Of a stretch of 64,000 bases of DNA, positions 1 through 64,000 are shown piece after piece. Origin of the DNA: an uncultured Candidatus Rokubacteria bacterium (GTDB lineage Bacteria > Methylomirabilota > Methylomirabilia > Rokubacteriales > DASRDR01); contig CAWGVS010000005.1 of the NCBI GenBank assembly GCA_963826115.1, positions 1,376,001-1,440,000 of the forward strand. The letters are read 5' to 3'. The translations under genes and the position numbers were made by a program. Every line of letters begins with the position of its first letter. The stretch's first letter is position 1. Below the pieces are notes generated by a model, which saw nothing but the letters and a program-made list of their open reading frames with translations, ran no database searches and was not told the DNA's origin.

Positions 1-959
1 GTGACCACCTTCCACGGCGTGAGCACGGGCAGCTCGGGGTTGAGGGTCCAGTCCCAGCGGCTCTTGATGTACGAGAGCCAGCCGTCGAAGTTCGCGGCCT
101 TCGCCTTCGCGTTGGCCTGGTCCACCCCGATGTACTTCGGGTGGAACTGCTTGATGTAGTGGGCGGGGGCGTAGGCGCCCATCGTCCGCCCCCCCATCTG
201 CCAGAGGGCCTGCCCGCCACCCATCGCGGTGGACCCGGCGAGGATGTCGAGGAACAGGTAGTTCGGCTCCGGGAACTCGAAGAGGACCGTCGTCTCGTCG
301 ATCTTCTTCAGGACCCCGGACTTGCCGTTGATCATGAAGTCCGGGTGCGAGACCGGGGTGATGTCCTTGTTCAGGTACATGTCCTCGTACCAGAACACGA
401 AGTCATCCGCGGTGAAGGGCTTGCCGTCCGACCACTTGTGGCCCTTCCGGAGGTAGAGCGTCACCGACTTCCCGTCGTCGCTGAGGAGCCACTGCCGCGC
501 GATGCATGGCCGGGGCTGGGTGCCCGTGTATTCCCAGAACAGGAGCTTGTCCGACGACACGATCCGGTTGCCGTTCTCCTGGTCGCCGGGGCCGGTGAAC
601 CCGCGCCGCCAGGTCCCGCCGTACTTCCCGATCTCGTGGACGGGCTTGATGACGAGCGGCTCCTTGGGGACGCGCTCGGTCACCGGCGGAAGCTTCCCCT
701 GCTTCACGAGCTCCGCCAGCATCGGCGCCTCGTGGAACTTCGTGGGCCACTTGGCCGGGTCGAGGATCAGCTCCGGACCCTCGAGCTTGCCGATCAGCTG
801 GGCGCCGAGCTTCGGCGCCGGGGCGCCGGTCCCCTGAGCGCGGGCCACCCCGGGCAGGCCGACGGCGGCCAGGCCCCCTGAAGCGGCGAGGCCCCCCGAG
901 AGGAGCGCCGCGTCCCGGATGAACTCGCGCCGGCTGACACCATTCCGCTTCTTGGGCAT
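1..959 (-). CDS. ABC transporter substrate-binding protein (family 5, peptide/nickel type), Tat-exported; 3' end lies outside the window
   Basis: Manual translation from ATG 959: MPKKRNGVSRREFIRDAA (twin-Arg signal), then LPPVTERVP, GKYGGTWR, LRKGHKWSDGKPFTADD family-5 motifs; GAGGAGG RBS upstream. Absent from the ORF track because it has no stop in the window. Confidence 0.9.
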   Translation of the reverse strand, partial: MPKKRNGVSRREFIRDAALLSGGLAASGGLAAVGLPGVARAQGTGAPAPKLGAQLIGKLEGPELILDPAKWPTKFHEAPMLAELVKQGKLPPVTERVPKEPLVIKPVHEIGKYGGTWRRGFTGPGDQENGNRIVSSDKLLFWEYTGTQPRPCIARQWLLSDDGKSVTLYLRKGHKWSDGKPFTADDFVFWYEDMYLNKDITPVSHPDFMINGKSGVLKKIDETTVLFEFPEPNYLFLDILAGSTAMGGGQALWQMGGRTMGAYAPAHYIKQFHPKYIGVDQANAKAKAANFDGWLSYIKSRWDWTLNPELPVLTPWKVV

Positions 960-1077
960 CACGGACCCTCCTCATTGACGGTCGTGTTCGAAGTACGACG
1001 GGCTCGGGACGACCTGATGGCCCGGAGTCTAGCACGGCGCGGCGACATTTCGCCCCGCCTCCGGACGGCGCGCCGCG

Positions 1078-2079
1078 TCAGACTCGGGTGCCGGCCCGGG
1101 CAGCCTCGCGGGCGCCACGCCCGGCGATCCACCACGGCTGGGCGCACAGCCACCCGAGGAACTCGACGATCGTGTGCGCCGCCAGGTATGACGTGATCCC
1201 GGTCCCGATGTCGAGCATCGGATTGACCTCGACCAGGTCGAAGCCGACGATCCGGGTGTGCTCGGCCAGGGCGCGCAGCGTGTCCCGCAGCTCGGCGTAG
1301 AGGAAGCCGTTCGGCTCGGCGGACACGCAGCCCGGGACCAGCGGCATGTCGAGGACGTCGACGTCGACACTCACGTAGCAGGCGGCGTCGCGAGGAATGC
1401 GGTCGACGAGGCCCCGGGGCGTGACGTCGCGAAACTCCTCCATCGTCACGATGCGGTTCCCGTCCCCCAGCGAGTCGTCCATCATCACCTGGGAGTTCCG
1501 GAGGCTGCGAATCCCGATCTGGCTCAGGCTCCGCACGTGCGCCATCCGCGCGATGTGGCGGAACGGGTGGCTGTTGGTCAGCTCGAGCCCGTGGACGAAT
1601 GGCAGGTAGTCCAGGTGGGCGTCGAAGTGGACGACGTGGAGCGGCTCCCGGTAGGCCCGCACGACCGGATACGTGACGCCGTGGTCGCCCCCCAGGACGA
1701 CCGGCAGGGCGCCCCGGTCGAGGAGCTGGCGGACCATGACCGTCACGTTGTCGAACGTCCCCGCCACGTTGGTGGGCAGGACGTCCGCGTCCCCCACGTC
1801 CACGATCCGGCCGTTGGCGAGCTCGTGCTGGAGGAACTCCCGGCGGAGCGCGGGATCGTAGTAGCCCCGGCCCCGCCCGCCGAAGCGCATCGAGTGCTCC
1901 CGGATCCCGCGCGGGCCGAACCGGGATCCGGGCATGAACGGGGAGCCCTCGTCGCTCGGCACGCCCATCACCGCGATGTCGGCGTCGAGCCGGTCGAGGT
2001 CGGTGGCGATGACCGAGCGGAGGAACGACGGGATCCCGACGAACGGGGCGTTCCAGCGAGGCTCGGCGCCCGGCTGCAT
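1078..2079 (-). CDS. Agmatinase/arginase-family ureohydrolase
   Basis: GSRFGPRGIR, GGDH, DAHLD, SVDVDVLD, EPNG and VEVNP motifs. Confidence 0.9.
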   Translation of the reverse strand: MQPGAEPRWNAPFVGIPSFLRSVIATDLDRLDADIAVMGVPSDEGSPFMPGSRFGPRGIREHSMRFGGRGRGYYDPALRREFLQHELANGRIVDVGDADVLPTNVAGTFDNVTVMVRQLLDRGALPVVLGGDHGVTYPVVRAYREPLHVVHFDAHLDYLPFVHGLELTNSHPFRHIARMAHVRSLSQIGIRSLRNSQVMMDDSLGDGNRIVTMEEFRDVTPRGLVDRIPRDAACYVSVDVDVLDMPLVPGCVSAEPNGFLYAELRDTLRALAEHTRIVGFDLVEVNPMLDIGTGITSYLAAHTIVEFLGWLCAQPWWIAGRGAREAARAGTRV

Positions 2080-2090
2080 CTCGGGAGCGC

Positions 2091-3068
2091 TCAGGCGCCG
2101 ACGCGGGCCGGCGCGCGTCCTCCGGTCCGCTCAGGACTCGCGACGTCGACGCCTTGCCGCGCGAGTACCGCGGCGATGGCGCGTCGCTCCGCCTCGGTCG
2201 CGGGCACGAGCGGCAGGGCCGGCACGCCGCTTCCGATCCCGACCATGGCGCACGCCGCCTTGAGCGCGGGCAGCCAGTGCCCGATCTCGTGGATCGCGCA
2301 GAGGTCGAGGATCGCGGCCTGGAGCCGCGTGCAGGTCGCCGCGTCGCCCCGGGCGGCCGCCGCCCTGAGGTCGACCATCAGACGGGGCGTGACGTTCGCG
2401 AGCCCGGGGACCAGGCCGTCCCCGCCCAGGCGGAGGCTCGCGGCCACGAGGTGCTCGTGGCCCTGGAGGACCCGGAAGTCCGCCCGCGTCGCCTTGACGG
2501 CGAGGAACGCCTGGAACGCGACGAAGTCGCCCGCGGAGTCCTTGATGCCGAGCACCCGGCTGTCGCGGGCGAGGTCGCCCACCAGCGCGGGCGCCAGCAC
2601 CTGGTGGGTGCACTGCGGGATGTTGTAGAGGAGCGCCGGCCGGTCCGCGGCCTCGATGACGGTCTCGATGTGGCGTCGCTGGGCGGTCCCGTCGACGCCG
2701 AAGTAGTAGGGCGACCCCACGACCACCGCGTCGGCGCCCTCGGCCGCGGCCTGGCGCGCCGCCTCCGCCGCCGGCGCCGTCGCCGGCAGCATCACGCCCG
2801 CCAGCACCGGCACCCGCCCCGCCGCCGCCCGGACGAACCGGCGGACGACCAGCCCCCGCTGGCGGGGTGTGAGCCACGCGCCCTCGCCGCAGCCTCCGAG
2901 GACGAAGAGCCCGGTGCACCCCGCCTGGACGACGTGCTCGACCAGGAGGTCGATCGCGCCCTCGTCCACCTCGCGTCCCGCGTCGAGGGGCGAGATGGTC
3001 GGCGGGACGATGCCCGTGAGGGCGCCGTCCCATGCCCAGCGGCGGGGCGGCGTCGTCGACGCCGTCAT
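2091..3068 (-). CDS. Dihydrodipicolinate synthase/N-acetylneuraminate lyase family aldolase
   Basis: C-terminal part of ORF 2091..3731; ATG 3068 overlaps the upstream stop (ATGA); PYY, YNIP and GIKDS Schiff-base Lys motifs. Confidence 0.88.
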   Translation of the reverse strand: MTASTTPPRRWAWDGALTGIVPPTISPLDAGREVDEGAIDLLVEHVVQAGCTGLFVLGGCGEGAWLTPRQRGLVVRRFVRAAAGRVPVLAGVMLPATAPAAEAARQAAAEGADAVVVGSPYYFGVDGTAQRRHIETVIEAADRPALLYNIPQCTHQVLAPALVGDLARDSRVLGIKDSAGDFVAFQAFLAVKATRADFRVLQGHEHLVAASLRLGGDGLVPGLANVTPRLMVDLRAAAARGDAATCTRLQAAILDLCAIHEIGHWLPALKAACAMVGIGSGVPALPLVPATEAERRAIAAVLARQGVDVASPERTGGRAPARVGA

Positions 3069-4438
3069 GCGGAAGCCCGCCCGCCGACGAGCGTCCGGTC
3101 CGGGGTGCCCGCGCCGAGCACCTCCTTCAGCGAGGCCTCGATGATGTCGATCAGCTCGTCGACCTCGGCGGCCGTGATCGTGAGCGGGGGCGCGAGCGCG
3201 AGCATCCAGTGGCTCGCGCGGAGGAGGAGCCCCCGGCGGCGCGCCGCCTCCCGCACCCGGATCCCGAAGTTGACGTCGGCCGGGTACTGCTCGCGGGTCG
3301 ACGGGTCTCGCACGAACTCGACGCCGATCAGGAGCCCCTCGCCCCGGACGTCGCCGATGACGGGGAGCCGCTCCTGCAGCTCGCGGAGGCGCGCCCTCGC
3401 CTGCTCGCCGCGGGCCCGCGAGTTCTCGACGATCCCGTCGTCGAAGATCTGCTTGATGGCCGCGAGGCCGACCGCCGACGCCACCGGGTTCCCGCCGAAC
3501 GTGTGGCCGGCGTGGAACTGGACCTGGTCCACCGCACTCCCGTAGAACACCTGCCCGAGCTTCGTGGTGAGGAGGTTCGCGGACAGGGGCGCGTAGCCGC
3601 CGCTGATCCCCTTCCCCAGGCAGAAGATGTCCGGCCAGGCATTCCAGTGCTCGGCCGCGAAGAGCTTCCCGGTCCGGCCGAAGCCCGTGATGATCTCGTC
3701 GTAGATCAGGACGATGTCGTACCGGTCGCACAGCTCACGGACCTTCGGGAGGTACTCGCGAGGCGGCACAACCACGCCCGCCGAGGTCATGATCGGCTCG
3801 GCGATGAAGCCGGCGATCGTCTCCGGGCCCTCGAGCTGGATGACCTCCTCGAGGAGCCGCGCGTAGGTGGGGCCCAGGGTCTCGGGCCCGCCGGGGAACG
3901 GCGGCCGGTACGGGTCCGGCGTGTGGAGATGGATGAACCCACCGGGGAGCGGCTCGTACGGCGCCCGCCAGCCGGGCCAGCCGCCCGCGGCCAGCGCGTG
4001 GCCCGTCCCGCCGTGGTATGCGCGGTAGTGCGACAGGATCTTGTACTTCGTCGCGTGGCCGGCCTGCTTGTGGTACTGGCGCGCCATCTTGATCGCGGCC
4101 TCGGTCACCTCGGAGCCGCCGGACAGGAGCTTGACCGTCGTGTACTGGGGCGGCGTGATGTCGAGGAGGCGCTTCACGAGCTCGAGCGCCCGGTCGCTGG
4201 TCCCGAGGGTGGGCGCGGCAAGGGCCAGGCGCTCGATCTGCTTCGAGGCGGCCTCGGCGAGGCGCTTGTTGCCGTGCCCCAGGTTGACGCAGAAGGTCCC
4301 GGAGAGCCCGTCGATGAAGCGGCGCCCGTCGACGTCGGTCACGTAGATCCCCCGGCCCTCGGTCAGGATCAGCGGGTTCTCGGCGAACTCCTTCATGGGC
4401 AGGAAGTCGACCATGATGTGACGGGCGAGCTCTTTCAT
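3065..4438 (-). CDS. Class III (omega-amino) PLP aminotransferase
   Basis: SGGSE, YHG, DEIITGFGRTG, LGKG PLP Lys, HTFGGNP motifs. Confidence 0.92.
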   Translation of the reverse strand: MKELARHIMVDFLPMKEFAENPLILTEGRGIYVTDVDGRRFIDGLSGTFCVNLGHGNKRLAEAASKQIERLALAAPTLGTSDRALELVKRLLDITPPQYTTVKLLSGGSEVTEAAIKMARQYHKQAGHATKYKILSHYRAYHGGTGHALAAGGWPGWRAPYEPLPGGFIHLHTPDPYRPPFPGGPETLGPTYARLLEEVIQLEGPETIAGFIAEPIMTSAGVVVPPREYLPKVRELCDRYDIVLIYDEIITGFGRTGKLFAAEHWNAWPDIFCLGKGISGGYAPLSANLLTTKLGQVFYGSAVDQVQFHAGHTFGGNPVASAVGLAAIKQIFDDGIVENSRARGEQARARLRELQERLPVIGDVRGEGLLIGVEFVRDPSTREQYPADVNFGIRVREAARRRGLLLRASHWMLALAPPLTITAAEVDELIDIIEASLKEVLGAGTPDRTLVGGRASA

Positions 4439-4642
4439 CGCGTCTCCCTATGAGGCCAGGACGTGGACGGCGCCGCGCGCCTCGCGCGACGCACCCCTGG
4501 ATTGTACTGACAGGCCCGGCGCGGCGCCAGACGGGGGCGCGCACGGTCGCGGCCACCCGCCGCCGGCTGTGGTACGGTGGACGCACCCGGGAGCCAGAGG
4601 GTCGGCGGCGCACGCCGGGCCGCCCGGGCCAGGAGGAGCGCC

Positions 4643-5827
4643 ATGGCGGACGCGGTGATCGTCTCGACGGCCCGGACTCCCATCGGCAAGGCGTACCGGG
4701 GGGCGTTCAACAACACCCACGGGGCGACCCTGGCAGGGCACGTGATCGAGCACGCGGTGCAGCGCGCGCGCATCGATCCGGCCGAGGTCGAGGACGTGAT
4801 CATCGGGTGCGCGATGCCCGAGGGCGCGACCGGCCACAACATCGCCCGCCAGGCGGCGCTCCGCGCCGGGCTGCCCGTGACCGCGGCCGCGACGACGGTC
4901 AACCGCTTCTGCTCCTCCGGCCTCCAGGCGATCGCGATCGCCGCGCAGCGCGTGGTGGTGGACCGCGTCCCCGTCGCCGTCGCGGGCGGCGTGGAGTCGA
5001 TCAGCCTCGTGCAGAACGAGCACCAGAACCGCTACCGGCTGACCGAGGACTGGCTCCTCGAGCACAAGCCCGAGGTCTACATGTCGATGCTCGAGACCGC
5101 CGAGGTGGTCGCCAAGCGCTACCACGTCACGCGGGAGATGCAGGACCGCTACTCGCTCGAGAGCCAGCGTCGCATGGCGGCCGCCCAGAAGGAGGGCCGC
5201 CTCGACGCGGAGATCGCGCCGCTCAAGAGCGTGAAGATCGTCGTGGACAAGGCCACCGGGGCGTCGCGCGAGGAGTCGACGCTCCTGACGCAGGACGAGG
5301 GAAACCGCCCCGACACCACCGCCGAGGGCTTGGCGGCCCTGAAGCCCGTGGTCAGCGCGGCGGGCACGATCACCGCCGGCAACGCGAGTCAGCTCTCCGA
5401 CGGCGCCTCGGCCTGCGTGGTGATGGACGCGAAGCTGGCGGAGCGGCGCGGCCTCCAGCCGCTCGGCGTCTTCCGCGGCCTCGCCGTCTCGGGCTGCGAG
5501 CCCGACGAGATGGGCATCGGCCCGGTCTTCGCCGTGCCGCGGCTCCTCGAGCGCTTCGGTCTCAAGGTAGACGACATCGACCTCTGGGAGCTGAACGAGG
5601 CCTTCGCCGTCCAGGTCGTGTACTGCCGCGACCGGCTGGGCATCCCGATGGAGCGGCTGAACGTCGACGGCGGCTCGATCGCGATCGGCCACCCCTACGG
5701 CATGAGCGGCGCCCGCATGACGGGCCATGCGCTCATCGAGGGAAAGCGGCGTCGCGCCAGGCGCGTGGTCGTGACCATGTGCATCGGCGGCGGCATGGGG
5801 GCGGCCGGCCTCTTCGAGATCGCGTAG
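4643..5827 (+). CDS. Acetyl-CoA C-acyltransferase (thiolase)
   Basis: NRFCSSG, NEAFA, GHPYG, MCIGGG catalytic motifs; AGGAGG RBS before ATG 4643. Confidence 0.95.
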
Positions 5828-5881
5828 CCCGGCGCGCCCCCGACGCCCCGCGGGCCCCGGTGTAGAATGCCGCCGGGCGAC

Positions 5882-6778
5882 ATGGGCGACACGATCTTCT
5901 TCGGCTACGACCAGGCCGCGCTCGACCGCGAGTACAACAACTCCGGGAAGGTCGCGAACGCCGCCCGCTATCTCGCGTGGTACCCGGGGGAGAGCGCTCG
6001 CACCCGCGAGACCCTTCCCGCGCGTCTCGACCTCCGCTACGGACCGCGCCCTGGCGAGACGCTCGACGTCTTCCTCCCCGAGGGCCACGGGCCCTGGCCG
6101 GTCCACGTGTTCGTCCACGGCGGCTACTGGCGATCGCTCGACAAGCAGGACTTCAGCTTCGCGGCGCGAGCCTTCCAGCCGGCCGGCGTCCTCGTCGCGG
6201 TGATCAACTACGCCCTCATCCCCTCGGTCGACATGGACGAGCTGGTCCGGCAGGTGCGCGCGTCGGTCGCGTGGCTCCACCGGAACGTCGCGGCCCTGGG
6301 CGGCGATCCCGACCGGATCACGGTCTCCGGCCACTCGGCCGGCGGCCATCTGGTCGCGATGCTGATGGCGACCGACTGGCGGAGCTTCGCCGGGCTGCCC
6401 GCCGACGTGGTCAAGGCCGGCTGCGGCATCAGCGGCCTCTACGACCTCGAGCCCATCCGGCTCTCGTATCTCAACCAGACGCTCGGGCTCACGATGGAGA
6501 CGGCGCGCCGGAACAGCCCGGTCCATCTGGTCCCCGCGGCCGCGGGTCCCCTGCTCCTCCCCGTCGGGGAGAAGGAGGGCGACGAGTACCACCGCCAGAC
6601 GGGGTCGCTTGCCGCCGCGTGGCGGCGCCGCGGGCTCCCGGTCGAGGTCATGGACATGGCCGACCACGATCACTTCTCGATCATCACGGAGCTCGGCGAT
6701 CCCGGGTCGACGCTCGGCCGGGCGATCCTGCGGCTGGCGGGCGTCCCCGCGAACGGACCGAAGGCGGCGGCCCGATGA
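5882..6778 (+). CDS. Alpha/beta hydrolase, arylformamidase (kynurenine formamidase)-like
   Basis: HGGYW, GHSAGG, SGLYDL, DHF motifs; start could also be 5867. Confidence 0.85.
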   Translation: MGDTIFFGYDQAALDREYNNSGKVANAARYLAWYPGESARTRETLPARLDLRYGPRPGETLDVFLPEGHGPWPVHVFVHGGYWRSLDKQDFSFAARAFQPAGVLVAVINYALIPSVDMDELVRQVRASVAWLHRNVAALGGDPDRITVSGHSAGGHLVAMLMATDWRSFAGLPADVVKAGCGISGLYDLEPIRLSYLNQTLGLTMETARRNSPVHLVPAAAGPLLLPVGEKEGDEYHRQTGSLAAAWRRRGLPVEVMDMADHDHFSIITELGDPGSTLGRAILRLAGVPANGPKAAAR

Positions 6779-7299
6779 TCCGCGAGGTGCCCGGCCGGAA
6801 GCCCCGGATCCACCCCGACACCTGGATCGACCCCGCCGCCGAGGTGATCGGCGACGTCACGATCGAGCAGGGCGCGAGCGTGTGGCCCGGCGCGGTGCTC
6901 CGGGGCGACGAGGACAACTACGTGCGCCTCGGCCGGAACTCGAACGTCCAGGACGGCTCCGTGCTCCACGTGACGCCGGAGTTCCCGTGCGTCGTGGGCG
7001 ATGGCGTCACGATCGGCCACCGGGCCGTCGTCCACGCGTGCACGATCAAGGACAACGCGCGGATCGGGATCGGCGCCGTCGTCCTCACCGGCGCCGTGGT
7101 CGAGGAGAACGCCCAGGTCGGGGCGGGCGCCGTGGTGCCGCCCGGCAAGGTCGTGCCGGCAGGGTGGCTGGTGATGGGGGTGCCGGCCAAGCCCGTCCGC
7201 GAGATGACCCCCGAGGAGCTCGAGGAGATCCGGCGCAACGCGACGGCGTACGTCGCGCTCTGGCGCCGGGACTACGGGCCGCGCGCCGGCGCGCCCTAG
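6775..7299 (+). CDS. Gamma-carbonic anhydrase family (YrdA/PaaY-like) hexapeptide-repeat protein
   Basis: VIGDV, AVLRGD, SNVQDGSVLH, TIGH..HAC; ATGA overlap with upstream gene. Confidence 0.92.
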   Translation: MIREVPGRKPRIHPDTWIDPAAEVIGDVTIEQGASVWPGAVLRGDEDNYVRLGRNSNVQDGSVLHVTPEFPCVVGDGVTIGHRAVVHACTIKDNARIGIGAVVLTGAVVEENAQVGAGAVVPPGKVVPAGWLVMGVPAKPVREMTPEELEEIRRNATAYVALWRRDYGPRAGAP

Positions 7300-7350
7300 C
7301 CGGGCAGCCCGCGTCAGATCGACACCGACCACTCGACACCAGGAGGTCCC

Positions 7351-7701
7351 ATGCCGCTCCGCACGCGCTATCTCTTCTCCGCCGCCATGGACGTCGACCC
7401 GACCCGCGACGCGCTCTTCCACGAGGTCTACGACAAGGAGCACATCCCGGCGCTCCTCGAGGTGCCCGGCGTCGTGTCGGCATCGCGCTTCAAGCTCCGC
7501 GAGCTCACCATGATGATCGGCGGCGAGCGGAAGACCATGGACACCCAGGGGGCGCCGCGCTACAACGCGCTCTACGAGCTCGAGTCGCCCGAGGTGCTGC
7601 TCACCTCCGCGTGGGCCAAGGCGGTCGAGCGCGGCCGCTGGCCGACCGAGGTGCGCGCCTTCACCCGGAACCGCCACCACCTCCTCTACGAGCGCCTGTA
7701 G
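7351..7701 (+). CDS. Small dimeric alpha/beta-barrel protein (EthD/DUF4286-like)
   Basis: F..YD.EHIP.LL.VPGV.SA.RF pattern, YNALYELES; AGGAGG RBS. Confidence 0.7.
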   Translation: MPLRTRYLFSAAMDVDPTRDALFHEVYDKEHIPALLEVPGVVSASRFKLRELTMMIGGERKTMDTQGAPRYNALYELESPEVLLTSAWAKAVERGRWPTEVRAFTRNRHHLLYERL

Positions 7702-7711
7702 ACCAAACGAC

Positions 7712-7869
7712 GGGGTCAGGCCTTACCCTTGATCTCGGGGGCGACGATGACGCGCGAACATCAGGGTGCGGGCCTGACCCCAAGTTCGACCAAACTCCGG
7801 GCTCAGGCCTTGGCCTCGGTCTAGGGTCGACAGTGACGGGAGAACACCCAAGCACGGGCCTGACCCCGG
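7712..7869. repeat. Tandem pair of REP-like inverted-repeat doublets
   Basis: GGGGTCAGGCC 7712-7722 pairs with GGCCTGACCCC 7771-7781; GGGCTCAGGCC ~7799-7809 pairs with GGCCTGACCCCGG 7857-7869; both units preceded by GACCAAAC. Confidence 0.75.
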
Positions 7870-8630
7870 GATGGGATCCGGCCAAGTATCTGGAGTTCGC
7901 CGGACCGCGGCTCCGCCCGGCGATCGATCTCCTCGCCCGCGTCTCGCTCCCGGCGCCGGCCGCCGTGTACGACCTCGGGTGCGGCGCGGGCAACGTCACG
8001 AAGCTCCTCGCGGAGCGCTGGCCGGCAGCGGCCGTGACCGGCGTCGACGGCTCGCCTGCCATGCTGGCGACGGCGCGCGCGGCGACGCCGACGATCACCT
8101 GGCAGCAGGCCGATCTCGGCGCCTGGCGACCGTCGTGGCCCGCCGACCTCCTCTTCTCGAACGCGGCCCTCCACTGGCTCGACGGCCACGAGGTGCTGTT
8201 CCCCCGCCTGATGAGCGAGCTCGCCCCGGGCGGCGTCCTCGCCGTCCAGATGCCGAGGAACCACGGCGCGCCGTCTCACACCGAGATGGTCGCCGCGGCT
8301 TCGGCCGGCCCGTGGCACGAGCGCCTGGCCCCGCATCTCCGCACTCGCCCCGTCGCCGAGCCGTCCGTCTATCACGACATCCTGGCCCCCCATGCCGCGC
8401 GGCTCGACATCTGGGAGACCGAGTACCTCCACGCGCTCGAGGGCGAGAACCCCGTCGTCGAGTGGACCCGCGGCTCGGCGCTGAAGCCCCTCCTCGACGC
8501 CCTCACGGAGCCGGACCGCTCCGCGTTCCTCGCCGAGTACTCGGGCCGCGTCAAGCGCGCCTATCCGCCGCGGCCGGACGGCCGCACGCTCCTGCCCTTC
8601 CGCCGCCTCTTCATCGTCGCGACCCGCTGA
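7833..8630 (+). CDS. tam: Trans-aconitate 2-methyltransferase
   Basis: WDPAKYL.F...[33 protein letters not shown]; start uncertain (GTG 7833). Confidence 0.88.
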
Positions 8631-8712
8631 TCCTGACACGATTCCGCAACATCCGGGCCGAGACGGCCGCTCGGGTCGACGTGATAAAGTGGACCATCAG
8701 GAGAGCCAAGCC

Positions 8713-9930
<1,218 letters not shown>

Positions 9931-10064
9931 GCGGCGCGCGGGCGTCCGGCTGCCTCTCGCCGCTGCGTCGTCCCGTTCGCGTCCCGCCCGATGATCTCGC
10001 GCGCGAGAGTTGGCCCGGCCGTCGTCCCGGCAAGCTCACCCGCTAGCTGGTAAGGAGGCTTCCC

Positions 10065-10511
10065 ATGTGGTTTTCCGCGATCGTGGCGTCGCTCCACTAC
10101 CTGGCGCTCGCCATCGGTCTGCCCGCGGTGTTCCTGCGCGGGCGCGCGCTCAAGGGAACGCTGGACGACGCGGGGCTCCGGCGGCTCTTCGCGGCCGACT
10201 CGATGTGGGGCGTGGCAGCCGCCCTCTGGGTGGCGACCGGCCTCCTCCGGGCGTTCGCCGGGCTCGAGAAGGGCTCGGCCTACTACCTCCAGAGCCACGG
10301 GTTCTACCTGAAGATGGGGCTCTTCCTGGCCGTCGTGCTCCTGGAGGTGCGCCCGATGCTCACCTTCATGCGGTGGCGCCAGGCCCACCGGCGCGGCGCC
10401 CCGATCGACACGAGCGCGGCTCGCGCGCTGTTCCAGGTAAGCCACATCCAGCTCTCTCTCGTCGTGGCGATGGTCTTCATCGCGTCGGCGATGGCGCGCG
10501 GGGTCTGGTAG
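10065..10511 (+). CDS. DUF2214-like membrane protein
   Basis: Four hydrophobic helices, LHYLA, D..WG..A, EKG..YY, MARG C-terminus; AAGGAGG RBS. Confidence 0.8.
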   Translation: MWFSAIVASLHYLALAIGLPAVFLRGRALKGTLDDAGLRRLFAADSMWGVAAALWVATGLLRAFAGLEKGSAYYLQSHGFYLKMGLFLAVVLLEVRPMLTFMRWRQAHRRGAPIDTSAARALFQVSHIQLSLVVAMVFIASAMARGVW

Positions 10512-10534
10512 TCGGCGGTCTTCGGGTCGGCGGG

Positions 10535-10712
10535 TCAGCCATCCGGAGCCGCCGGGCCTGACGCTCCCGGCGGCTCCTGGCTCAGCTCGGTCGGATCAGA
10601 ATCCAGCAGGGCCGGCGGGAGCAGCGTGACGATCACGGGAACCGTGGTCGTCGCGGCGTTCCCCGCAGCGTCCTCGCAGCTGACCGTCAGCGTGTAGGTC
10701 CGCCGGCCCATG
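10535..10712 (-). pseudogene. C-terminal relic of an Ig-like/HYR-type extracellular domain
   Basis: GRRTYTLTVSCEDAAGNAATTTVPVIVT resembles the YTxTVxxxDxAGN strand of secreted repeat proteins; no N-terminus. Confidence 0.45.
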
Positions 10713-10740
10713 CGTCTGCACACTGCCTGAGGAGGAGACG

Positions 10741-10857
10741 CGTACGTCTCTCGACTTCTTCGTTGCGCGCTTCACGGCAGACCTAGACCTCGACGCGACC
10801 TTCAGCGGAGACAGCTGGGTCACCACCAACTACCTCGGAGGCGCTGTCAACACCTGA
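10741..10857 (+). pseudogene. C-terminal relic of a delta-60 repeat (beta-propeller) protein
   Basis: Manual translation RTSLDFFVARFTADLDLDATFSGDSWVTTNYLGGAVNT* matches the DFxxxRxxxDGxLDxTFxxDGxVTT repeat pattern; no start codon. Confidence 0.55.
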
Positions 10858-10880
10858 CGCGGGGCGTCGTAACGAAGGGG

Positions 10881-11696
10881 CTATTCGGGCGACCAGTGGG
10901 GCGCAGTGCTGAACAGCCCGTCGACGACGCCGATCTGGTAGGCCATCCAGAGACCGAAGGCGAGGCTCAGCACGCCCGAGGCGGTGGCGAGGTGGCGGTT
11001 CAGCCCCGCGAACCGGCGCGCCGTCACGGCGAACGGCACCGCGACCGCGGCGGTGATCAGCATCATGCCCGCGATCGTGCCGACGCCGAAGACCAGGAGG
11101 TAGCCGATCGCCCACCACGGGTCGCGGATCGCCGCCAGCACGAGCAGCGCGACGGCCGCGGACCCGGCGAGCCCGTGGACCAGCCCGACCACGAGCGGGC
11201 GGACGACCTGGTAGGCGCTCAATCCCCCCAGCGCCCGGTCGAGGCGCGCCTGCGGCGTCGCGCTCTCCGGGTGGCCGTGCGCGTCCGGCTCATGGCCGTG
11301 GACGTGGCTGTGCACGTAGTCTCCGTGAACGTGCGGGTGGGCGTGATGGTCGCCCAGTCCGTGCTCATGCGCCGCGCCCGAGCGGGCCTCCTGGATCCGG
11401 CCCGTGATCCCGGTCAGCGTCAGGATCCCCAGGAGGACCAGCATGATGGCGACGGAGAACTCCATCCCCAGCCCGACGTGAGGCGGAATGACCAGGCCGA
11501 ACAGGATGATCGCGCCGCCCACCGCGAGGATCGTGAGCGTGTGCCCGACGCCCCAGAGCACGCCCGTCCAGGCCGCCGCCCAGACGGAGCGCTGGCGACT
11601 CACGATCGTCGTGACGGCGATGACGTGGTCGGCGTCGGTCGCGTGGCGCATCCCGAGGAAGAAGCCGAAGAGAAGGACGGAGACGAGCTGTGTCAT
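10881..11696 (-). CDS. High-affinity nickel/cobalt transporter (NiCoT/NicO/UreH-like)
   Basis: GMRHATDADH signature, WGVGH, His-rich loop, VHGLAGSA. Confidence 0.9.
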   Translation of the reverse strand: MTQLVSVLLFGFFLGMRHATDADHVIAVTTIVSRQRSVWAAAWTGVLWGVGHTLTILAVGGAIILFGLVIPPHVGLGMEFSVAIMLVLLGILTLTGITGRIQEARSGAAHEHGLGDHHAHPHVHGDYVHSHVHGHEPDAHGHPESATPQARLDRALGGLSAYQVVRPLVVGLVHGLAGSAAVALLVLAAIRDPWWAIGYLLVFGVGTIAGMMLITAAVAVPFAVTARRFAGLNRHLATASGVLSLAFGLWMAYQIGVVDGLFSTAPHWSPE

Positions 11697-11753
11697 GCGC
11701 GTCAGTCTAGGCCATCGACCCGGCGCGTGCCAGCCCGGCTATCCGCGATCCTC

Positions 11754-12710
11754 TCATCGTCCTCGTCGCCGCCGAGGTGACGCGGGAACGGCCGCCCGAG
11801 CGCGCGTGGCACCGCCCGGCAGGCGCTCCTCGAGCTCCTCGAGCGTCCGCGGCCAGTCCTGGCGGAGGAGGCGCGAGAGCGCGCGGTCGGCCAGGAGACG
11901 CTTGCCCGTCTGGCAGACTGCGCAGTAGTTCGTCTCGTTCTCCGCGTGGACGATCCGCTGGACCGGCGCCCCGCAGTCCGGGCAGGGCTGGCCGTATCGG
12001 CCGTGGACGGCCATGCCCTCGCGGAAGGCCGTGACCTTCTCCGGAAAGGCGAGCCGCGCCGTCGATGACAGCCGCTCGGACCACTCGCCCAGCACCGCCC
12101 GCGCGGCCGCGTGGAGGCGAGCCCACTCCGCCGCCGCGAGCTGGTCCGTCATCCGGATGGGCGACAGCCGCGCCCGGTGGAGGATCTCGTCCGCGTAGGC
12201 GTTGCCGATCCCGTCGAGGAACCGCGGGTCCGTCAGGGATCGCTTCAGCGTGTGCCGTTCGCGGGTGAGCGCCTCGCGAAGCTGCGCCACCGTGGCGGTC
12301 ATCACGTCGAGGCCGCCGCGGTCGTGCGCCCGGAGCGCGGCCTCGCCGCGCGCCAGGTGAATCGACGCGCGGCGCTTGGTCCCGGCCTCGGTCAGCGTCA
12401 GCGTGCCCTCGGGGAAGTCGAACGCCGCCAGTCCCACCCGCCCGGGCGGGCGCGCGCCGGCCGGCCGCCAGTGGAGACGGCCGGCGATCATCAGGTGGAT
12501 CACGACGAAGATCTCCCCCTCGAGGGCGAGCACGATGCGCTTGCCGACCCGGCGGAGCCCGGTCACGGTCCGGCCCTCGACCTCGGAGACCGGCGGGTCG
12601 ACGGACCGGAGGACGAACGGGCTCACCAGCCGGATCCGCTCGAGCTTCCGCCCGAGGACGCGCGGCTCGAGGGCCGTCAGGTACGCGACGACGTCCGGCA
12701 GCTCGGGCAA
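11754..12710 (-). CDS. Fpg/Nei-family DNA glycosylase/AP lyase
   Basis: N-terminal PELPDV, GKR, HLMIAG, GIGNAYADEIL, zinc finger CPDCG...YCAVCQ; TTG start. Confidence 0.9.
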   Translation of the reverse strand: MPELPDVVAYLTALEPRVLGRKLERIRLVSPFVLRSVDPPVSEVEGRTVTGLRRVGKRIVLALEGEIFVVIHLMIAGRLHWRPAGARPPGRVGLAAFDFPEGTLTLTEAGTKRRASIHLARGEAALRAHDRGGLDVMTATVAQLREALTRERHTLKRSLTDPRFLDGIGNAYADEILHRARLSPIRMTDQLAAAEWARLHAAARAVLGEWSERLSSTARLAFPEKVTAFREGMAVHGRYGQPCPDCGAPVQRIVHAENETNYCAVCQTGKRLLADRALSRLLRQDWPRTLEELEERLPGGATRARAAVPASPRRRRGR

Positions 12711-12818
12711 CGGTTCGCGCTTCCCGCGGGCTCGGGATCGATCCGGAGGTCCCCTGCCCCTCGCATGCTCAACTCAATGCCATTCTACGGCGACGCGCCG
12801 TGCTACGGTGGGCGGCCG

Positions 12819-14024
12819 ATGGCCTCCGACGACCCGACGCTCCTCCGCGTGCCTGGATTCGCCCGGTTCGCCGGCTCCGCCCTCCTCAACACGATCGCCT
12901 TCGCGGGCGAGCAGGTCGTGCTGGGATGGCTCGTCCTCGACCTCACCAACTCGCCCCTCCTGGTCGGCGTGGCGCTCGCGCTCCGGATGGCTCCGCTCCT
13001 GATCGTGGGCTTGCCGGCGGGCGTCCTCGCGGACCGCGGGGACCGTCTGGTCCTCCTCCGCGGCGCGAACACGACGATGGCGCTCGCCCTGGCCGCGCTC
13101 GCGATCCTGACCGTGCTCGGGCGGGTGACGGTCGGGCCGATCCTCGCCATCACGTTCTTCGTCGGCTGCGCCCGGGCGCTCCAGCAGGTCACGCAGCAGG
13201 CGCACACGCACGACCTGGTCGGGCCGGCGCGCCTCACCCAGGCGCTGGGCGTGCTCGGCATCGCGATGCGCCTCGGCGGGCTCACCGGGTCGCTCCTGGC
13301 GGGCCGGCTGATCGCCGGCTTCGGGCCGTCCGTGGCGTACCTGGCGGCCGCCGTCGCCTGTCTCGTCGCGACGCTCGTGCTCCCGCGACGCTCGGCCCAC
13401 CGGACCCACCTGCCCCAGAGCTCGATCTCGGTCTGGCAGGGGCTCTCCGGCTTCCTCGCGGCCGCGCGCGCGGAGCGACGCCTGCCCGCGCTCATGGCGC
13501 TCACGGCCGCGGGTGAGGTGCTCGGCTTCTCGCACCAGGCCGTGCTGCCGAGCCTCGCGCGGGACATCCTGCACGTGGGTCCGGAGGGGCTGGGCGCCAT
13601 GAACGCCGCCCGCCAGGCGGGCGGGATCGTCGCCATGCTGGGCGTGAGCCGCCTGAGCCAGCTAGGCGGACTCACGTCCGTCTTCGTGACCGCGCTCGGC
13701 GTTTTCGGCGCGGGCGTGGCCGCGCTCGGCCTGGCGCCGGGCTACGGCTCGGTCCTGCTCGTCCTCACCATGGTCAACGCGGTCGGCGCGACGTGCGACG
13801 TCCTGGGACAGAGCCTCATGCAGCAGGCGGTGCCGCCGGCGCTCCGCGGCCGCGCGAGCGGCGCGTGGGTCGTGGCGATCGGGGTGGGTCCCGTCGGCCA
13901 GTTCCAGATCGGCGCGCTGGTCGCCGCGCTCGGAGTCACCGCCGCGCTCGGCATGAGCGGGATGGCCCTGGTCGCGGTCGCGGTCGGCGCCCGGCTCCTG
14001 ATGGCGCGCGCCCGCCGAGCCTGA
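12819..14024 (+). CDS. MFS transporter
   Basis: About 12 hydrophobic segments, GVLADRGDR motif A, QQAVPPALRGR. Confidence 0.88.
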   Translation: MASDDPTLLRVPGFARFAGSALLNTIAFAGEQVVLGWLVLDLTNSPLLVGVALALRMAPLLIVGLPAGVLADRGDRLVLLRGANTTMALALAALAILTVLGRVTVGPILAITFFVGCARALQQVTQQAHTHDLVGPARLTQALGVLGIAMRLGGLTGSLLAGRLIAGFGPSVAYLAAAVACLVATLVLPRRSAHRTHLPQSSISVWQGLSGFLAAARAERRLPALMALTAAGEVLGFSHQAVLPSLARDILHVGPEGLGAMNAARQAGGIVAMLGVSRLSQLGGLTSVFVTALGVFGAGVAALGLAPGYGSVLLVLTMVNAVGATCDVLGQSLMQQAVPPALRGRASGAWVVAIGVGPVGQFQIGALVAALGVTAALGMSGMALVAVAVGARLLMARARRA

Positions 14025-14058
14025 CGCCGGCCGGCGCGCGCCAGGAGAACCGGAGCCG

Positions 14059-14481
14059 CTAGCAGCAGCCGCCGGAGACGGCGGGCTTCTTCGGCGGCTC
14101 GATGAGCTCGATCCGCGTGTCGTCGGGCCCGCGCACGAACGCGATCCGCGGTCCGTTCGGCACCTGGATCGGGCCCTCGAGAAGCGCGCCGCCGAGCTGC
14201 CCAAGACGGGCGATGTCCGCATCCAGGTTCGCCGAGTCGAAGCCGAAGTGCTCGAGCCCATGGTGCGGCATCGCATCGCCGTGGCCGAGCTTCTCGCCGG
14301 TCCGCGCGCCCGAGACGTTCACCGCCATGCCGCCGTCCTCGCTCATGCACCGGACGAACCGGTCGCCGAAGACGCGGGTCTCGTCGGACACGATCTTGAA
14401 GTTGAAGGCCTTCACGTACCAGTCCGCGGTCTTGCGCGGGTCCGGGGCCTTCAGGTGGATGTGGTTGATCCGGAACGCCAT
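14059..14481 (-). CDS. VOC (glyoxalase) family protein
   Basis: INHIHL, LEHFGF, GPDDTRIELIE; GGAGG RBS; ends GGCC. Confidence 0.85.
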   Translation of the reverse strand: MAFRINHIHLKAPDPRKTADWYVKAFNFKIVSDETRVFGDRFVRCMSEDGGMAVNVSGARTGEKLGHGDAMPHHGLEHFGFDSANLDADIARLGQLGGALLEGPIQVPNGPRIAFVRGPDDTRIELIEPPKKPAVSGGCC

Positions 14482-14537
14482 CTTGACCTCCAGGTGAGGG
14501 CCGGCGTGGGAGCCGACCGGGGGTGAGGCGCGCGCCC

Positions 14538-15797
14538 TTAGACCAGGACGCGCCGCCCGAGCTTCACGGGACGCCCCGCGAGGACCACGTCCACGGCGTC
14601 GCCGAGGAGGGCGACGTCGGCCGCGGGGTCTCCGGCGACCGACATCAGGTCCGCCGCCAGACCTGGGCGGATGGCGCCCGTCTCGTGGCCGAGCCGCATC
14701 GCCTCGGCCGACTCGATGGTCGAGGCGGCGATCGCCTGCCACGGCGAGTAGCCGAACCACCTCACGAACGCGCGGGCGTTCGCCGAGGAGGCGTCGAACC
14801 GAGCGTGGGCCATGCCCATGTCGAGCCCGTTGATGAACCGCACGCCGCGCGCCCGCATGTCGCGGGTGACCTCGACGTGCTCCTCCATCGACACGGGCGC
14901 CGCGGCGACGGACCAGTGGGGCTTGGGCGGGGGCGCGCCCGCCTCGACGGCCTCGTGGCCCAGGAGGTGGAGCCCGAACGTCACGTCGACGGCCTGGCCG
15001 TTCGCCGCGATCCGGCTCGACACCTCGCGGTCGTAGTCGAGGCCCTTGCTCGGATCCGCCGACAGCCACCGCGCGTGCACCAGGTGGTGAATGCCCGCCT
15101 CGACGCAGTTCCGCACGCCGTCGGCCGACAGCGTGTGCGCGACGATCTGCATGTCGAGCCGCTCGGCCTCGACGACGGCGGCGCGCAGCGTCGACGCCGG
15201 GTACTGGACGGTCCGCGGGTTCGCCGTCGGCGTGAACATGCCGCCGGTGGCCATCATCTTGATGCAGTCGGCGCCGAGCTTCTTCTGCCGGCGGACGGCG
15301 GTGACGACCTCGTCGACCGTGTCGGCCTCGGTGCCGAACATCCAGCAGTGGCCGGCGGTCGTGGTGATCGGGGTGCCGGTCAGGACGAGGCGCGGCCCGG
15401 GGATCACCCCGCGCCGCACGGCGTCGCGGATCGGGAACGCGATCTCGTTCTTGCTGCCGATGTCCCGGAGCGTGGTCACGCCGCTGAGCAGCGCCGACCG
15501 GACGTTCGACGCCGAGCGTAGCAGGAGCGCGTCGTGGGACTCGGTCGTGACGAGGTGGTAGGCGTCGGGGGTGGCGGAGCAGTGCATGTGGGCGTGGACG
15601 TCGACCAGGCCGGGGAGGAGCGACACGTCCCCCAGGTCGTGAACCCGGTGGGTCGCGCCCACGTCGGGCGGCAGCTCCCGCTGGGGGACGACCGCCCGGA
15701 TCCGCTGGCCTTCCGTCAGGATCGCGTGGTCGGGCAGCCATCCCGACACGGTCGCGTTCGCGACCCGCCTCGCCTTGAACACGGAGCGCTCCGCCAC
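14538..15797 (-). CDS. Metal-dependent amidohydrolase
   Basis: LLPGLVDVHAH, GVTTLRD, IK, VAH, G.D, G.IRPG..ADL motifs. Confidence 0.9.
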   Translation of the reverse strand: MAERSVFKARRVANATVSGWLPDHAILTEGQRIRAVVPQRELPPDVGATHRVHDLGDVSLLPGLVDVHAHMHCSATPDAYHLVTTESHDALLLRSASNVRSALLSGVTTLRDIGSKNEIAFPIRDAVRRGVIPGPRLVLTGTPITTTAGHCWMFGTEADTVDEVVTAVRRQKKLGADCIKMMATGGMFTPTANPRTVQYPASTLRAAVVEAERLDMQIVAHTLSADGVRNCVEAGIHHLVHARWLSADPSKGLDYDREVSSRIAANGQAVDVTFGLHLLGHEAVEAGAPPPKPHWSVAAAPVSMEEHVEVTRDMRARGVRFINGLDMGMAHARFDASSANARAFVRWFGYSPWQAIAASTIESAEAMRLGHETGAIRPGLAADLMSVAGDPAADVALLGDAVDVVLAGRPVKLGRRVLV

Positions 15798-15862
15798 GAC
15801 TGCCTCCCTGGATGCGAGGGCCCCGGCGCCCGCCGGCGGCCCGCGGTGAGCCTACGTTCGGA

Positions 15863-16918
15863 TCAGATGAGGGACGCCAGGAGGTCGCCGACCTCCCGGG
15901 TCGAGGCCTTCCCGCCGAGATCGCGGGTCACGGTCTTGCCCTCCGCCACCACGGTCTCGATCGCCTTCACGATGGCCTGGGCGGCCTGCGCGTGCCCGAG
16001 GTGCTCGAGCAGCATGGCGCCGGTCCAGATCTGGGCGACCGGGTTCGCGATCCCCTTCCCGGCGATGTCGGGCGCCGAGCCGTGCACCGGCTCGAACATC
16101 GACGGGTGCTCCTTCTCCGGGTTGATGTTGCCGCCCGGCGCCAGCCCGATCGAGCCGGCGATGGCCGGGCCGAGGTCGGACAGGATGTCGCCGAAGAGGT
16201 TCGACCCCACGACCACGTCGAACCAGTCGGGGTGCTGCACGAAGTGGGCGGTGAGGATGTCGATGTGGTACTGCGCGGTTTTCACGTCCGGGTACTGCTT
16301 CGCCATCGCGGCGAAGCGCTCGTCCCAGTACGGCATGCTGTGGATGATGCCGTTCGACTTGGTCGCCGACGTGACGTGGCGCCTCGGCCGCTTCCGCGCC
16401 AGCTCGAACGCGTAGCGCATCACCCGGTCGGTGCCCTTCCGCGTGAAGACGGCCTGCTGGATGCACAGCTCGTCCTCGGTGTCTCTGTAGTGGCGGCCGC
16501 CGATCTCCGAGTACTCGCCCTCGTTGTTCTCCCGGACGATGACCATGTCGATCTCGGCGGGCGAGCGGTCGGCGAGGGGCGACCGGACTCCCCGGAGGAG
16601 CCGCACCGGCCGGAGGTTCACGTACTGGCGGAAGGTCCGGCGGATGGGGATCAGGAGGCCCCAGAGCGAGACGTGGTCCGGGACGCCCGGGGCGCCGACG
16701 GCGCCGAGGAAGATCGCCTCGCAGGCGCGGAGCTGGTCGAGCCCGTCCTCGGGCATCATGCGCCCGGTCTTCCGGAAGCGCTCGCAGCTCCAGTCGAACT
16801 CCGTCCAGGCGAGCTCGAAGCCGAACCGCCTTGCCGCCGCCTCGAGGACCCGCTGGCCCTCGGGCACGACCTCGTTGCCGATCCCGTCGCCGGGAATCAC
16901 CGCGATCCGATGACGCAT
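15863..16918 (-). CDS. ttuC: Tartrate/D-malate dehydrogenase (decarboxylating), isocitrate/isopropylmalate DH family
   Basis: IPGDGIG.EV, PDHVSLWGLL, RENNEGEYS, SNLFGDILSDL, FEPVHGSAPDI. Confidence 0.92.
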   Translation of the reverse strand: MRHRIAVIPGDGIGNEVVPEGQRVLEAAARRFGFELAWTEFDWSCERFRKTGRMMPEDGLDQLRACEAIFLGAVGAPGVPDHVSLWGLLIPIRRTFRQYVNLRPVRLLRGVRSPLADRSPAEIDMVIVRENNEGEYSEIGGRHYRDTEDELCIQQAVFTRKGTDRVMRYAFELARKRPRRHVTSATKSNGIIHSMPYWDERFAAMAKQYPDVKTAQYHIDILTAHFVQHPDWFDVVVGSNLFGDILSDLGPAIAGSIGLAPGGNINPEKEHPSMFEPVHGSAPDIAGKGIANPVAQIWTGAMLLEHLGHAQAAQAIVKAIETVVAEGKTVTRDLGGKASTREVGDLLASLI

Positions 16919-17016
16919 GGAGCCCCCTTCACGAGTTGACGCCGGCGGGCCGGCCGCTACCGCACGGTCACGGGTGTCGAGGGTATCCCGCCGCCCCGGC
17001 CCGGTCAATGCGACCC

Positions 17017-17097
17017 GGGGTCAGACCTTGCCTTCCGCACACTTCCCTCTGGCGGGCTGGCGATTCCGCAAACGCCCGGCAGGGGAAGCCTGACTCC
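17017..17097. repeat. Degenerate REP-like doublet
   Basis: GGGGTCAGACC 17017-17027 and GCCTGACTCC 17088-17097, with inner CCTTGCC/GGCAGGG pairing. Confidence 0.55.
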
Positions 17098-17099
17098 AG

Positions 17100-17735
17100 C
17101 TAGCGGCGGTCGAAGGCGAGGCGGGCGCCGAGGGCCAGGAGCACGAGGCCAGTCACCGCCTCGATGACCCGGCGGACGCCGGAGCGCCGCAGGACGTCGC
17201 CGACCCGCGCGACCACGACGGCATAGGCGGCCAGCCAGGTCAGCGTCATCCCGCAGAAGAGGAAGCCGAGGCCGAGGAGCGTCGCGAACGAGGCGCGACC
17301 GGTCGGCGCGAACTGAGGCAAGAGGCTCGTGAAGAACACCGCCATCTTCGGATTCCCGAGGTTGCTGAGAACGCCCTGCCGGAAGGCAGCCCGCGGCCCG
17401 AGCCGCCGGGCGCGCCCGACCTCCCCCGACCGCGGCGCTCCATGCTCGCCGCGGAACGCGGCCCACAAGGCGTGCGCGCCAAGCCAGACCAGGTAGACCG
17501 CCCCCGCCAGCCGGAGCGCCGTGAAGGCCGGAGCCGAGGCGACGACGAGCGCGGCCAGACCCGCGCTTGCGGCCACCGTCCAGACCGCCTGCCCGGCCGC
17601 CACGCCGAACGCCGTCCCGACGCCGCCCGCTCGCCCGCCGCCGAGCGTGTTCCGGATGGTGAGGGCGGTGTCCGGCCCGGGGGTCACGATGACCAGCGCG
17701 GCGATCCCGAGAAACGCGAGGAAGGGCGCGTCCAT
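17100..17735 (-). CDS. LysE/RhtB family amino-acid exporter
   Basis: TPGPD, GAVYLVWLG, NLGNPK..VFF motifs. Confidence 0.92.
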   Translation of the reverse strand: MDAPFLAFLGIAALVIVTPGPDTALTIRNTLGGGRAGGVGTAFGVAAGQAVWTVAASAGLAALVVASAPAFTALRLAGAVYLVWLGAHALWAAFRGEHGAPRSGEVGRARRLGPRAAFRQGVLSNLGNPKMAVFFTSLLPQFAPTGRASFATLLGLGFLFCGMTLTWLAAYAVVVARVGDVLRRSGVRRVIEAVTGLVLLALGARLAFDRR

Positions 17736-17818
17736 CCGCCCGAGGGTCAGGCGGACGTCCCGACCCCGTCAACCGCCATCGGCCGGCGCGCGGCGCCGGC
17801 CAATCTCCGACGGGAGGC

Positions 17819-18733
17819 TTAGCGCAGGCGGAGCTTCGGGTCGATGGCGTCCCGGAGCCCGTCGCCGACGAAGTTCGCCGCGAGGGCCACCATGAGGATC
17901 GCCACGCCCGGGAACGTCGAGATCCACCACTGCGCGGTGAGCTCGCGCCCCTCCGCGACCATGGCGCCCCACTCCGGCGTCGGCGGCACCGCGCCGAGAC
18001 CCAGGAAAGACAGCGCCGCGGTGATGATGATCGCGTTGCCGAAGTCCATGGCCATCAGGACGATCGAGGGCGCCACCGCGTTCGGCAAGACGTGCCGCAT
18101 GAGGATGCGCCGCTCGCGGAGCCCGAGGGCCTCGGCCGCGCTGACGAAGTCGCGCGCGCGGAGCGCGAGCACCTGGCCGCGGGCCAGACGGGCATAGGGC
18201 GGCCACCACACGACCAGCATCGCCAGCATCGAATTGTGGATGCTCGAGCCGAGGGCGGCCGCGATCGCCATCGCGAGGATGAGCGACGGAAACGCGAGGA
18301 CCATGTCGACCACGCGCATCGTCATCTCGTCGAACCAGCCGCCCAGGTAGCCGGCGAGGGCGCCGTAGAGCGTCCCGAAGATCGACGCCAGCACCACGAC
18401 GACGGCAGCCACCGGGAGCGAGACCCGTCCACCGTAGAGAACGCGGGTGAACACGTCCCGCCCGAGGCCGTCGACGCCCAGCCAGTTCTCGGCCGACGGG
18501 GGGGCCAGGCGGTTGTCGACGTTCACCTCGGTTGGGTCGAACGAGGAGAGCACGGGCGCCAGGATCGACACCGCGACCCAGCCCAGGATGACCAGGGCGC
18601 CGAGCACGACCATCGGCTTCCGGACCAGCTGTCCGAGGACCTTCCGGGACTCGCTCCGTGACGGGGTCGCGGCGACGTCGATCAGGTCACCCTTCCCGAC
18701 CGCCACCGCCCGCGTGGCCGACGCCGTCGCCAT
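17819..18733 (-). CDS. Peptide ABC transporter permease (DppC/OppC-like)
   Basis: LG.D.LGRD, EAA loop FVSAAEALG, RHVLPN, LSFLGLG, NFVGDGLRDA.DP. Confidence 0.93.
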   Translation of the reverse strand: MATASATRAVAVGKGDLIDVAATPSRSESRKVLGQLVRKPMVVLGALVILGWVAVSILAPVLSSFDPTEVNVDNRLAPPSAENWLGVDGLGRDVFTRVLYGGRVSLPVAAVVVVLASIFGTLYGALAGYLGGWFDEMTMRVVDMVLAFPSLILAMAIAAALGSSIHNSMLAMLVVWWPPYARLARGQVLALRARDFVSAAEALGLRERRILMRHVLPNAVAPSIVLMAMDFGNAIIITAALSFLGLGAVPPTPEWGAMVAEGRELTAQWWISTFPGVAILMVALAANFVGDGLRDAIDPKLRLR

Positions 18734-18734
18734 G

Positions 18735-19748
18735 TCAGGAATACCGGATCTGCGGGTCGAGCCAGCCGTAGAGGAGGTCGACCGCGAAGTTCACCAGCGT
18801 GTACATGAGCCCGATGACGAACGTCACGCCCATGATGGCCGGGAAATCGTTGGTCACCGCCGACTGGAACGCGTACCGACCGAGCCCGGGCCACGCGAAG
18901 ATCGTCTCGGTCATCACCGCGCCCGACAGCAAGCCGCCGTACGCGAGGCCGAGCACGGTGACCGTCGGGATCAGCGCGTTCCGGAGGGCGTGGCGCGCGA
19001 TCGTCGCCGACTCGCGCAGCCCCTTGGCCCGCGCCGTCCGCACGTAGTCCTGCGAGAGCACGTCCAGCATCGACGCGCGGGTCACGCGCGTGACGAGCCC
19101 CATCACGGAGCTCGCCAGGACCATCCCCGGCAGGATCAGGTGCGAGACCGCGTCCCGGAACGTCCGGTAGTCCCGGGCGAGGAGGCTGTCGATCGTGAAG
19201 AACCCGGTGACGAACGGCGGCGAGTCCATCTGCGGGCCGAGCCGGCTGGGCCCGACGGTCCAGTGGAGCGTGGCGTAGAACACGACGAGGGAGACCGTCG
19301 CCAGCCAGAAGATCGGCAGCGACACGCCGACCAGCGACACCAGGCGCGCGACGTGATCGATCACGCTCTCGCGGCGGATCGCGGCCACCACCCCGAGCGG
19401 TACGCCGATCACCAGGGAGAACAGCACGGCGACGGTGGACAGCTCGATCGTGGCCGGCAGGAAGGCCTTGAGGTCCTTGGTGATCGCCCGACGGGTATTG
19501 ATGGAGTCACCCAGCTCCCCGCGCGTCAGGTTGCCGAGAAACCGGAGGTACTGGACGTGCAGGGGCTGGTCGAGCCCCCACTTCTCCTTGAACGCCTTCA
19601 CGATCTCGGGCCGCTGGGACGCCTGCTGGCCGAGGTTCGACACGATGGGGTCCGCGGGGACGGCGTGGGAGATCAGGAACGAGATGAGGGTGACCCCGAC
19701 GATGGCCACCGCCATCAGCCCGAGGCGACGCGCGACGAACTTGCCCAT
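18735..19748 (-). CDS. Peptide ABC transporter permease (DppB/OppB-like)
   Basis: GLDQPL.VQY, PATIEL, DYVRTARAKG, ETIFAWPGLG, LDPQIR. Confidence 0.93.
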   Translation of the reverse strand: MGKFVARRLGLMAVAIVGVTLISFLISHAVPADPIVSNLGQQASQRPEIVKAFKEKWGLDQPLHVQYLRFLGNLTRGELGDSINTRRAITKDLKAFLPATIELSTVAVLFSLVIGVPLGVVAAIRRESVIDHVARLVSLVGVSLPIFWLATVSLVVFYATLHWTVGPSRLGPQMDSPPFVTGFFTIDSLLARDYRTFRDAVSHLILPGMVLASSVMGLVTRVTRASMLDVLSQDYVRTARAKGLRESATIARHALRNALIPTVTVLGLAYGGLLSGAVMTETIFAWPGLGRYAFQSAVTNDFPAIMGVTFVIGLMYTLVNFAVDLLYGWLDPQIRYS

Positions 19749-19756
19749 CAGCCGAG

Positions 19757-19791
19757 AAAACGCGGGGACCGCACCGTCTGCGGTCCCCGCG
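19757..19791 (-). terminator. Strong hairpin with short U-tract between SBP and permease genes
   Basis: CGCGGGGACCGCA-GACGG-TGCGGTCCCCGCG (13-bp stem) followed by TTTT on the minus strand. Confidence 0.65.
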
Positions 19792-19825
19792 ACGTCTTCC
19801 TTGAAGTCCGGGAGTGAGCCGGCCG

Positions 19826-21433
19826 CTACTTCTTGTCCACGCCGTAGATGCGCGCGGCGCCGAGCGGCAGGTACTCGTATCCCTCGATGTTCGGGCGAAC
19901 CACGACTTCCGCCTTGCCCTGGACGAGGTTCACGTACGGGCCGTTCTCGACCAGGTACGCGAGAAGCTCCTTGTACAGCCCGGACCGCCGCTTCGTGTCG
20001 ACCTCCGCGTCGGCCTTGTGGGCCATGTCCTTCGCCTTCGGATCGTCCCACCGGAGCCGGGGCGCCCACGTGTGGAGGATCATCTGCCCGGTGAAGTCGC
20101 TGGGCCCGATGTAGTCCGGCTGGTTGTACGAGATGACGGCGATCTGATCCTTCTGGCGGTACTTCGACAGCATGACCGAGAACTCCGCGGGCACAAGCTG
20201 CACCTCGACGCCGATCTTCTTCAGGTCGGACTGAACCTTCTGGGCCACCGACTCGTAGGTGATGCCGGCCGGCGACGGGCCCGTCCCGTACAGGAGCGGG
20301 TACTTGAACCCGTTCGGGAAGCCCGCCTTCGCCAGGAGGTCCTTGGCGAGCTTCAGGTCATACTTCGGGTTCAGCTTGTCGGCCTCGGCCTGGTTCTCGA
20401 GGCCCAGCACGCCGATCGGATACACGGCCGGCCCGATGACCGCGCGGCCATTGGTGAGCTTGATGATGCCGGCGCGGTCCACCGCGTGGCGGAGCGCTTG
20501 CCGGACTTCCTTCTTGGCCAGCGCCGGGTGGAGCGCCGGGTCCACCGTGAGGCCCATGTACATGTTGTCCAGCGACTGCCCGATCAGGATCCGAACGTTC
20601 TTGTTGTTCTTCATCGCCGCGGTGAGGTCCGGCGTGACGTTGAGCGCGACGTCGACGTCACCGTTCTCGACCTGGAGCTTCTGGGTGGCGGGCGACGGCA
20701 CGTCGCGCGCCTCGATCTTCGCGATCTTGGCGGGGCCCTTCCAGTAGTTGGGGTTCCGCTCCATGATGATGACGTTGTTCTTCTGCCAGCCCTTCAGGAT
20801 GAAGGGCCCGCCGCCCGCCGAGTTCTGGTTGAGCCACTCCTCGGCCTTGTCGTCCTTGTCGGCGGTCGCCGAGTCGCTGGCCCCGTGCTCCTTGGCGAGC
20901 TTCGAGTCCATGATGGCGGCGTTCGGGCCCGACAGCACGGAGAACCAGTCTGCGAAGGACTCGTTGAGGACGGTCTTGACCGTCATCGGGTCGATGACGA
21001 CGACCTCCTTCAGCGGATCCATCATCCAGCCCGGGTTGCCCTTGAGAGTCTTGAGCCGCGTCAGGCTGAACTTCACGTCCTCGGCGGTGAAGGGGTTCCC
21101 GCTGGCGAACTTCACGTTCGGGCGGAGCTTGAAGGTGTACTCCTTGCCGTCCGGCGAGACCTTCCACTCGGTCGCCAGTACGGGCACGAAGGTGGTCAGC
21201 TCCTTCGGGCTCTTGTGGGCCACGAGCGTGTCGTAGACGTTCAGGTCCACGAACGCGGCGCCGAACTCGAACTCGCGCCCGGGGTCGAGGGTCTTCACGT
21301 CCGACTGGTCGAGGGCCATGATCAGCGTCTTGCCGCCACCGGACTGGGCCAGCGCGGAGGGAGACGTCCCGCCGATACCGATCAGGGCCGCGAGGGAGAG
21401 AGCCATGAGGGCGAATGTGAGGGAGCGTTTCAT
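19826..21433 (-). CDS. Peptide ABC transporter substrate-binding protein (family 5)
   Basis: Signal peptide MKRSLTFAL..ALAQ, TLDP, YTFKLRPNVKFASGNPFTAEDVKFS, GPF, NPNYW. Confidence 0.93.
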   Translation of the reverse strand: MKRSLTFALMALSLAALIGIGGTSPSALAQSGGGKTLIMALDQSDVKTLDPGREFEFGAAFVDLNVYDTLVAHKSPKELTTFVPVLATEWKVSPDGKEYTFKLRPNVKFASGNPFTAEDVKFSLTRLKTLKGNPGWMMDPLKEVVVIDPMTVKTVLNESFADWFSVLSGPNAAIMDSKLAKEHGASDSATADKDDKAEEWLNQNSAGGGPFILKGWQKNNVIIMERNPNYWKGPAKIAKIEARDVPSPATQKLQVENGDVDVALNVTPDLTAAMKNNKNVRILIGQSLDNMYMGLTVDPALHPALAKKEVRQALRHAVDRAGIIKLTNGRAVIGPAVYPIGVLGLENQAEADKLNPKYDLKLAKDLLAKAGFPNGFKYPLLYGTGPSPAGITYESVAQKVQSDLKKIGVEVQLVPAEFSVMLSKYRQKDQIAVISYNQPDYIGPSDFTGQMILHTWAPRLRWDDPKAKDMAHKADAEVDTKRRSGLYKELLAYLVENGPYVNLVQGKAEVVVRPNIEGYEYLPLGAARIYGVDKK

Positions 21434-21833
21434 CAGTCCGTCCTTCCTGCCGAAGCGTGAAAGGTCATTCCAGCCAGCCAGCACCGTCCCGGGAGTCGCC
21501 GTCGGTGATGCGTCGTTGCACCGCGCCAGGGCGCACCGTAATGCAGGGGTTCCCGACTGTCACGTCGGGAGCTTCCCCGACACTCGAGCGCCTCAGCATT
21601 GTACGACGAATCGTCAAGCACGGCGGACGAGGCCCCACTTCGGGCGGGCTCCCCGAGGCGATACGGCCTCCCCCGGCGAGCCCGAGCCGGCCGGGGGACG
21701 CCCTGCCCTGGACGCGTGGCTCCCCGTATAATGGCCGGAGCATGCCGCCCGGAAACGCCGACCCCGCCCCGCGTCCGGCCCGTCCGATTCCGGCGCCGGG
21801 GGCCCATCCCACGATCGCGCAAGAGGACACGCC

Positions 21834-23801
21834 ATGAAGCTCACGGGAGAGTTCTGCGAGGGCCTCTACACCACCATGGTCAAGATCCGGCGATTCGACG
21901 AGAAGGTCGCCGAGCTCTTCCAGCAGGGCATCGTCAAGGGCACCGCCCACAGCTACGTCGGCCAGGAGGCGGTGGCCACCGGCGCCTGCGCGAACCTGCG
22001 CGAGGACGACTTCATCGTCTCGAACCACCGCGGGCACGGGCACACCATCGCCAAGGGCGCCCGGATGGACCGGATGATGGCCGAGCTGATGGGGCGCGAG
22101 GACGGGTACTGCCGCGGGCTCGGAGGCTCCATGCACATCGCGGCCCTCGACCTGAACATCCTCGGCTGCAACGGCATCGTGGCCGCCGGGGTGCCGATCG
22201 GCGCCGGCGCCTCCCTCGCCGCCAAGATCCAGGGCACCGACCGGGTGGCGCTCACCTTCTTCGGGGACGGCGGGGCGAACCAGGGCGTGGTCCACGAGAC
22301 GATGAACCTCTCGTCGGTGTGGAAGCTCCCGTTCATCTTCATGTGCGAGAACAACAAGTACGCGCTCTCCACGGACACGAAGCGCACCACCGCCGGCGAG
22401 ATCGCCAAGCGCGCCGCGGGCTACGACATGCCGCACGCGCGCGTGGACGGCAACGACGTCCTCGCGGTCTACCAGGCCGTCAAGGAGGCGGTGGCACGCG
22501 CCCGGCGGGGCGACGGCCCCACGTTCATCGAGGCGGTCACCTACCGCTGGGGCGGCCACAGCATGCGCGCGAACCTCCCCGACTACCGGACCAAGGAGGA
22601 GGAGAAGGAGTGGATCGAGCGCGACCCCATCGTGCGCTTCGGCCACGGGGTCGTGGACAAGAAGGTCCTCTCGCCGATGCGGCTCAAGGAGCTCGAGCAG
22701 GCCGTCGAGCTGACCCTCGACGAGGCGGTGCGCTTCGGGATGGCGAGCGCCGAGCCCACGGTCGAGATGATGGAGTCGTCGGTCTACGCGCCCCACGAGG
22801 CCTGGAGCGAGCCCGCGTCCCGCGGGACGCGGCAGCTCGCCATGAACGAGGCGCTGAACGAGGCGCTCCACCAGGAGATGGCCCGGGACTCCCGCGTGTT
22901 CCTGATGGGCGAGGACGTCGGGCTCATCGGCGGCATCTTCCAGGTCACCAAGGGGCTCCGCGACCGCTTCGGTGAGCACCGCGTCCGGGACACGCCGATC
23001 TCCGAGCCGTCCTTCGTGGGCGCCGGCGTCGGCGCGGCGGTCGCCGGACTACGGCCGGTCGTCGAGATCCAGATCTGGGACTTCATCGCGATGACGATGG
23101 ACCAGGTCGTCAACCAGGCGGCGAAGTTCCGGTACATGCTGGGCGGGACGCCCACCGTGCCGCTCGTGATCCGCGGGCCCCAGGGCGGCGGCATCCGCCT
23201 CGCCGCGCAGCACTCCCAGAGCCTCGAGGCGTGGTTCACCCACGTGCCCGGGCTGGTCGTCATCGCCCCCTCGACGCCGTACGACGCCAAGGGGCTCCTC
23301 ACCGCGGCGATCCGCGACGACAACCCCGTCATCTTCCTCGAGCACAAGGCGCTCTACCCCCTGAAGGGCGAGGTGCCGGAGGAGCCGTACGCGATCCCGA
23401 TCGGCAAGGCGGACGTGAAGCGCGTCGGCCGGGACGTCACCGTGGTCGCCACCCAGGCGATGGTCGCCCGCGCGCTGCAGGCCGCGGGTGACCTCGAGAA
23501 GGAAGGCGTGAGCGTCGAGGTGATCGACCCGAGGACGCTGGCGCCCCTCGATGAGGACACGATCCTCGCGTCCGTCGGCAAGACTCACCGGCTGGTCATC
23601 GCCCACGAGGCGGTCAAGCGCGGCGGCTTCGGGGCCGAGGTGGCGGCGATGGTCAGCGAGAAGGCGCTCGACGAGCTGGACGCGCCGATCGCCCGCGTCG
23701 CCGCCCGCGCGGTCCCGATGCCCTACAACGACAATCTGGAGCGCGCGACCATCCCCTCCAAGGAAGACATCGTCGCCGCGATCAAGTCGCTCCTCGGGTG
23801 A
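21834..23801 (+). CDS. Fused alpha/beta E1 component of a pyruvate/acetoin/2-oxoacid dehydrogenase
   Basis: Alpha part GQEA, HRGHGH, GDG..NQG...ENN ThDP motif; beta part MGEDV, DTPISE, QHSQS, IDPRTL. Confidence 0.93.
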   Translation: MKLTGEFCEGLYTTMVKIRRFDEKVAELFQQGIVKGTAHSYVGQEAVATGACANLREDDFIVSNHRGHGHTIAKGARMDRMMAELMGREDGYCRGLGGSMHIAALDLNILGCNGIVAAGVPIGAGASLAAKIQGTDRVALTFFGDGGANQGVVHETMNLSSVWKLPFIFMCENNKYALSTDTKRTTAGEIAKRAAGYDMPHARVDGNDVLAVYQAVKEAVARARRGDGPTFIEAVTYRWGGHSMRANLPDYRTKEEEKEWIERDPIVRFGHGVVDKKVLSPMRLKELEQAVELTLDEAVRFGMASAEPTVEMMESSVYAPHEAWSEPASRGTRQLAMNEALNEALHQEMARDSRVFLMGEDVGLIGGIFQVTKGLRDRFGEHRVRDTPISEPSFVGAGVGAAVAGLRPVVEIQIWDFIAMTMDQVVNQAAKFRYMLGGTPTVPLVIRGPQGGGIRLAAQHSQSLEAWFTHVPGLVVIAPSTPYDAKGLLTAAIRDDNPVIFLEHKALYPLKGEVPEEPYAIPIGKADVKRVGRDVTVVATQAMVARALQAAGDLEKEGVSVEVIDPRTLAPLDEDTILASVGKTHRLVIAHEAVKRGGFGAEVAAMVSEKALDELDAPIARVAARAVPMPYNDNLERATIPSKEDIVAAIKSLLG

Positions 23802-23816
23802 TCCGGCCCTGAAAGC

Positions 23817-23886
23817 CAAACTCGGGGTCAGGCCTTAATTTTGGTTTCCCGAAACCGTCAAAGTTAAGGCCTGACCCCGGAGTTTG
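23817..23886. repeat. REP-like long inverted repeat (about 70-bp hairpin)
   Basis: CAAACTCGGGGTCAGGCCTTAA ... TTAAGGCCTGACCCCGGAGTTTG with inner GGTTTC-CC-GAAACC. Confidence 0.8.
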
Positions 23887-23889
23887 ATC

Positions 23890-24219
23890 GTGAGGATCGA
23901 GGGGGTTCCGTTCGACACCACCGACTGGAGCGCCGTCGCGCCCACTCACCACGCGGGGGAGTCGGGCTCGGCCACGTGGCGGACCCGCGAGGTCGGCCGG
24001 ATCCGCGTGCGGATGGTGGAGTACTCGCCGGGCTACCGCGCGGATCACTGGTGCCGCAAGGGCCACGTCCTGCTGGTCCTGGAGGGTGAGCTCGAGACCG
24101 AGCTCGAGGACGGTCGGCGCTTCGTCCTCCGGCCGGGGACCAGCTACCAGGTCGCGGACGGCCACGAGGCGCACCGGTCGTCCACGCGGACCGGCGCGCG
24201 CCTCTTCATCGTCGACTGA
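23890..24219 (+). CDS. DHCW-motif cupin fold protein
   Basis: PF.TTDW, RVRMVEYSPGY.ADHWC.KGH, LFIVD; start GTG 23890 or TTG 23884. Confidence 0.88.
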   Translation: MRIEGVPFDTTDWSAVAPTHHAGESGSATWRTREVGRIRVRMVEYSPGYRADHWCRKGHVLLVLEGELETELEDGRRFVLRPGTSYQVADGHEAHRSSTRTGARLFIVD

Positions 24220-24234
24220 GGCGCGCCGCCGCCC

Positions 24235-26643
24235 TCAGCGGAAGATCTCCGTCCTCCCCGCCTCCCGCGCGGCCTCCCCGATCTCGTCGGCCGGCGCCGA
24301 CACGTCGATCGCGACCCGGAGCGCCCGGAGCCCCTTGACGCCCTGGAGCTCCTCGAGCTCGAGGTCCTCTATCTCGCCGGTCACGTAGCCCCGCGCGCCG
24401 AGGTACTCGAGGTAGGCGCGGTACTCGGCCGCCTCCGCGGGCTGCGAGTACACGACGGCGAGCATGCCGGGCTGAGTCGCGCGCTCGCGGGTCCCCTGCA
24501 CCAGCGCCTTGTCGATCCGCTTCTTGATGACCTCGTAGCGGACGTTGTAGGCGCCGTCCACGTCGAAGCGCCGCTCGTCGAACCGGAAGCGGATCGACAG
24601 CGGGGAGTGGTGCGCCAGGACGAGGTGCGTGGTGACGAGCGGCACCGTCAGGCGCGGAAGGATCGCCTCCGTGCGCCGGGCGATCCCGCAGGTCACCATG
24701 AGCTGCCAGAGGCGCAGGTTCCGTAGATACATCTCGTCGAACCGGCCGTCCTCGACGAGGCTCCGGCCGATGTAGATCGTGTGATCGACCCCGTCGGTCC
24801 GCAGGCGCTCGAAGTAGTGCGGGAACATCCCCTGCGCCAGCTCTTCCTCCGCGTCGAGGTACGCGGAGATCGTGTCGCTGACCAGCGTCATGCTCTCCTC
24901 GTAGTCCCGGCGCCGCCGGTACACGGTACCGAGCCCGGGGTCGAGGGCCGCGCGGTACTCCCCCAGCTTGTCCCGGACGGCCGGCCCGAAGTCGGCGACC
25001 TGGTCGAGCAGCGGCTCCACCTGCTGGCGCACGAACGCGAGCACGGTCACCTCGTCGCCCGAGGACATCACCCGATCGATCTGGCGGGCGTACCGATCGA
25101 TCCGGTAGCTCATCTCGTCCAGCACCGGGAGCGGACGGATCGCGCGAGCGGCCTCGACGACTTCGAGGGCCAGGCGGAGGTGCACGCCGAGATCCGCCTG
25201 GACGGCCACACCCCGCTGAACGGACGACCCACGAATGTCCGTCGCCGCGTAGAGCGGGTGCACGTCCCGGAAGACGATCGGCTCGAGCTCGGTGGCCTCC
25301 CCGCCCTCGTCGTTCTCGATGCTGTCGAGCACGGCCCGCCGGAACCGCCACTCGACCGAGGGGTGGATCGCCGTGCACTTCTCCTTGATGACCGCCTGCA
25401 CCCGCGCCTCCAGCTCGTCGAGGCTCCGCCGCACGGCCATCGAGAACAGCGGGAGGACCTCGCGGAGCTTGATCAGGCTCACCGGGCCGAGGTCACCGGG
25501 GTTGGGCGAGGTCAGCTCGACCGTGCCGATCGTCTTGTCCTGGTAGTGCAGCGGCGCCACCAGGATGTTCCGGATCCCGTGCTCCAGGAGCGAGTCCTCG
25601 TATGCGGTCCGCCGCGGGTCGTCGATGAGGTCGTCCATGACGAGCGGGCGCCCCTGGGTGACCGCCCGCTCGTGGACCGAGCCGGCGAAGTCGCTCATCC
25701 GGAGGTGCTCGGTGTCCGCGAAGATGCACCCGTGCTCCATCTCGGAGTTGTAGTTCAGGACGAAGACCCGCCCGTCGTGGAACGCGGCGAGCCCCAGGCG
25801 CAGGGCCGGCCGCCGGAGGAGCGTCCGCAGCTTGTCCTCGAGCTCCCGGAACCGCTCGCTCGAGACGATCGATTCCTTGTCGATGAGGTCCCGCTCGATC
25901 GCGGAGAGCACTTCCTGGTCCGTCACGTCCGTCGCCCGCACGACCACGAACCCCGAGAACTCGAACGCGTCGGCCGGCAGCCGCTGCGCCAGGAACTCGT
26001 GAACGTCCGCCCGACGCAGGATCTCGGCCCGCGTCGCCTCGTCGAGCGGCCGCAGCGGACGGAGAGCCCGTACCTCCAGGAAGCGCGTGCTGAACTGGAT
26101 CCGGAAGTGCCGCTCGAGACCGGAGTCGGAGTCGCGCACCGCCAGGATCAGCGGGTAATCGACGTCCAGGGTCATGCCGTAGTGGGCGCGGAGGATGGCG
26201 TCGTAGGCGTAGAGGAGGCGCCCGTGGGCGCTGGCCTCGGCGCTCATGTTCACCAGGCCCCGGACCGTATCGTCGGCATCGAGCAGGAGACGACCGAAGC
26301 TCGGGGTCGCGTGGAACGCCTTGAGCTGGAAGGGCACCGTGGCGGCCATGAAGTCCCGGTCCCAGGAACCGGCCGGAAAGACCCGCGACATCAGCACCGA
26401 CACCAGCTCGTGATGCTTCTCGATGACCGCCAGGTCCTCGATCGGCCCGCGGAGCTCGGGCGCGGCCTCGAGGCCTCGGCACACCGCGCGGGCGACGTCA
26501 CCCGCAACGCCGGGCTCCGCGGCCACGCCTTCCCACTCGGCGATCAGCGGGTCCAGGCTGAGCTCCCGCCGGTACGGGAACGCCACCGCCGGCAGCGCCA
26601 ACTGGTGACGGCTCGGAAGCGCGGACGAGGTCAGCCCGTCCAT
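24235..26643 (-). CDS. GAF domain-containing protein with uncharacterised C-terminal domain
   Basis: 802 aa; GAF-like segment (GIRNILVAPL..TIGTVEL.S); C-terminal motifs IHPSVEWRF, DIRGSS, TDGVD, FDVDGAYNVRYEVIKKRIDKA. Confidence 0.8.
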   Translation of the reverse strand: MDGLTSSALPSRHQLALPAVAFPYRRELSLDPLIAEWEGVAAEPGVAGDVARAVCRGLEAAPELRGPIEDLAVIEKHHELVSVLMSRVFPAGSWDRDFMAATVPFQLKAFHATPSFGRLLLDADDTVRGLVNMSAEASAHGRLLYAYDAILRAHYGMTLDVDYPLILAVRDSDSGLERHFRIQFSTRFLEVRALRPLRPLDEATRAEILRRADVHEFLAQRLPADAFEFSGFVVVRATDVTDQEVLSAIERDLIDKESIVSSERFRELEDKLRTLLRRPALRLGLAAFHDGRVFVLNYNSEMEHGCIFADTEHLRMSDFAGSVHERAVTQGRPLVMDDLIDDPRRTAYEDSLLEHGIRNILVAPLHYQDKTIGTVELTSPNPGDLGPVSLIKLREVLPLFSMAVRRSLDELEARVQAVIKEKCTAIHPSVEWRFRRAVLDSIENDEGGEATELEPIVFRDVHPLYAATDIRGSSVQRGVAVQADLGVHLRLALEVVEAARAIRPLPVLDEMSYRIDRYARQIDRVMSSGDEVTVLAFVRQQVEPLLDQVADFGPAVRDKLGEYRAALDPGLGTVYRRRRDYEESMTLVSDTISAYLDAEEELAQGMFPHYFERLRTDGVDHTIYIGRSLVEDGRFDEMYLRNLRLWQLMVTCGIARRTEAILPRLTVPLVTTHLVLAHHSPLSIRFRFDERRFDVDGAYNVRYEVIKKRIDKALVQGTRERATQPGMLAVVYSQPAEAAEYRAYLEYLGARGYVTGEIEDLELEELQGVKGLRALRVAIDVSAPADEIGEAAREAGRTEIFR

Positions 26644-26696
26644 GGCATCAGGCTATCACGCCGCGCCACGGAGGCCCCCCGCCGGAGCGCGGTCGG

Positions 26697-28238
26697 CTAG
26701 AAGTCCCGCTGGAGGAAGATCGGCGCCATCAGGTTGTCGGCCGGGGCGTAATCGTCCGTCAACACGACGGGATTCGAGTCCCGGAGCCACTCCTCCATGG
26801 CCTCGGGGGGCAGCACCCCCACCCTGGTCTCGCCGTCCGGCCCCTCCCAGGGGATCTTCCCCAGCCGGGCGAGGTCGAGCGGGACTCCGCTCGCCGCCAC
26901 CACGTAGGTCCGGGCGCGCGGCGCCCGGGTGCCGGGCAGGTCGGACAGCACGTACACGTGCGGGAACACCTCCCGCAGCGTGCGGACGACCGAGGCCATG
27001 AACCGGCCGCCGCGCATCCGGTCGATGACGAGCGCCAGGTACAGGCCGTCGGGCGCGAGCAGGCCGCGCACCCGCTGCGCGAACTCGCGCGTCGTCAGGT
27101 GGTACGGCACCTGGTAGTCGTTGAAGGCGTCGCCGAAGATCAGGTCGTAGGTGGCCGTCCCCTGCTTCGCCTCCACGACTTCGCGGGCGTCGCGGTTGTA
27201 CGTGACCACCCGCGTCGCCGGGCTGAGCCCGAGGAACTCCGACGCCGTCTGGGTGACGCCCGGGTCGATCTCGGCCACCTCCAGGGTCGCGTCCAGGTAC
27301 ACGGTCTCCATGTAGCGGGGCATCGTGTACCCCCCACCCCCGATGAAGAACGCCCGGAGTCGAGGCGCCCGCTCGGCGGCGTAGGCGGTGAGCGCGGCGT
27401 AGGTCCGCATGTAGGGGTAGTGGAGGCGTCGCGGGTCCTCGACCGAGTTGTAGCTGTGGATCAGGTGGTCGAGCGACAGTACCCGGTAGACTTGGCCGTC
27501 TGGCTCGCGCTCCGACGTCACCCGGATGCAGTAGTAGGCCGTCTCGCGGTGGCACCAGGTCGCGAGCGCATCCCCGAGACGGATCTGCGCGAGGCTCATC
27601 AGGAGGAGGAGCACCATCGCCGCGTCCACGAGGCGCGGCCACCCCGGGTGGCGGAAGAACTCGCCCGTCGCGACGGCCAGCACGATGAGCACGACGCCGA
27701 CCCCGAAGATGACCGACCGGGTCCCGACCCAGGGGATCAGGACGAAGCCGGTCAGGAACGTCCCCGCGATGCTGCCGAGCGTCGACCAGGCGTAGATCCG
27801 CCCGACGAGGGTCCCGGCGCGCTCGAGGTCGGCGAGCGTCCGCTTCACCACGATCGGCGACACCATCCCCAGCATCACGCTCGGGACGAAGAAGAGGAGC
27901 CCGGTGACGAGGACGATGCGGGGCACGACCGGGAGGCCGCGCGGGACGAGGCCCAGCAGGTCGATCGTCGTGAACGGCAGGATGGCCAGGCTCGCCAGGC
28001 CGGCGGTGGCCAGGACGAGGCCGAGCGTCCGCCGGGACCCGGCGAGGTCCGCCACGGTCCCGCCCAGGTAGTTGCCGAGCGAGATCCCGGCCAGGACCAC
28101 GCCGATGATGCTGGTCCAGGTGTAGAGCGAGACGCCGAAGTACGACGCGAGGAGCCGACCCGCCGAGATCTCGAGAACGAGCGCGCCGGCGCTCGCCACG
28201 AAGACGATCGCGTACGCCGCGGAGAGCCGGCGGGTCAC
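26697..28238 (-). CDS. Fused membrane (MFS-like)/spermidine-synthase-like SAM-fold protein
   Basis: N-terminal TM helices (LEI...RLL..YFG.S...WTS.IGV.L), C-terminal IGGGGY, EIDP, DAF, HLTTREF, LTDDYAP; GTG start overlaps upstream stop. Confidence 0.87.
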   Translation of the reverse strand: MTRRLSAAYAIVFVASAGALVLEISAGRLLASYFGVSLYTWTSIIGVVLAGISLGNYLGGTVADLAGSRRTLGLVLATAGLASLAILPFTTIDLLGLVPRGLPVVPRIVLVTGLLFFVPSVMLGMVSPIVVKRTLADLERAGTLVGRIYAWSTLGSIAGTFLTGFVLIPWVGTRSVIFGVGVVLIVLAVATGEFFRHPGWPRLVDAAMVLLLLMSLAQIRLGDALATWCHRETAYYCIRVTSEREPDGQVYRVLSLDHLIHSYNSVEDPRRLHYPYMRTYAALTAYAAERAPRLRAFFIGGGGYTMPRYMETVYLDATLEVAEIDPGVTQTASEFLGLSPATRVVTYNRDAREVVEAKQGTATYDLIFGDAFNDYQVPYHLTTREFAQRVRGLLAPDGLYLALVIDRMRGGRFMASVVRTLREVFPHVYVLSDLPGTRAPRARTYVVAASGVPLDLARLGKIPWEGPDGETRVGVLPPEAMEEWLRDSNPVVLTDDYAPADNLMAPIFLQRDF

Positions 28239-29359
28239 GCGGTCCGGACCCTCCGCGGCAGCGCGGCGAGGACCGTGCATGCCTCGCGGACGACGTTCTC
28301 GACCACCTCGCCGGCCCCCGGCAGATCGCGGACGAGCCCCACGCCCTGCCCGGCCAGCATCGGGAAGTAGTCGCCTTCCCCGCGCCGTCTCGCCTCCTCG
28401 ACCACGTCCTGGGCGGCGCGCGACTGGAGGAGCGCCGGCAGGACCGGCGCGCCCGAGGCCCGGTACTCCTGGGTGTACGTGTTGCGCAGCGTCCGGAGCC
28501 ACAGCCCGGTGAACGCGTCGGTGAGGAGCGTGTCGTCGCCTTCCCGCTCGAGGAGCGACTTCTTCCAGAACTCGGGCGCCATGGACTCCCGCGTGGCAAC
28601 GAACCGCGTGCCGAGCAGCACGCCCACCGCCCCGAGTGCCAGCGCGGCGACCAGGCCGCGGCCGTCGACGACGCCGCCCGACGCCACCACGGGGACCGGC
28701 ACCGCGTCGACGACCTGGGGGACGAGCGCGAGCGCGCCCACGCTGGCGGCCTCGGGCGAGGGGCGCTTCACCCACGTGGACCGGTGGCCGCCGGCCTCGC
28801 TCCCCTGCGCGACCACGACGTCGACGCCCGAGGCGACGACCGCGCGCGCGTCCTCCACCGTCGCCACCATCGCCACGACCTTGATGCCCGCGGCGCGGCA
28901 GCGGCCGACGAGCCCGGGGCCCGGGTCGCCGAGCCCGATGCTGAAGACCGCGGGCCGCTCCTCGAGAATCACGTCGACCTGCGCCTGGATGATGTCCGGA
29001 ACGGCCTCGGGCCGTCCCGCGCGCGCTGGCAACCCGAGCCGGGAGCGGAACCGGTTGAGGACGGCGTGGACTCCGGCCAGCCGCTCGTCGACGATCGTCG
29101 CCGGATCGGTCGGCGGCCGGAGCTCCGTGTGGAGCCACAAGTTCACGCCGAACGGGCGATCGGTGAGCTCCCGCACGTGCCGGATCCGCCGGCGCAGCTC
29201 GTCGGGCGGCACGGTCAGGCCCGCGAGGATGCCGAGGCCGCCGGCCCGCGACACCTCGGCGACCAGGTCCGGCCCCGCGACGTTCCCCATCCCCGACTGG
29301 AGGATCGGGTACTCGATCCCGAGGAGATCGCACAGGGCGGTCCGCAGGACGTCTCGCAT
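28235..29359 (-). CDS. Nitronate monooxygenase (2-nitropropane dioxygenase) family flavoenzyme
   Basis: YPILQSGM, GGLGIL, PFGVNL, QGSEAGGH, SGG..DGRG, GTRF. Confidence 0.9.
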   Translation of the reverse strand: MRDVLRTALCDLLGIEYPILQSGMGNVAGPDLVAEVSRAGGLGILAGLTVPPDELRRRIRHVRELTDRPFGVNLWLHTELRPPTDPATIVDERLAGVHAVLNRFRSRLGLPARAGRPEAVPDIIQAQVDVILEERPAVFSIGLGDPGPGLVGRCRAAGIKVVAMVATVEDARAVVASGVDVVVAQGSEAGGHRSTWVKRPSPEAASVGALALVPQVVDAVPVPVVASGGVVDGRGLVAALALGAVGVLLGTRFVATRESMAPEFWKKSLLEREGDDTLLTDAFTGLWLRTLRNTYTQEYRASGAPVLPALLQSRAAQDVVEEARRRGEGDYFPMLAGQGVGLVRDLPGAGEVVENVVREACTVLAALPRRVRTA

Positions 29360-29373
29360 GTCCGGCCCTCCCG

Positions 29374-30012
29374 TCAGGCCCTCGCCGTCTCGGGACGCGC
29401 GGCGCTGGACGCGAGCCCCACCGCGGCGGCCCCCAGCGCGAGTAGCGTCAGCCCGACTCCCAGGACGATGGCCCGCGTGCCAAAGTGGGCGATGAGAACG
29501 AACCCCGTCAGGAAGGCTCCGCCCAGGCTGCCCAGGGTGGACGCGGCGTACATGCGCCCCACGACCGTCCCCGTGCGGTGGAGGTCCCGGAGCGCGCGCT
29601 TGACCGCAACGGGGGGAATCATCCCGAGCAGGACGCTCGGCACGAAGAAGAGAAGCGTCGTGAGGAGCACGATCCGGACGACCAGAGGGAAGCTCCGGGG
29701 CGCGATCGCGGCCGCCCCGCCCACCAGCGGGAGCACCGCGAGGCTCGCCAGGCCTCCCGCCGCGAGCAGAAGGCCGAGCGCCCGGTCCGAGCTCGTGCGG
29801 TCAGCCACAACGCCGCCAAGGTAGTTCCCGAGAGAGATCCCGGCGAGCACTACTCCGATGACGCTCGTCCAGGTGTGGATGGACACGCCGACGAACGGCG
29901 CCAGGATGCGTCCGGCCACCAGCTCGAGCACCAGCGTGCACCCGCTCGCGAGCACGACCATGAGGTAGAGCGCCCACGGCCGCGCGCGACTGCCGGGGCC
30001 CGCCGCGGTCAC
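29374..30012 (-). CDS. Stand-alone membrane domain of the fused MFS/spermidine-synthase family (no catalytic domain)
   Basis: About 212 aa highly similar to the N-terminus of 26697..28238 ([42 protein letters not shown]). Confidence 0.8.
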
Positions 30013-31481
30013 CAGACGAGGATCACGTAGCCGGGACCGCCCGGGGATCCGGGCCGTCCCGCGTCGCCGCCCGTGCCGCCGGCGCCGGCCCGCGGCGGCG
30101 GATCGACGCTCCCGCGCGCCGCGGCACCGCTGGTGCCGCCCCGACCCGGCGAAAGGCACGTCGACGGCGACAGGGCCGCGGGTCGGCAGGTCTCGCCGGA
30201 CGCCCCCTCGCTCCCGTCCCGTCCGATGCCGAGCGATGCCTCCGCGCGACCGCCGCCACCGCCAGTCCCCGGCGCGCCGTCGGGGCGGGCAGGGCGGCCA
30301 CCCTGCCCCGGACGCACCGACAGGAGAACGGTGCCCGTCGTGGTGTCGCGGAACTGTGTCTCACGCCCGTCGCCGCCACCGCTCGGATCCGGCAGGCCGC
30401 CGTCGCCCACGATCAGGTCGTATGCCGTGCCCGGCACGACCACCAGGACGGCCCGCTGGTACGCGCCCGCCCCGCCTCCGCCACCACCACCCTGGGCACC
30501 GGGGGACCCGGGGCCGCCGGCTCCGCCGGCACCCCACGCCTCCACCATCACGCGGGTCACGCCGGAGGGCGCCGTCCACACCCCGCTCGCGCGGTACTCG
30601 CGCAGACCGCCCACGGACGCGGGCACGACCGCGGCCGCCACGGCCGGCGATGCGGGGCTCGCCCCGGTCGCCTGCGCGCCTGCAGGTCCCGCGGTCCCTC
30701 GGGGACCTGCCGGGCCCGCTGGTCCCACCGGTCCCGCCACTCCCGGGACCCCGATGGCGCCCGGCGGACCCGCGGGCCCGACGGGACCCACGGGGCCGGG
30801 CAGGCCCGGGGGCCCCGCGGGACCCCGCTCACCGGACGCGCCCGGCGGGCCGGGCGGACCGGGCGGGCCCGCGGCGCCGGTCCCCCGGAGCGTGATCTCG
30901 AGATCCGGCTCGTGGCTGGTGGCCGCGTTTTCCTTGCTGTCGAATTCAACGGCCACGCCTGCCGCGTTCGGCACGAGCACGAGCCCGTTGTTCTCGAGCG
31001 TCCGATCGAGCCACTCCTGGACCAGCTCGGTCACGTCCACGACGAGGAAGCGATTCCGGTCCCTCGAGGAGACGGGAATGCCCAGCAGCTCGTCCCGGCC
31101 CCGGCCCGGCGCGTTCGCCGCCGTCACCGAATCCTCGCTCCAGCCTCCACGCACCGAGTGCGCGTCGATCATCCCGCCGCGCGTGACCTTGCTGACCCAC
31201 AGTCGGAGGACGGCGCGGGAGACGTCGGCGCCGCGCGTGCCGGCAGGCAACGTGGTCAGATCGAAGCGGACGTACGTCTGGGCGGCCCCCGGCCCCGGAC
31301 CCTGAACGAGGAGGCTCGGCGCCGAACCGAAGTTCGTCGACCGCGCGGACTGCAGCGTGTGCGCATCGTCGCTGAGACGCGCCATGACCGCGCCGGCCGG
31401 CGCGGGCAGCGCGGCAAGAATCACGGCCGCGGCCGAACAGGCGCTCGCGACGCGCAGGGTGCTCCACCTGGCAACTCGCAA
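30009..31481 (-). CDS. Secreted collagen-like protein: DNRLRE-like domain, Gly-X-Y helix, Gly-rich C-terminal domain
   Basis: Signal-like [13 protein letters not shown]; YVRFDL..LP, DVTELVQ.W, FDSKEN; 23 Gly-X-Y triplets; [21 protein letters not shown] and [10 protein letters not shown]; TTG start with GAGGAGG RBS. Confidence 0.82.
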
Positions 31482-31546
31482 ACAGGGTCCTCCTCGACGG
31501 TGGCTCGTCCCGGGGAACGTCCCGGCAGCGTGGCAGCTCACGGGGC

Positions 31547-31575
31547 AGGATATGGCACGATCCGGGGCCTGGCAA
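31547..31575 (-). promoter_or_regulatory. Putative sigma70 promoter for the collagen-like operon
   Basis: TTGCCA-N17-TATCCT on the minus strand, about 65 nt upstream of the start. Confidence 0.5.
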
Positions 31576-31689
31576 CCGCGCGCGGTCCCCCGAACGCCCG
31601 CGCGGCTCGGCCGACGCGCCCTCGACCCCGTGTTAGGCTGCCACGTGGGGCGGCCGGTCCTCCGATGGTCCGCCGCCCGAGGGGGACGC

Positions 31690-32451
31690 ATGAGGTTCCG
31701 TGACAGGGTGGCGCTCGTGACCGGCGCCGGCTCCGGGATCGGCCGGGCCACGGCCATCCTCTTCGCACAGGAGGGCGCGCGGGTCGCGGTCGTCGATCTC
31801 CGCGAAGGGAGCGCCAAGGAGACGGCGGAAGCGATCGAGCGGAGCGGGGGCCAGGCACTCGCGCTGCGCGCGGACGTGAGCCGCGGGGCGGACAACGAGG
31901 CCGCGGTCGCCGCGACGGTGGCCCGCTGGGGGCGGCTCGACGTCTTCTACGCGAACGCCGGAGTCCCCCAGTCGCCGACGCCGATCGAGGACGTCGACGA
32001 GGCGACCTTCGACCTCATCATGGCGGTGAACGTGCGCGGCGTGTTCCTGGGGGCCAAGCACGTGGCCCCCGTGATGAAGCGTCAGCGCGCCGGCGTCATC
32101 CTCGTGACCGCCTCGACCTCCGCCATCCGCCCCCGGCCTGGCGTCCAGTCGTACTCGGCCTCGAAGGGCGCCGTCGTCGCCCTCACGAAAAGCCTCGCCC
32201 TCGAGCTCGCCCCGTTCGGGGTGCGGGCCGTGGCGATCGCCCCGGTGGCCACGGAGACGCCGATGCTGCCGCGGTTCTCCGGCAAGGAGCACGTGGACGA
32301 CAGCCTCATGAGGAAGTACCTGCCCACGATCCCCCTCGGGCGGCTCAACCAGCCGGAGGACGTGGCGCGGACCGCGCTGTTCCTGGCCTCCGACGACGCC
32401 GCGATGATCACCGGCGCCTGCGTCGAGGTGGACGGGGGCCGCTGCATCTGA
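31690..32451 (+). CDS. Short-chain dehydrogenase/reductase (SDR)
   Basis: [22 protein letters not shown]. Confidence 0.93.
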
Positions 32452-32608
32452 CCCCGGGCCCGGCACCTGGCCAGCCGTACCGGGAATGTTCGCCCGGTTA
32501 CACGCCGGCCCAGTAACCGAGTCCCCTAGAATGAGGCTCGACGACGTGTCATCAAATCCATATGTTGGATGGGGTAGTCTCAGCTATATCTCGAAGCCAT
32601 GACTGGCC

Positions 32609-32624
32609 TGGCATCCCTCTTGTA
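32609..32624 (+). promoter_or_regulatory. Sigma54-like -24/-12 element
   Basis: TGGCAT-CCCTC-TTGTA versus consensus TGGCAC-N5-TTGCA; deviates at the -12 C. Confidence 0.45.
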
Positions 32625-32645
32625 CAGCGCATGACCCGACTGGCG

Positions 32646-34073
32646 ATGCCACCACTCCGTCTCAGCCACCAGCTCGGCCTGGCCGTGGGAGGCCTCCTCC
32701 TCGTGGTCGGCTCCCTGGTCGCCTGGAACCTGGTGGTCACCCGGCAGCTGACGGAGGCCCACCGGAACCTGGTGGACTCCGGGATCCCCGCCGTCCGGCT
32801 CGAGGTCGGGCTCCTCGAGCACGTGGCCGCCCTCCGCCGGATGGAGGGCCGGTACCTCATCCTGAAGGACCCGGCCTTTCTCACGGTCTTCCGCGAACGC
32901 CTCCGGGCGGCCGTCGGCGACCTGGACCGCCTCGAGGGCCTCCTCACCACTCCGCTGGAGCAGGACCTCCTGCGCCAGGCCCGGAAGTGCCTCGAGGAGT
33001 ACCGGCAGCTCCTCGAGGGCGGCACGCTCCCCACGCCAGGCCACGTCCACCCGGCAATCGAGGTCGAGAACGTGCTCGACCGCCTCTACCAGGCGTCCGC
33101 GGCCGAGCTCCGGCGCCGCCAGGCGGCGCTCGAGACGATGGCGTCGCGGACCCAGGCGCTCGGCGCGGCAGCCCTCGTGGCGGCGGGGCTCATCGGGCTC
33201 GGCCTCGCCGCCTTCGCGGTCCTGCGGGTGACCCAGCCCCTCCACCGGCTCCGAACGGCGACCCAGGCCGTCGCCGAGCGGGAGTTCTCCGAGCCCCTCC
33301 AGATCGCCGGGCCCAGCGAGATCCGCGATCTGACGAACGCCTTCAACGGGATGGCCAAGCGGCTCGGCGAGATCGACCGGCTCAAGGACGAATTCTTCAC
33401 CGGGATCTCGCACGACCTCCGCACGCCCCTCGCCGCGATCCGCTGGTCCGCCGATCTCCTCCATGCGGGATCGCTCGGCCCGCTCACGCCGAAGCAGACG
33501 CGCCTGACCGAGACCATCCAGTCGAGCAGCCGACGCCTCCTCACCCTCGTCGGCCAGATCGTCGAGCTCGGGCGGCTCCGCGCGGGACGCCTCCGGCTCG
33601 ATCTCCGCCCGCTCGACCTCCGCATCGTGATCGGACAGGCGATCGAGGAGGTGCGTCCCCTCGCCGATCGCGGCCAGCTCCGGCTCGACGTGGACATCGA
33701 TGATCTCCCGCCGGTCACCGCCGACGCAGACCGAGTCCAGGAAATCGTGGTCAACCTCCTGGCCAACGCGGTGAGCTTCACGCCGCCCGGTGGCCGCGTC
33801 CTCGTCAGCGTCGCCGCAGCACCGGACGAGGTGACGGTCCAGGTGGAGGACACCGGGGTCGGGATCCCCGCGGACCTCCTGGCCCGGATCTTCGAGCCCT
33901 ACGAGCAGGCACATCCGGGCAAGGGCGGGAGCGGCGTCGGCCTGATGATGGTGCGGGGGCTGGTCGAGGCGCACGGGGGGCGCGTGTGGGCCGAGTCCGA
34001 GGAAGGCCGGGGGAGCCGCTTCACCTTCACGCTTCCCGTGAAGGCGCCCCTGACGCGGGACGCGCTCACGTGA
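32646..34073 (+). CDS. Membrane sensor histidine kinase with HAMP domain (QseE/GlrK-like)
   Basis: Two TM helices, HAMP (GPSEI..L..AFN.M), SHDLRTPL H-box, NLLANA, DTG.GI, G.G.GL; start could be 32631. Confidence 0.92.
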   Translation: MPPLRLSHQLGLAVGGLLLVVGSLVAWNLVVTRQLTEAHRNLVDSGIPAVRLEVGLLEHVAALRRMEGRYLILKDPAFLTVFRERLRAAVGDLDRLEGLLTTPLEQDLLRQARKCLEEYRQLLEGGTLPTPGHVHPAIEVENVLDRLYQASAAELRRRQAALETMASRTQALGAAALVAAGLIGLGLAAFAVLRVTQPLHRLRTATQAVAEREFSEPLQIAGPSEIRDLTNAFNGMAKRLGEIDRLKDEFFTGISHDLRTPLAAIRWSADLLHAGSLGPLTPKQTRLTETIQSSSRRLLTLVGQIVELGRLRAGRLRLDLRPLDLRIVIGQAIEEVRPLADRGQLRLDVDIDDLPPVTADADRVQEIVVNLLANAVSFTPPGGRVLVSVAAAPDEVTVQVEDTGVGIPADLLARIFEPYEQAHPGKGGSGVGLMMVRGLVEAHGGRVWAESEEGRGSRFTFTLPVKAPLTRDALT

Positions 34074-34714
34074 GGGGCTGGCGCGTGGTTCCCCTGCTGC
34101 TGTTGCTCCTGTCCGCCTGCATGGGGCGGCAACAGGCCCCACGCGCCCTGCCGCCACCCGACGACGCGGATCGGGTGGTGAAGCTCGCCGAGACCCAGGC
34201 GGTGAGCGGCTCGCACACCGAGGCCGTGCGGCTCTTCGAAGAGGTCGCCCGCGACCCGACGTCGCCGTTCGTGGACCGGGCGCTCCTCGGGCTCACCCGG
34301 ACGCTGTGCCAGCCGGAGTACGCCGGGCGCGACTACAATCACGCCTTCGCCGTCGCCGACCGCCTGGTGCAGGACTACCCCGACTCGCCGTACGCGAGCG
34401 AGGGGCGCGCCTGGCGCGACCTCCTCGCCGCCTATCTCTCCACCGGGGAGGCGCTCGACCAGCGTACGCGTGACCTCGAGCAGCTCATCCGGGTCGACGT
34501 GCAGCGCACCCGCGAGCTCGAGCGGCTCAAGCGCTCCGACGCCGAGCTGGAGCGCCGGACCCGGGAGCTGGAGCGCCGCACCCAGGAGCTGGAGCGCTTG
34601 AAGCGGCTCGACCTCGAGCTCGAGAAGCGGACCCGCGAGCTCGAGCAGCGGACCCAGGAGCTGGAGCGCTTGAAGCGGCTCGACCTCGAGCTCGAGAAGC
34701 AGCGAAAGCCGTGA
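34070..34714 (+). CDS. Lipoprotein with TPR-like region and repeated C-terminal coiled coil (QseG/YfhG-like)
   Basis: Lipobox LSAC after hydrophobic run; LVQDYPDSPYA TPR-like helix; RTxELERLKRLDLELEK repeats; GTGA overlap with the kinase. Confidence 0.75.
   Translation: MRGWRVVPLLLLLLSACMGRQQAPRALPPPDDADRVVKLAETQAVSGSHTEAVRLFEEVARDPTSPFVDRALLGLTRTLCQPEYAGRDYNHAFAVADRLVQDYPDSPYASEGRAWRDLLAAYLSTGEALDQRTRDLEQLIRVDVQRTRELERLKRSDAELERRTRELERRTQELERLKRLDLELEKRTRELEQRTQELERLKRLDLELEKQRKP
34580..34700 (+). repeat. Intragenic tandem duplication (72-bp period)
   Basis: 49-nt exact copy at 34580-34628 and 34652-34700. Confidence 0.9.
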
Positions 34715-35433
34715 CCGCGCCCCGCGCGCTCTGTCACGAGGCGCCCGAGCTCCTCGAGTTCGAGGCGACGGTTCTCGACGCCCGCCCGGGACGGGTCCGG
34801 CTCTCCCGCTCAGCCTTCTATCCCGGGGGCGGCGGGCAGCCCGTCGATCGGGGCGTCCTCCGCTGGGGAGGGGGCGAGGTACCGGTCGCGCGCCTCGAGG
34901 CGGAAGGCGACGTCTTCTGGCACGTGCTCGCCGAGCCCGTGCTGGTGGACGGGTCCGTGCTCGGCGTGGTGGACGCGACGTTCCGCCGGCAGATGTGCCA
35001 GCTCCACACCGATCTCCACATCGTGAACGCGCTGGCCTTCCAGGCCTTCGACGGCGCGCTCGTCACGGGGGCCCAGATCGGCGACGACGGCACCGCGCGG
35101 CTCGATCTCGACCTCCCGGGCGCCGACAACGACCGCGTCCGGGCGCTGGAGCCCGCCATCAACGAGGCGATCCGCCAGGACCTCGCCGTGCGCCAGGTCT
35201 ACGTGCCAGTCGAGGCCGCCGGCGCCGAGCGGGGGCTCCTCCGCAGCCGCTCGGTCGCGCCCCCGCCACAGGCCGACGGGACCTACCGCGTGATCGAGAT
35301 CGCCGGGCTGGACCGCCAGGCGTGCGGTGGCACGCATCTGTCCTCGACCGGGCAGTCGCCGCCGGTGCGCATCCTCAAGGTCGACAACAAGGGGCGCCAC
35401 AACCGGCGGATCCGCATCGGCTTCGCCGGCTGA
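34711..35433 (+). CDS. alaX: Alanyl-tRNA editing protein (AlaX)
   Basis: FYPGGGGQP.D.G, HT.LH and CGGTH zinc motifs, NKG..NRR. Confidence 0.9.
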   Translation: MTAPRALCHEAPELLEFEATVLDARPGRVRLSRSAFYPGGGGQPVDRGVLRWGGGEVPVARLEAEGDVFWHVLAEPVLVDGSVLGVVDATFRRQMCQLHTDLHIVNALAFQAFDGALVTGAQIGDDGTARLDLDLPGADNDRVRALEPAINEAIRQDLAVRQVYVPVEAAGAERGLLRSRSVAPPPQADGTYRVIEIAGLDRQACGGTHLSSTGQSPPVRILKVDNKGRHNRRIRIGFAG

Positions 35434-35445
35434 CCGCGCTCCCGC

Positions 35446-36378
35446 TCAGGCGCCGAGCCGCCCTCCGCGCACTCGGGCGCGGGGGCCGGTCAGGAGCCGG
35501 CGCACGTCGGCCGCGTACGCGACCTCGCTGTCGTCCGCCGGCGCATAGCCGAGAACGCGCCGCGCGCTCTCGAGGGACCAGAAGGCGCGCGTGTTGCCGC
35601 TGATCCCGTAGACCACGAGCCACGGCACGCCGTCGGCGTTCCGGACGTCCCGGGTCTCGATCGCACGCCGGACGACCTGCCGGAGGTCGCGCGGGGACAG
35701 CCACGCGCCGAGATCCCGCTTGAAGTTGGCGAGCCCCGACGCCCCGGGGGCGACGTGCTGCTCGACGAGCTTCCCGAGGTAGCGGCGCCCCGACACGTCG
35801 CGCGGCGCGCCGATGCGGAGCAGCACTACCTCGAGCTGGCGGCCCAGGCTCCCCGACGCGTAGACGAACCCGAGCAGCTCGTACGCCGCCTTCGACCAGC
35901 CGTAGAAGTTGTCGGACAGCGGGAGGTCGTCAGGTGACACGAGGTCCTTCCGGCCGCGGTGCACCAGGGTGTGCTCGTACCAGTCGGCGGCGTGGTTCGA
36001 GCTGGCCGCCACGACGCGCCGCACCTTGGCGTCGAGCGCGCTCCGGTAGACGTTTTGGGCCATGCGGACGTTGGCGAGCTCACCGTCGAAGGTCTCGAGC
36101 GCGCCCGGATCGGCGCCCCAGACCCCCGTCGTCTTGACGTTGGGCGGCCGGTAGCCGAGGTGGAGAACGGCGTCGGCGCCACGGAAGAAGCGCGCGTAGC
36201 GGTCCCGATCCGGATGGGTGAGGTCGGCCACCTCGACGCCGGGCACCCGGCGGCCGCGCCGATCCGTCGGTCGCACGTCCACCAGCCGGAGCGCGTAGCG
36301 CCGCCGGAGGTCCGGCAGGAGCTGGGCCGCCACGTAGCCGCTCGCCCCCGTCACCAGCACGGTTTTCCGTCTCGCCAT
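35446..36378 (-). CDS. NAD(P)-dependent epimerase/dehydrogenase (uronate dehydrogenase-like)
   Basis: TGASGYVA, ASSNHA, YGWSK, W.SPRDL, YGISGN; GGAGG RBS. Confidence 0.87.
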   Translation of the reverse strand: MARRKTVLVTGASGYVAAQLLPDLRRRYALRLVDVRPTDRRGRRVPGVEVADLTHPDRDRYARFFRGADAVLHLGYRPPNVKTTGVWGADPGALETFDGELANVRMAQNVYRSALDAKVRRVVAASSNHAADWYEHTLVHRGRKDLVSPDDLPLSDNFYGWSKAAYELLGFVYASGSLGRQLEVVLLRIGAPRDVSGRRYLGKLVEQHVAPGASGLANFKRDLGAWLSPRDLRQVVRRAIETRDVRNADGVPWLVVYGISGNTRAFWSLESARRVLGYAPADDSEVAYAADVRRLLTGPRARVRGGRLGA

Positions 36379-36432
36379 GGAGTCCTCCCGTCCGGCATTC
36401 TCCCACGGGCCGCGGTGTACAATCGGCCCGTC

Positions 36433-37893
36433 ATGGCGCAGGCCGTCTTCCTCCAGACCTACGGCTGCCAGATGAACGAGCGGGACTCCGAGGAGATCCT
36501 CGGCATGCTCACCGCCCAGGGCTACGCCGTGGTCGACCGCGAGGAGGAGGCCGACGTCATCCTCCTGAACACGTGCTCGGTCCGCGCCCACGCCGAGGAG
36601 CGCGCGTTCGGGAAGATGGGCCTCATGCAGAAGCTCAAGCGCGAGCGCCCCGCTCTCGTCCTCGGCATCCTCGGCTGCATGGCCAAGGCGCAGCGCGAGG
36701 AGGTGTTCCGCCGCCTCCCGCAGGTCGACCTCGTCGCCGGGCCGGCGGAGATCTACGACCTGCCCGACCTCCTGGCGGGCGTGGCCGAGCGCAGGCAGCG
36801 CGCGGGGCTCGGCGGCGGCGCGCGCGTGCTGGCCGTCGACCGCAAGGTGCGGCCGCTCGACCGCCGACCGGCGACGGACTACCGGGCGGGCGAGGTCACG
36901 GCCTTCGTCACGATCATGGAGGGGTGCGACAAGAAGTGCGCCTACTGCATCGTGCCGACGACGCGCGGTCAGGAGGTGTCGCGGCCGCTCGACGAGATCC
37001 TCGACGAGGTCCAGCACCTGGCGCGCGCCGGCTACCGGCAGGTGACCCTGCTCGGGCAGAACGTGAACTCCTACGGCAAGCGCTTCCCCGACGGCTCGGG
37101 GTGGGTCGGTCCCGGCCGGCGACGGGCGCTCCTCCAGCTGTCGGCTCGCCCCGACGTCGCCGCGGACGCCGGCGAGGCGGATGCGAGCGGGCCCCGGCTC
37201 GTCGACTTCCCCGCCCTCCTGCGCGCGATCGACGGCAAGACCTCCATCGGCCGGGTGCGCTTCACGACCAGCCACCCGTTCGACGCCCACGAGGAGCTGT
37301 TCCAGGCGATGGCGGAGTGCCGGAGCGTCTGCGAGTTTCTCCACCTGCCGGTCCAGTCGGGCTCCGACCGCATGCTGCGCGCGATGCGCCGCGGCTACAC
37401 GGCCGAGAGCTACCTCGGGCAGATCGCCCGCCTCCGGGAGCTGGTGCCGCACGTCGCCCTGTCGACCGACATCATCGTGGGCTTCCCCGGCGAGACCGAA
37501 GCGGACTTCGAGGCGACGCAGGCGCTGATGGAACGCGTCCGCTACGACAGCGTGTTCGTCTTCAAGTACTCGCCGCGGCCCGGCACCGAGGCGTCCAGCT
37601 GGGCCGACGACGTGCCTCAGCCCGTCAAGGAGCAGCGGAACCAGGCCATCCTCGCGCTCCAGGCTCGGATCTCGCGTGAGCGGCTCGACACGTGGATCGG
37701 CCGCGAGGTCGAGGTGCTGGTCGAGGAGCGGAACCGCCGCGGCCAGCTGACGGGCAAGAGCCGCCGCAACACCACCGTCGTCCTCGAGGGCCCCGACGCG
37801 CTCATCGGGGAGCTGGTACACGTCCGGGCGAGCCGGGCCACCGACACGACCCTCGTCGGCGACCTCCTGGACCACGCCGCGCGGGTCCTGTGA
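36433..37893 (+). CDS. miaB: tRNA-2-methylthio-N6-isopentenyladenosine synthase
   Basis: TYGCQMNERDSE, NTCSVR, GCMA, EGCDKKCAYCIVP radical-SAM motif, HLPVQSGS, TRAM C-terminus. Confidence 0.96.
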   Translation: MAQAVFLQTYGCQMNERDSEEILGMLTAQGYAVVDREEEADVILLNTCSVRAHAEERAFGKMGLMQKLKRERPALVLGILGCMAKAQREEVFRRLPQVDLVAGPAEIYDLPDLLAGVAERRQRAGLGGGARVLAVDRKVRPLDRRPATDYRAGEVTAFVTIMEGCDKKCAYCIVPTTRGQEVSRPLDEILDEVQHLARAGYRQVTLLGQNVNSYGKRFPDGSGWVGPGRRRALLQLSARPDVAADAGEADASGPRLVDFPALLRAIDGKTSIGRVRFTTSHPFDAHEELFQAMAECRSVCEFLHLPVQSGSDRMLRAMRRGYTAESYLGQIARLRELVPHVALSTDIIVGFPGETEADFEATQALMERVRYDSVFVFKYSPRPGTEASSWADDVPQPVKEQRNQAILALQARISRERLDTWIGREVEVLVEERNRRGQLTGKSRRNTTVVLEGPDALIGELVHVRASRATDTTLVGDLLDHAARVL

Positions 37894-38456
37894 ACCGGCC
37901 CGGGGGCGCGCCCGCGGCGAGCCGGCTGGCGATGCCGGACTTCGTGGCCCGGATGCGGCGCCTCACCGAGCCGGTCGTGGACGCCCCGGGAATCCAGGCG
38001 TTCCTCGCCACACACCTGATCGAGCCGGCCTCGATCCAGCCCTACCTCCGCTTCACGGCCGACCGCTACACGCGGCACCTCGTGTTCAAGAGCGCCGCGG
38101 TCGAGCTCCTCGTCCTGTGCTGGGCGCGCAGGAGTCGCGCGCCGATCCACGGCCACGAGGGCGAGCTCTGCTGGGCCCGGGTCGAGCGGGGGCGCCTCCA
38201 CTTCTCGAGCTACCGGGAAGTGTCGCGGGAGCCGCTCCGCCTGGCGCCGCTGGGCGACCCGATCGACGGCGCGCCCGGCCATGTGGACGGCCCGGCCGAC
38301 ATCCACGCCGTCGAGACGGTGGGCGACGACGCGGTGAGCCTCCACGTCTACGTGAAGCCTTACGACGAGTGCGACATCTACGACGTCGCGCAGGGCGTCG
38401 TCCGGCGCGTCCGGCTCAGCTACGACTCGGTGCCGGACTCCCCGGTCGCCCCGTGA
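37890..38456 (+). CDS. Cysteine dioxygenase-like cupin
   Basis: YTRHL, LCW, PIHGH..C, IHAV, SLHVY; GTGA overlap with miaB. Confidence 0.82.
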   Translation: MNRPGGAPAASRLAMPDFVARMRRLTEPVVDAPGIQAFLATHLIEPASIQPYLRFTADRYTRHLVFKSAAVELLVLCWARRSRAPIHGHEGELCWARVERGRLHFSSYREVSREPLRLAPLGDPIDGAPGHVDGPADIHAVETVGDDAVSLHVYVKPYDECDIYDVAQGVVRRVRLSYDSVPDSPVAP

Positions 38457-38476
38457 GGGGCTGAAAGGACCAGGCC

Positions 38477-38881
38477 ATGTCGGACCGCAAATACCGTCAC
38501 CCGGGGTTCCGCGGCCAGAATCCCGGACCCCGGCCATCGGATCCGCCGCCGCGCACCGACGCACCGCGCGGCGGCATGCTCGCGTCGCGCACAGTCTCGC
38601 GCTGCGGAGCCTGCGGCGAGCTCCTGCCGATCGCGACGTCGTCGCTCGAGCAGTGCCCCAGCTGCCGGGCCGCCATCCACGCCTGCCGCCAGTGCGCGAA
38701 CTTCGACACGAGCCAGCGCTTCCAGTGCACGCAGCCCATCCCGGAGCGCATCGAGGACAAGGCCACGCGCAACGACTGCGCCTCGTTCTCGCTTCGGGTC
38801 AGCGTCGAGAAGAACGCGTCTCCCGACGGCAAGAGCGCGGCGGACATCCGCCGCGCGTTCGACAACCTGTTCAAGAAGTAG
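38477..38881 (+). CDS. Cys-rich hypothetical protein (putative zinc-binding)
   Basis: CGAC, CPSC, CRQC..FD...C...NDC..F, AFDNLFKK end; AAGGA RBS. Confidence 0.75.
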   Translation: MSDRKYRHPGFRGQNPGPRPSDPPPRTDAPRGGMLASRTVSRCGACGELLPIATSSLEQCPSCRAAIHACRQCANFDTSQRFQCTQPIPERIEDKATRNDCASFSLRVSVEKNASPDGKSAADIRRAFDNLFKK

Positions 38882-38927
38882 CCGGCGGCCTCGAGAGCCG
38901 GTTAGCGAAACCCCCAGAGGGGCTGCC

Positions 38928-39611
38928 GTGACGGGCCGTCGCGCCGCGCTTCCGATGCTCCTCGTCGTCGCGACGCTCCTCGGGCCCGGGCCGCCGGCCC
39001 AGGCGGGCGAGATCCATTTCACCTTCGGCCTCACGCGACCCATCGACGCCTGCGAGGAACGGGGCGCGATCGTGCGGTATCAGTCCGGCGGCCAGTGGTA
39101 CGAGATCCCGAGGGCCGACGTGCGCGAGATCACCGGGGTGACCTGTTCGGTTGTCGAGGCTCCCGCCCCGGCTCCTCCGCCCGAGTGGGAGCCCGACCGC
39201 TACGTGCGCATGGCGATGGCCGTCGCCCAGGCGGGCCAGCGGGGCGCCCTGGACGATGCCGAGCGCGGGTGCGGAGAGATCAGCCGGTACGTGCTGGCCA
39301 GCGCAACCGCGAGCCTCCACGCCTACGCCGATCTCCTCGGAGCGCTCCACCGGCCGGACGCGGGCTCGGCGCGCGAGCGCGCCGAGCGCCTCCAGAATGC
39401 GAGGCCCCAGCCCGGCGGGAGCGTCCCTCTCGGCTTCGACCCCTCGGCGGAGCTCCGTGCCTACGCCAGTCTTCTCCGGGAGGTCGGCCGGGCTCCCCTC
39501 GACGCGGCGAGCACGACCGCCCTGGCCGACGCGTGGCAGCGCACCAATCAGGCGGCGTACTACCGGGCGCAGGAGCAGGCGCGCGGCGTCGACACGAGGG
39601 GGCGCTGCTAG
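38928..39611 (+). CDS. Hypothetical secreted protein
   Basis: Signal peptide-like LLVVATLLGPGPPAQA; helical TPR-like C-terminal half. Confidence 0.6.
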   Translation: MTGRRAALPMLLVVATLLGPGPPAQAGEIHFTFGLTRPIDACEERGAIVRYQSGGQWYEIPRADVREITGVTCSVVEAPAPAPPPEWEPDRYVRMAMAVAQAGQRGALDDAERGCGEISRYVLASATASLHAYADLLGALHRPDAGSARERAERLQNARPQPGGSVPLGFDPSAELRAYASLLREVGRAPLDAASTTALADAWQRTNQAAYYRAQEQARGVDTRGRC

Positions 39612-39642
39612 GAAAAGGCGGGCGCCCGGGCGGGTGGCGGCC

Positions 39643-40836
39643 TCAGACGACGCCGCGGGTGCGGAGGTCCTCGATCTCGGCCGGACCGTAGCCCGCCTCG
39701 CGCAGAACCTCCGCGGTGTGCTCGCCCAGGAGCGGCGGCGGCCGGTCCAGGCCCGGGCTGCCGTGCGCGAAGCGGAATCCCGATCCGACCAGCCTGAGCG
39801 GGCCGAACTGCGACTCCACGGTCTGCAGCACGTCCCGGTGCTCGAGCTGCGGGTGGCCGACGATCTCGTCGATCTTCCAGATCGAGGAGCACGGCACGTC
39901 GGCCTTCGTGAGCCGCGCCTCCCAGGTCCGGGCATCCGCGCTCGCGAGCGCGCTCTCGATGACCTCGCGGAGCGCCGGGAAGTTCGCCGTGCGCGACGCC
40001 CAGTCCTTGAAGCGCGGGTCGTCGAGGGCCTCGGGGAGCCCGAGGGCCGTCATGAGGCGCACCCACTGCGGCTCCGTCAGGACCGCCAGGACGAGGAAAC
40101 TGTCCTTCGCCCGGAACCGGTTGGCGGTGGGCTTCCGGCTCACCGAGCCGTTGCCGATCTGCCGCTGCTCGATACCAGCCACGGTCCACTCCGAGACCGG
40201 CCCCGGAATGAAGGCGAGCGCGGCGTCGAGCATGGCCACGTCGACGAACTGTCCGACCCCCGTGCGCGTCCGCTGGTAGAGCGCGCTCGACACGGCGAGC
40301 GCCGCGGTCAGGCCACCGATCGTGTCGCAGATCGCGAACCCCGCGCGCATCGGCCCACCCGCCGGCTCCCCGGTGATCGACATGATCCCCGACATCGCCT
40401 GGAGCTTCCCGTCGAAGGCCGCCGTGGTCTTCTCCGGGCCGGTGTGGCCGAAGCCGGACACCGCGCAGTAGATCAGGCGGGGATTCACGCCCGTGAGCGC
40501 CTCGTAGCCGAGGCCGAGGCGGTCCATCACGCCGGGCCGGAAGTTCTCCCAGACCACGTCGGCGCTCCCGACGAGCCGCCGCACCACCTCCACCGCCTCC
40601 GGCCGGCGAAGATCGAGCGTGATGCTGCGCTTGTTGCCGTTCACGGCGAGGAAGCCGGGCGGCATCCCGCGCGCGGCCAGCTCCGTCACCACGGGCTGGG
40701 CCCGCGTCTCGTCCCCCTCCCGCGACTCGATCTTGACGACGTCGGCGCCGAGGAGGGCGAGCTGGTAGGTACCGTATGGCCCGGCGAGGTAGCGGGTGAA
40801 GTCCAGGATGCGGACGCCGGCGAACGGCCTGCTCAC
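39643..40836 (-). CDS. CaiB/BaiF (family III) CoA-transferase
   Basis: GVRILDF, AGPY, LGADVVKIE, NGNKRS, ENFRPG, catalytic Asp region QAMSG, PPLLGEHT; GTG start overlaps upstream stop. Confidence 0.93.
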   Translation of the reverse strand: MSRPFAGVRILDFTRYLAGPYGTYQLALLGADVVKIESREGDETRAQPVVTELAARGMPPGFLAVNGNKRSITLDLRRPEAVEVVRRLVGSADVVWENFRPGVMDRLGLGYEALTGVNPRLIYCAVSGFGHTGPEKTTAAFDGKLQAMSGIMSITGEPAGGPMRAGFAICDTIGGLTAALAVSSALYQRTRTGVGQFVDVAMLDAALAFIPGPVSEWTVAGIEQRQIGNGSVSRKPTANRFRAKDSFLVLAVLTEPQWVRLMTALGLPEALDDPRFKDWASRTANFPALREVIESALASADARTWEARLTKADVPCSSIWKIDEIVGHPQLEHRDVLQTVESQFGPLRLVGSGFRFAHGSPGLDRPPPLLGEHTAEVLREAGYGPAEIEDLRTRGVV

Positions 40837-41741
40837 TTGCGGTCCGACTTGCCCGCGATGACGGCCTTGACCTCGTCGAACTCCCGCCGCTTCTCGGCGA
40901 GCTCCTCGGTCGTCATGCGGTCCGGGTTCGAGTAGTCGAGCTTCCAGGACGGGTCGTCGCTCCAGCGCTGCGGAGACTGCACGGTCGTGCGCGGCGCGGG
41001 CGCGGTCTCGAGGACGCGGAGCGCGAGCTCGAGCGTCGCCGCCTGCGACTCGGCGTCGAACGGCTTGCCGGCGGAGTTCCCCAGCGGGAAGTCGCTGAAG
41101 AGGAAGCGCGGCACCCCGCAGTGCTCCACGATGTCCTTGGCGGCCCCCATGATCACGGTGGGGACGCCGTTCGCCTCCAGGTGGCGGGCGACCAGACCGA
41201 CGGTCTGGTGGCACACGGGTCAGGTGGGCACGATCAGCGCGACGTCCGCCCCGTCCTCCCGGCACCGCGCCAGGAGCTCCGGCGCGTCACGCTCGACCGT
41301 GACCCGCTGGCTCCGGTTGGTCGGCGAGCCGTAGAAGCGCGGCGTGAGCGCCCCGATGCGCCCGGTCCGGACCGCCTCCTGGAGCCGCGCGAGCGGGAAC
41401 CACGTGTTCGGGTCTTCGGCGCGAGTGTGCTTCCGGTCGTAGCCCACGTGGGAGATCCGGAGGTCCGGAACGGCGTCGGTCGAGTCCGCGTAGACCGAGT
41501 AGAACTTGGCGGCGGCGTTGTACTTCGCGCCCGGCCCCTGGTCCCCCCGGCCGGGCTGGTAGGGCGCCGCCGTCGTGACGAGCGCCAGGCGGGACCGCGC
41601 CAGCGGCTTCGCGAGCGGCGTGAACGGCACCTCGTCGAAGTGGGCCCACCGGTACGGGTTGTCGAAGCCGAGACGAACGTAGTAGTCGCGGGTCCGCTGC
41701 ATGTAGGAGATCGGGACGTCGTGGTCGGGCGCGAATCTCAT
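40833..41741 (-). CDS. Selenoprotein of the glycine/betaine/proline reductase selenoprotein B (GrdB/PrdB) family, 302 aa with Sec at UGA 41220-41222
   Basis: ORFs 41220..41741 and 40833..41216 are in the same frame; readthrough gives LIVPT-U-PVCHQTVGLVARHLEANGVPTV; N-terminal ALVTTA, SHVGYD, DPN..FPL motifs. Confidence 0.9.
41191..41219 (-). promoter_or_regulatory. Bacterial SECIS element
   Basis: Hairpin ACCAGACC-GUC-GGUCUGGU begins after a 10-nt spacer 3' of the UGA, with G-U in the apical loop. Confidence 0.78.
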
Positions 41742-41822
41742 CGGCGTCTCTCCCGGGTGCCCTCGCCGGTCACCGCGTGGCGCCAGTGTCGCACGGAAGC
41801 TCCCGCGGGCGGAGGGTCCGCG

Positions 41823-42437
41823 CTAGTCGGCGGCGAGGTGCCGGAGAACGTGCGGAGCCACGGGCTCCGGATGGTCCCGGGCGAACATGTGGTCGACTCC
41901 CGGAATCACCACCAGCTCGGCCCGCGGCAGGAGCTCCGTGAGCCGGCGGCCGACGCCGAGGGGGCTGATCGGGTCGGCGTCGCTCCACAGGAGGAGCGTC
42001 GGCGCCGTCACGCCGGGGAGCCGGGCCGCGAGGTCCGGACGCTCCGTGAGGATCCACGACGCGGCGCCGGGGTACTCCTGCGCGTACTCCGGCCGCCAGT
42101 CCTCGGGCGCGAACGGCGCGAGATCGATCCCCGCGGAGGTGGCGGTGAGGACCAGCCGGCGGACGAGCCCGGGTCGCGCCAGCATCACCATGGCGGCGAC
42201 GACACCGCCCATCGACTGCGCCACCAGGTCGACCGGCCCCGGGCCCGCCCGTTCGATCACCAGCCGGGCAAGGTCGGCCAGACCGGCGACGTCCGCGCGA
42301 GCGGGAATGCGGCCGAGACCCGGCCAATCGAAGAACGACTTCTCCCACGACGCCGGCAGGCGGTCGGCGACCGGGCGCCAGAATCGCCCGTCCCCCGAGG
42401 CGCCGGGCAGGAAGAGGACGCGGCGGGACGCCGTCAC
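41823..42437 (-). CDS. Alpha/beta fold hydrolase
   Basis: LPGASG, DWPGLG, AQSMGG nucleophile elbow, DPISP, DH. Confidence 0.85.
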   Translation of the reverse strand: MTASRRVLFLPGASGDGRFWRPVADRLPASWEKSFFDWPGLGRIPARADVAGLADLARLVIERAGPGPVDLVAQSMGGVVAAMVMLARPGLVRRLVLTATSAGIDLAPFAPEDWRPEYAQEYPGAASWILTERPDLAARLPGVTAPTLLLWSDADPISPLGVGRRLTELLPRAELVVIPGVDHMFARDHPEPVAPHVLRHLAAD

Positions 42438-42488
42438 GGCAGCGCCGCGCGGCGAGGGCCGCGGGGCGCGCGAGACGCGGGCGTCACC

Positions 42489-43082
42489 TCAGAAGCCCGA
42501 GACGTACGGCAGCGCCCGCGCGGTGCGCTCGATCCCATCGCCCGCCTCGAGCAGCACGCCCATCGCGTTCCAGGCCCCGGAGACGAGCTGGTTGCGGGCG
42601 CCGTCCGGAACCCGGGCCCGGATCGTCCGCCCCAGGAACCGAACCTCCTGGCGCTCGACGTCGACGTCGAGGACCTCGCGAGGATTCTTCTCCACCGAGC
42701 GGAGGAGCCAGTCGACGTCGGCGGGCTCGATCGCGAGGCACGGGATGCCGTTCGCCGTGCAGTTGCCGAAGAAGATCTCCGCGTACGAGCCGCCCACGAT
42801 GGCGCCGATGCCCCAGCGCATGAGCGCCTGGGGCGCGTGCTCGCGCGACGACCCGCAGCCGAAGTTCTGCCCGACCACCAGCACCGACGCGCCCTGGTAG
42901 GCGGGCGAGTTGAACGGGTGCTCGGGGTTCTGCTTCCGGGCGTCCTCGAACACGTGCTCCCCCATGCTCGCGAAGGTCACTTCCTTCAGGAAGCGCGCGG
43001 GGATGATGCGGTCGGTGTCGATGTCGTTGCCGGGCAACGGGATGCCGCGGCCCGCGATGCGACGGCGCGCAAACTCGGTCAT
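42489..43082 (-). CDS. leuD: 3-isopropylmalate dehydratase small subunit
   Basis: [36 protein letters not shown]. Confidence 0.94.
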
Positions 43083-44482
43083 CGCAGGACCTCCCTCACG
43101 TCGGCGACCGCTCCGGAAAGGGCGGCCGCGGCGACCATCGCCGGGCTCATGAGGAGCGTCCGCCCGGTCGGGCTCCCCTGGCGGCCGATGAAGTTCCGGT
43201 TGCTGGACGACGCGCTCATCTCGCGGCCCACGAGCTGGTCCGGGTTCATCCCGAGGCACATCGAGCAGCCGGCCTTCCGCCACTCGAAGCCGGCCGCCTG
43301 GAAGATCTCGTGGAGCCCCTCGGCCTCGGCGGCCTTCGCCACCTGCTGGGAGCCCGGCACGATGAGCGCGCGCACGTGCTTTGCGACCTTGCCCTTCCGG
43401 GCGACCTCGGCGGCGGCGCGCAGGTCGGAGAGGCGGCCGTTCGTGCAGGACCCGACGAAGGCCACGTCGATCTTGGCGCCCTTGATGGCCTGGCCCGCCG
43501 AGAAGCCCATGTGGGCGAGAGCCTCCCGGAAGGTCGGACGGTCGGGCTCGGGCGCGGAATCGGGCGACGGGATGCGCTGGCTCACACCCACCGACATGCC
43601 CGGGTTGATCCCCCACGTCACCACCGGCTCGATGGCCGCGCCGTCGAGCCGCGCCACGTCGTCGAAGGCGGCGCCGGGCTCGGTCGCCATGCCCTTCCAC
43701 CAGGCGACCGCGCGGTCGAAGGCCGCGCCCTGCGGCGCGTAGGGCCGGCCGCGGAGGTACTCGAAGGTCGTGGCGTCGGGGTTCACGTAGCCGCACCGCG
43801 CCCCGCCCTCGATCGACATGTTGCAGACCGTGAGGCGCTCCTCCATCGTCATGCGCTCGATGACGGGGCCCGTGTACTCGTACGCGTAGCCCACGCCGCC
43901 CTTGACGCCGAGCTGATTGATGATGGACAGGATCACGTCCTTGGCGTAGACGCCCCTGGCCAGCGCGCCCTCGACCCGCACCTCGCGGAGCTTCGGCTTG
44001 GCCATGGCCAGGCACTGCGTGGCCAGCACGTCGCGCACCTGCGTGGTGCCGATGCCGAACGCGATCGCGCCGACGGCCCCGTGCGTGGAGGTGTGGCTGT
44101 CGCCGCACGCGATGGTCATGCCCGGCTGGGTCAGCCCGAGCTCGGGCCCGATCACGTGGACGATGCCCTGCTTGCCCGACGCCATGTCGAAGAGCGGCAC
44201 GCCGAAGTCCTGGGCGTTGCGGATCATGTGGACCGCCATCTCCTCCGCCAGGGGGTCGGCGTAGGGACGGCTCTGGTCCGTGGTCGGGATGATGTGGTCG
44301 AGGGTACCGAAGGTGCGCTCGGGCATGCGGACCTTGAGCTTCGCGTCCGCCAGCCACTGGAAGGCCTGCGGGGTCGTCACCTCGTGGATCAGGTGGAGAC
44401 CGATCAGGAGCTGGGTCTGCCCCGAGGGCAGCGTCCGCACGGTGTGGGCGTCCCAGACCTTGTCGAGCAGCGTGCGCGCCAT
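43079..44482 (-). CDS. leuC: 3-isopropylmalate dehydratase large subunit
   Basis: [50 protein letters not shown]; GAGGAGG RBS. Confidence 0.95.
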
Positions 44483-44593
44483 TGGACGGTGCCTCCTCCT
44501 CGTGCGGGACGCCGGCGCGGCGGCCGTGAGCCCCGTGTCGCGCATCCTGCCCCATTCCGAATTGTGTAGTCCAGTGAAACGTTTTGCGCGGAA

Positions 44594-44609
44594 TGGTAAT
44601 CTGTCCTTA
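44594..44609. promoter_or_regulatory. LysR-type T-N11-A box overlapping an extended -10 for lysR
   Basis: TAA-TCTGTCC-TTA (44597-44609) and TGgTAATCT (44594-44602), 7 nt before ATG 44610. Confidence 0.55.
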
Positions 44610-45527
44610 ATGATAGACGTCGCCCTCTTCCCCGCCTTCGAGACGCTCCTGGCGGTGGTCCGCACGGGCTCGGTCGCCGGCGCGGCGCGCCAGCGCCACA
44701 TCACCTCCTCGGCGGTCAGCCAGCAGATCCGCCGCCTCGAGACGCACTTCGGGATCAAGCTCTTCGAGCGCGCCGGCCGCGGCGTCCGCCTGAGCGCGGC
44801 CGGCGAGGCTGCGCTGCCCGTGGTGCGGGAGCTCTGGACCGGGGCCGAGACCGCGTTCGCGCAGCTCGCCGAGCTGGCCGGCCACCCCGCCACCACGCTC
44901 CGCGTCGCGGCGAGCGACTACCTCGGCAAGGCGCTCCTGGCCCCCGTCCTCCGGGACCTCCTCGACCAGGAACCGTCCGTGCGCTTCGAGATCGTCACGG
45001 CCCACTCGCGCGAGGGCGTCCGGCTGGTGGCGCGCGGCGACGTCGATCTCGCGGTGGTGACGGGGCAGGACACGCCGCGCGGCCTCGAGGACCGCCACCT
45101 CTTCGACCAGCCCTTCGTCTGGGTGGGCCCACGGCGGCGGGGGGAGCCGGCCGCCCTGACCGAGCGGCTCCGCCGCGAGCCGATCCTGCGGCTGGCCGCG
45201 GAAAGTCGCGGGCGCGCCCTCCTCGACCAGTTCCTCGCCGACGCGCGGATTCGCCCGGTGTCCACGATCGACGTGCCGAGCGTGTCGCTCCTGCTCTCCT
45301 ACGTCTCGGGCGGGCTCGGCATCGGACTCGTCCCCGCGCTCGCGCTCAGCGAGGCGCCGGCCGACCGCACGGTCAGCGCGCCCGCGGCCGTCCCCGCCCT
45401 CCCCGTCACCCTGGTCTGGCGCCCCGCCGCCCAGCGTCAGCCCGCGCTCGCCCGCCTGGCCGCCCTCCTTGCCGCCGCGGGAGCGCGGGCGGGGGCACGG
45501 CTCCGCGGCCGGGGTCGGGCTTCTTAA
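44610..45527 (+). CDS. LysR family transcriptional regulator, divergent from leuCD
   Basis: GSVAGAA...[20 protein letters not shown] helix-turn-helix; VDLAV; GLGIGLVP. Confidence 0.92.
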
Positions 45528-45585
45528 CAATTCCGCCTCGGCGCGTCACAATGCGGGACATGCGCGAACCTGAGGCCCCGACCCG

Positions 45586-46518
45586 ATGACCTGGCTCACC
45601 GAGACCGAGCGCGACCCGCGTCCCGCCGGCGACCGCCTCGCCGCCCTCTGGGCCGAGCCCGGCATCCTCGGGCTCCCGGGGGCCCACGAGCCCCTGGCCG
45701 CGCTCCTCGCGCGGCGCGCCGGCTTCCGAGCGCTCTACGTCTCCGGAGCCGGGCTCGCCGCGAGCCTCGCGCTCCCCGACCTCGGGATCCTCTCCCTCGG
45801 GGAGCTCGCCTACTTCACGCGCGCGATCGTGCGCGCGTCGGGGCTGCCGGTCCTGGTCGACGGCGACACCGGCTACGGCGAGGTGCTGAACGTCGTCCGC
45901 CTCGTGCGCGAGCTCGAGGACGCGGGCGCGGCCGCCGTGCAGATCGAGGACCAGATCCTCCCCAAGAAGTGCGGCCACCTCTCGGACAAGCGCCTCGCGT
46001 CGCCCGAGGAGATGGCGCGGAAGGTCGCCGCCGCCGTGCGGGCCGCGCGCCACCTCCGGGTGGTCGCGCGGACGGACGCCGTGGAGCTCGAGGGGATCGA
46101 TCGCGCGATCGCCCGGTGCCGGCTCTACCGCGAGGCCGGCGCCCACGCGATCTTCCCGGAGGCGCTCCGGACGGCGGAGGAGCTCCGTGCCTTCTCCGCG
46201 GCGGTCCCCGGGCCGCTCCTCGCCAACATGACGGAGTTCGGCCGGACGCCGCTCGCGCCAGCGGCGCAGCTCGAGCGCCTCGGATACAAGATGGTGATCT
46301 GGCCCGTGTCCGCCCTCCGGGTCGGCGCGCGCGCCATGGAGGGCTTCTACGCCGACCTCGCCCGCACGGGCACGCAGGCGGGATGGCTCGACCGCATGCA
46401 GACGCGCCGCCAGCTCTACGAGCTGATCGGCTATCACGACTACGAGGCCCTCGACGAGACCATCGCGAAGAGCGTCCTCCCCGACGAGCTCCCGCCCCCC
46501 GGCCGTGGAGGCGCATAG
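45586..46518 (+). CDS. prpB: 2-methylisocitrate lyase
   Basis: YVSGA, LPDLG, DGDTGYG, IEDQ..PKKCGH, ARTDA, NMTEFG.TP, MQTR..LY. Confidence 0.93.
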   Translation: MTWLTETERDPRPAGDRLAALWAEPGILGLPGAHEPLAALLARRAGFRALYVSGAGLAASLALPDLGILSLGELAYFTRAIVRASGLPVLVDGDTGYGEVLNVVRLVRELEDAGAAAVQIEDQILPKKCGHLSDKRLASPEEMARKVAAAVRAARHLRVVARTDAVELEGIDRAIARCRLYREAGAHAIFPEALRTAEELRAFSAAVPGPLLANMTEFGRTPLAPAAQLERLGYKMVIWPVSALRVGARAMEGFYADLARTGTQAGWLDRMQTRRQLYELIGYHDYEALDETIAKSVLPDELPPPGRGGA

Positions 46519-48025
46519 GGTCCGGGTCCACCCCGCGGCGTCGCGCCTGCCGCGCGAGGCGCAGCTCGCCTGGAAGCTCGCCGCCTTCGCGACCCGGGCG
46601 CCGGCCTCCGGCGTCGACCAGGACGTCGCCGAGATGGTCGCCTGCCGCGTCGTGGACAACGCGGCGGTGGCCCTCGCGGCGCTCGACCGGCCGCCCGCGG
46701 CCGCGGCGCGGTCGATGGCCCTCGCCCACCCGCGCCCGGGAGGCGCGACGCTGATCGGCCTCCCGGGCGATCGGACGGTCCACGCGGAGTGGGCCGCCTG
46801 GGCGAACGGCACCGCGGTCCGCGAGCTCGACTTCCACGACACCTTCCTCGCCGCCGACTACGCGCACCCCGGCGACGGCATCCCGCCCCTCGTCGCCGTC
46901 GCCCAGCAGAAGGGGCTCGACGGCGCGCGGCTCCTCGCCGCGATCGCGGCCACGTACGAGGTCCACGTGGACCTCGTGAAGGCCATCTCCCTCCACGCCC
47001 ACAAGAAGGATCACGTGGCGCACCTCGCGCCGGCGATCGCGGCCGGGCTCGGCGCGCTCCTCGGCCTCGAGACGCCCGTCGTCTACCACGCGGTCAACCA
47101 GGCGGTGCACCTCGCCTTCTCGACCCGCCAGTCGCGGAAAGGCGACATCACCTCCTGGAAGGCCGCGGCCCCCGCGTGGGCGGGCAAGCTCGCGATCGAG
47201 GCGACGGACCGCGCGATGCGGGGCGAGGGCGCGCCGAACCCGATCTACGAGGGCGAGGACGGCGTGATCGCGTGGATGCTCGGGGGGCCGGACGCCGAGT
47301 ACGTCGTCCCGTTGCCCGCGCCCGGAGAGCGCCCCCGCGCGATCCTGGAGACCTATCCGAAGGCCCACTCGGCGGAGTACCAGGCCCAGGCGCTGATCGA
47401 CCTCGCGTTCGACCTCCGGCGCCGCGTCGCGTCCGGGGACTGGCCCCGCGTCCGCGAGATCCTCGTCCGCACGAGCCACCACACGCACACCGTGATCGGG
47501 TCCGGCTCCAACGACCCGGAGAAGCTCGACCCCGACGCCTCCCGCGAGACGCTGGACCACTCGATCATGTACATCCTCGCGGTGGCCCTCGAGGACGGCC
47601 GCTGGGACCACGTCGCCTCCTACGCGCCGGCGCGCGCCCACCGGCCTTCGACCGTCGCGCTCTGGCGGAAGATCCGCACCGTCGAGGACCCCGCCTGGAC
47701 CGCGCGCTATCACGACCCCGACCCCGCGCGAAAGGCGTTCGGCGGCCGCGTCGAGATCGCCTTCGAGGACGGCACGATCGTGAGCGAGGAGCGTCTCGTG
47801 GCGGACGCCCACCCGGCCGGGCGGCGTCCCTGGCGGTGGCCGGACTACCTCGGGAAGCTCGACGCGCTGGGCGGCGATCGCTTCCCCAAGGACGAGCGCT
47901 CGCGGTTCGTCGATCTTGCGGCTCGCCTCGGGCGCCTGTCGCCCGCCGAGGTGCGCCGGCTCAATCCCGCCCTGCCCCCCGGCGCCCTCGGCCCGCAGGA
48001 ACCCGACGGCCGCGGCATCTTCTAG
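46505..48025 (+). CDS. prpD: 2-methylcitrate dehydratase (MmgE/PrpD family)
   Basis: RELDFHDTFLAA.Y.HP, DHVAH, RQSRKG.I.SWK, SRETLDHS. Confidence 0.92.
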   Translation: MEAHRVRVHPAASRLPREAQLAWKLAAFATRAPASGVDQDVAEMVACRVVDNAAVALAALDRPPAAAARSMALAHPRPGGATLIGLPGDRTVHAEWAAWANGTAVRELDFHDTFLAADYAHPGDGIPPLVAVAQQKGLDGARLLAAIAATYEVHVDLVKAISLHAHKKDHVAHLAPAIAAGLGALLGLETPVVYHAVNQAVHLAFSTRQSRKGDITSWKAAAPAWAGKLAIEATDRAMRGEGAPNPIYEGEDGVIAWMLGGPDAEYVVPLPAPGERPRAILETYPKAHSAEYQAQALIDLAFDLRRRVASGDWPRVREILVRTSHHTHTVIGSGSNDPEKLDPDASRETLDHSIMYILAVALEDGRWDHVASYAPARAHRPSTVALWRKIRTVEDPAWTARYHDPDPARKAFGGRVEIAFEDGTIVSEERLVADAHPAGRRPWRWPDYLGKLDALGGDRFPKDERSRFVDLAARLGRLSPAEVRRLNPALPPGALGPQEPDGRGIF

Positions 48026-48133
48026 CGGCTCCGCGAGACGGCCGCCGCTGCCCGGCGGCTCGGCTGCGGTAGAATGGCACAAGTGCAAAGCCTGACAATG
48101 TCGGTGGACTCTCCAACGGAGGGGGGGCTTCTC

Positions 48134-49087
48134 ATGAGAATCCGCAAGATCGGACTCCTCGCGCTCGTCGCCCTCGCGCCGCTCCTGGCGCTGGCGGCCG
48201 AGCCCATCAAGATGATGGTCCCCGCGAACCCGGGGGGTGGCTGGGACTCCACCGGGCGCGCCGTCCTCGCGGCGCTCGAGGCCGAGGGGATTCACAAGGC
48301 GGGCGCCCAGGTCACGAACAAGGGCGGGGCGGGCGGCACCATCGGTCTCGCGGAGTTCGTCAACGGCTCGAAGGGCAACGACAACGCGGTCCTGGTGATG
48401 GGCGCAATCATGGTCGGCGGCATCCTGACGAACAAGTCGCCGGTGACCCTCGACCAGGTGACGCCGCTGGCCCGGCTGACGATCGAGTACAACGCGATCG
48501 CCGTCGCGCCGAACTCGCCCTTCAAGACGGTGAAGGACCTCACCGACGCCCTCAAGGCGGACCCGGGTAAGGTGTCCGTCGGCGGCGGCTCGGCCGGTGG
48601 CGTCGACCACATCACGCTCGCCCTGATCGGGCAGGCGGCCGGCGTGCCCGCGGCGAAGCTCAACTACGTCCCGTTCCAGGGCGGAGGCGAGATGATCGCC
48701 GCCGTCGCCGGCGGGAAGCTCGCCGCGGCGATCTCGGGCCTCTCGGAGTTCAAGCAGTACGTCGACACCGGGCGGCTGCGCCTCCTGGCGGTCACGTCGG
48801 ACGCGCGCCTGGCGGGCGTGAGCACGCCCACGCTGAAGGAGTCCGGCGTCAACGTCGTGATCGGCAACTGGCGCGGCCTGGTCGGCCCGCCGGGCATGTC
48901 GGCCGGGGGTCGCTCGGCCATGGTCGCGATGCTGGACAAGATGCATCCCACCAAGGCCTGGCAGGAGACCCTCAAGAAGCAGGGGTGGGACGACGCCTAC
49001 CTCTCCGGCGAGGCGTTCAGCGGGTTCCTGAAAGAAGAGAACGTGCGGATCGCCGCCGTGCTCAAGGAGGTCGGTCTCGTCAAGTAG
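48134..49087 (+). CDS. tctC: Tripartite tricarboxylate transporter substrate-binding protein
   Basis: [30 protein letters not shown]. Confidence 0.92.
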
Positions 49088-49120
49088 ACCGCCCCCCGCA
49101 TCGACGTGGGGGACCCGCCG

Positions 49121-49654
49121 GTGAGCGGCGCGGGGGAGGCACGCTCCCCCGCCGCCCCGCCGGGGGACGGCGGGTCTCCGGCCACCCGCCCCTGGTGGCT
49201 CGGGGGCGCCGTCATCGCCCTCGGCCTCGTATGGCTCCACGGAGCCTGGTCCCTGCCCCAGGCGGCGACCTACGCCGTCGTCGGGCCGGGGCTCTTTCCG
49301 GCCGCCATCGGCGCCGGCCTCGTCCTCCTCGGGATCCTCCTCCTCGTCGCCGTCGCCCGCGGCGAGCGCTTCGAGCCCCAGGACGCCGAGGACGCCGACG
49401 CCGCGCGAGCGCCGTCCCGCGTGGCCTTCTGGACGGCCGTCGCGGCGGGCGTGCTCCCGATCTTCGTGATTCGGCCGCTCGGCTTCCCGATCGCGGCGGC
49501 CATCGGCTTCGCCCTCACCGCGCGCGCCTTCGGATCGCGCCGGGTCGCGCTCGACCTCGGCGTAGGCCTCCTCCTCGGCGTGGCGTGCTGGCTCCTCTTC
49601 TCCCGCCTCCTCGGCCTCACGCTCCCCGGCTTCCCGCCGCTCGGTGTGATGTGA
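49121..49654 (+). CDS. tctB: Tripartite tricarboxylate transporter small subunit
   Basis: VGPGLFP, LGF, F..LLG..LPG; lies between tctC and tctA; start may be 49106. Confidence 0.88.
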
Positions 49655-51141
49655 CGGACACCTTCCAGCAACTCCTCCACGGGTTCGCCGTCGCGCTGAC
49701 GCCGGTCAACGTGCTCTGGGCGTTCGTCGGCTCCGTGCTCGGGACGGCGATCGGGGTCCTGCCCGGCATCGGGCCCGCCCTGACGATCGCGCTCCTCCTC
49801 CCCGTCACGACGAAGATGAACCCGACCGGCGCCTTCATCATGTTCGCCGGCATTCTCTACGGCGCGATGTACGGCGGGTCGACGACGTCGATCCTCCTCA
49901 ACACGCCCGGGGAGAGCGGCGCGATCATGACGGCCCTCGAGGGCAACCGCATGGCGCGGCGGGGCCGCGGCGCCGCCGCCCTCGCCACCGCGGCGATCGG
50001 CTCGTTCGTCGCCGGCACGCTTGCCACGATCGTGCTCACCTTCGCGGCGCCCTCGGTGGCGGAGCTCGCGTTCGTGTTCGGGCCCGCCGACTACTTCGCG
50101 CTCATGGTCGTCGCGTTCACGTCGGTGTCCTGCGTCATCGGCGCCTCGCGGGTCCGCGGCTTCGTGTCCCTGTTCCTCGGGCTGGCCCTCGGCGTCATGG
50201 GAATCGACCAGCAGACCGGCCAGGCGCGACTGACGTTCGGCTCGCCGGAGCTCCTCGACGGGATGGAGCTCGTCGTGGTGCTGGTGGGCCTCTTCGCGAT
50301 CGGCGAGACGATCTACGTGGCGAGCCGCTACGGCGGCGGCGAGCTCCTGCTGAATCCCCTGTCCGGCGGGGCGTGGATGACCCGCGAGGACTGGCAACGG
50401 TCGTGGAAGCCGTGGCTCCGCGGGACGCTCCTCGGCTTCCCGATCGGGGCGCTCCCCGCCGGCGGGTCGGAGATCCCGACGTTCCTCTCGTACATGATCG
50501 AGCGCCGCCTGTCGCCGAAGCGCGAGGAGTTCGGCCGCGAGGGCGCGATCGAGGGTGTGGCCGGGCCGGAGGCGGCGAACAACGCGGCGGCGGCCGGCGT
50601 GCTGGTGCCGCTCCTCACGCTGGGCCTGCCGACCTCGGCGACGGCCGCGATCCTCCTGGCGGCCTTCCAGAACTACGGGCTCCAGCCCGGCCCCTATCTC
50701 TTCCTGAACAACCCCGACCTCGTGTGGGGGCTCATCGCGTCGCTCTACGTCGGGAACGTCATGCTGCTCGTGCTGAACCTGCCGCTCGTCGGCATCTGGG
50801 TGCGCCTCCTCCTCATCCCGCGCCCCTGGCTCTACGGCGGCATCCTGGTGTTCGGCATCGTCGGGGTCTACGGGCTCGGCGCCTCGGAGCTCGACCTCGC
50901 CCTCATGGTGCTGATCGGCCTCGCGGGCTACGCGATGCGGGTCTACGACTTCCCGATCGCGCCCGCGCTCCTCGGCATGATCCTCGGCCCGATGGCGGAG
51001 ACACAGCTCCGCCGGGCGCTCGCGATCGGCCAGGGGTCTCCGTGGACGCTCGTGGAATCGCCGCTCTCGGCGACGCTCCTCGTCCTGGCGGGGGCGGTGC
51101 TGCTCCTCCCCACTCTCCTCCGGCGGCTCCGGCCCGCGTGA
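49651..51141 (+). CDS. tctA: Tripartite tricarboxylate transporter large permease
   Basis: [41 protein letters not shown]. Confidence 0.94.
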
Positions 51142-51158
51142 GGGACGGCGAGGCCAGC

Positions 51159-52751
51159 GTGTCGACCGTCGCCTACTTCTCGATGGAGTTCGGGCTCCAC
51201 GAGGAGTTCCCCTCGTACTCGGGGGGGTTGGGCGTCCTGGCCGGCGACTTCCTGAAGGGCGCCCACGACCTGGGGTTCCCCGTCGTCGGCGTGGGCCTCC
51301 GCTGGGCGGAGGGCTACACGACGCAGCGCCTGGACCCGGCGGGAGAGCCGGTCGACGAGTGGCACGAGCACCACCCGGACTTCCTGGATGACACCGGCGT
51401 ACGCGTCCGGGTCCGCGTCGCCGGGCGCAGCGTCGAGTGCCGCGTGTGGCGCGTGGGCCGCTACGCGATCGTGCCCCTCTACCTGCTCGAGCCCGTCGAC
51501 GCGCGGGACGAGTGGATCACGCGGCGCCTCTACGACCCCCGCCCCGACTGCCGCATCGCGCAGGAGATGCTCCTCGGCATCGGCGGGGCGCGCGCGCTGC
51601 GACTCCTCCACCCCGAGGTCGCCACCTTTCACTTCAACGAGGGCCACGCGGTCTTCGCCGGCGTCGAGCTGATCGCGGCCGGGATGGAGGCCGGCGAGAG
51701 CTTCGAGTCCGCCTGGCGCTCGGCCCGGGCCCGCGTGGTCTTCACGACGCACACGCCGGTGCCCGCCGGGAACGAGATCCACTCGCTCGCCGACATCCTC
51801 CGCCTCGGCGCGGGCTGCGAGCTGGTCGCCGCCGAGCTCCGCCAGCTGGGCGGGGACCCGTTCAACATGACGGCCGCGGGCCTCCGGCTCGCCCGGCGCG
51901 CGAACGCGGTGTCCGAGCGCCACGGCCAGACTGCGCGGGCGATGTGGGCCGACGTGCCCGACGCGGCGCCCATCATCGCCGTCACCAACGGCGTGCACGT
52001 CCCGACGTGGCAGGACCCCCGCGTGCCGGCGGCGCTCGGGAGCGACGAGGCGCTCGAGGCGCTCCACCGGGAGCGGAAGGCCGAGCTCCTGGCCGCGATC
52101 GAGCGGCGCACGGGCGTCCGGCTCGCCCCCGACGTCGTGCTCGTCGCGGTGGCGCGGCGGGCCGCCACCTACAAGCGGCCCGACCTCGTGCTCCGCGACA
52201 TCGAGCGGGTCGGACGACTCCTCAAGGGGCGACAGCTTCAGCTGGTCTTTGCCGGCAAGGCGCACCCGGCGGACCGGGCGGGCAAGGCCATGGTGACCCG
52301 CCTGGTCCGGACCATCCGGCAGTGGCCGGACGCCGCCGTCTTCCTCGAGAACTACGACATGGGCCTCGCCCGCCTCCTGACGCGCGGCGCCGACGTGTGG
52401 CTCAACACGCCGCGACCGCCGCTCGAGGCCAGCGGCACCTCGGGGATGAAGGCCGCGCTGAACGGCGTGCTCCACTGCTCGACGCTCGACGGCTGGTGGC
52501 CCGAGGGCTGCGAGCACGGTGTGACGGGATGGGCCATCGGAGACGGCGCGGAAGGCGAAGCGCCCGAGGAGCTCGACCTCCACGACCACGCCGCGCTCCT
52601 CCGCATCGTCGAGGACGAGGTCCTGCCCGCCTACGCGGACCGTCCGCGCTGGCTCGCGATGATGCGGGCCTCGGTCCGGATGGCCGCGACGCGGTTCTCC
52701 GCCGAGCGCATGGTCCGCGACTACTTCGACCGCCTCTACGCGGACGCCTGA
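51159..52751 (+). CDS. Compact alpha-glucan phosphorylase
   Basis: AYFSMEFG, YSGGLGVLAGD, HFNEGH, FTTHTPV, TNGVH, AGKAHP, EASGTSGMK PLP site; start GTG 51159 or 51138. Confidence 0.92.
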   Translation: MSTVAYFSMEFGLHEEFPSYSGGLGVLAGDFLKGAHDLGFPVVGVGLRWAEGYTTQRLDPAGEPVDEWHEHHPDFLDDTGVRVRVRVAGRSVECRVWRVGRYAIVPLYLLEPVDARDEWITRRLYDPRPDCRIAQEMLLGIGGARALRLLHPEVATFHFNEGHAVFAGVELIAAGMEAGESFESAWRSARARVVFTTHTPVPAGNEIHSLADILRLGAGCELVAAELRQLGGDPFNMTAAGLRLARRANAVSERHGQTARAMWADVPDAAPIIAVTNGVHVPTWQDPRVPAALGSDEALEALHRERKAELLAAIERRTGVRLAPDVVLVAVARRAATYKRPDLVLRDIERVGRLLKGRQLQLVFAGKAHPADRAGKAMVTRLVRTIRQWPDAAVFLENYDMGLARLLTRGADVWLNTPRPPLEASGTSGMKAALNGVLHCSTLDGWWPEGCEHGVTGWAIGDGAEGEAPEELDLHDHAALLRIVEDEVLPAYADRPRWLAMMRASVRMAATRFSAERMVRDYFDRLYADA

Positions 52752-52781
52752 AGGCGTCATCCGCGGCCGCGTGACTCCGCC

Positions 52782-53573
52782 GTGACCGCGCGGGACCTCG
52801 ACCGGGCGCTCCGCCAGGCCTTCCGCTTCGAGGCCGCTGACCTCGCCCTGAACCGCGAGGGCCGCCTGTCTCCGCGCCAGGCGGCGCTCCTCCAGGCGGG
52901 CCGGACGGGCATGTGGCTGTCCCTCGGGGTCTTCGTGGCCGTCATGCTGGGCGCCGTCGGATTCGTGGCCTTCCAGGACGCGCGGCTCGGGACGCCGGGC
53001 GGCGGCGCGCGCGGCACGCTGGCCGTGGTGGCCGGCGTCGCGGTGGCGGTGATCGCGATCGGATATCTGGCGAGCCGGAAGCACCTGTCGGCGGCAGGCT
53101 CTCGCCGGCTCCAAGTCGCCGAGGGGACGGTCGAGACCGTATCGGAGCGCGAGGGAGACTGCCGGGTCCGCATCGGCGGCACCGCACTCCGTCTGTCGGG
53201 TCCGGACACGCTCGAGGCCTTCAGCCAGGGCGAGGCGTATCGCGTCTACTACCTGGCCGGCCCCGTGGCGCTGGTGCTGTCCGGCGAGGCGCTGTCCGGC
53301 CCCGCGTCGAACGAGGACCGCGCGACCGCGGCGCGCGCCGACGCGGCGGAACGGGAGACGGCAGCCGCCCAGATGTCCGTGGTCCGCCAAGGCTACGTGA
53401 TCGTGGTGCTGATCGGCGTCCTCGCTCTCGCGATCCCGTTCGCCGGATCCTACGTCGGGAATCTGCCGGCGCGCGGCCGCCCGATGGCGTGGCTGGCCCT
53501 CCTCGCGATCGCGGTCGGGTTCGCCTGGTTCGCGATCGCCTGGCTCACCCGCGGGCGTCGCCGCGGGTCCTGA
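52782..53573 (+). CDS. Hypothetical membrane protein
   Basis: Four hydrophobic segments; F...DL..NR.GRLS.RQ N-terminal pattern. Confidence 0.65.
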   Translation: MTARDLDRALRQAFRFEAADLALNREGRLSPRQAALLQAGRTGMWLSLGVFVAVMLGAVGFVAFQDARLGTPGGGARGTLAVVAGVAVAVIAIGYLASRKHLSAAGSRRLQVAEGTVETVSEREGDCRVRIGGTALRLSGPDTLEAFSQGEAYRVYYLAGPVALVLSGEALSGPASNEDRATAARADAAERETAAAQMSVVRQGYVIVVLIGVLALAIPFAGSYVGNLPARGRPMAWLALLAIAVGFAWFAIAWLTRGRRRGS

Positions 53574-53576
53574 CCC

Positions 53577-54596
53577 CTAGCCCCGGCGGCCCGTGAACGC
53601 GAACGTGATGTCGGGCACGTGGGGCCGGACCGTCACGTCGCCGAAGCCGGCGTCGGTCATCGCCCGCTCGATCTCGCCCACGGTGTGGGGGTGCGAGGTC
53701 GCCGAGATGGCCAGGTTGGCGAAGTACCAGAGGGCCGCGTTGCGCGGTCCCGGGCGGTCGCCGTGGAGCGCGAAATCGTGGATGATCAGCCCCCCGCCCG
53801 CCGGGAGGTACGCGTGGGCGCGCGCCAGGAGGTCCCGCAGCGTCGCGGGCCCGTACGAGCTCACGACGTAGGACAGGAGGATGAGGTCCGCGCCGCCGGG
53901 CCAGGCGCCGCGGACGACGTCGCCCGCCACGCCGCGGATCCGGCCGCCGAGACCCGCCTCCGCCACGATCTTCCGCGAGACCTCGATCACCGAGGGATGG
54001 TCGACGACGATCGCGGACAGTCCGGCGTGGCGCCGCGCCATCTCGATGGCGAAGGCGCCCGAGCCGCCCCCGAGGTCGAGCAAGCACGTGAAGCGCGACA
54101 CGTCGTGGGTTTTGGCGAGGAGGTAGGCTGGCCCGGCCGAGCCCGCGTGCTGGCCCCGGATGAACGCCTCGGCCCGTGCCGGATCGTCGAGGAACCCCGC
54201 GTAGGTCTGGTCGACCGGCTCGCCCCGGACGACGGCCCGGGCGGCGGGGAGCTGCGCGTAGAGCGTGCCGGCGATCTGGCGCAGGTAGTACTCGCCGACG
54301 TAGCCCCGGGCGTCACGCACGAGGTACCGACCGGCCGCCGGGCTGTTCCGGTAGAGGTCTCCGTCCCGCGCGACGAGGTCCATCCCCGCGCACGCCTCGA
54401 GGAGCGCGCGGAGAAGACGCGGCTCCGAGTTGAGCCGGCTCGCCAGCGTCTCGAGCGTCGAGGGCCCCGCCGCCAGCTCCGTGAAGAGCCCGATCTCCAG
54501 GGCGGCGAACAGGGCCTGAGAGCCCATGAAGCCGTAGGCGACCGACGACACGGCGGTGACGCCGTCGTCCCGGCGGGCGGCGGACGGCTCGCTCAT
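53577..54596 (-). CDS. O-methyltransferase family protein (dimerisation + SAM domains)
   Basis: SQALFAALEIGLF dimerisation helix, LDLGGGSG, AGD, L.AGG.LIIHD. Confidence 0.87.
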   Translation of the reverse strand: MSEPSAARRDDGVTAVSSVAYGFMGSQALFAALEIGLFTELAAGPSTLETLASRLNSEPRLLRALLEACAGMDLVARDGDLYRNSPAAGRYLVRDARGYVGEYYLRQIAGTLYAQLPAARAVVRGEPVDQTYAGFLDDPARAEAFIRGQHAGSAGPAYLLAKTHDVSRFTCLLDLGGGSGAFAIEMARRHAGLSAIVVDHPSVIEVSRKIVAEAGLGGRIRGVAGDVVRGAWPGGADLILLSYVVSSYGPATLRDLLARAHAYLPAGGGLIIHDFALHGDRPGPRNAALWYFANLAISATSHPHTVGEIERAMTDAGFGDVTVRPHVPDITFAFTGRRG

Positions 54597-55585
54597 GGCC
54601 GGCGCGCCATGTCGCGCCAGCAGGTCTCGAGGCGGGCACGGGCCTCGGGCGAGAACGGCCCCTTCGCCACCGCAGCCGCGGCGCCCTCGAGATGCTCGAG
54701 GCTCGAGTAGCCGAGGAGCACGGTCGACACGGCGGTCGACCCGAGCGGGAACCTGAGCGCCGCCTCCACCAGGCTCCCGACGTGCCCCTCGTCCACCAGG
54801 ACCCGGAATGCCCGTGCGCGGCCGACGTCGGTCGCATAGTCGGGGCCCGAGGCGATCGGATCGACCTCCGGAACGGCGATCGGGTGCCGCGCGAGCTCGC
54901 CCGAGAGCGCGCCGGCGGCGAGCACGCGGATCACGACCACCCCCATCCGCTGCGCGCGCGTGTGATCGAGGAGGCGGCCGAAGTCCTGACCGGGGAAGCC
55001 CCTCGGCACGGTGAATCCGGGGCTCGGGTTCAGCATGTTGAAGGGCACCTGGGCCGACTCCACCGCGCCGGAATCGAGCACCCGGTGGATCGCCGGCGTG
55101 TCGCCGATGGCGGTCATCCCGACGAAGCCGATCTTTCCCGCCCGGCGGAGGTTCTCGAACGCCGGCAGGATCCGCTCCAGGACCTCGTCCGCTCCCGGCT
55201 GGCCGTCAGCGCGCGCCAGGCGCACCGGATCGTGGAGCTGGAGGAGGTCGACCCGGTCACGCCGGAGCCGCCGGAGGCTCGTCTCGAGGGAGCGGGTCAC
55301 CGCCTCGGCCGGATCGCCGAGCCCGCCCGGGCCTACGCGCACCTTCGTCGCGACGAGGCACTGCGCCCGGACGGCCTCGAGGGCCTCACCCAGGTGCTCC
55401 TCGGACACGCCGTCCCCGTAGAGGGGCGCGGTGTCGAAGAAGTTCACGCCGAGGTCGAGGGCCCGGGCCACCGCCCGCTCGCGCTCGGCCCGGGTGCCTC
55501 GGATCATCAGTCCTCCGACGTTGCCACATCCGAAACCCAACACCGACACGCGGAGCTTGGTCCGGCCCAGCACGCGATACTCCAT
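54593..55585 (-). CDS. Aldo/keto reductase
   Basis: LGRT.L.VS.LGFG, DTAPLYG.G.SE, ATK, SL.RL..D.VDLLQLH. Confidence 0.92.
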   Translation of the reverse strand: MEYRVLGRTKLRVSVLGFGCGNVGGLMIRGTRAERERAVARALDLGVNFFDTAPLYGDGVSEEHLGEALEAVRAQCLVATKVRVGPGGLGDPAEAVTRSLETSLRRLRRDRVDLLQLHDPVRLARADGQPGADEVLERILPAFENLRRAGKIGFVGMTAIGDTPAIHRVLDSGAVESAQVPFNMLNPSPGFTVPRGFPGQDFGRLLDHTRAQRMGVVVIRVLAAGALSGELARHPIAVPEVDPIASGPDYATDVGRARAFRVLVDEGHVGSLVEAALRFPLGSTAVSTVLLGYSSLEHLEGAAAAVAKGPFSPEARARLETCWRDMARRP

Positions 55586-55636
55586 CGACGTCTCTCCTGT
55601 ATGTCTCGGGTGGAAGCGCGGCCGACGGCGGCGGCG

Positions 55637-56665
55637 TCAGCTCGATGCGATCAGCTTCTCCAGCCGCTCGAGCTGGTCGCCCGTCCCCAGCGCGAGCAAG
55701 CGGTCGCCGGCCGCGAGCGTGAGGTCCGGGGGCGGGTTCGGGATCGGCGCGCCCTCCCGGAGCACCGCGAGCACCGAGGCACCCGTCGCCTGCCGCACCG
55801 AAAGCGCCTCGAGCGTGCGGCCGATCGCCGTGCTCGTGGGCGGCAGCGCGATGTCTTCGATGGCCAGCGCCTCCTGGCCTCGCTTGAGCGCCGTCTCGAA
55901 GAAGTCGACGACGGCCGGGCTCAGGATCAGGTGCGCCAGGCGGTGGCCGCCGATCGCGTAGGGGCTGATGGCCCGATCGGCCCCGGCCCGGAGGAGCTTG
56001 GGGACGCTGGCCTCGTCCGCGGCGCGCGCGACGATCCGGAGCGACGGGTTGAGGACGCGCGCCGACAGCACGATGTACATGTTGGTGGCATCGTTGGCCG
56101 TGGTCGCGATGAGGCCCCGGGCCCGGCGCACGCCGGCTCGCTCCAGGACGGCGTCCTCGGTGGCGTCGCCCGCCAGGTGGACGTAGCCCCGCTCCTCGGC
56201 GAAGCGCGCCGCCGCCGTGCCCGGATCGAGCGCCACGAACGACGTGCCGGCCTCGGCCAGCTCCGTCGCCGCCTGCCGCCCGACCCGCCCCAGTCCCGCC
56301 ACGATGACGTGCCCCGAGAGCTCCGCGATGCGCCGCTCCATCCTGCGCCTCCCCCGGATCCCGGTCACGCCGCTCGCGACCAGGTGGTCGAGCACCACGC
56401 TGAACGTGTAGAAGAAGGCCCCGATCCCCGCCAGCGCGATCGCGATGGTGAACACGCGACCGAGCCCGTCGAGCGGCTTCACCTCGCCGTATCCGATGGT
56501 GGTGATGGTGGTGAAGGTCATGAACACCGCGTCGAGCCACGTGCCGCCGATGGCCGACCACAGCCAGTGGTAGCCGAGACTGCCGACGGCCATGACGCTG
56601 ACGAGGAGCGACAGCGGTAGCACGAGGCGCGTCCGGAGCGACGCGGGGCTCTGGCCATCTCCCAT
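55637..56665 (-). CDS. Potassium channel protein with RCK (TrkA-N/TrkA-C) domains
   Basis: TITTIGYGE selectivity filter, G.GRVG, GDAT, L.RAGAD..ISPY, NP...L..GD.L. Confidence 0.92.
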   Translation of the reverse strand: MGDGQSPASLRTRLVLPLSLLVSVMAVGSLGYHWLWSAIGGTWLDAVFMTFTTITTIGYGEVKPLDGLGRVFTIAIALAGIGAFFYTFSVVLDHLVASGVTGIRGRRRMERRIAELSGHVIVAGLGRVGRQAATELAEAGTSFVALDPGTAAARFAEERGYVHLAGDATEDAVLERAGVRRARGLIATTANDATNMYIVLSARVLNPSLRIVARAADEASVPKLLRAGADRAISPYAIGGHRLAHLILSPAVVDFFETALKRGQEALAIEDIALPPTSTAIGRTLEALSVRQATGASVLAVLREGAPIPNPPPDLTLAAGDRLLALGTGDQLERLEKLIASS

Positions 56666-56774
56666 AGGGTCTCTCGGCGCCTCCGGCGCGATTATACTGG
56701 CCGAGGCGCCGGGCCGGCGGGCGGCCGTCGGCGGCGCGCCTCGGCTCGCACCCAGGGTTCCGGGAGGTCTCGTC

Positions 56775-57767
56775 ATGATCGACGGCTGCTCGGGGGGCGA
56801 CGACGCCCTCTTCGACATCCAGAAGGTGGCGGACGGCGTCCACATCGCGGTGGCCGCGCGCGTCTACAAGGTCAACTGCAACACCGCGCTGATCGAGACG
56901 GACGACGGCGTGCTCGTCGTCGACTCCCACTCCAAGCCCTCCGCCGCCCGCGTCGTGATCGAGCGGCTCCGCGACATCACGCCGAAGCCCGTCCGGTACG
57001 TCGTCAACACGCACTTCCACTGGGACCACTGGCACGGCAACGAGGCGTACCCGTCGGCCTACGGCCACGTCGAGGTGATCACGAACGAGGTCACCCGCGA
57101 GGCCATGGTCCGGAAGGGTCTGAAACGCATCCAGGACCACGTGCGCCAGATGCCGGGCGAGATCGAGACCCTGAAGGCGCAGCTCGCCGCCGCGACGAGC
57201 CCCGACCAGCGGGCCGAGCTCGGCTCGAACCTCCGTCAGGCCGAGCAGTATCTCGCCGAGGTCCGGGCCCTCCGGCCGGCCCTGCCGACCGTGGTGTTCG
57301 AGCGGGCGATGCGCATCGTCCGGAAGGACCGCGAGATCCACCTGCTCTTCCTCGGCCGCGCCCACACCGAGGGCGACGTCTTCGTCTACCTGCCGAAGGA
57401 GAAGGTGGTCGTGACCGGCGACGCCGTGATCGGCTGGACGCCCTTCATGGGCGACGGCTATCCCCAGGACTGGGGGGAGACGCTCCGCCGGCTGGAGCAG
57501 CTCGATTTCGACCGGATGATCCTCGGCCACGGCCAGGTGGCCGGCCGCGACTGGCTCCGCACGTTCCGGAGCTACGTGGAGGACATGGTCGAGGCGGTGC
57601 GGCGCGAGGTGTGGAACGGCGCCACGCTCGACGAGACGAAGGAGCGCGTGCGCGACGCGCTGGCGCCGAAGTACGAGGTCGCGCTCGCGCGCGACGGCGG
57701 AAACTACCGCCCGTGGCGCACGCTCGTCCTCCTCAACATCGAGCGGGCCTACCAGATGGTCAGCTGA
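56775..57767 (+). CDS. Metallo-beta-lactamase fold hydrolase
   Basis: NTHFHWDHWHGN, AHTEGD, TGD, GHG; GGAGG RBS. Confidence 0.9.
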   Translation: MIDGCSGGDDALFDIQKVADGVHIAVAARVYKVNCNTALIETDDGVLVVDSHSKPSAARVVIERLRDITPKPVRYVVNTHFHWDHWHGNEAYPSAYGHVEVITNEVTREAMVRKGLKRIQDHVRQMPGEIETLKAQLAAATSPDQRAELGSNLRQAEQYLAEVRALRPALPTVVFERAMRIVRKDREIHLLFLGRAHTEGDVFVYLPKEKVVVTGDAVIGWTPFMGDGYPQDWGETLRRLEQLDFDRMILGHGQVAGRDWLRTFRSYVEDMVEAVRREVWNGATLDETKERVRDALAPKYEVALARDGGNYRPWRTLVLLNIERAYQMVS

Positions 57768-57768
57768 G

Positions 57769-59169
57769 GTGGCGACGGGCGACCCGCCTCGATCGCCCGA
57801 GGCGGACGCAACGGCCGAATCGGGCCGGGCCGGGACGAGTCGTCGAGGAGGCGGCGCGCCCCCCGGTTCCCGCCGCCGGCCGCTCCTCTTCTGGGTCGTC
57901 GCCCTCGCCGTCTGGGGCCTCGCGGCCGGGTCGGCCGGGACCCTGCCCTACAGGTTCGCGCGGGTCGGCGGCCCGTTGCCGGCGGACTTCGCCCGGGATT
58001 TCATCGTGGCCTCGGTGCGACCGGTCAGCGGCGCCGTCTACGATCCCGCCCCCGAGCTCGCGCGGTGGCACCTTGCGTTGCTCGGCTTGACCGAGGGCCC
58101 GACCGGCGGGCCCTTCTACGCCCACCCGCCCGCCGCCGCGCTCCTGGTGGCGCCGCTCGTCCCGCTCGGCTTTCGCGCCGCCGCGCTCACCTGGCTGGCC
58201 CTGTCCATCGGACTCGTCGCGGTGCTGGCCACGGTCCTCGCGGACGTGCTGACCGACGCCCGCGGCGTCCGGCGCGGCATCGCGGCCGCCCTCGCCTTCG
58301 TCTTCGTGGCGCTCTGGCCCCCGGTTCTCTACAACATCGAAAAGGGTCAGTGGTCGCTCATGCTGGCGGCGCTGATGGCGTTGGGCTGGCGCGGTCTCGC
58401 CGCGGGGCGGCCCGGCTGGGCCGGGGCCTCGATGGGCCTCGCCTGCCTGTTCAAGCTCGCGCCGGCAACCGTGCTCCCCTACCTCGCGTTCCGGCGCCCG
58501 CGCGCGGCCGTCGCCTTCGTCGCCACGATCGCCGCGCTGGCCGTGGGCTCGGTGGCCGCCGTCGGTCTCGAGCCCTGGCGCGCCTTCTACCGCCAGGCGC
58601 CCGCGAACGTCGCCTTCTGGCAGGACCGCCTCGAGAACGCCGTATCCGTCATGAGCCTGATCACGAAGCTGCTCGTCGAGGGCCGCCACACGCGGCCTCT
58701 TCTCGACGCGCCGATGACGGCGGGGCTGCTCACGGGGCTCGTCACCGCCGCCCTGGTCGGCGCCTCGGTCCTTCTGACCTGGCGCGCGCGCGCGGAGACC
58801 GGGAGCGCCGTGGACGGCGCCCTGTTCGCGCTGTGGTGCGCGCTGGGCGCGCTGCTGAACCCGCTCGCGTGGCTCCACTCCTCGATCCTGCTCTTGTTGC
58901 CGGCGGCTCTCGTCCTTCGCGCGCTGGCAGACCCGGCACTGCCCGTGCGCGGATCGGCGCGGCTCGCGTGCGAGGCCACCGTCGTGGTCGGCGTCGCGCT
59001 GCTGTCGCTGCCGAAGGAGACGCTCTACTATCTTGCCTGGCCGGTGCCGGTCGCTCCCGGGCGAGTCCTCGCGGTCATCGGTCTCCCCTGCTACGGCGCG
59101 CTCGCCATATTCGGCGCGGCCGCATTCGTGGCGGGGCGAGGAGCACCCGGCGCGCCGCGGTCCCGCTAG
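57769..59169 (+). CDS. GT87/DUF2029-like polytopic membrane glycosyltransferase
   Basis: DF.RD, YAHPP...L..PL, GQ, FKL.P, NP..W.H motifs and many TM helices. Confidence 0.75.
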   Translation: MATGDPPRSPEADATAESGRAGTSRRGGGAPPGSRRRPLLFWVVALAVWGLAAGSAGTLPYRFARVGGPLPADFARDFIVASVRPVSGAVYDPAPELARWHLALLGLTEGPTGGPFYAHPPAAALLVAPLVPLGFRAAALTWLALSIGLVAVLATVLADVLTDARGVRRGIAAALAFVFVALWPPVLYNIEKGQWSLMLAALMALGWRGLAAGRPGWAGASMGLACLFKLAPATVLPYLAFRRPRAAVAFVATIAALAVGSVAAVGLEPWRAFYRQAPANVAFWQDRLENAVSVMSLITKLLVEGRHTRPLLDAPMTAGLLTGLVTAALVGASVLLTWRARAETGSAVDGALFALWCALGALLNPLAWLHSSILLLLPAALVLRALADPALPVRGSARLACEATVVVGVALLSLPKETLYYLAWPVPVAPGRVLAVIGLPCYGALAIFGAAAFVAGRGAPGAPRSR

Positions 59170-59183
59170 ACGAGCGGGCCGAT

Positions 59184-60086
59184 TCAGTCCGGGCTCGAGC
59201 CGGGGATCGGCTGGGCGGCGGCCACCGCGAACTGGAAGACCACGTTCGCGGCGAGGATGCTCGACTGGGCCCGGCTGTCGGTCATCGGGTTGAGCTCGTT
59301 CAGAGCGAAGCCGCGCACGGACGGCGCCAGCGCGACCACCAGGTCCAGGAGGTCGCGGCTCGTGAGCCCACCGGGCTCGTGCCACCCGACCCCGGGCGCG
59401 TGGGCGGGGTCGAGGACGTCCAGGTCCACGCTCAGGAACACGTGGTCGGCGCCCGCGACCACCTCTCGGATCCGCGCGAGCGTCCAGTCGAGACCACGCC
59501 GGGCCATGATCGCCGCCGGCAGCTCGGTCAGCCCGATCTGGTCGATGAAGCGCTTGGAGCTCGGGAAGTTGAAGCTCCGCGTCCCCACCTGCACCGAGTG
59601 CCGCGCGCTGACGCGCGGAAGCTCGAGGGCGCGCCGCATCCCGCTCGACTGGCTGAACCGGCCCTGCGCGGGCGACTCGTCGAGGAGGTCCAGGTGGGCG
59701 TCGAGGTGCACGATCCCCACCGTGCCCGCCACCGCGTCGTGGACGCCCGCCACGGCGGGGAACAGGATCGAGTCGTCTCCGCCGATCACGGCGGGAACCA
59801 GCCGGCCGGCGGCCACCTCGGCGGTCTTCGCCCGCACCGCGGCGAGGGTCGCCACGAGGTCGTGCGGCACGATCGCCGCGTCGCCCGCGTCGATCAGCTG
59901 CTCCGGCCGCCACGGCACGACGCGGTCCTGGTCGACCCAGTAGATGTGGCCGTCCTGGACGCGCATCCGCATCCACGCGAGGTGCCGGCGGACCTCGTCG
60001 GGCGCGTAGCGCGCGCCGGGCCAGCCGAGGGTCGCGGCGCCGTCGTACGGGGCGCCGACGAGGGCGATCACCGTGCCGGATGCCAT
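59184..60086 (-). CDS. Arginase/agmatinase-family ureohydrolase (divergent)
   Basis: GARYAP..VR, GGDD, DAHLD, SVDLDVLD, EPGG, ELNP. Confidence 0.87.
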   Translation of the reverse strand: MASGTVIALVGAPYDGAATLGWPGARYAPDEVRRHLAWMRMRVQDGHIYWVDQDRVVPWRPEQLIDAGDAAIVPHDLVATLAAVRAKTAEVAAGRLVPAVIGGDDSILFPAVAGVHDAVAGTVGIVHLDAHLDLLDESPAQGRFSQSSGMRRALELPRVSARHSVQVGTRSFNFPSSKRFIDQIGLTELPAAIMARRGLDWTLARIREVVAGADHVFLSVDLDVLDPAHAPGVGWHEPGGLTSRDLLDLVVALAPSVRGFALNELNPMTDSRAQSSILAANVVFQFAVAAAQPIPGSSPD

Positions 60087-60105
60087 CGGCTCCCTTCTCT
60101 CTCCC

Positions 60106-60969
60106 TCACCAGGACACGCAGACGATCGCGGCGAGCGTCACGACGGCGCCGGCCGTCTGGCGCGCCGTGAGCCGCTCTCTCAGCAGCAGGCACGCCAGCA
60201 ACACGGTCGACGCGGGGTAGAGGGAGGACAGCACGCCGGCCACGTCCAGCCGGCCGGCCCGGGCGGCCAGCACGAAGAACGCGTTCCCGCCGGTGTCGAG
60301 CAGGCCGGCCAGGCACGTGAGCCCGAGCGCCGACCGTCCCGGCATCCGGAGCGCTCCCATCGCGCCGCCCACCACGCCCAGTACGGCCATCGAGGTCGCC
60401 CGCGCCGCGGTCAGGGGCCACAGGACCGTCGCCCCGCCCGCCTGGTGGATGAACACGAGGAACAGCCCGAAGCTCGCCCCCGCCAAGGCCGGCAGCCAGA
60501 GCTCCCGGAGCGCAGTCCGCCCGGGCCCACCGCCGGCCGAGGTGAGCAGCCACACGCCGGCCAGGGCCAGGGCGAAGCCGAGGAAGCGGAGCGGACCCGG
60601 CGAGCCGTGAAGCGCGGTCCCCACCAGCACGGGCACGACGGCGCCGACGACGCCCGACACGGGCGCCGCGATTCCCATGCGCCCCGACGCCAGCGCCGAG
60701 TAGAGGGCCAGAAGGCCGAAGGCGCCGTTGGCGCCGGCGAGGGCAGCCCACCCGAGCTGGCCGATGGACGGCGCCGCCTCCTGCATCGCCACCGCGAGCA
60801 CGACGAGGAGCGCGATCCCCACCGCCTGCGACGCGACGACCACGCCGGCGGCGGGCGCCCGCCGGCTCGCCAGGCCGCCGCTGAAGTCCCCGGCTCCCCA
60901 GCTCGCGGCCGAGGCGAGCCCGAGCGTGACCGACCCGAGCCCGCCCGCTCCCGCCGGCTCGCCCGTCAC
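60106..60969 (-). CDS. DMT/EamA family transporter
   Basis: About 10 TM helices, WG.GDF.GG, SLYP..TVLL...LLRE. Confidence 0.88.
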   Translation of the reverse strand: MTGEPAGAGGLGSVTLGLASAASWGAGDFSGGLASRRAPAAGVVVASQAVGIALLVVLAVAMQEAAPSIGQLGWAALAGANGAFGLLALYSALASGRMGIAAPVSGVVGAVVPVLVGTALHGSPGPLRFLGFALALAGVWLLTSAGGGPGRTALRELWLPALAGASFGLFLVFIHQAGGATVLWPLTAARATSMAVLGVVGGAMGALRMPGRSALGLTCLAGLLDTGGNAFFVLAARAGRLDVAGVLSSLYPASTVLLACLLLRERLTARQTAGAVVTLAAIVCVSW

Positions 60970-60987
60970 GGGGCGACGGCTCCCGTT

Positions 60988-62622
60988 CTAGTGGATCGAG
61001 AAGTCCTCGGCCTTCTCCGTGATGAACTCGAGGAGCGCCGGGACGCCTTCCTCGGTCTTGCGGATCGCCCGGCGGATGGCGGGGACGATCTCCGAGGGCT
61101 CGGTGACGCGCTCGCCGTGGCCGCCGAAGGCCTTGGCCATGTCGGCGTAGTGGCCGGAGATGTCGGTGCTCCGGTACTTCTCGGTCGACACCTTCATGAT
61201 CTTGAGCTCGATCGCCATCGAGAAGTTGTTGAGGAGCACGGACAGGATCGGGATCCGCTCGCGCACCGCGGTCTCGAAGTCCATCCCGGTGAAGCCGATG
61301 GCGGCGTCGCCCCAGACGTTGATGCACAGCTTGTCCGGGTGGGCGAGCTTCGCGCCCATGGCGAGCCCGAGGCCGTAGCCGAGCTGCGTCGTCTTCCCCC
61401 AGCCGATGTAGGACAGGGGCGTGGTGCACTCCCAGAACGGCGAGAGCTGATCGCGCGGGCTGCCGGCGTCGTGGGTGATGATCGTCCGGGAGACGTCCAC
61501 GGTGTGCATGAGATCCCAGATCACCCGGTACGGGGACAGCGGCTTGGTCGCCTGCGTGAGGCGCGGCATCCACTGGCCGAGCCACGCGGACTTCGCGTCG
61601 CGGATCCGCTCGGTCACGGATCCCGACCGCCCGCGCGGCTTCCCGTGGAGCCGGTCCTTGATCTCCACGAGGAGCGCGTCCAGGACCAGGCCCGAGTCGC
61701 CGATCAGCGCGTGGTCCGCCCGCAGGTCCTTCGAGAGATCGGCGGGGTCGATGGTCGAGTGGATGATCCGCTTCCCGCGCGGCATCTTCACCCCGTAGTT
61801 CGTGGTCGAGAAGCTGCAGCCGATCCCGAAGATCACGTCGGCGTCATCCAGGAACTGCCGCACGGCCTTCGGCACCGAGCGCCCGCCCGAGCCGAGCGAC
61901 AGCGCGTGGTTCTCCGGGAACGCGCTCTTCCCCTCGAGGCTCGTGGTGACCGGGCACTCCAGGAGCTCCGCGAGGGCGCGCAGAGCCTCCCACGCCTTCG
62001 CGTAGTGGACGCCCTGGCCCGCATAGATGACCGGCCGCTCGGCCGCCACCAGGACGCGGGCCACCTCGCTGACCGCCACCGGGTCCGGGCCAATGCGCGT
62101 CCGGAGGGCCGGCACGTAGTCGAGCGGCTCCGGCACCTCCTCGGTCATGAGGTCGACCGGGATCTCGACGAGGACCGGCCGCGGCCGTCCATTCCGCACC
62201 TGCGTGAACGCCCGCCGCATCGCGTCGGGGATCGTGTCGGCCATGACCACCTGCTCGGCCGACTTCACGACGTGCTGGTAGTTCAGGAAGGCGTTGAAGT
62301 TCGGCGGGACGTTGGTCAGGCGGCGCGGGTAGCCGCCGGGGATCACCACGATGGGCACCGAGTCGGCGTAGGCCTGGGCCACGCCGCCGAACGAGTTCTC
62401 CACGCCCGGGCCGTGCTGCATGGCGAACACGCCGATGCGGTCGCCGGAGGTGACCCGGCTCACCGCGTCCGCCATGTGGAGCCCGGTGCGCTCCTGGCGG
62501 ACGATGATCGTCCGGATGTCGGCCTGCGCGGAGGCCTCGATGACGGTGTTGACCGGGTACCCGATCAGGAACTGCACTCCCTCGCGCTTCAGGATCTCGG
62601 CGACGGCGGCGGCGCCCTTCAT
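60988..62622 (-). CDS. Thiamine-diphosphate-dependent enzyme (acetolactate synthase-like family)
   Basis: RQE catalytic Glu, HGPG, RP.PV..EIP.D, GDAA....NN ThDP motif; GAGGAGG RBS. Confidence 0.9.
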   Translation of the reverse strand: MKGAAAVAEILKREGVQFLIGYPVNTVIEASAQADIRTIIVRQERTGLHMADAVSRVTSGDRIGVFAMQHGPGVENSFGGVAQAYADSVPIVVIPGGYPRRLTNVPPNFNAFLNYQHVVKSAEQVVMADTIPDAMRRAFTQVRNGRPRPVLVEIPVDLMTEEVPEPLDYVPALRTRIGPDPVAVSEVARVLVAAERPVIYAGQGVHYAKAWEALRALAELLECPVTTSLEGKSAFPENHALSLGSGGRSVPKAVRQFLDDADVIFGIGCSFSTTNYGVKMPRGKRIIHSTIDPADLSKDLRADHALIGDSGLVLDALLVEIKDRLHGKPRGRSGSVTERIRDAKSAWLGQWMPRLTQATKPLSPYRVIWDLMHTVDVSRTIITHDAGSPRDQLSPFWECTTPLSYIGWGKTTQLGYGLGLAMGAKLAHPDKLCINVWGDAAIGFTGMDFETAVRERIPILSVLLNNFSMAIELKIMKVSTEKYRSTDISGHYADMAKAFGGHGERVTEPSEIVPAIRRAIRKTEEGVPALLEFITEKAEDFSIH

Positions 62623-62770
62623 CGATGGCCTCCTCGGGGCAAAGGTGACGACGGCACGGGCGGATGATAGCACGCCGATCGCGCCGCAAACCGGCGTGCT
62701 ACACTACCGATCACACCAGCAGCCGGGGCGGCTCGAGACTCAGGCGCCGCGTGCGCCAGCGAGGACGACG

Positions 62771-63841
62771 ATGGCTCACCCGATCCGGATCATCCGCGCG
62801 ACCGAGCGGAAGCCCAAGCCGAAGGACTCCGAGCTGGGCTTCGGCACCGTCTTCACCGACCACATGTTCGTGGCGGACTTCCAGGAGGAGAAGGGCTGGT
62901 ACGATCCGCGGATCGAGCCGTACGGCCCGCTCTCGCTGGACCCGGCGGCCGCCGTCCTCCACTACGCGCAGGCGATCTTCGACGGGCTCAAGGCCTTCCG
63001 CGGCAAGGACGGCCGGGTGCGCCTCTTCCGGCCCCAGAAGCACATCGCGCGGATGAACCACTCGGCCCGCCGCCTCTGCATCCCGGAGCTCGATCCCGAG
63101 CTCGGCCTCCAGTCGCTCGTGGAGCTGGTGCGCGTCGAGCAGGACTGGGTGCCGTCGAGCGTCGGCACCGCGCTCTACCTCCGGCCCACGATCATCGCCA
63201 GCGAGCCGTTCCTCGGCGTCCGCCCGGCCAAGCAGTACGTCTACTTCGTGATCCTGTCGCCGGTCGGCGCCTACTACAAGGAAGGCATGAACCCCGTCAA
63301 GATCCGCGTCGAGGACAAGTACGTCCGGGCCGCGGAGGGCGGGACGGGCGGCGCCAAGACCGGTGGCAACTACGCGGGGAGCCTGCTGGCCGCCGAGGAG
63401 GCGCACCACGACGGCTTCACGCAGGTGCTGTGGCTGGACGGCGCCCAGCGGAAGTACGTGGACGAGGTCGGCACGATGAACATCATGATGCGGATCGGCG
63501 ACGAGGTGCTGACGCCCCCGCTCACGACCGGCACCATCCTCCCCGGCGTGACGCGCGACTCGGTGCTGACGCTGCTCCGCGAGTGGGGCGTCCGCGTGTC
63601 CGAGCGGCCGATCGCGATCGACGAGGTGATCCAGGCCGCCCACCGCGGCACGCTCCGCGAGGTCTGGGGCACCGGCACCGCCGCGGTGATCTCGCCGGTC
63701 GGCGAGCTCGCCTACAAGGGCGAGCGTCTCGTCATCGGCAGCGGGCAGATCGGCGAGCTGACGCGGAAGCTCTACGACGCCATCGTGGACGTCCAGTACG
63801 CGCGGGTGCCGGACACCCGCGGGTGGACCGTCGCGATCTGA
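62771..63841 (+). CDS. ilvE: Branched-chain amino acid aminotransferase
   Basis: FG.VFTDHM, LHYAQ.IF.GLKA, LYLRP, AKTGGNYA, DEVGTMN, ILPGVTRDS, GTGTAAVI.PV. Confidence 0.96.
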   Translation: MAHPIRIIRATERKPKPKDSELGFGTVFTDHMFVADFQEEKGWYDPRIEPYGPLSLDPAAAVLHYAQAIFDGLKAFRGKDGRVRLFRPQKHIARMNHSARRLCIPELDPELGLQSLVELVRVEQDWVPSSVGTALYLRPTIIASEPFLGVRPAKQYVYFVILSPVGAYYKEGMNPVKIRVEDKYVRAAEGGTGGAKTGGNYAGSLLAAEEAHHDGFTQVLWLDGAQRKYVDEVGTMNIMMRIGDEVLTPPLTTGTILPGVTRDSVLTLLREWGVRVSERPIAIDEVIQAAHRGTLREVWGTGTAAVISPVGELAYKGERLVIGSGQIGELTRKLYDAIVDVQYARVPDTRGWTVAI

Positions 63842-63922
63842 CCCGCCCTTCCCCCGGGCCGGGACGCTCGCGTCCCCGCGCCGCCGCGCGTCGACGCCCG
63901 GGATCGCGCTCGGAGGTCGCTC

Positions 63923-64000
63923 ATGGCGTATGAAGGCCCGCGGTCCCATCGCCCGCTGATCATCGGACGGCGGGGCGCCGTCGCGTCGAACCACCCGCTC
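63923..64000 (+). CDS. Gamma-glutamyltransferase family protein (5' fragment)
   Basis: MAYEGPRSHRPLIIGRRGAVASNHPL matches the GGT N-terminal R..G.VAS.HPLA pattern; GGAGG RBS. Confidence 0.7.
   Translation, partial: MAYEGPRSHRPLIIGRRGAVASNHPL

Follow-up and report, generated by a model that had tools for sequence, protein, structure and literature searches.

The window analysed here, a stretch of 64,000 nucleotides, carries on its minus strand two open reading frames that the ORF listing gives as separate pieces in the same frame, 41220..41741 (173 aa) and 40833..41216 (127 aa). A preliminary description of this DNA took them for one frame split by a single TGA, and that reading stands. From the ATG at 41741-41739, through the in-frame TGA at 41222-41220, to the terminal TGA at 40835-40833, the frame translates with TGA as U into 302 residues, ...ALIVPT-U-PV-C-HQTVGLVARHLEANGVPTV..., with the interrupting codon inside the motif LIVPT-U-PVC-HQ. 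The product matches the Pfam family GRDB (PF07355) with 33.2 bits against a gathering cut-off of 22 (32.9 bits in the genome search), and homologues with about 70% identity align with it over its full length, starting at residue 1. Directly behind it, the GTG start of a CoA-transferase gene (40836-40834) overlaps the TGA stop by 4 nt (GTGA). The features of the locus are collected in Table 1.

Table 1. Features of the predicted selenoprotein locus, in window coordinates.
Feature	Position	Strand	Detail	Basis
Selenoprotein gene, PrdB/GrdB superfamily (predicted)	40833..41741	-	302 codons + TGA stop	PF07355 score, full-length homologue alignment
In-frame UGA, predicted Sec174 (U174)	41220..41222	-	first residue of U-P-V-C	frame translation, column conservation
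Cys177 codon	41211..41213	-	TGC, resolving Cys of UxxC	Cys177 invariant in homologue alignment
Predicted SECIS hairpin	41188..41212	-	core ACCAGACC (41209-41202) / GGUCUGGU (41198-41191), loop GUC (41201-41199)	fold, pair conservation, bSECIS rules
Shine-Dalgarno-like GGGAGAG	41748..41754	-	6 nt 5' of ATG	read from the sequence
Family III (CaiB/Frc-type) CoA-transferase	39643..40836	-		PF02515, E = 2.9e-113

The preliminary description also reported, 10 nt 3' of the UGA, a hairpin with eight perfect base pairs and a GUC loop, SECIS-like in having a G in its apical loop. The hairpin is indeed present, starting 10 nt after the A of the UGA, and the fold adds the outer pairs G41212-C41188 and C41211-G41189. 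We compared it with the bSECIS rules as summarised in the legend of Fig. 2 of PMC13188914, which specify a loop of 3-9 nt with G in the first two loop positions, a stem of 4-16 bp, a UGA-to-loop distance of 16-37 nt and a minimum free energy of at most -7.5 kcal/mol. The window hairpin agrees with this consensus in loop size (3 nt), stem (8 bp), loop start (G, then U), spacing (18 nt from UGA to loop) and free energy (-15.2 kcal/mol for a 26-nt segment). By itself it is modest evidence, because about 0.015 such stems would be expected by chance within the allowed spacing 3' of a given UGA and the 66-nt fold reaches only z = -1.9; perfect 8-bp stems with loops of 3-9 nt number 43 per strand in the window (72% G+C), and Rfam returned no relevant match within 40700-41800. 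What carries weight is the conservation of the hairpin in TGA-bearing relatives.

That conservation was followed in 107 distinct related genes from genomes, 48 with TGA and 59 with Cys at the Sec column, and in a replicate set of 80 metagenome contigs, 60 with TGA and 20 with Cys. The inner six pairs of the hairpin are intact in 47 of the 48 TGA genes against 1 of the 59 Cys genes, and in 59/60 against 0/20 of the metagenome contigs. Codon choice follows the same division: the serine codon that takes part in the stem is AGT in every TGA gene scored (41/41 from genomes, 48/48 from metagenomes), compared with 3/33 and 1/11 of the Cys genes, and AGT makes up 3.6% of the 911 other serine codons of the TGA genes. 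Across 45 distinct sequences, 95.1% of cells are paired in the stem, as opposed to 22-33% with the partners slid. Covariation in the stem is thin, with five of nine pairs never varying and a both-sided change in only three cells; such changes were seen in two divergent paralogues. The loop varies, the GUC triloop of the window copy standing against a CGUGA pentaloop in most relatives (38/51, and 47/60 in the metagenome set). Many Cys genes can also form the outer half of the stem (CACCAG/CUGGUG), because the peptide H-Q-T...L-V is conserved. The stem is lost in a Cys form (L212) that is 81% identical over 221 residues. In the tree, the TGA and Cys groups form largely separate clades, and the TGA/Cys contrasts are therefore not independent counts. 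On these comparisons of sequence we conclude that the predicted hairpin is under selection in the TGA genes rather than a mere by-product of coding.

The column itself behaves as expected of a selenocysteine site, for which Cys or Sec was anticipated in homologues. It holds Cys in 23 of 23 aligned database homologues, with Cys177 invariant in the same alignment, and TGA in all 30 loci formed by the window gene and 29 relatives (L026-L055), at protein identities from 39% to 90%. Within the same order, 34 of 61 genomes have a match (own genome included), and exactly one TGA occurs in 55 of the 56 matches listed, the sole exception being a contig-end fragment that covers residues 3-140 only. When a quick tree is rooted on paralogues, the Cys forms are nested inside the Sec forms, so that Sec appears to be the older state. 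The machinery for selenocysteine, whose presence the preliminary description had made a check of its reading, was found in full: the genome (99% complete) encodes selA (576.5 bits), selB (347.8 bits), selD (393.2 bits, with one in-frame TGA) and a tRNA-Sec with anticodon tca (76.9 bits), all over the curated cut-offs. Together with the Cys/TGA column and the hairpin kept in TGA genes, this supports reading the 302-aa frame as a selenoenzyme. The "stop" codon that splits the gene is almost certainly a selenocysteine codon, decoded with a conserved RNA hairpin, as judged from these sequence patterns.

Other explanations of the interrupting codon were considered. A pseudogene or an assembly error, with a dead gene whose TGA arose from a Cys codon (TGC or TGT) by mutation or misreading, would take one base change from TGC; close Cys forms do exist (L212, and P0003 at 84% identity), and the assembly consists of 12 contigs with 5.3% contamination. 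However, the same TGA is found again in 48 distinct genes from genomes and in 60 contigs from metagenomes, and the frame downstream of it is intact and conserved. Contigs of three DNA runs, from three studies, cross the site, and none of the differences listed falls at 41220-41222, with 46 further differences standing outside that list. The one RNA run located (share 0.04) yielded no sequence that could be aligned. The conservation of TGA in sequence after sequence effectively refutes this account, which we regard as extremely improbable. Could the UGA instead be a true stop, leaving a 173-residue N-terminal protein and a separate 127-residue protein started at GTG 41216? Both pieces are in the ORF listing and the Pfam GRDB model does end at residue 171, probably because the UGA had already truncated the proteins of its seed. 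Yet the pieces share a frame and align without gaps to single Cys homologues of about 310 residues, a stop would part the invariant C/U-x-x-C pair, and readthrough explains the conservation of residues 175-302 without any start signal; this division into two proteins is thus highly improbable. That UGA is an ordinary amino acid in this organism (Trp or Gly, codes 4 or 25) would also account for an open frame, and an in-frame TGA alone does not discriminate. Against this, the terminal codon is TGA in the window gene and in 76 of the 107 related genes, selA, selB, the CoA-transferase gene and others are open without internal stops under table 11, and the TGA is confined to the Cys-equivalent column, so that a reassigned code is scarcely credible.

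The preliminary description likened the protein to GrdB and PrdB, and the relationship deserves closer definition, since the protein might be the B subunit of a genuine Stickland-type D-proline or glycine/sarcosine/betaine reductase. Its best NCBIfam match is TIGR04483, PrdB (6.3e-28), followed by GrdF/GrdH/GrdB, and its UxxC motif is as tabulated for PrdB and GrdB in PMC13188914. The PrdB match aligns residues 40-256 with model positions 20-230 of 238, and the Sec of UxxC falls at about the same point of the model; the proposed chemistry is likewise shared, selenolate attack followed by resolution by a nearby Cys; the window protein differs from PrdB in about 40 extra N-terminal and about 45 extra C-terminal residues. 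The likeness to GrdB/GrdF/GrdH is more partial. The PF07355 match corresponds to the second half of GrdB (model 202-345) and ends just before the Sec, and the window protein is without the first ~200 residues of GrdB. The curated cut-offs were not reached: TIGR04483 gives 97.8 bits, far under its 300, and TIGR01918 (selenoprotein B subfamily) gives 43.9 against 65.45. Neither PF09338 (GrdE/PrdA) nor PF04723 (GrdA) was found in the 99%-complete genome, in a search that is unvalidated, the control genomes also being without a match to either family, and no PrdA occurs among the neighbours of the gene, which are a CoA-transferase, an alpha/beta hydrolase and leuCD rather than prd or grd genes. 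A Stickland B subunit is therefore very unlikely. Because the scores lie under the curated limits for PrdB and for selenoprotein B, and the unvalidated genome search revealed neither PrdA/GrdE nor GrdA, we conclude that the protein is not a Stickland reductase; the shared Sec in UxxC stands, but it is neither GrdB nor PrdB proper. Its chemistry, too, may differ from that of PrdB: in Clostridioides difficile PrdB the Sec is at position 151 and the U151C variant is inactive for D-proline reduction (PMC11229817), yet Cys forms are abundant in the window family.

Nor is the selenoprotein wholly hidden, as first supposed. ORF callers do split the gene, but an environmental UxxC selenoprotein family named "proline reductase PrdB" was published in 2005 (Zhang, Fomenko & Gladyshev, 2005, PMC1088965; Zhang & Gladyshev, 2008, PMC2398784), the tally being 42 Sec genes for the Sargasso Sea, and 235 Sec and 110 Cys genes for the GOS data. 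As described in the published tables of these surveys, that family shares with the window gene pfam07355, Sec in the first position of UxxC and many Cys homologues, and both come from non-clostridial, largely aerobic communities. The catalogues are marine, whereas the window gene comes from a soil-type Methylomirabilota/Rokuibacteriota-related lineage, the comparison being one of descriptions rather than of sequences. A candidate CoA-transferase partner lies beside the window gene and is not mentioned in the passages of PMC1088965 and PMC2398784 on which this comparison draws. By sequence, we place the predicted selenoprotein as a stand-alone PrdB-like branch, one more member of an already catalogued selenoprotein family. 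Our literature search found no paper on the PrdB-like branch or its CaiB pairing, though the supplements of these two surveys and the groundwater-MAG tables of Deng et al. may already list this gene type.

The CoA-transferase is the one neighbour that recurs. It immediately follows the selenoprotein gene or its Cys counterpart, in the same orientation, at 35 of 44 TGA loci and 26 of 59 Cys loci, is elsewhere in the locus for one TGA gene and one Cys gene, and is absent beside 8/44 TGA genes and 32/59 Cys genes. The other window neighbours are sporadic, the alpha/beta hydrolase occurring in 1 and leuD in 3 of 109 loci, and when 135 ORFs of 10 loci were scanned with Pfam, no common gene emerged besides the transferase. 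Against the NCBIfam equivalogs, every score of the transferase fell under its cut-off. Four of the database proteins closest to it (P0243-P0245 and P0263, of 712-739 residues) were considered as fusions and rejected, as they attest adjacency only; in P0244 and P0245 the N-terminal part that can be recognised as PrdB-like passes into the transferase in a different frame. A functional link of the selenoprotein and the CoA-transferase is thus suggested by gene order, and we grade it no higher because the transferase is absent at many loci and no real fusion was found among the database proteins closest to it.

Structure prediction (pLDDT 80, pTM 0.83) places U174 after a strand (167-171) and at the beginning of a helix (175-190). 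A profile search of the PDB returned no match at E <= 1 and Foldseek nothing at E <= 0.001. VIA-align recovered only generic three-layer alpha/beta folds, of the LacI/periplasmic-binding and short-chain dehydrogenase types (best Z 10.5 over 142 residues, rmsd 4.5), which offer no functional lead.

Building on the observed frame, conserved TGA, selected hairpin, machinery and synteny, we propose that the locus encodes a 302-residue selenoprotein with hairpin-driven Sec insertion, U-P-V-C chemistry and a CoA-transferase as pathway partner, a joint explanation to which we assign a probability of roughly 0.93. When a ribosome reaches the UGA, the hairpin would sit 10 nt 3' of it with the G-U-containing loop 18 nt off, and would recruit SelB with Sec-tRNA(Sec), so that selenocysteine is inserted in place of termination. 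Sec174, at the N-terminal end of its helix, would form with Cys177 a U-P-V-C redox pair; by analogy with PrdB and GrdB, its selenolate would attack a substrate carbon, and Cys177 would resolve the adduct to a selenenylsulfide for a thiol system to re-reduce. The selenoprotein probably shares a pathway with the CoA-transferase, its substrate being a carboxylic acid in the form of a CoA thioester. We favour such a pathway over Stickland proline or glycine reduction because the transferase is the only conserved, translationally coupled neighbour and the genome search turned up no PrdA, GrdE or GrdA.

It is tempting to go further and to see the pair as a two-enzyme module in which a CoA thioester replaces the pyruvoyl group as electron sink, giving a pyruvoyl-independent reductive C-X cleavage, although we consider this unlikely as it stands. 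In this scheme the transferase would join CoA to a carboxylic acid that is 2-substituted with an amino, hydroxy or similar group. That alpha substituent would then give way to the selenolate, and Cys177 would free the reduced acyl-CoA, leaving the selenenylsulfide.

For annotation, the consequence is that a single selenoprotein gene should take the place of the two ORF fragments, and dozens of related genomes call for the same correction. For biology, the absence of any pyruvoyl partner from our searches, the tight coupling to a dicarboxylate-type CoA-transferase and the seemingly older state of Sec provide handles on a family of the type catalogued by Zhang and colleagues, which is abundant in oceans and soils. 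Carriers include cultured, genetically tractable bacteria, with Cys forms beside the transferase in Bradyrhizobium and Sec (TGA) forms in Reyranella, and the function is therefore testable. If the module reading were true, this route of C-X cleavage would be widespread in soil Methylomirabilota and Alphaproteobacteria.

On the minus strand, the PrdB-like gene forms one frame of 302 codons with a single interruption, a TGA most probably read as Sec174 (U174). The two apparent ORFs of the preliminary description, which an ORF finder returns as pieces of 173 and 127 aa, both lie in this frame, and with the TGA as U the peptide around the site is ALIVPT-U-PV-C-HQTVGLVARHLEANGVPTV, identical to the reading proposed there.

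Positions of the features discussed (window coordinates unless prefixed G000, the organism's own genome; C5 and C8 are its contigs, L-numbers are loci)
Feature	Position	Strand	Basis
Shine-Dalgarno-like word GGGAGAG	6 nt upstream of the selenoprotein-gene ATG	minus	read from sequence
Start codon ATG	41741-41739	minus	
5' ORF piece	41220..41741	minus	
In-frame TGA (U174)	41222-41220	minus	
3' ORF piece	40833..41216	minus	
Hairpin 5' arm ACCAGACC	41209-41202	minus	sequence and fold
Hairpin apical loop GUC	41201-41199	minus	sequence and fold
Hairpin 3' arm GGUCUGGU	41198-41191	minus	sequence and fold
Stop codon TGA	40835-40833	minus	
MiaB-like methylthiotransferase	35959-37893	plus	
Methylcitrate or organic-acid cluster	44637-49087	plus	
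selD (L011)	G000:C5:561687-562604		
selB, selA, tRNA-Sec (L001, L003, L018)	G000:C8:81424-86039		

The U174 column is occupied by Cys in all 23 full-length database homologues (64-84% identical, about 300-340 aa), within an invariant C-P-V-C-H-Q. A search of 61 genomes of the same order, the organism's own included, gave matches at E <= 1e-20 in 34; exactly one TGA is present in 55 of the 56 matches listed, the other being a contig-end fragment covering residues 3-140 only. As the preliminary description anticipated for homologues, every one of the 30 loci fetched has the TGA at the same column, followed by P-V/I-C-H-Q, at protein identities to the window from 90% down to 39%; these include L048, a locus of genome G055, which is flagged as unpublished and without which the conclusions are unchanged. 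Species-representative genomes contributed 80 further loci, and after removal of three duplicates the 107 distinct genes comprise 48 TGA and 59 Cys forms, while an independent set of 80 metagenome contigs holds 60 and 20. By record labels, the close TGA-bearing relatives are Candidatus Rokuibacteriota/Methylomirabilota, further TGA forms belong to Reyranella, Vineibacter, Stellaceae and uncultured Alphaproteobacteria, and the Cys forms are mostly from Bradyrhizobium and Acetobacteraceae.

It might be supposed that the TGA is a sequencing error or marks a dead gene. Judging from these alignments, neither could yield the observed pattern of TGA and Cys, since the TGA recurs across the same-order, wider genome and metagenome sets. 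The site is also spanned by contigs of three DNA runs, each from a different study, and the differences listed in them include none at 41220-41222 or in the hairpin; as 46 further differences are not shown, these contigs lend weak support to the TGA as genuine. The organism's own genome has a single GRDB-family gene, as against three TGA-containing PrdB/GrdB-like paralogues apiece, 33-50% identical to the window protein, in several genomes of the order (G031, G039, G041, G030).

Residues 26-171 match Pfam GRDB (PF07355) at 33.2 bits, above its cut-off of 22. On the model this corresponds to positions 202-345 of 347, and the match stops three residues before Sec, an end that may reflect seed proteins cut at their own UGA. 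The best NCBIfam match, PrdB TIGR04483, reaches 97.8 bits, far under its cut-off of 300, and TIGR01918 and the GrdB/F/H models are all under theirs. The assignment to a PrdB/GrdB-type UxxC selenoprotein thus stands as regards the GRDB domain and the UPVC motif, and not as regards the PrdB/GrdB NCBIfam cut-offs. According to PMC11229817, residue 151 of C. difficile PrdB is the Sec that attacks D-proline, bound to the PrdA pyruvoyl group, at its alpha carbon, and the U151C variant is inactive; U174 lies near the model position of Sec151, judged from TIGR04483 match offsets alone. Neither PF09338 (GrdE/PrdA) nor PF04723 (GrdA) was found in the own genome, by a search that is unvalidated, the control genomes lacking these families as well.

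An AlphaFold model from a 24-row alignment (pLDDT 80, pTM 0.83) places U174 immediately beyond strand 167-171, where helix 175-190 begins, a position typical of CxxC-type redox pairs. Sequence search and Foldseek returned no solved structural relative, and VIA-align only generic alpha/beta sandwiches (best Z 10.5).

The hairpin begins 10 nt past the A of the UGA, exactly as had been described, and the minimum-energy fold adds two outer pairs to the 8-bp stem. The bSECIS model in a 2026 review specifies a loop of 3-9 nt, a stem of 4-16 bp and an MFE of at most -7.5 kcal/mol, with G within the first two loop positions, usually then G or U, at 16-37 nt from the UGA (PMC13188914, Fig. 2 legend). 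The window hairpin agrees with every rule (3-nt GUC loop with G first, 8-bp stem, 18 nt, -15.2 kcal/mol). Perfect 8-bp hairpins are not rare in this 72% G+C window, at 43 per strand, so that chance would place about 0.015 at the permitted spacing downstream of a given UGA; given this expectation and a z of only -1.9 for the 66-nt fold, the hairpin taken alone is suggestive and no more. An Rfam search gave no family for it. In most relatives the loop is a CGUGA pentaloop and not GUC (38/51 in one set, 47/60 metagenome TGA contigs).

Comparison of TGA and Cys genes is more telling. The peptide H-Q-T-x-S/G-L-V is common to both, for which reason many Cys genes can also form the outer stem, CACCAG/CUGGUG. 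The inner six, loop-proximal pairs are kept in 47/48 TGA genes vs 1/59 Cys genes of the genome set, and in 59/60 vs 0/20 metagenome contigs. The stem-forming Ser codon is AGT in 41/41 TGA vs 3/33 Cys genes (AGC in 30), and in 48/48 vs 1/11 metagenome contigs, whereas elsewhere in the same TGA genes AGT makes up only 3.6% of 911 Ser codons; where Gly replaces Ser, it is GGT in 5/7 genome TGA genes and 12/12 metagenome TGA contigs. The closest Cys form found, a metagenome gene (L212:3-665) with 81% identity to the window protein across 221 residues, reads GGC and ATC at these codons and has lost the stem, with the CoA-transferase gene still directly downstream. Across 45 distinct TGA sequences 95.1% of cells pair, vs 22-33% for slid partners. 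Covariation is thin: five of nine pairs are invariant, and only two pairs, 3 cells altogether, have both partners changed, in two divergent paralogues (AUCAGUCC/GGACUGAU and a G-U variant). The two groups are largely separate clades, so the contrasts between them are not independent counts, but the within-gene contrast in AGT usage does not depend on that separation. These comparisons indicate that the hairpin is under selection specifically in TGA genes.

The own genome (12 contigs, 99% complete) contains the full machinery: selA (576.5 bits), an adjoining selB (347.8 bits), tRNA-Sec (76.9 bits, anticodon tca) 1.2 kb from selA, and selD (393.2 bits). The selD gene has one in-frame TGA, so this organism's selenophosphate synthetase is probably a selenoprotein too. 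The selB, selA and tRNA-Sec genes are clustered within about 4.6 kb.

Upstream to downstream, the same-strand order is leuC-like, leuD-like (both above NCBIfam cut-offs), alpha/beta hydrolase, selenoprotein gene and family III CoA-transferase (PF02515, E = 2.9e-113), whose GTG start overlaps the selenoprotein stop (GTGA). Its closest models, succinate-glutarate, formyl-CoA and mesaconate CoA-transferases, are all below cut-off. Among the 44 TGA loci with at least 300 nt of downstream DNA, 35 have a transferase immediately after the PrdB-like gene in the same orientation, 26 of these 35 with the 4-nt overlap; 26/59 Cys loci have one in this place as well. The hydrolase recurs in 1/109 loci and leuD in 3/109, and among 135 ORFs of ten loci scanned against Pfam no further gene is shared; the transferase is the only conserved neighbour. 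Four database proteins of 712-739 aa (P0243-P0245, P0263), considered as PrdB-like/transferase fusions, were rejected as frame-shifted read-throughs, artefacts of gene calling; in P0244 and P0245 a recognisable PrdB-like N-terminal part enters the transferase out of frame. We found no paper on the pairing of the PrdB-like gene with the transferase. The cluster divergent from the operon comprises a LysR regulator, prpB methylisocitrate lyase (381.7 bits, cut-off 354.4), a PrpD-family dehydratase and a TctC-type receptor, and the methylthiotransferase has UPF0004, radical SAM and TRAM domains.

The analysis thus establishes the frame, the conserved TGA, a hairpin selected specifically in TGA genes, a complete set of Sec machinery genes and a conserved transferase gene that overlaps the stop. 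From established bacterial Sec decoding we infer that SelB with Sec-tRNA(Sec) binds the hairpin and delivers Sec at the UGA. By analogy with PrdB and GrdB, Sec174 would be the nucleophile, with Cys177 resolving the adduct; the selenenylsulfide so formed would be re-reduced by a thiol system. That a CoA thioester made by the transferase replaces pyruvoyl as the activating group for alpha-carbon reductive cleavage is speculative and rather unlikely.

A quick maximum-likelihood tree (LG+G4, SH-aLRT only; 106 of 107 genes, one of <220 residues omitted) was rooted on two divergent TGA paralogues. Its basal branches and the Methylomirabilota throughout are TGA forms, the Pseudomonadota include several TGA groups, and a single large Cys clade (55 rows, support 98) is nested among the TGA forms; the tree requires no fewer than four state changes. 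This layout, with Cys genes that still have AGT or a nearly whole stem (L124, L074, L187), fits Sec as the older state with later Cys replacements, on a rooting that is not secure, and those three genes may carry a fossil SECIS. A Cys-form gene labelled Frankia sp. RB7 (L090) falls inside the Bradyrhizobium clade (branch 0.024), and its contig is probably contaminant or mislabelled.

The family itself is in print. In the Sargasso Sea survey the 'proline reductase PrdB' UxxC family, at 42 Sec genes, ranks third in abundance among selenoprotein families (PMC1088965); the GOS account counts 235 Sec genes and 110 Cys genes under pfam07355 (PMC2398784), and 'proline reductase' selenoproteins are reported in Anaeromyxobacter, Geobacter and an Olavius symbiont (PMC1794560, PMC1976440). 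The 2026 review also mentions 63 predicted selenoprotein genes in one Methylomirabilota MAG (PMC13188914). The selenoprotein claim of the preliminary description is thus correct and, since UxxC PrdB selenoproteins are already published, ordinary: the window gene belongs to a known selenoprotein family.
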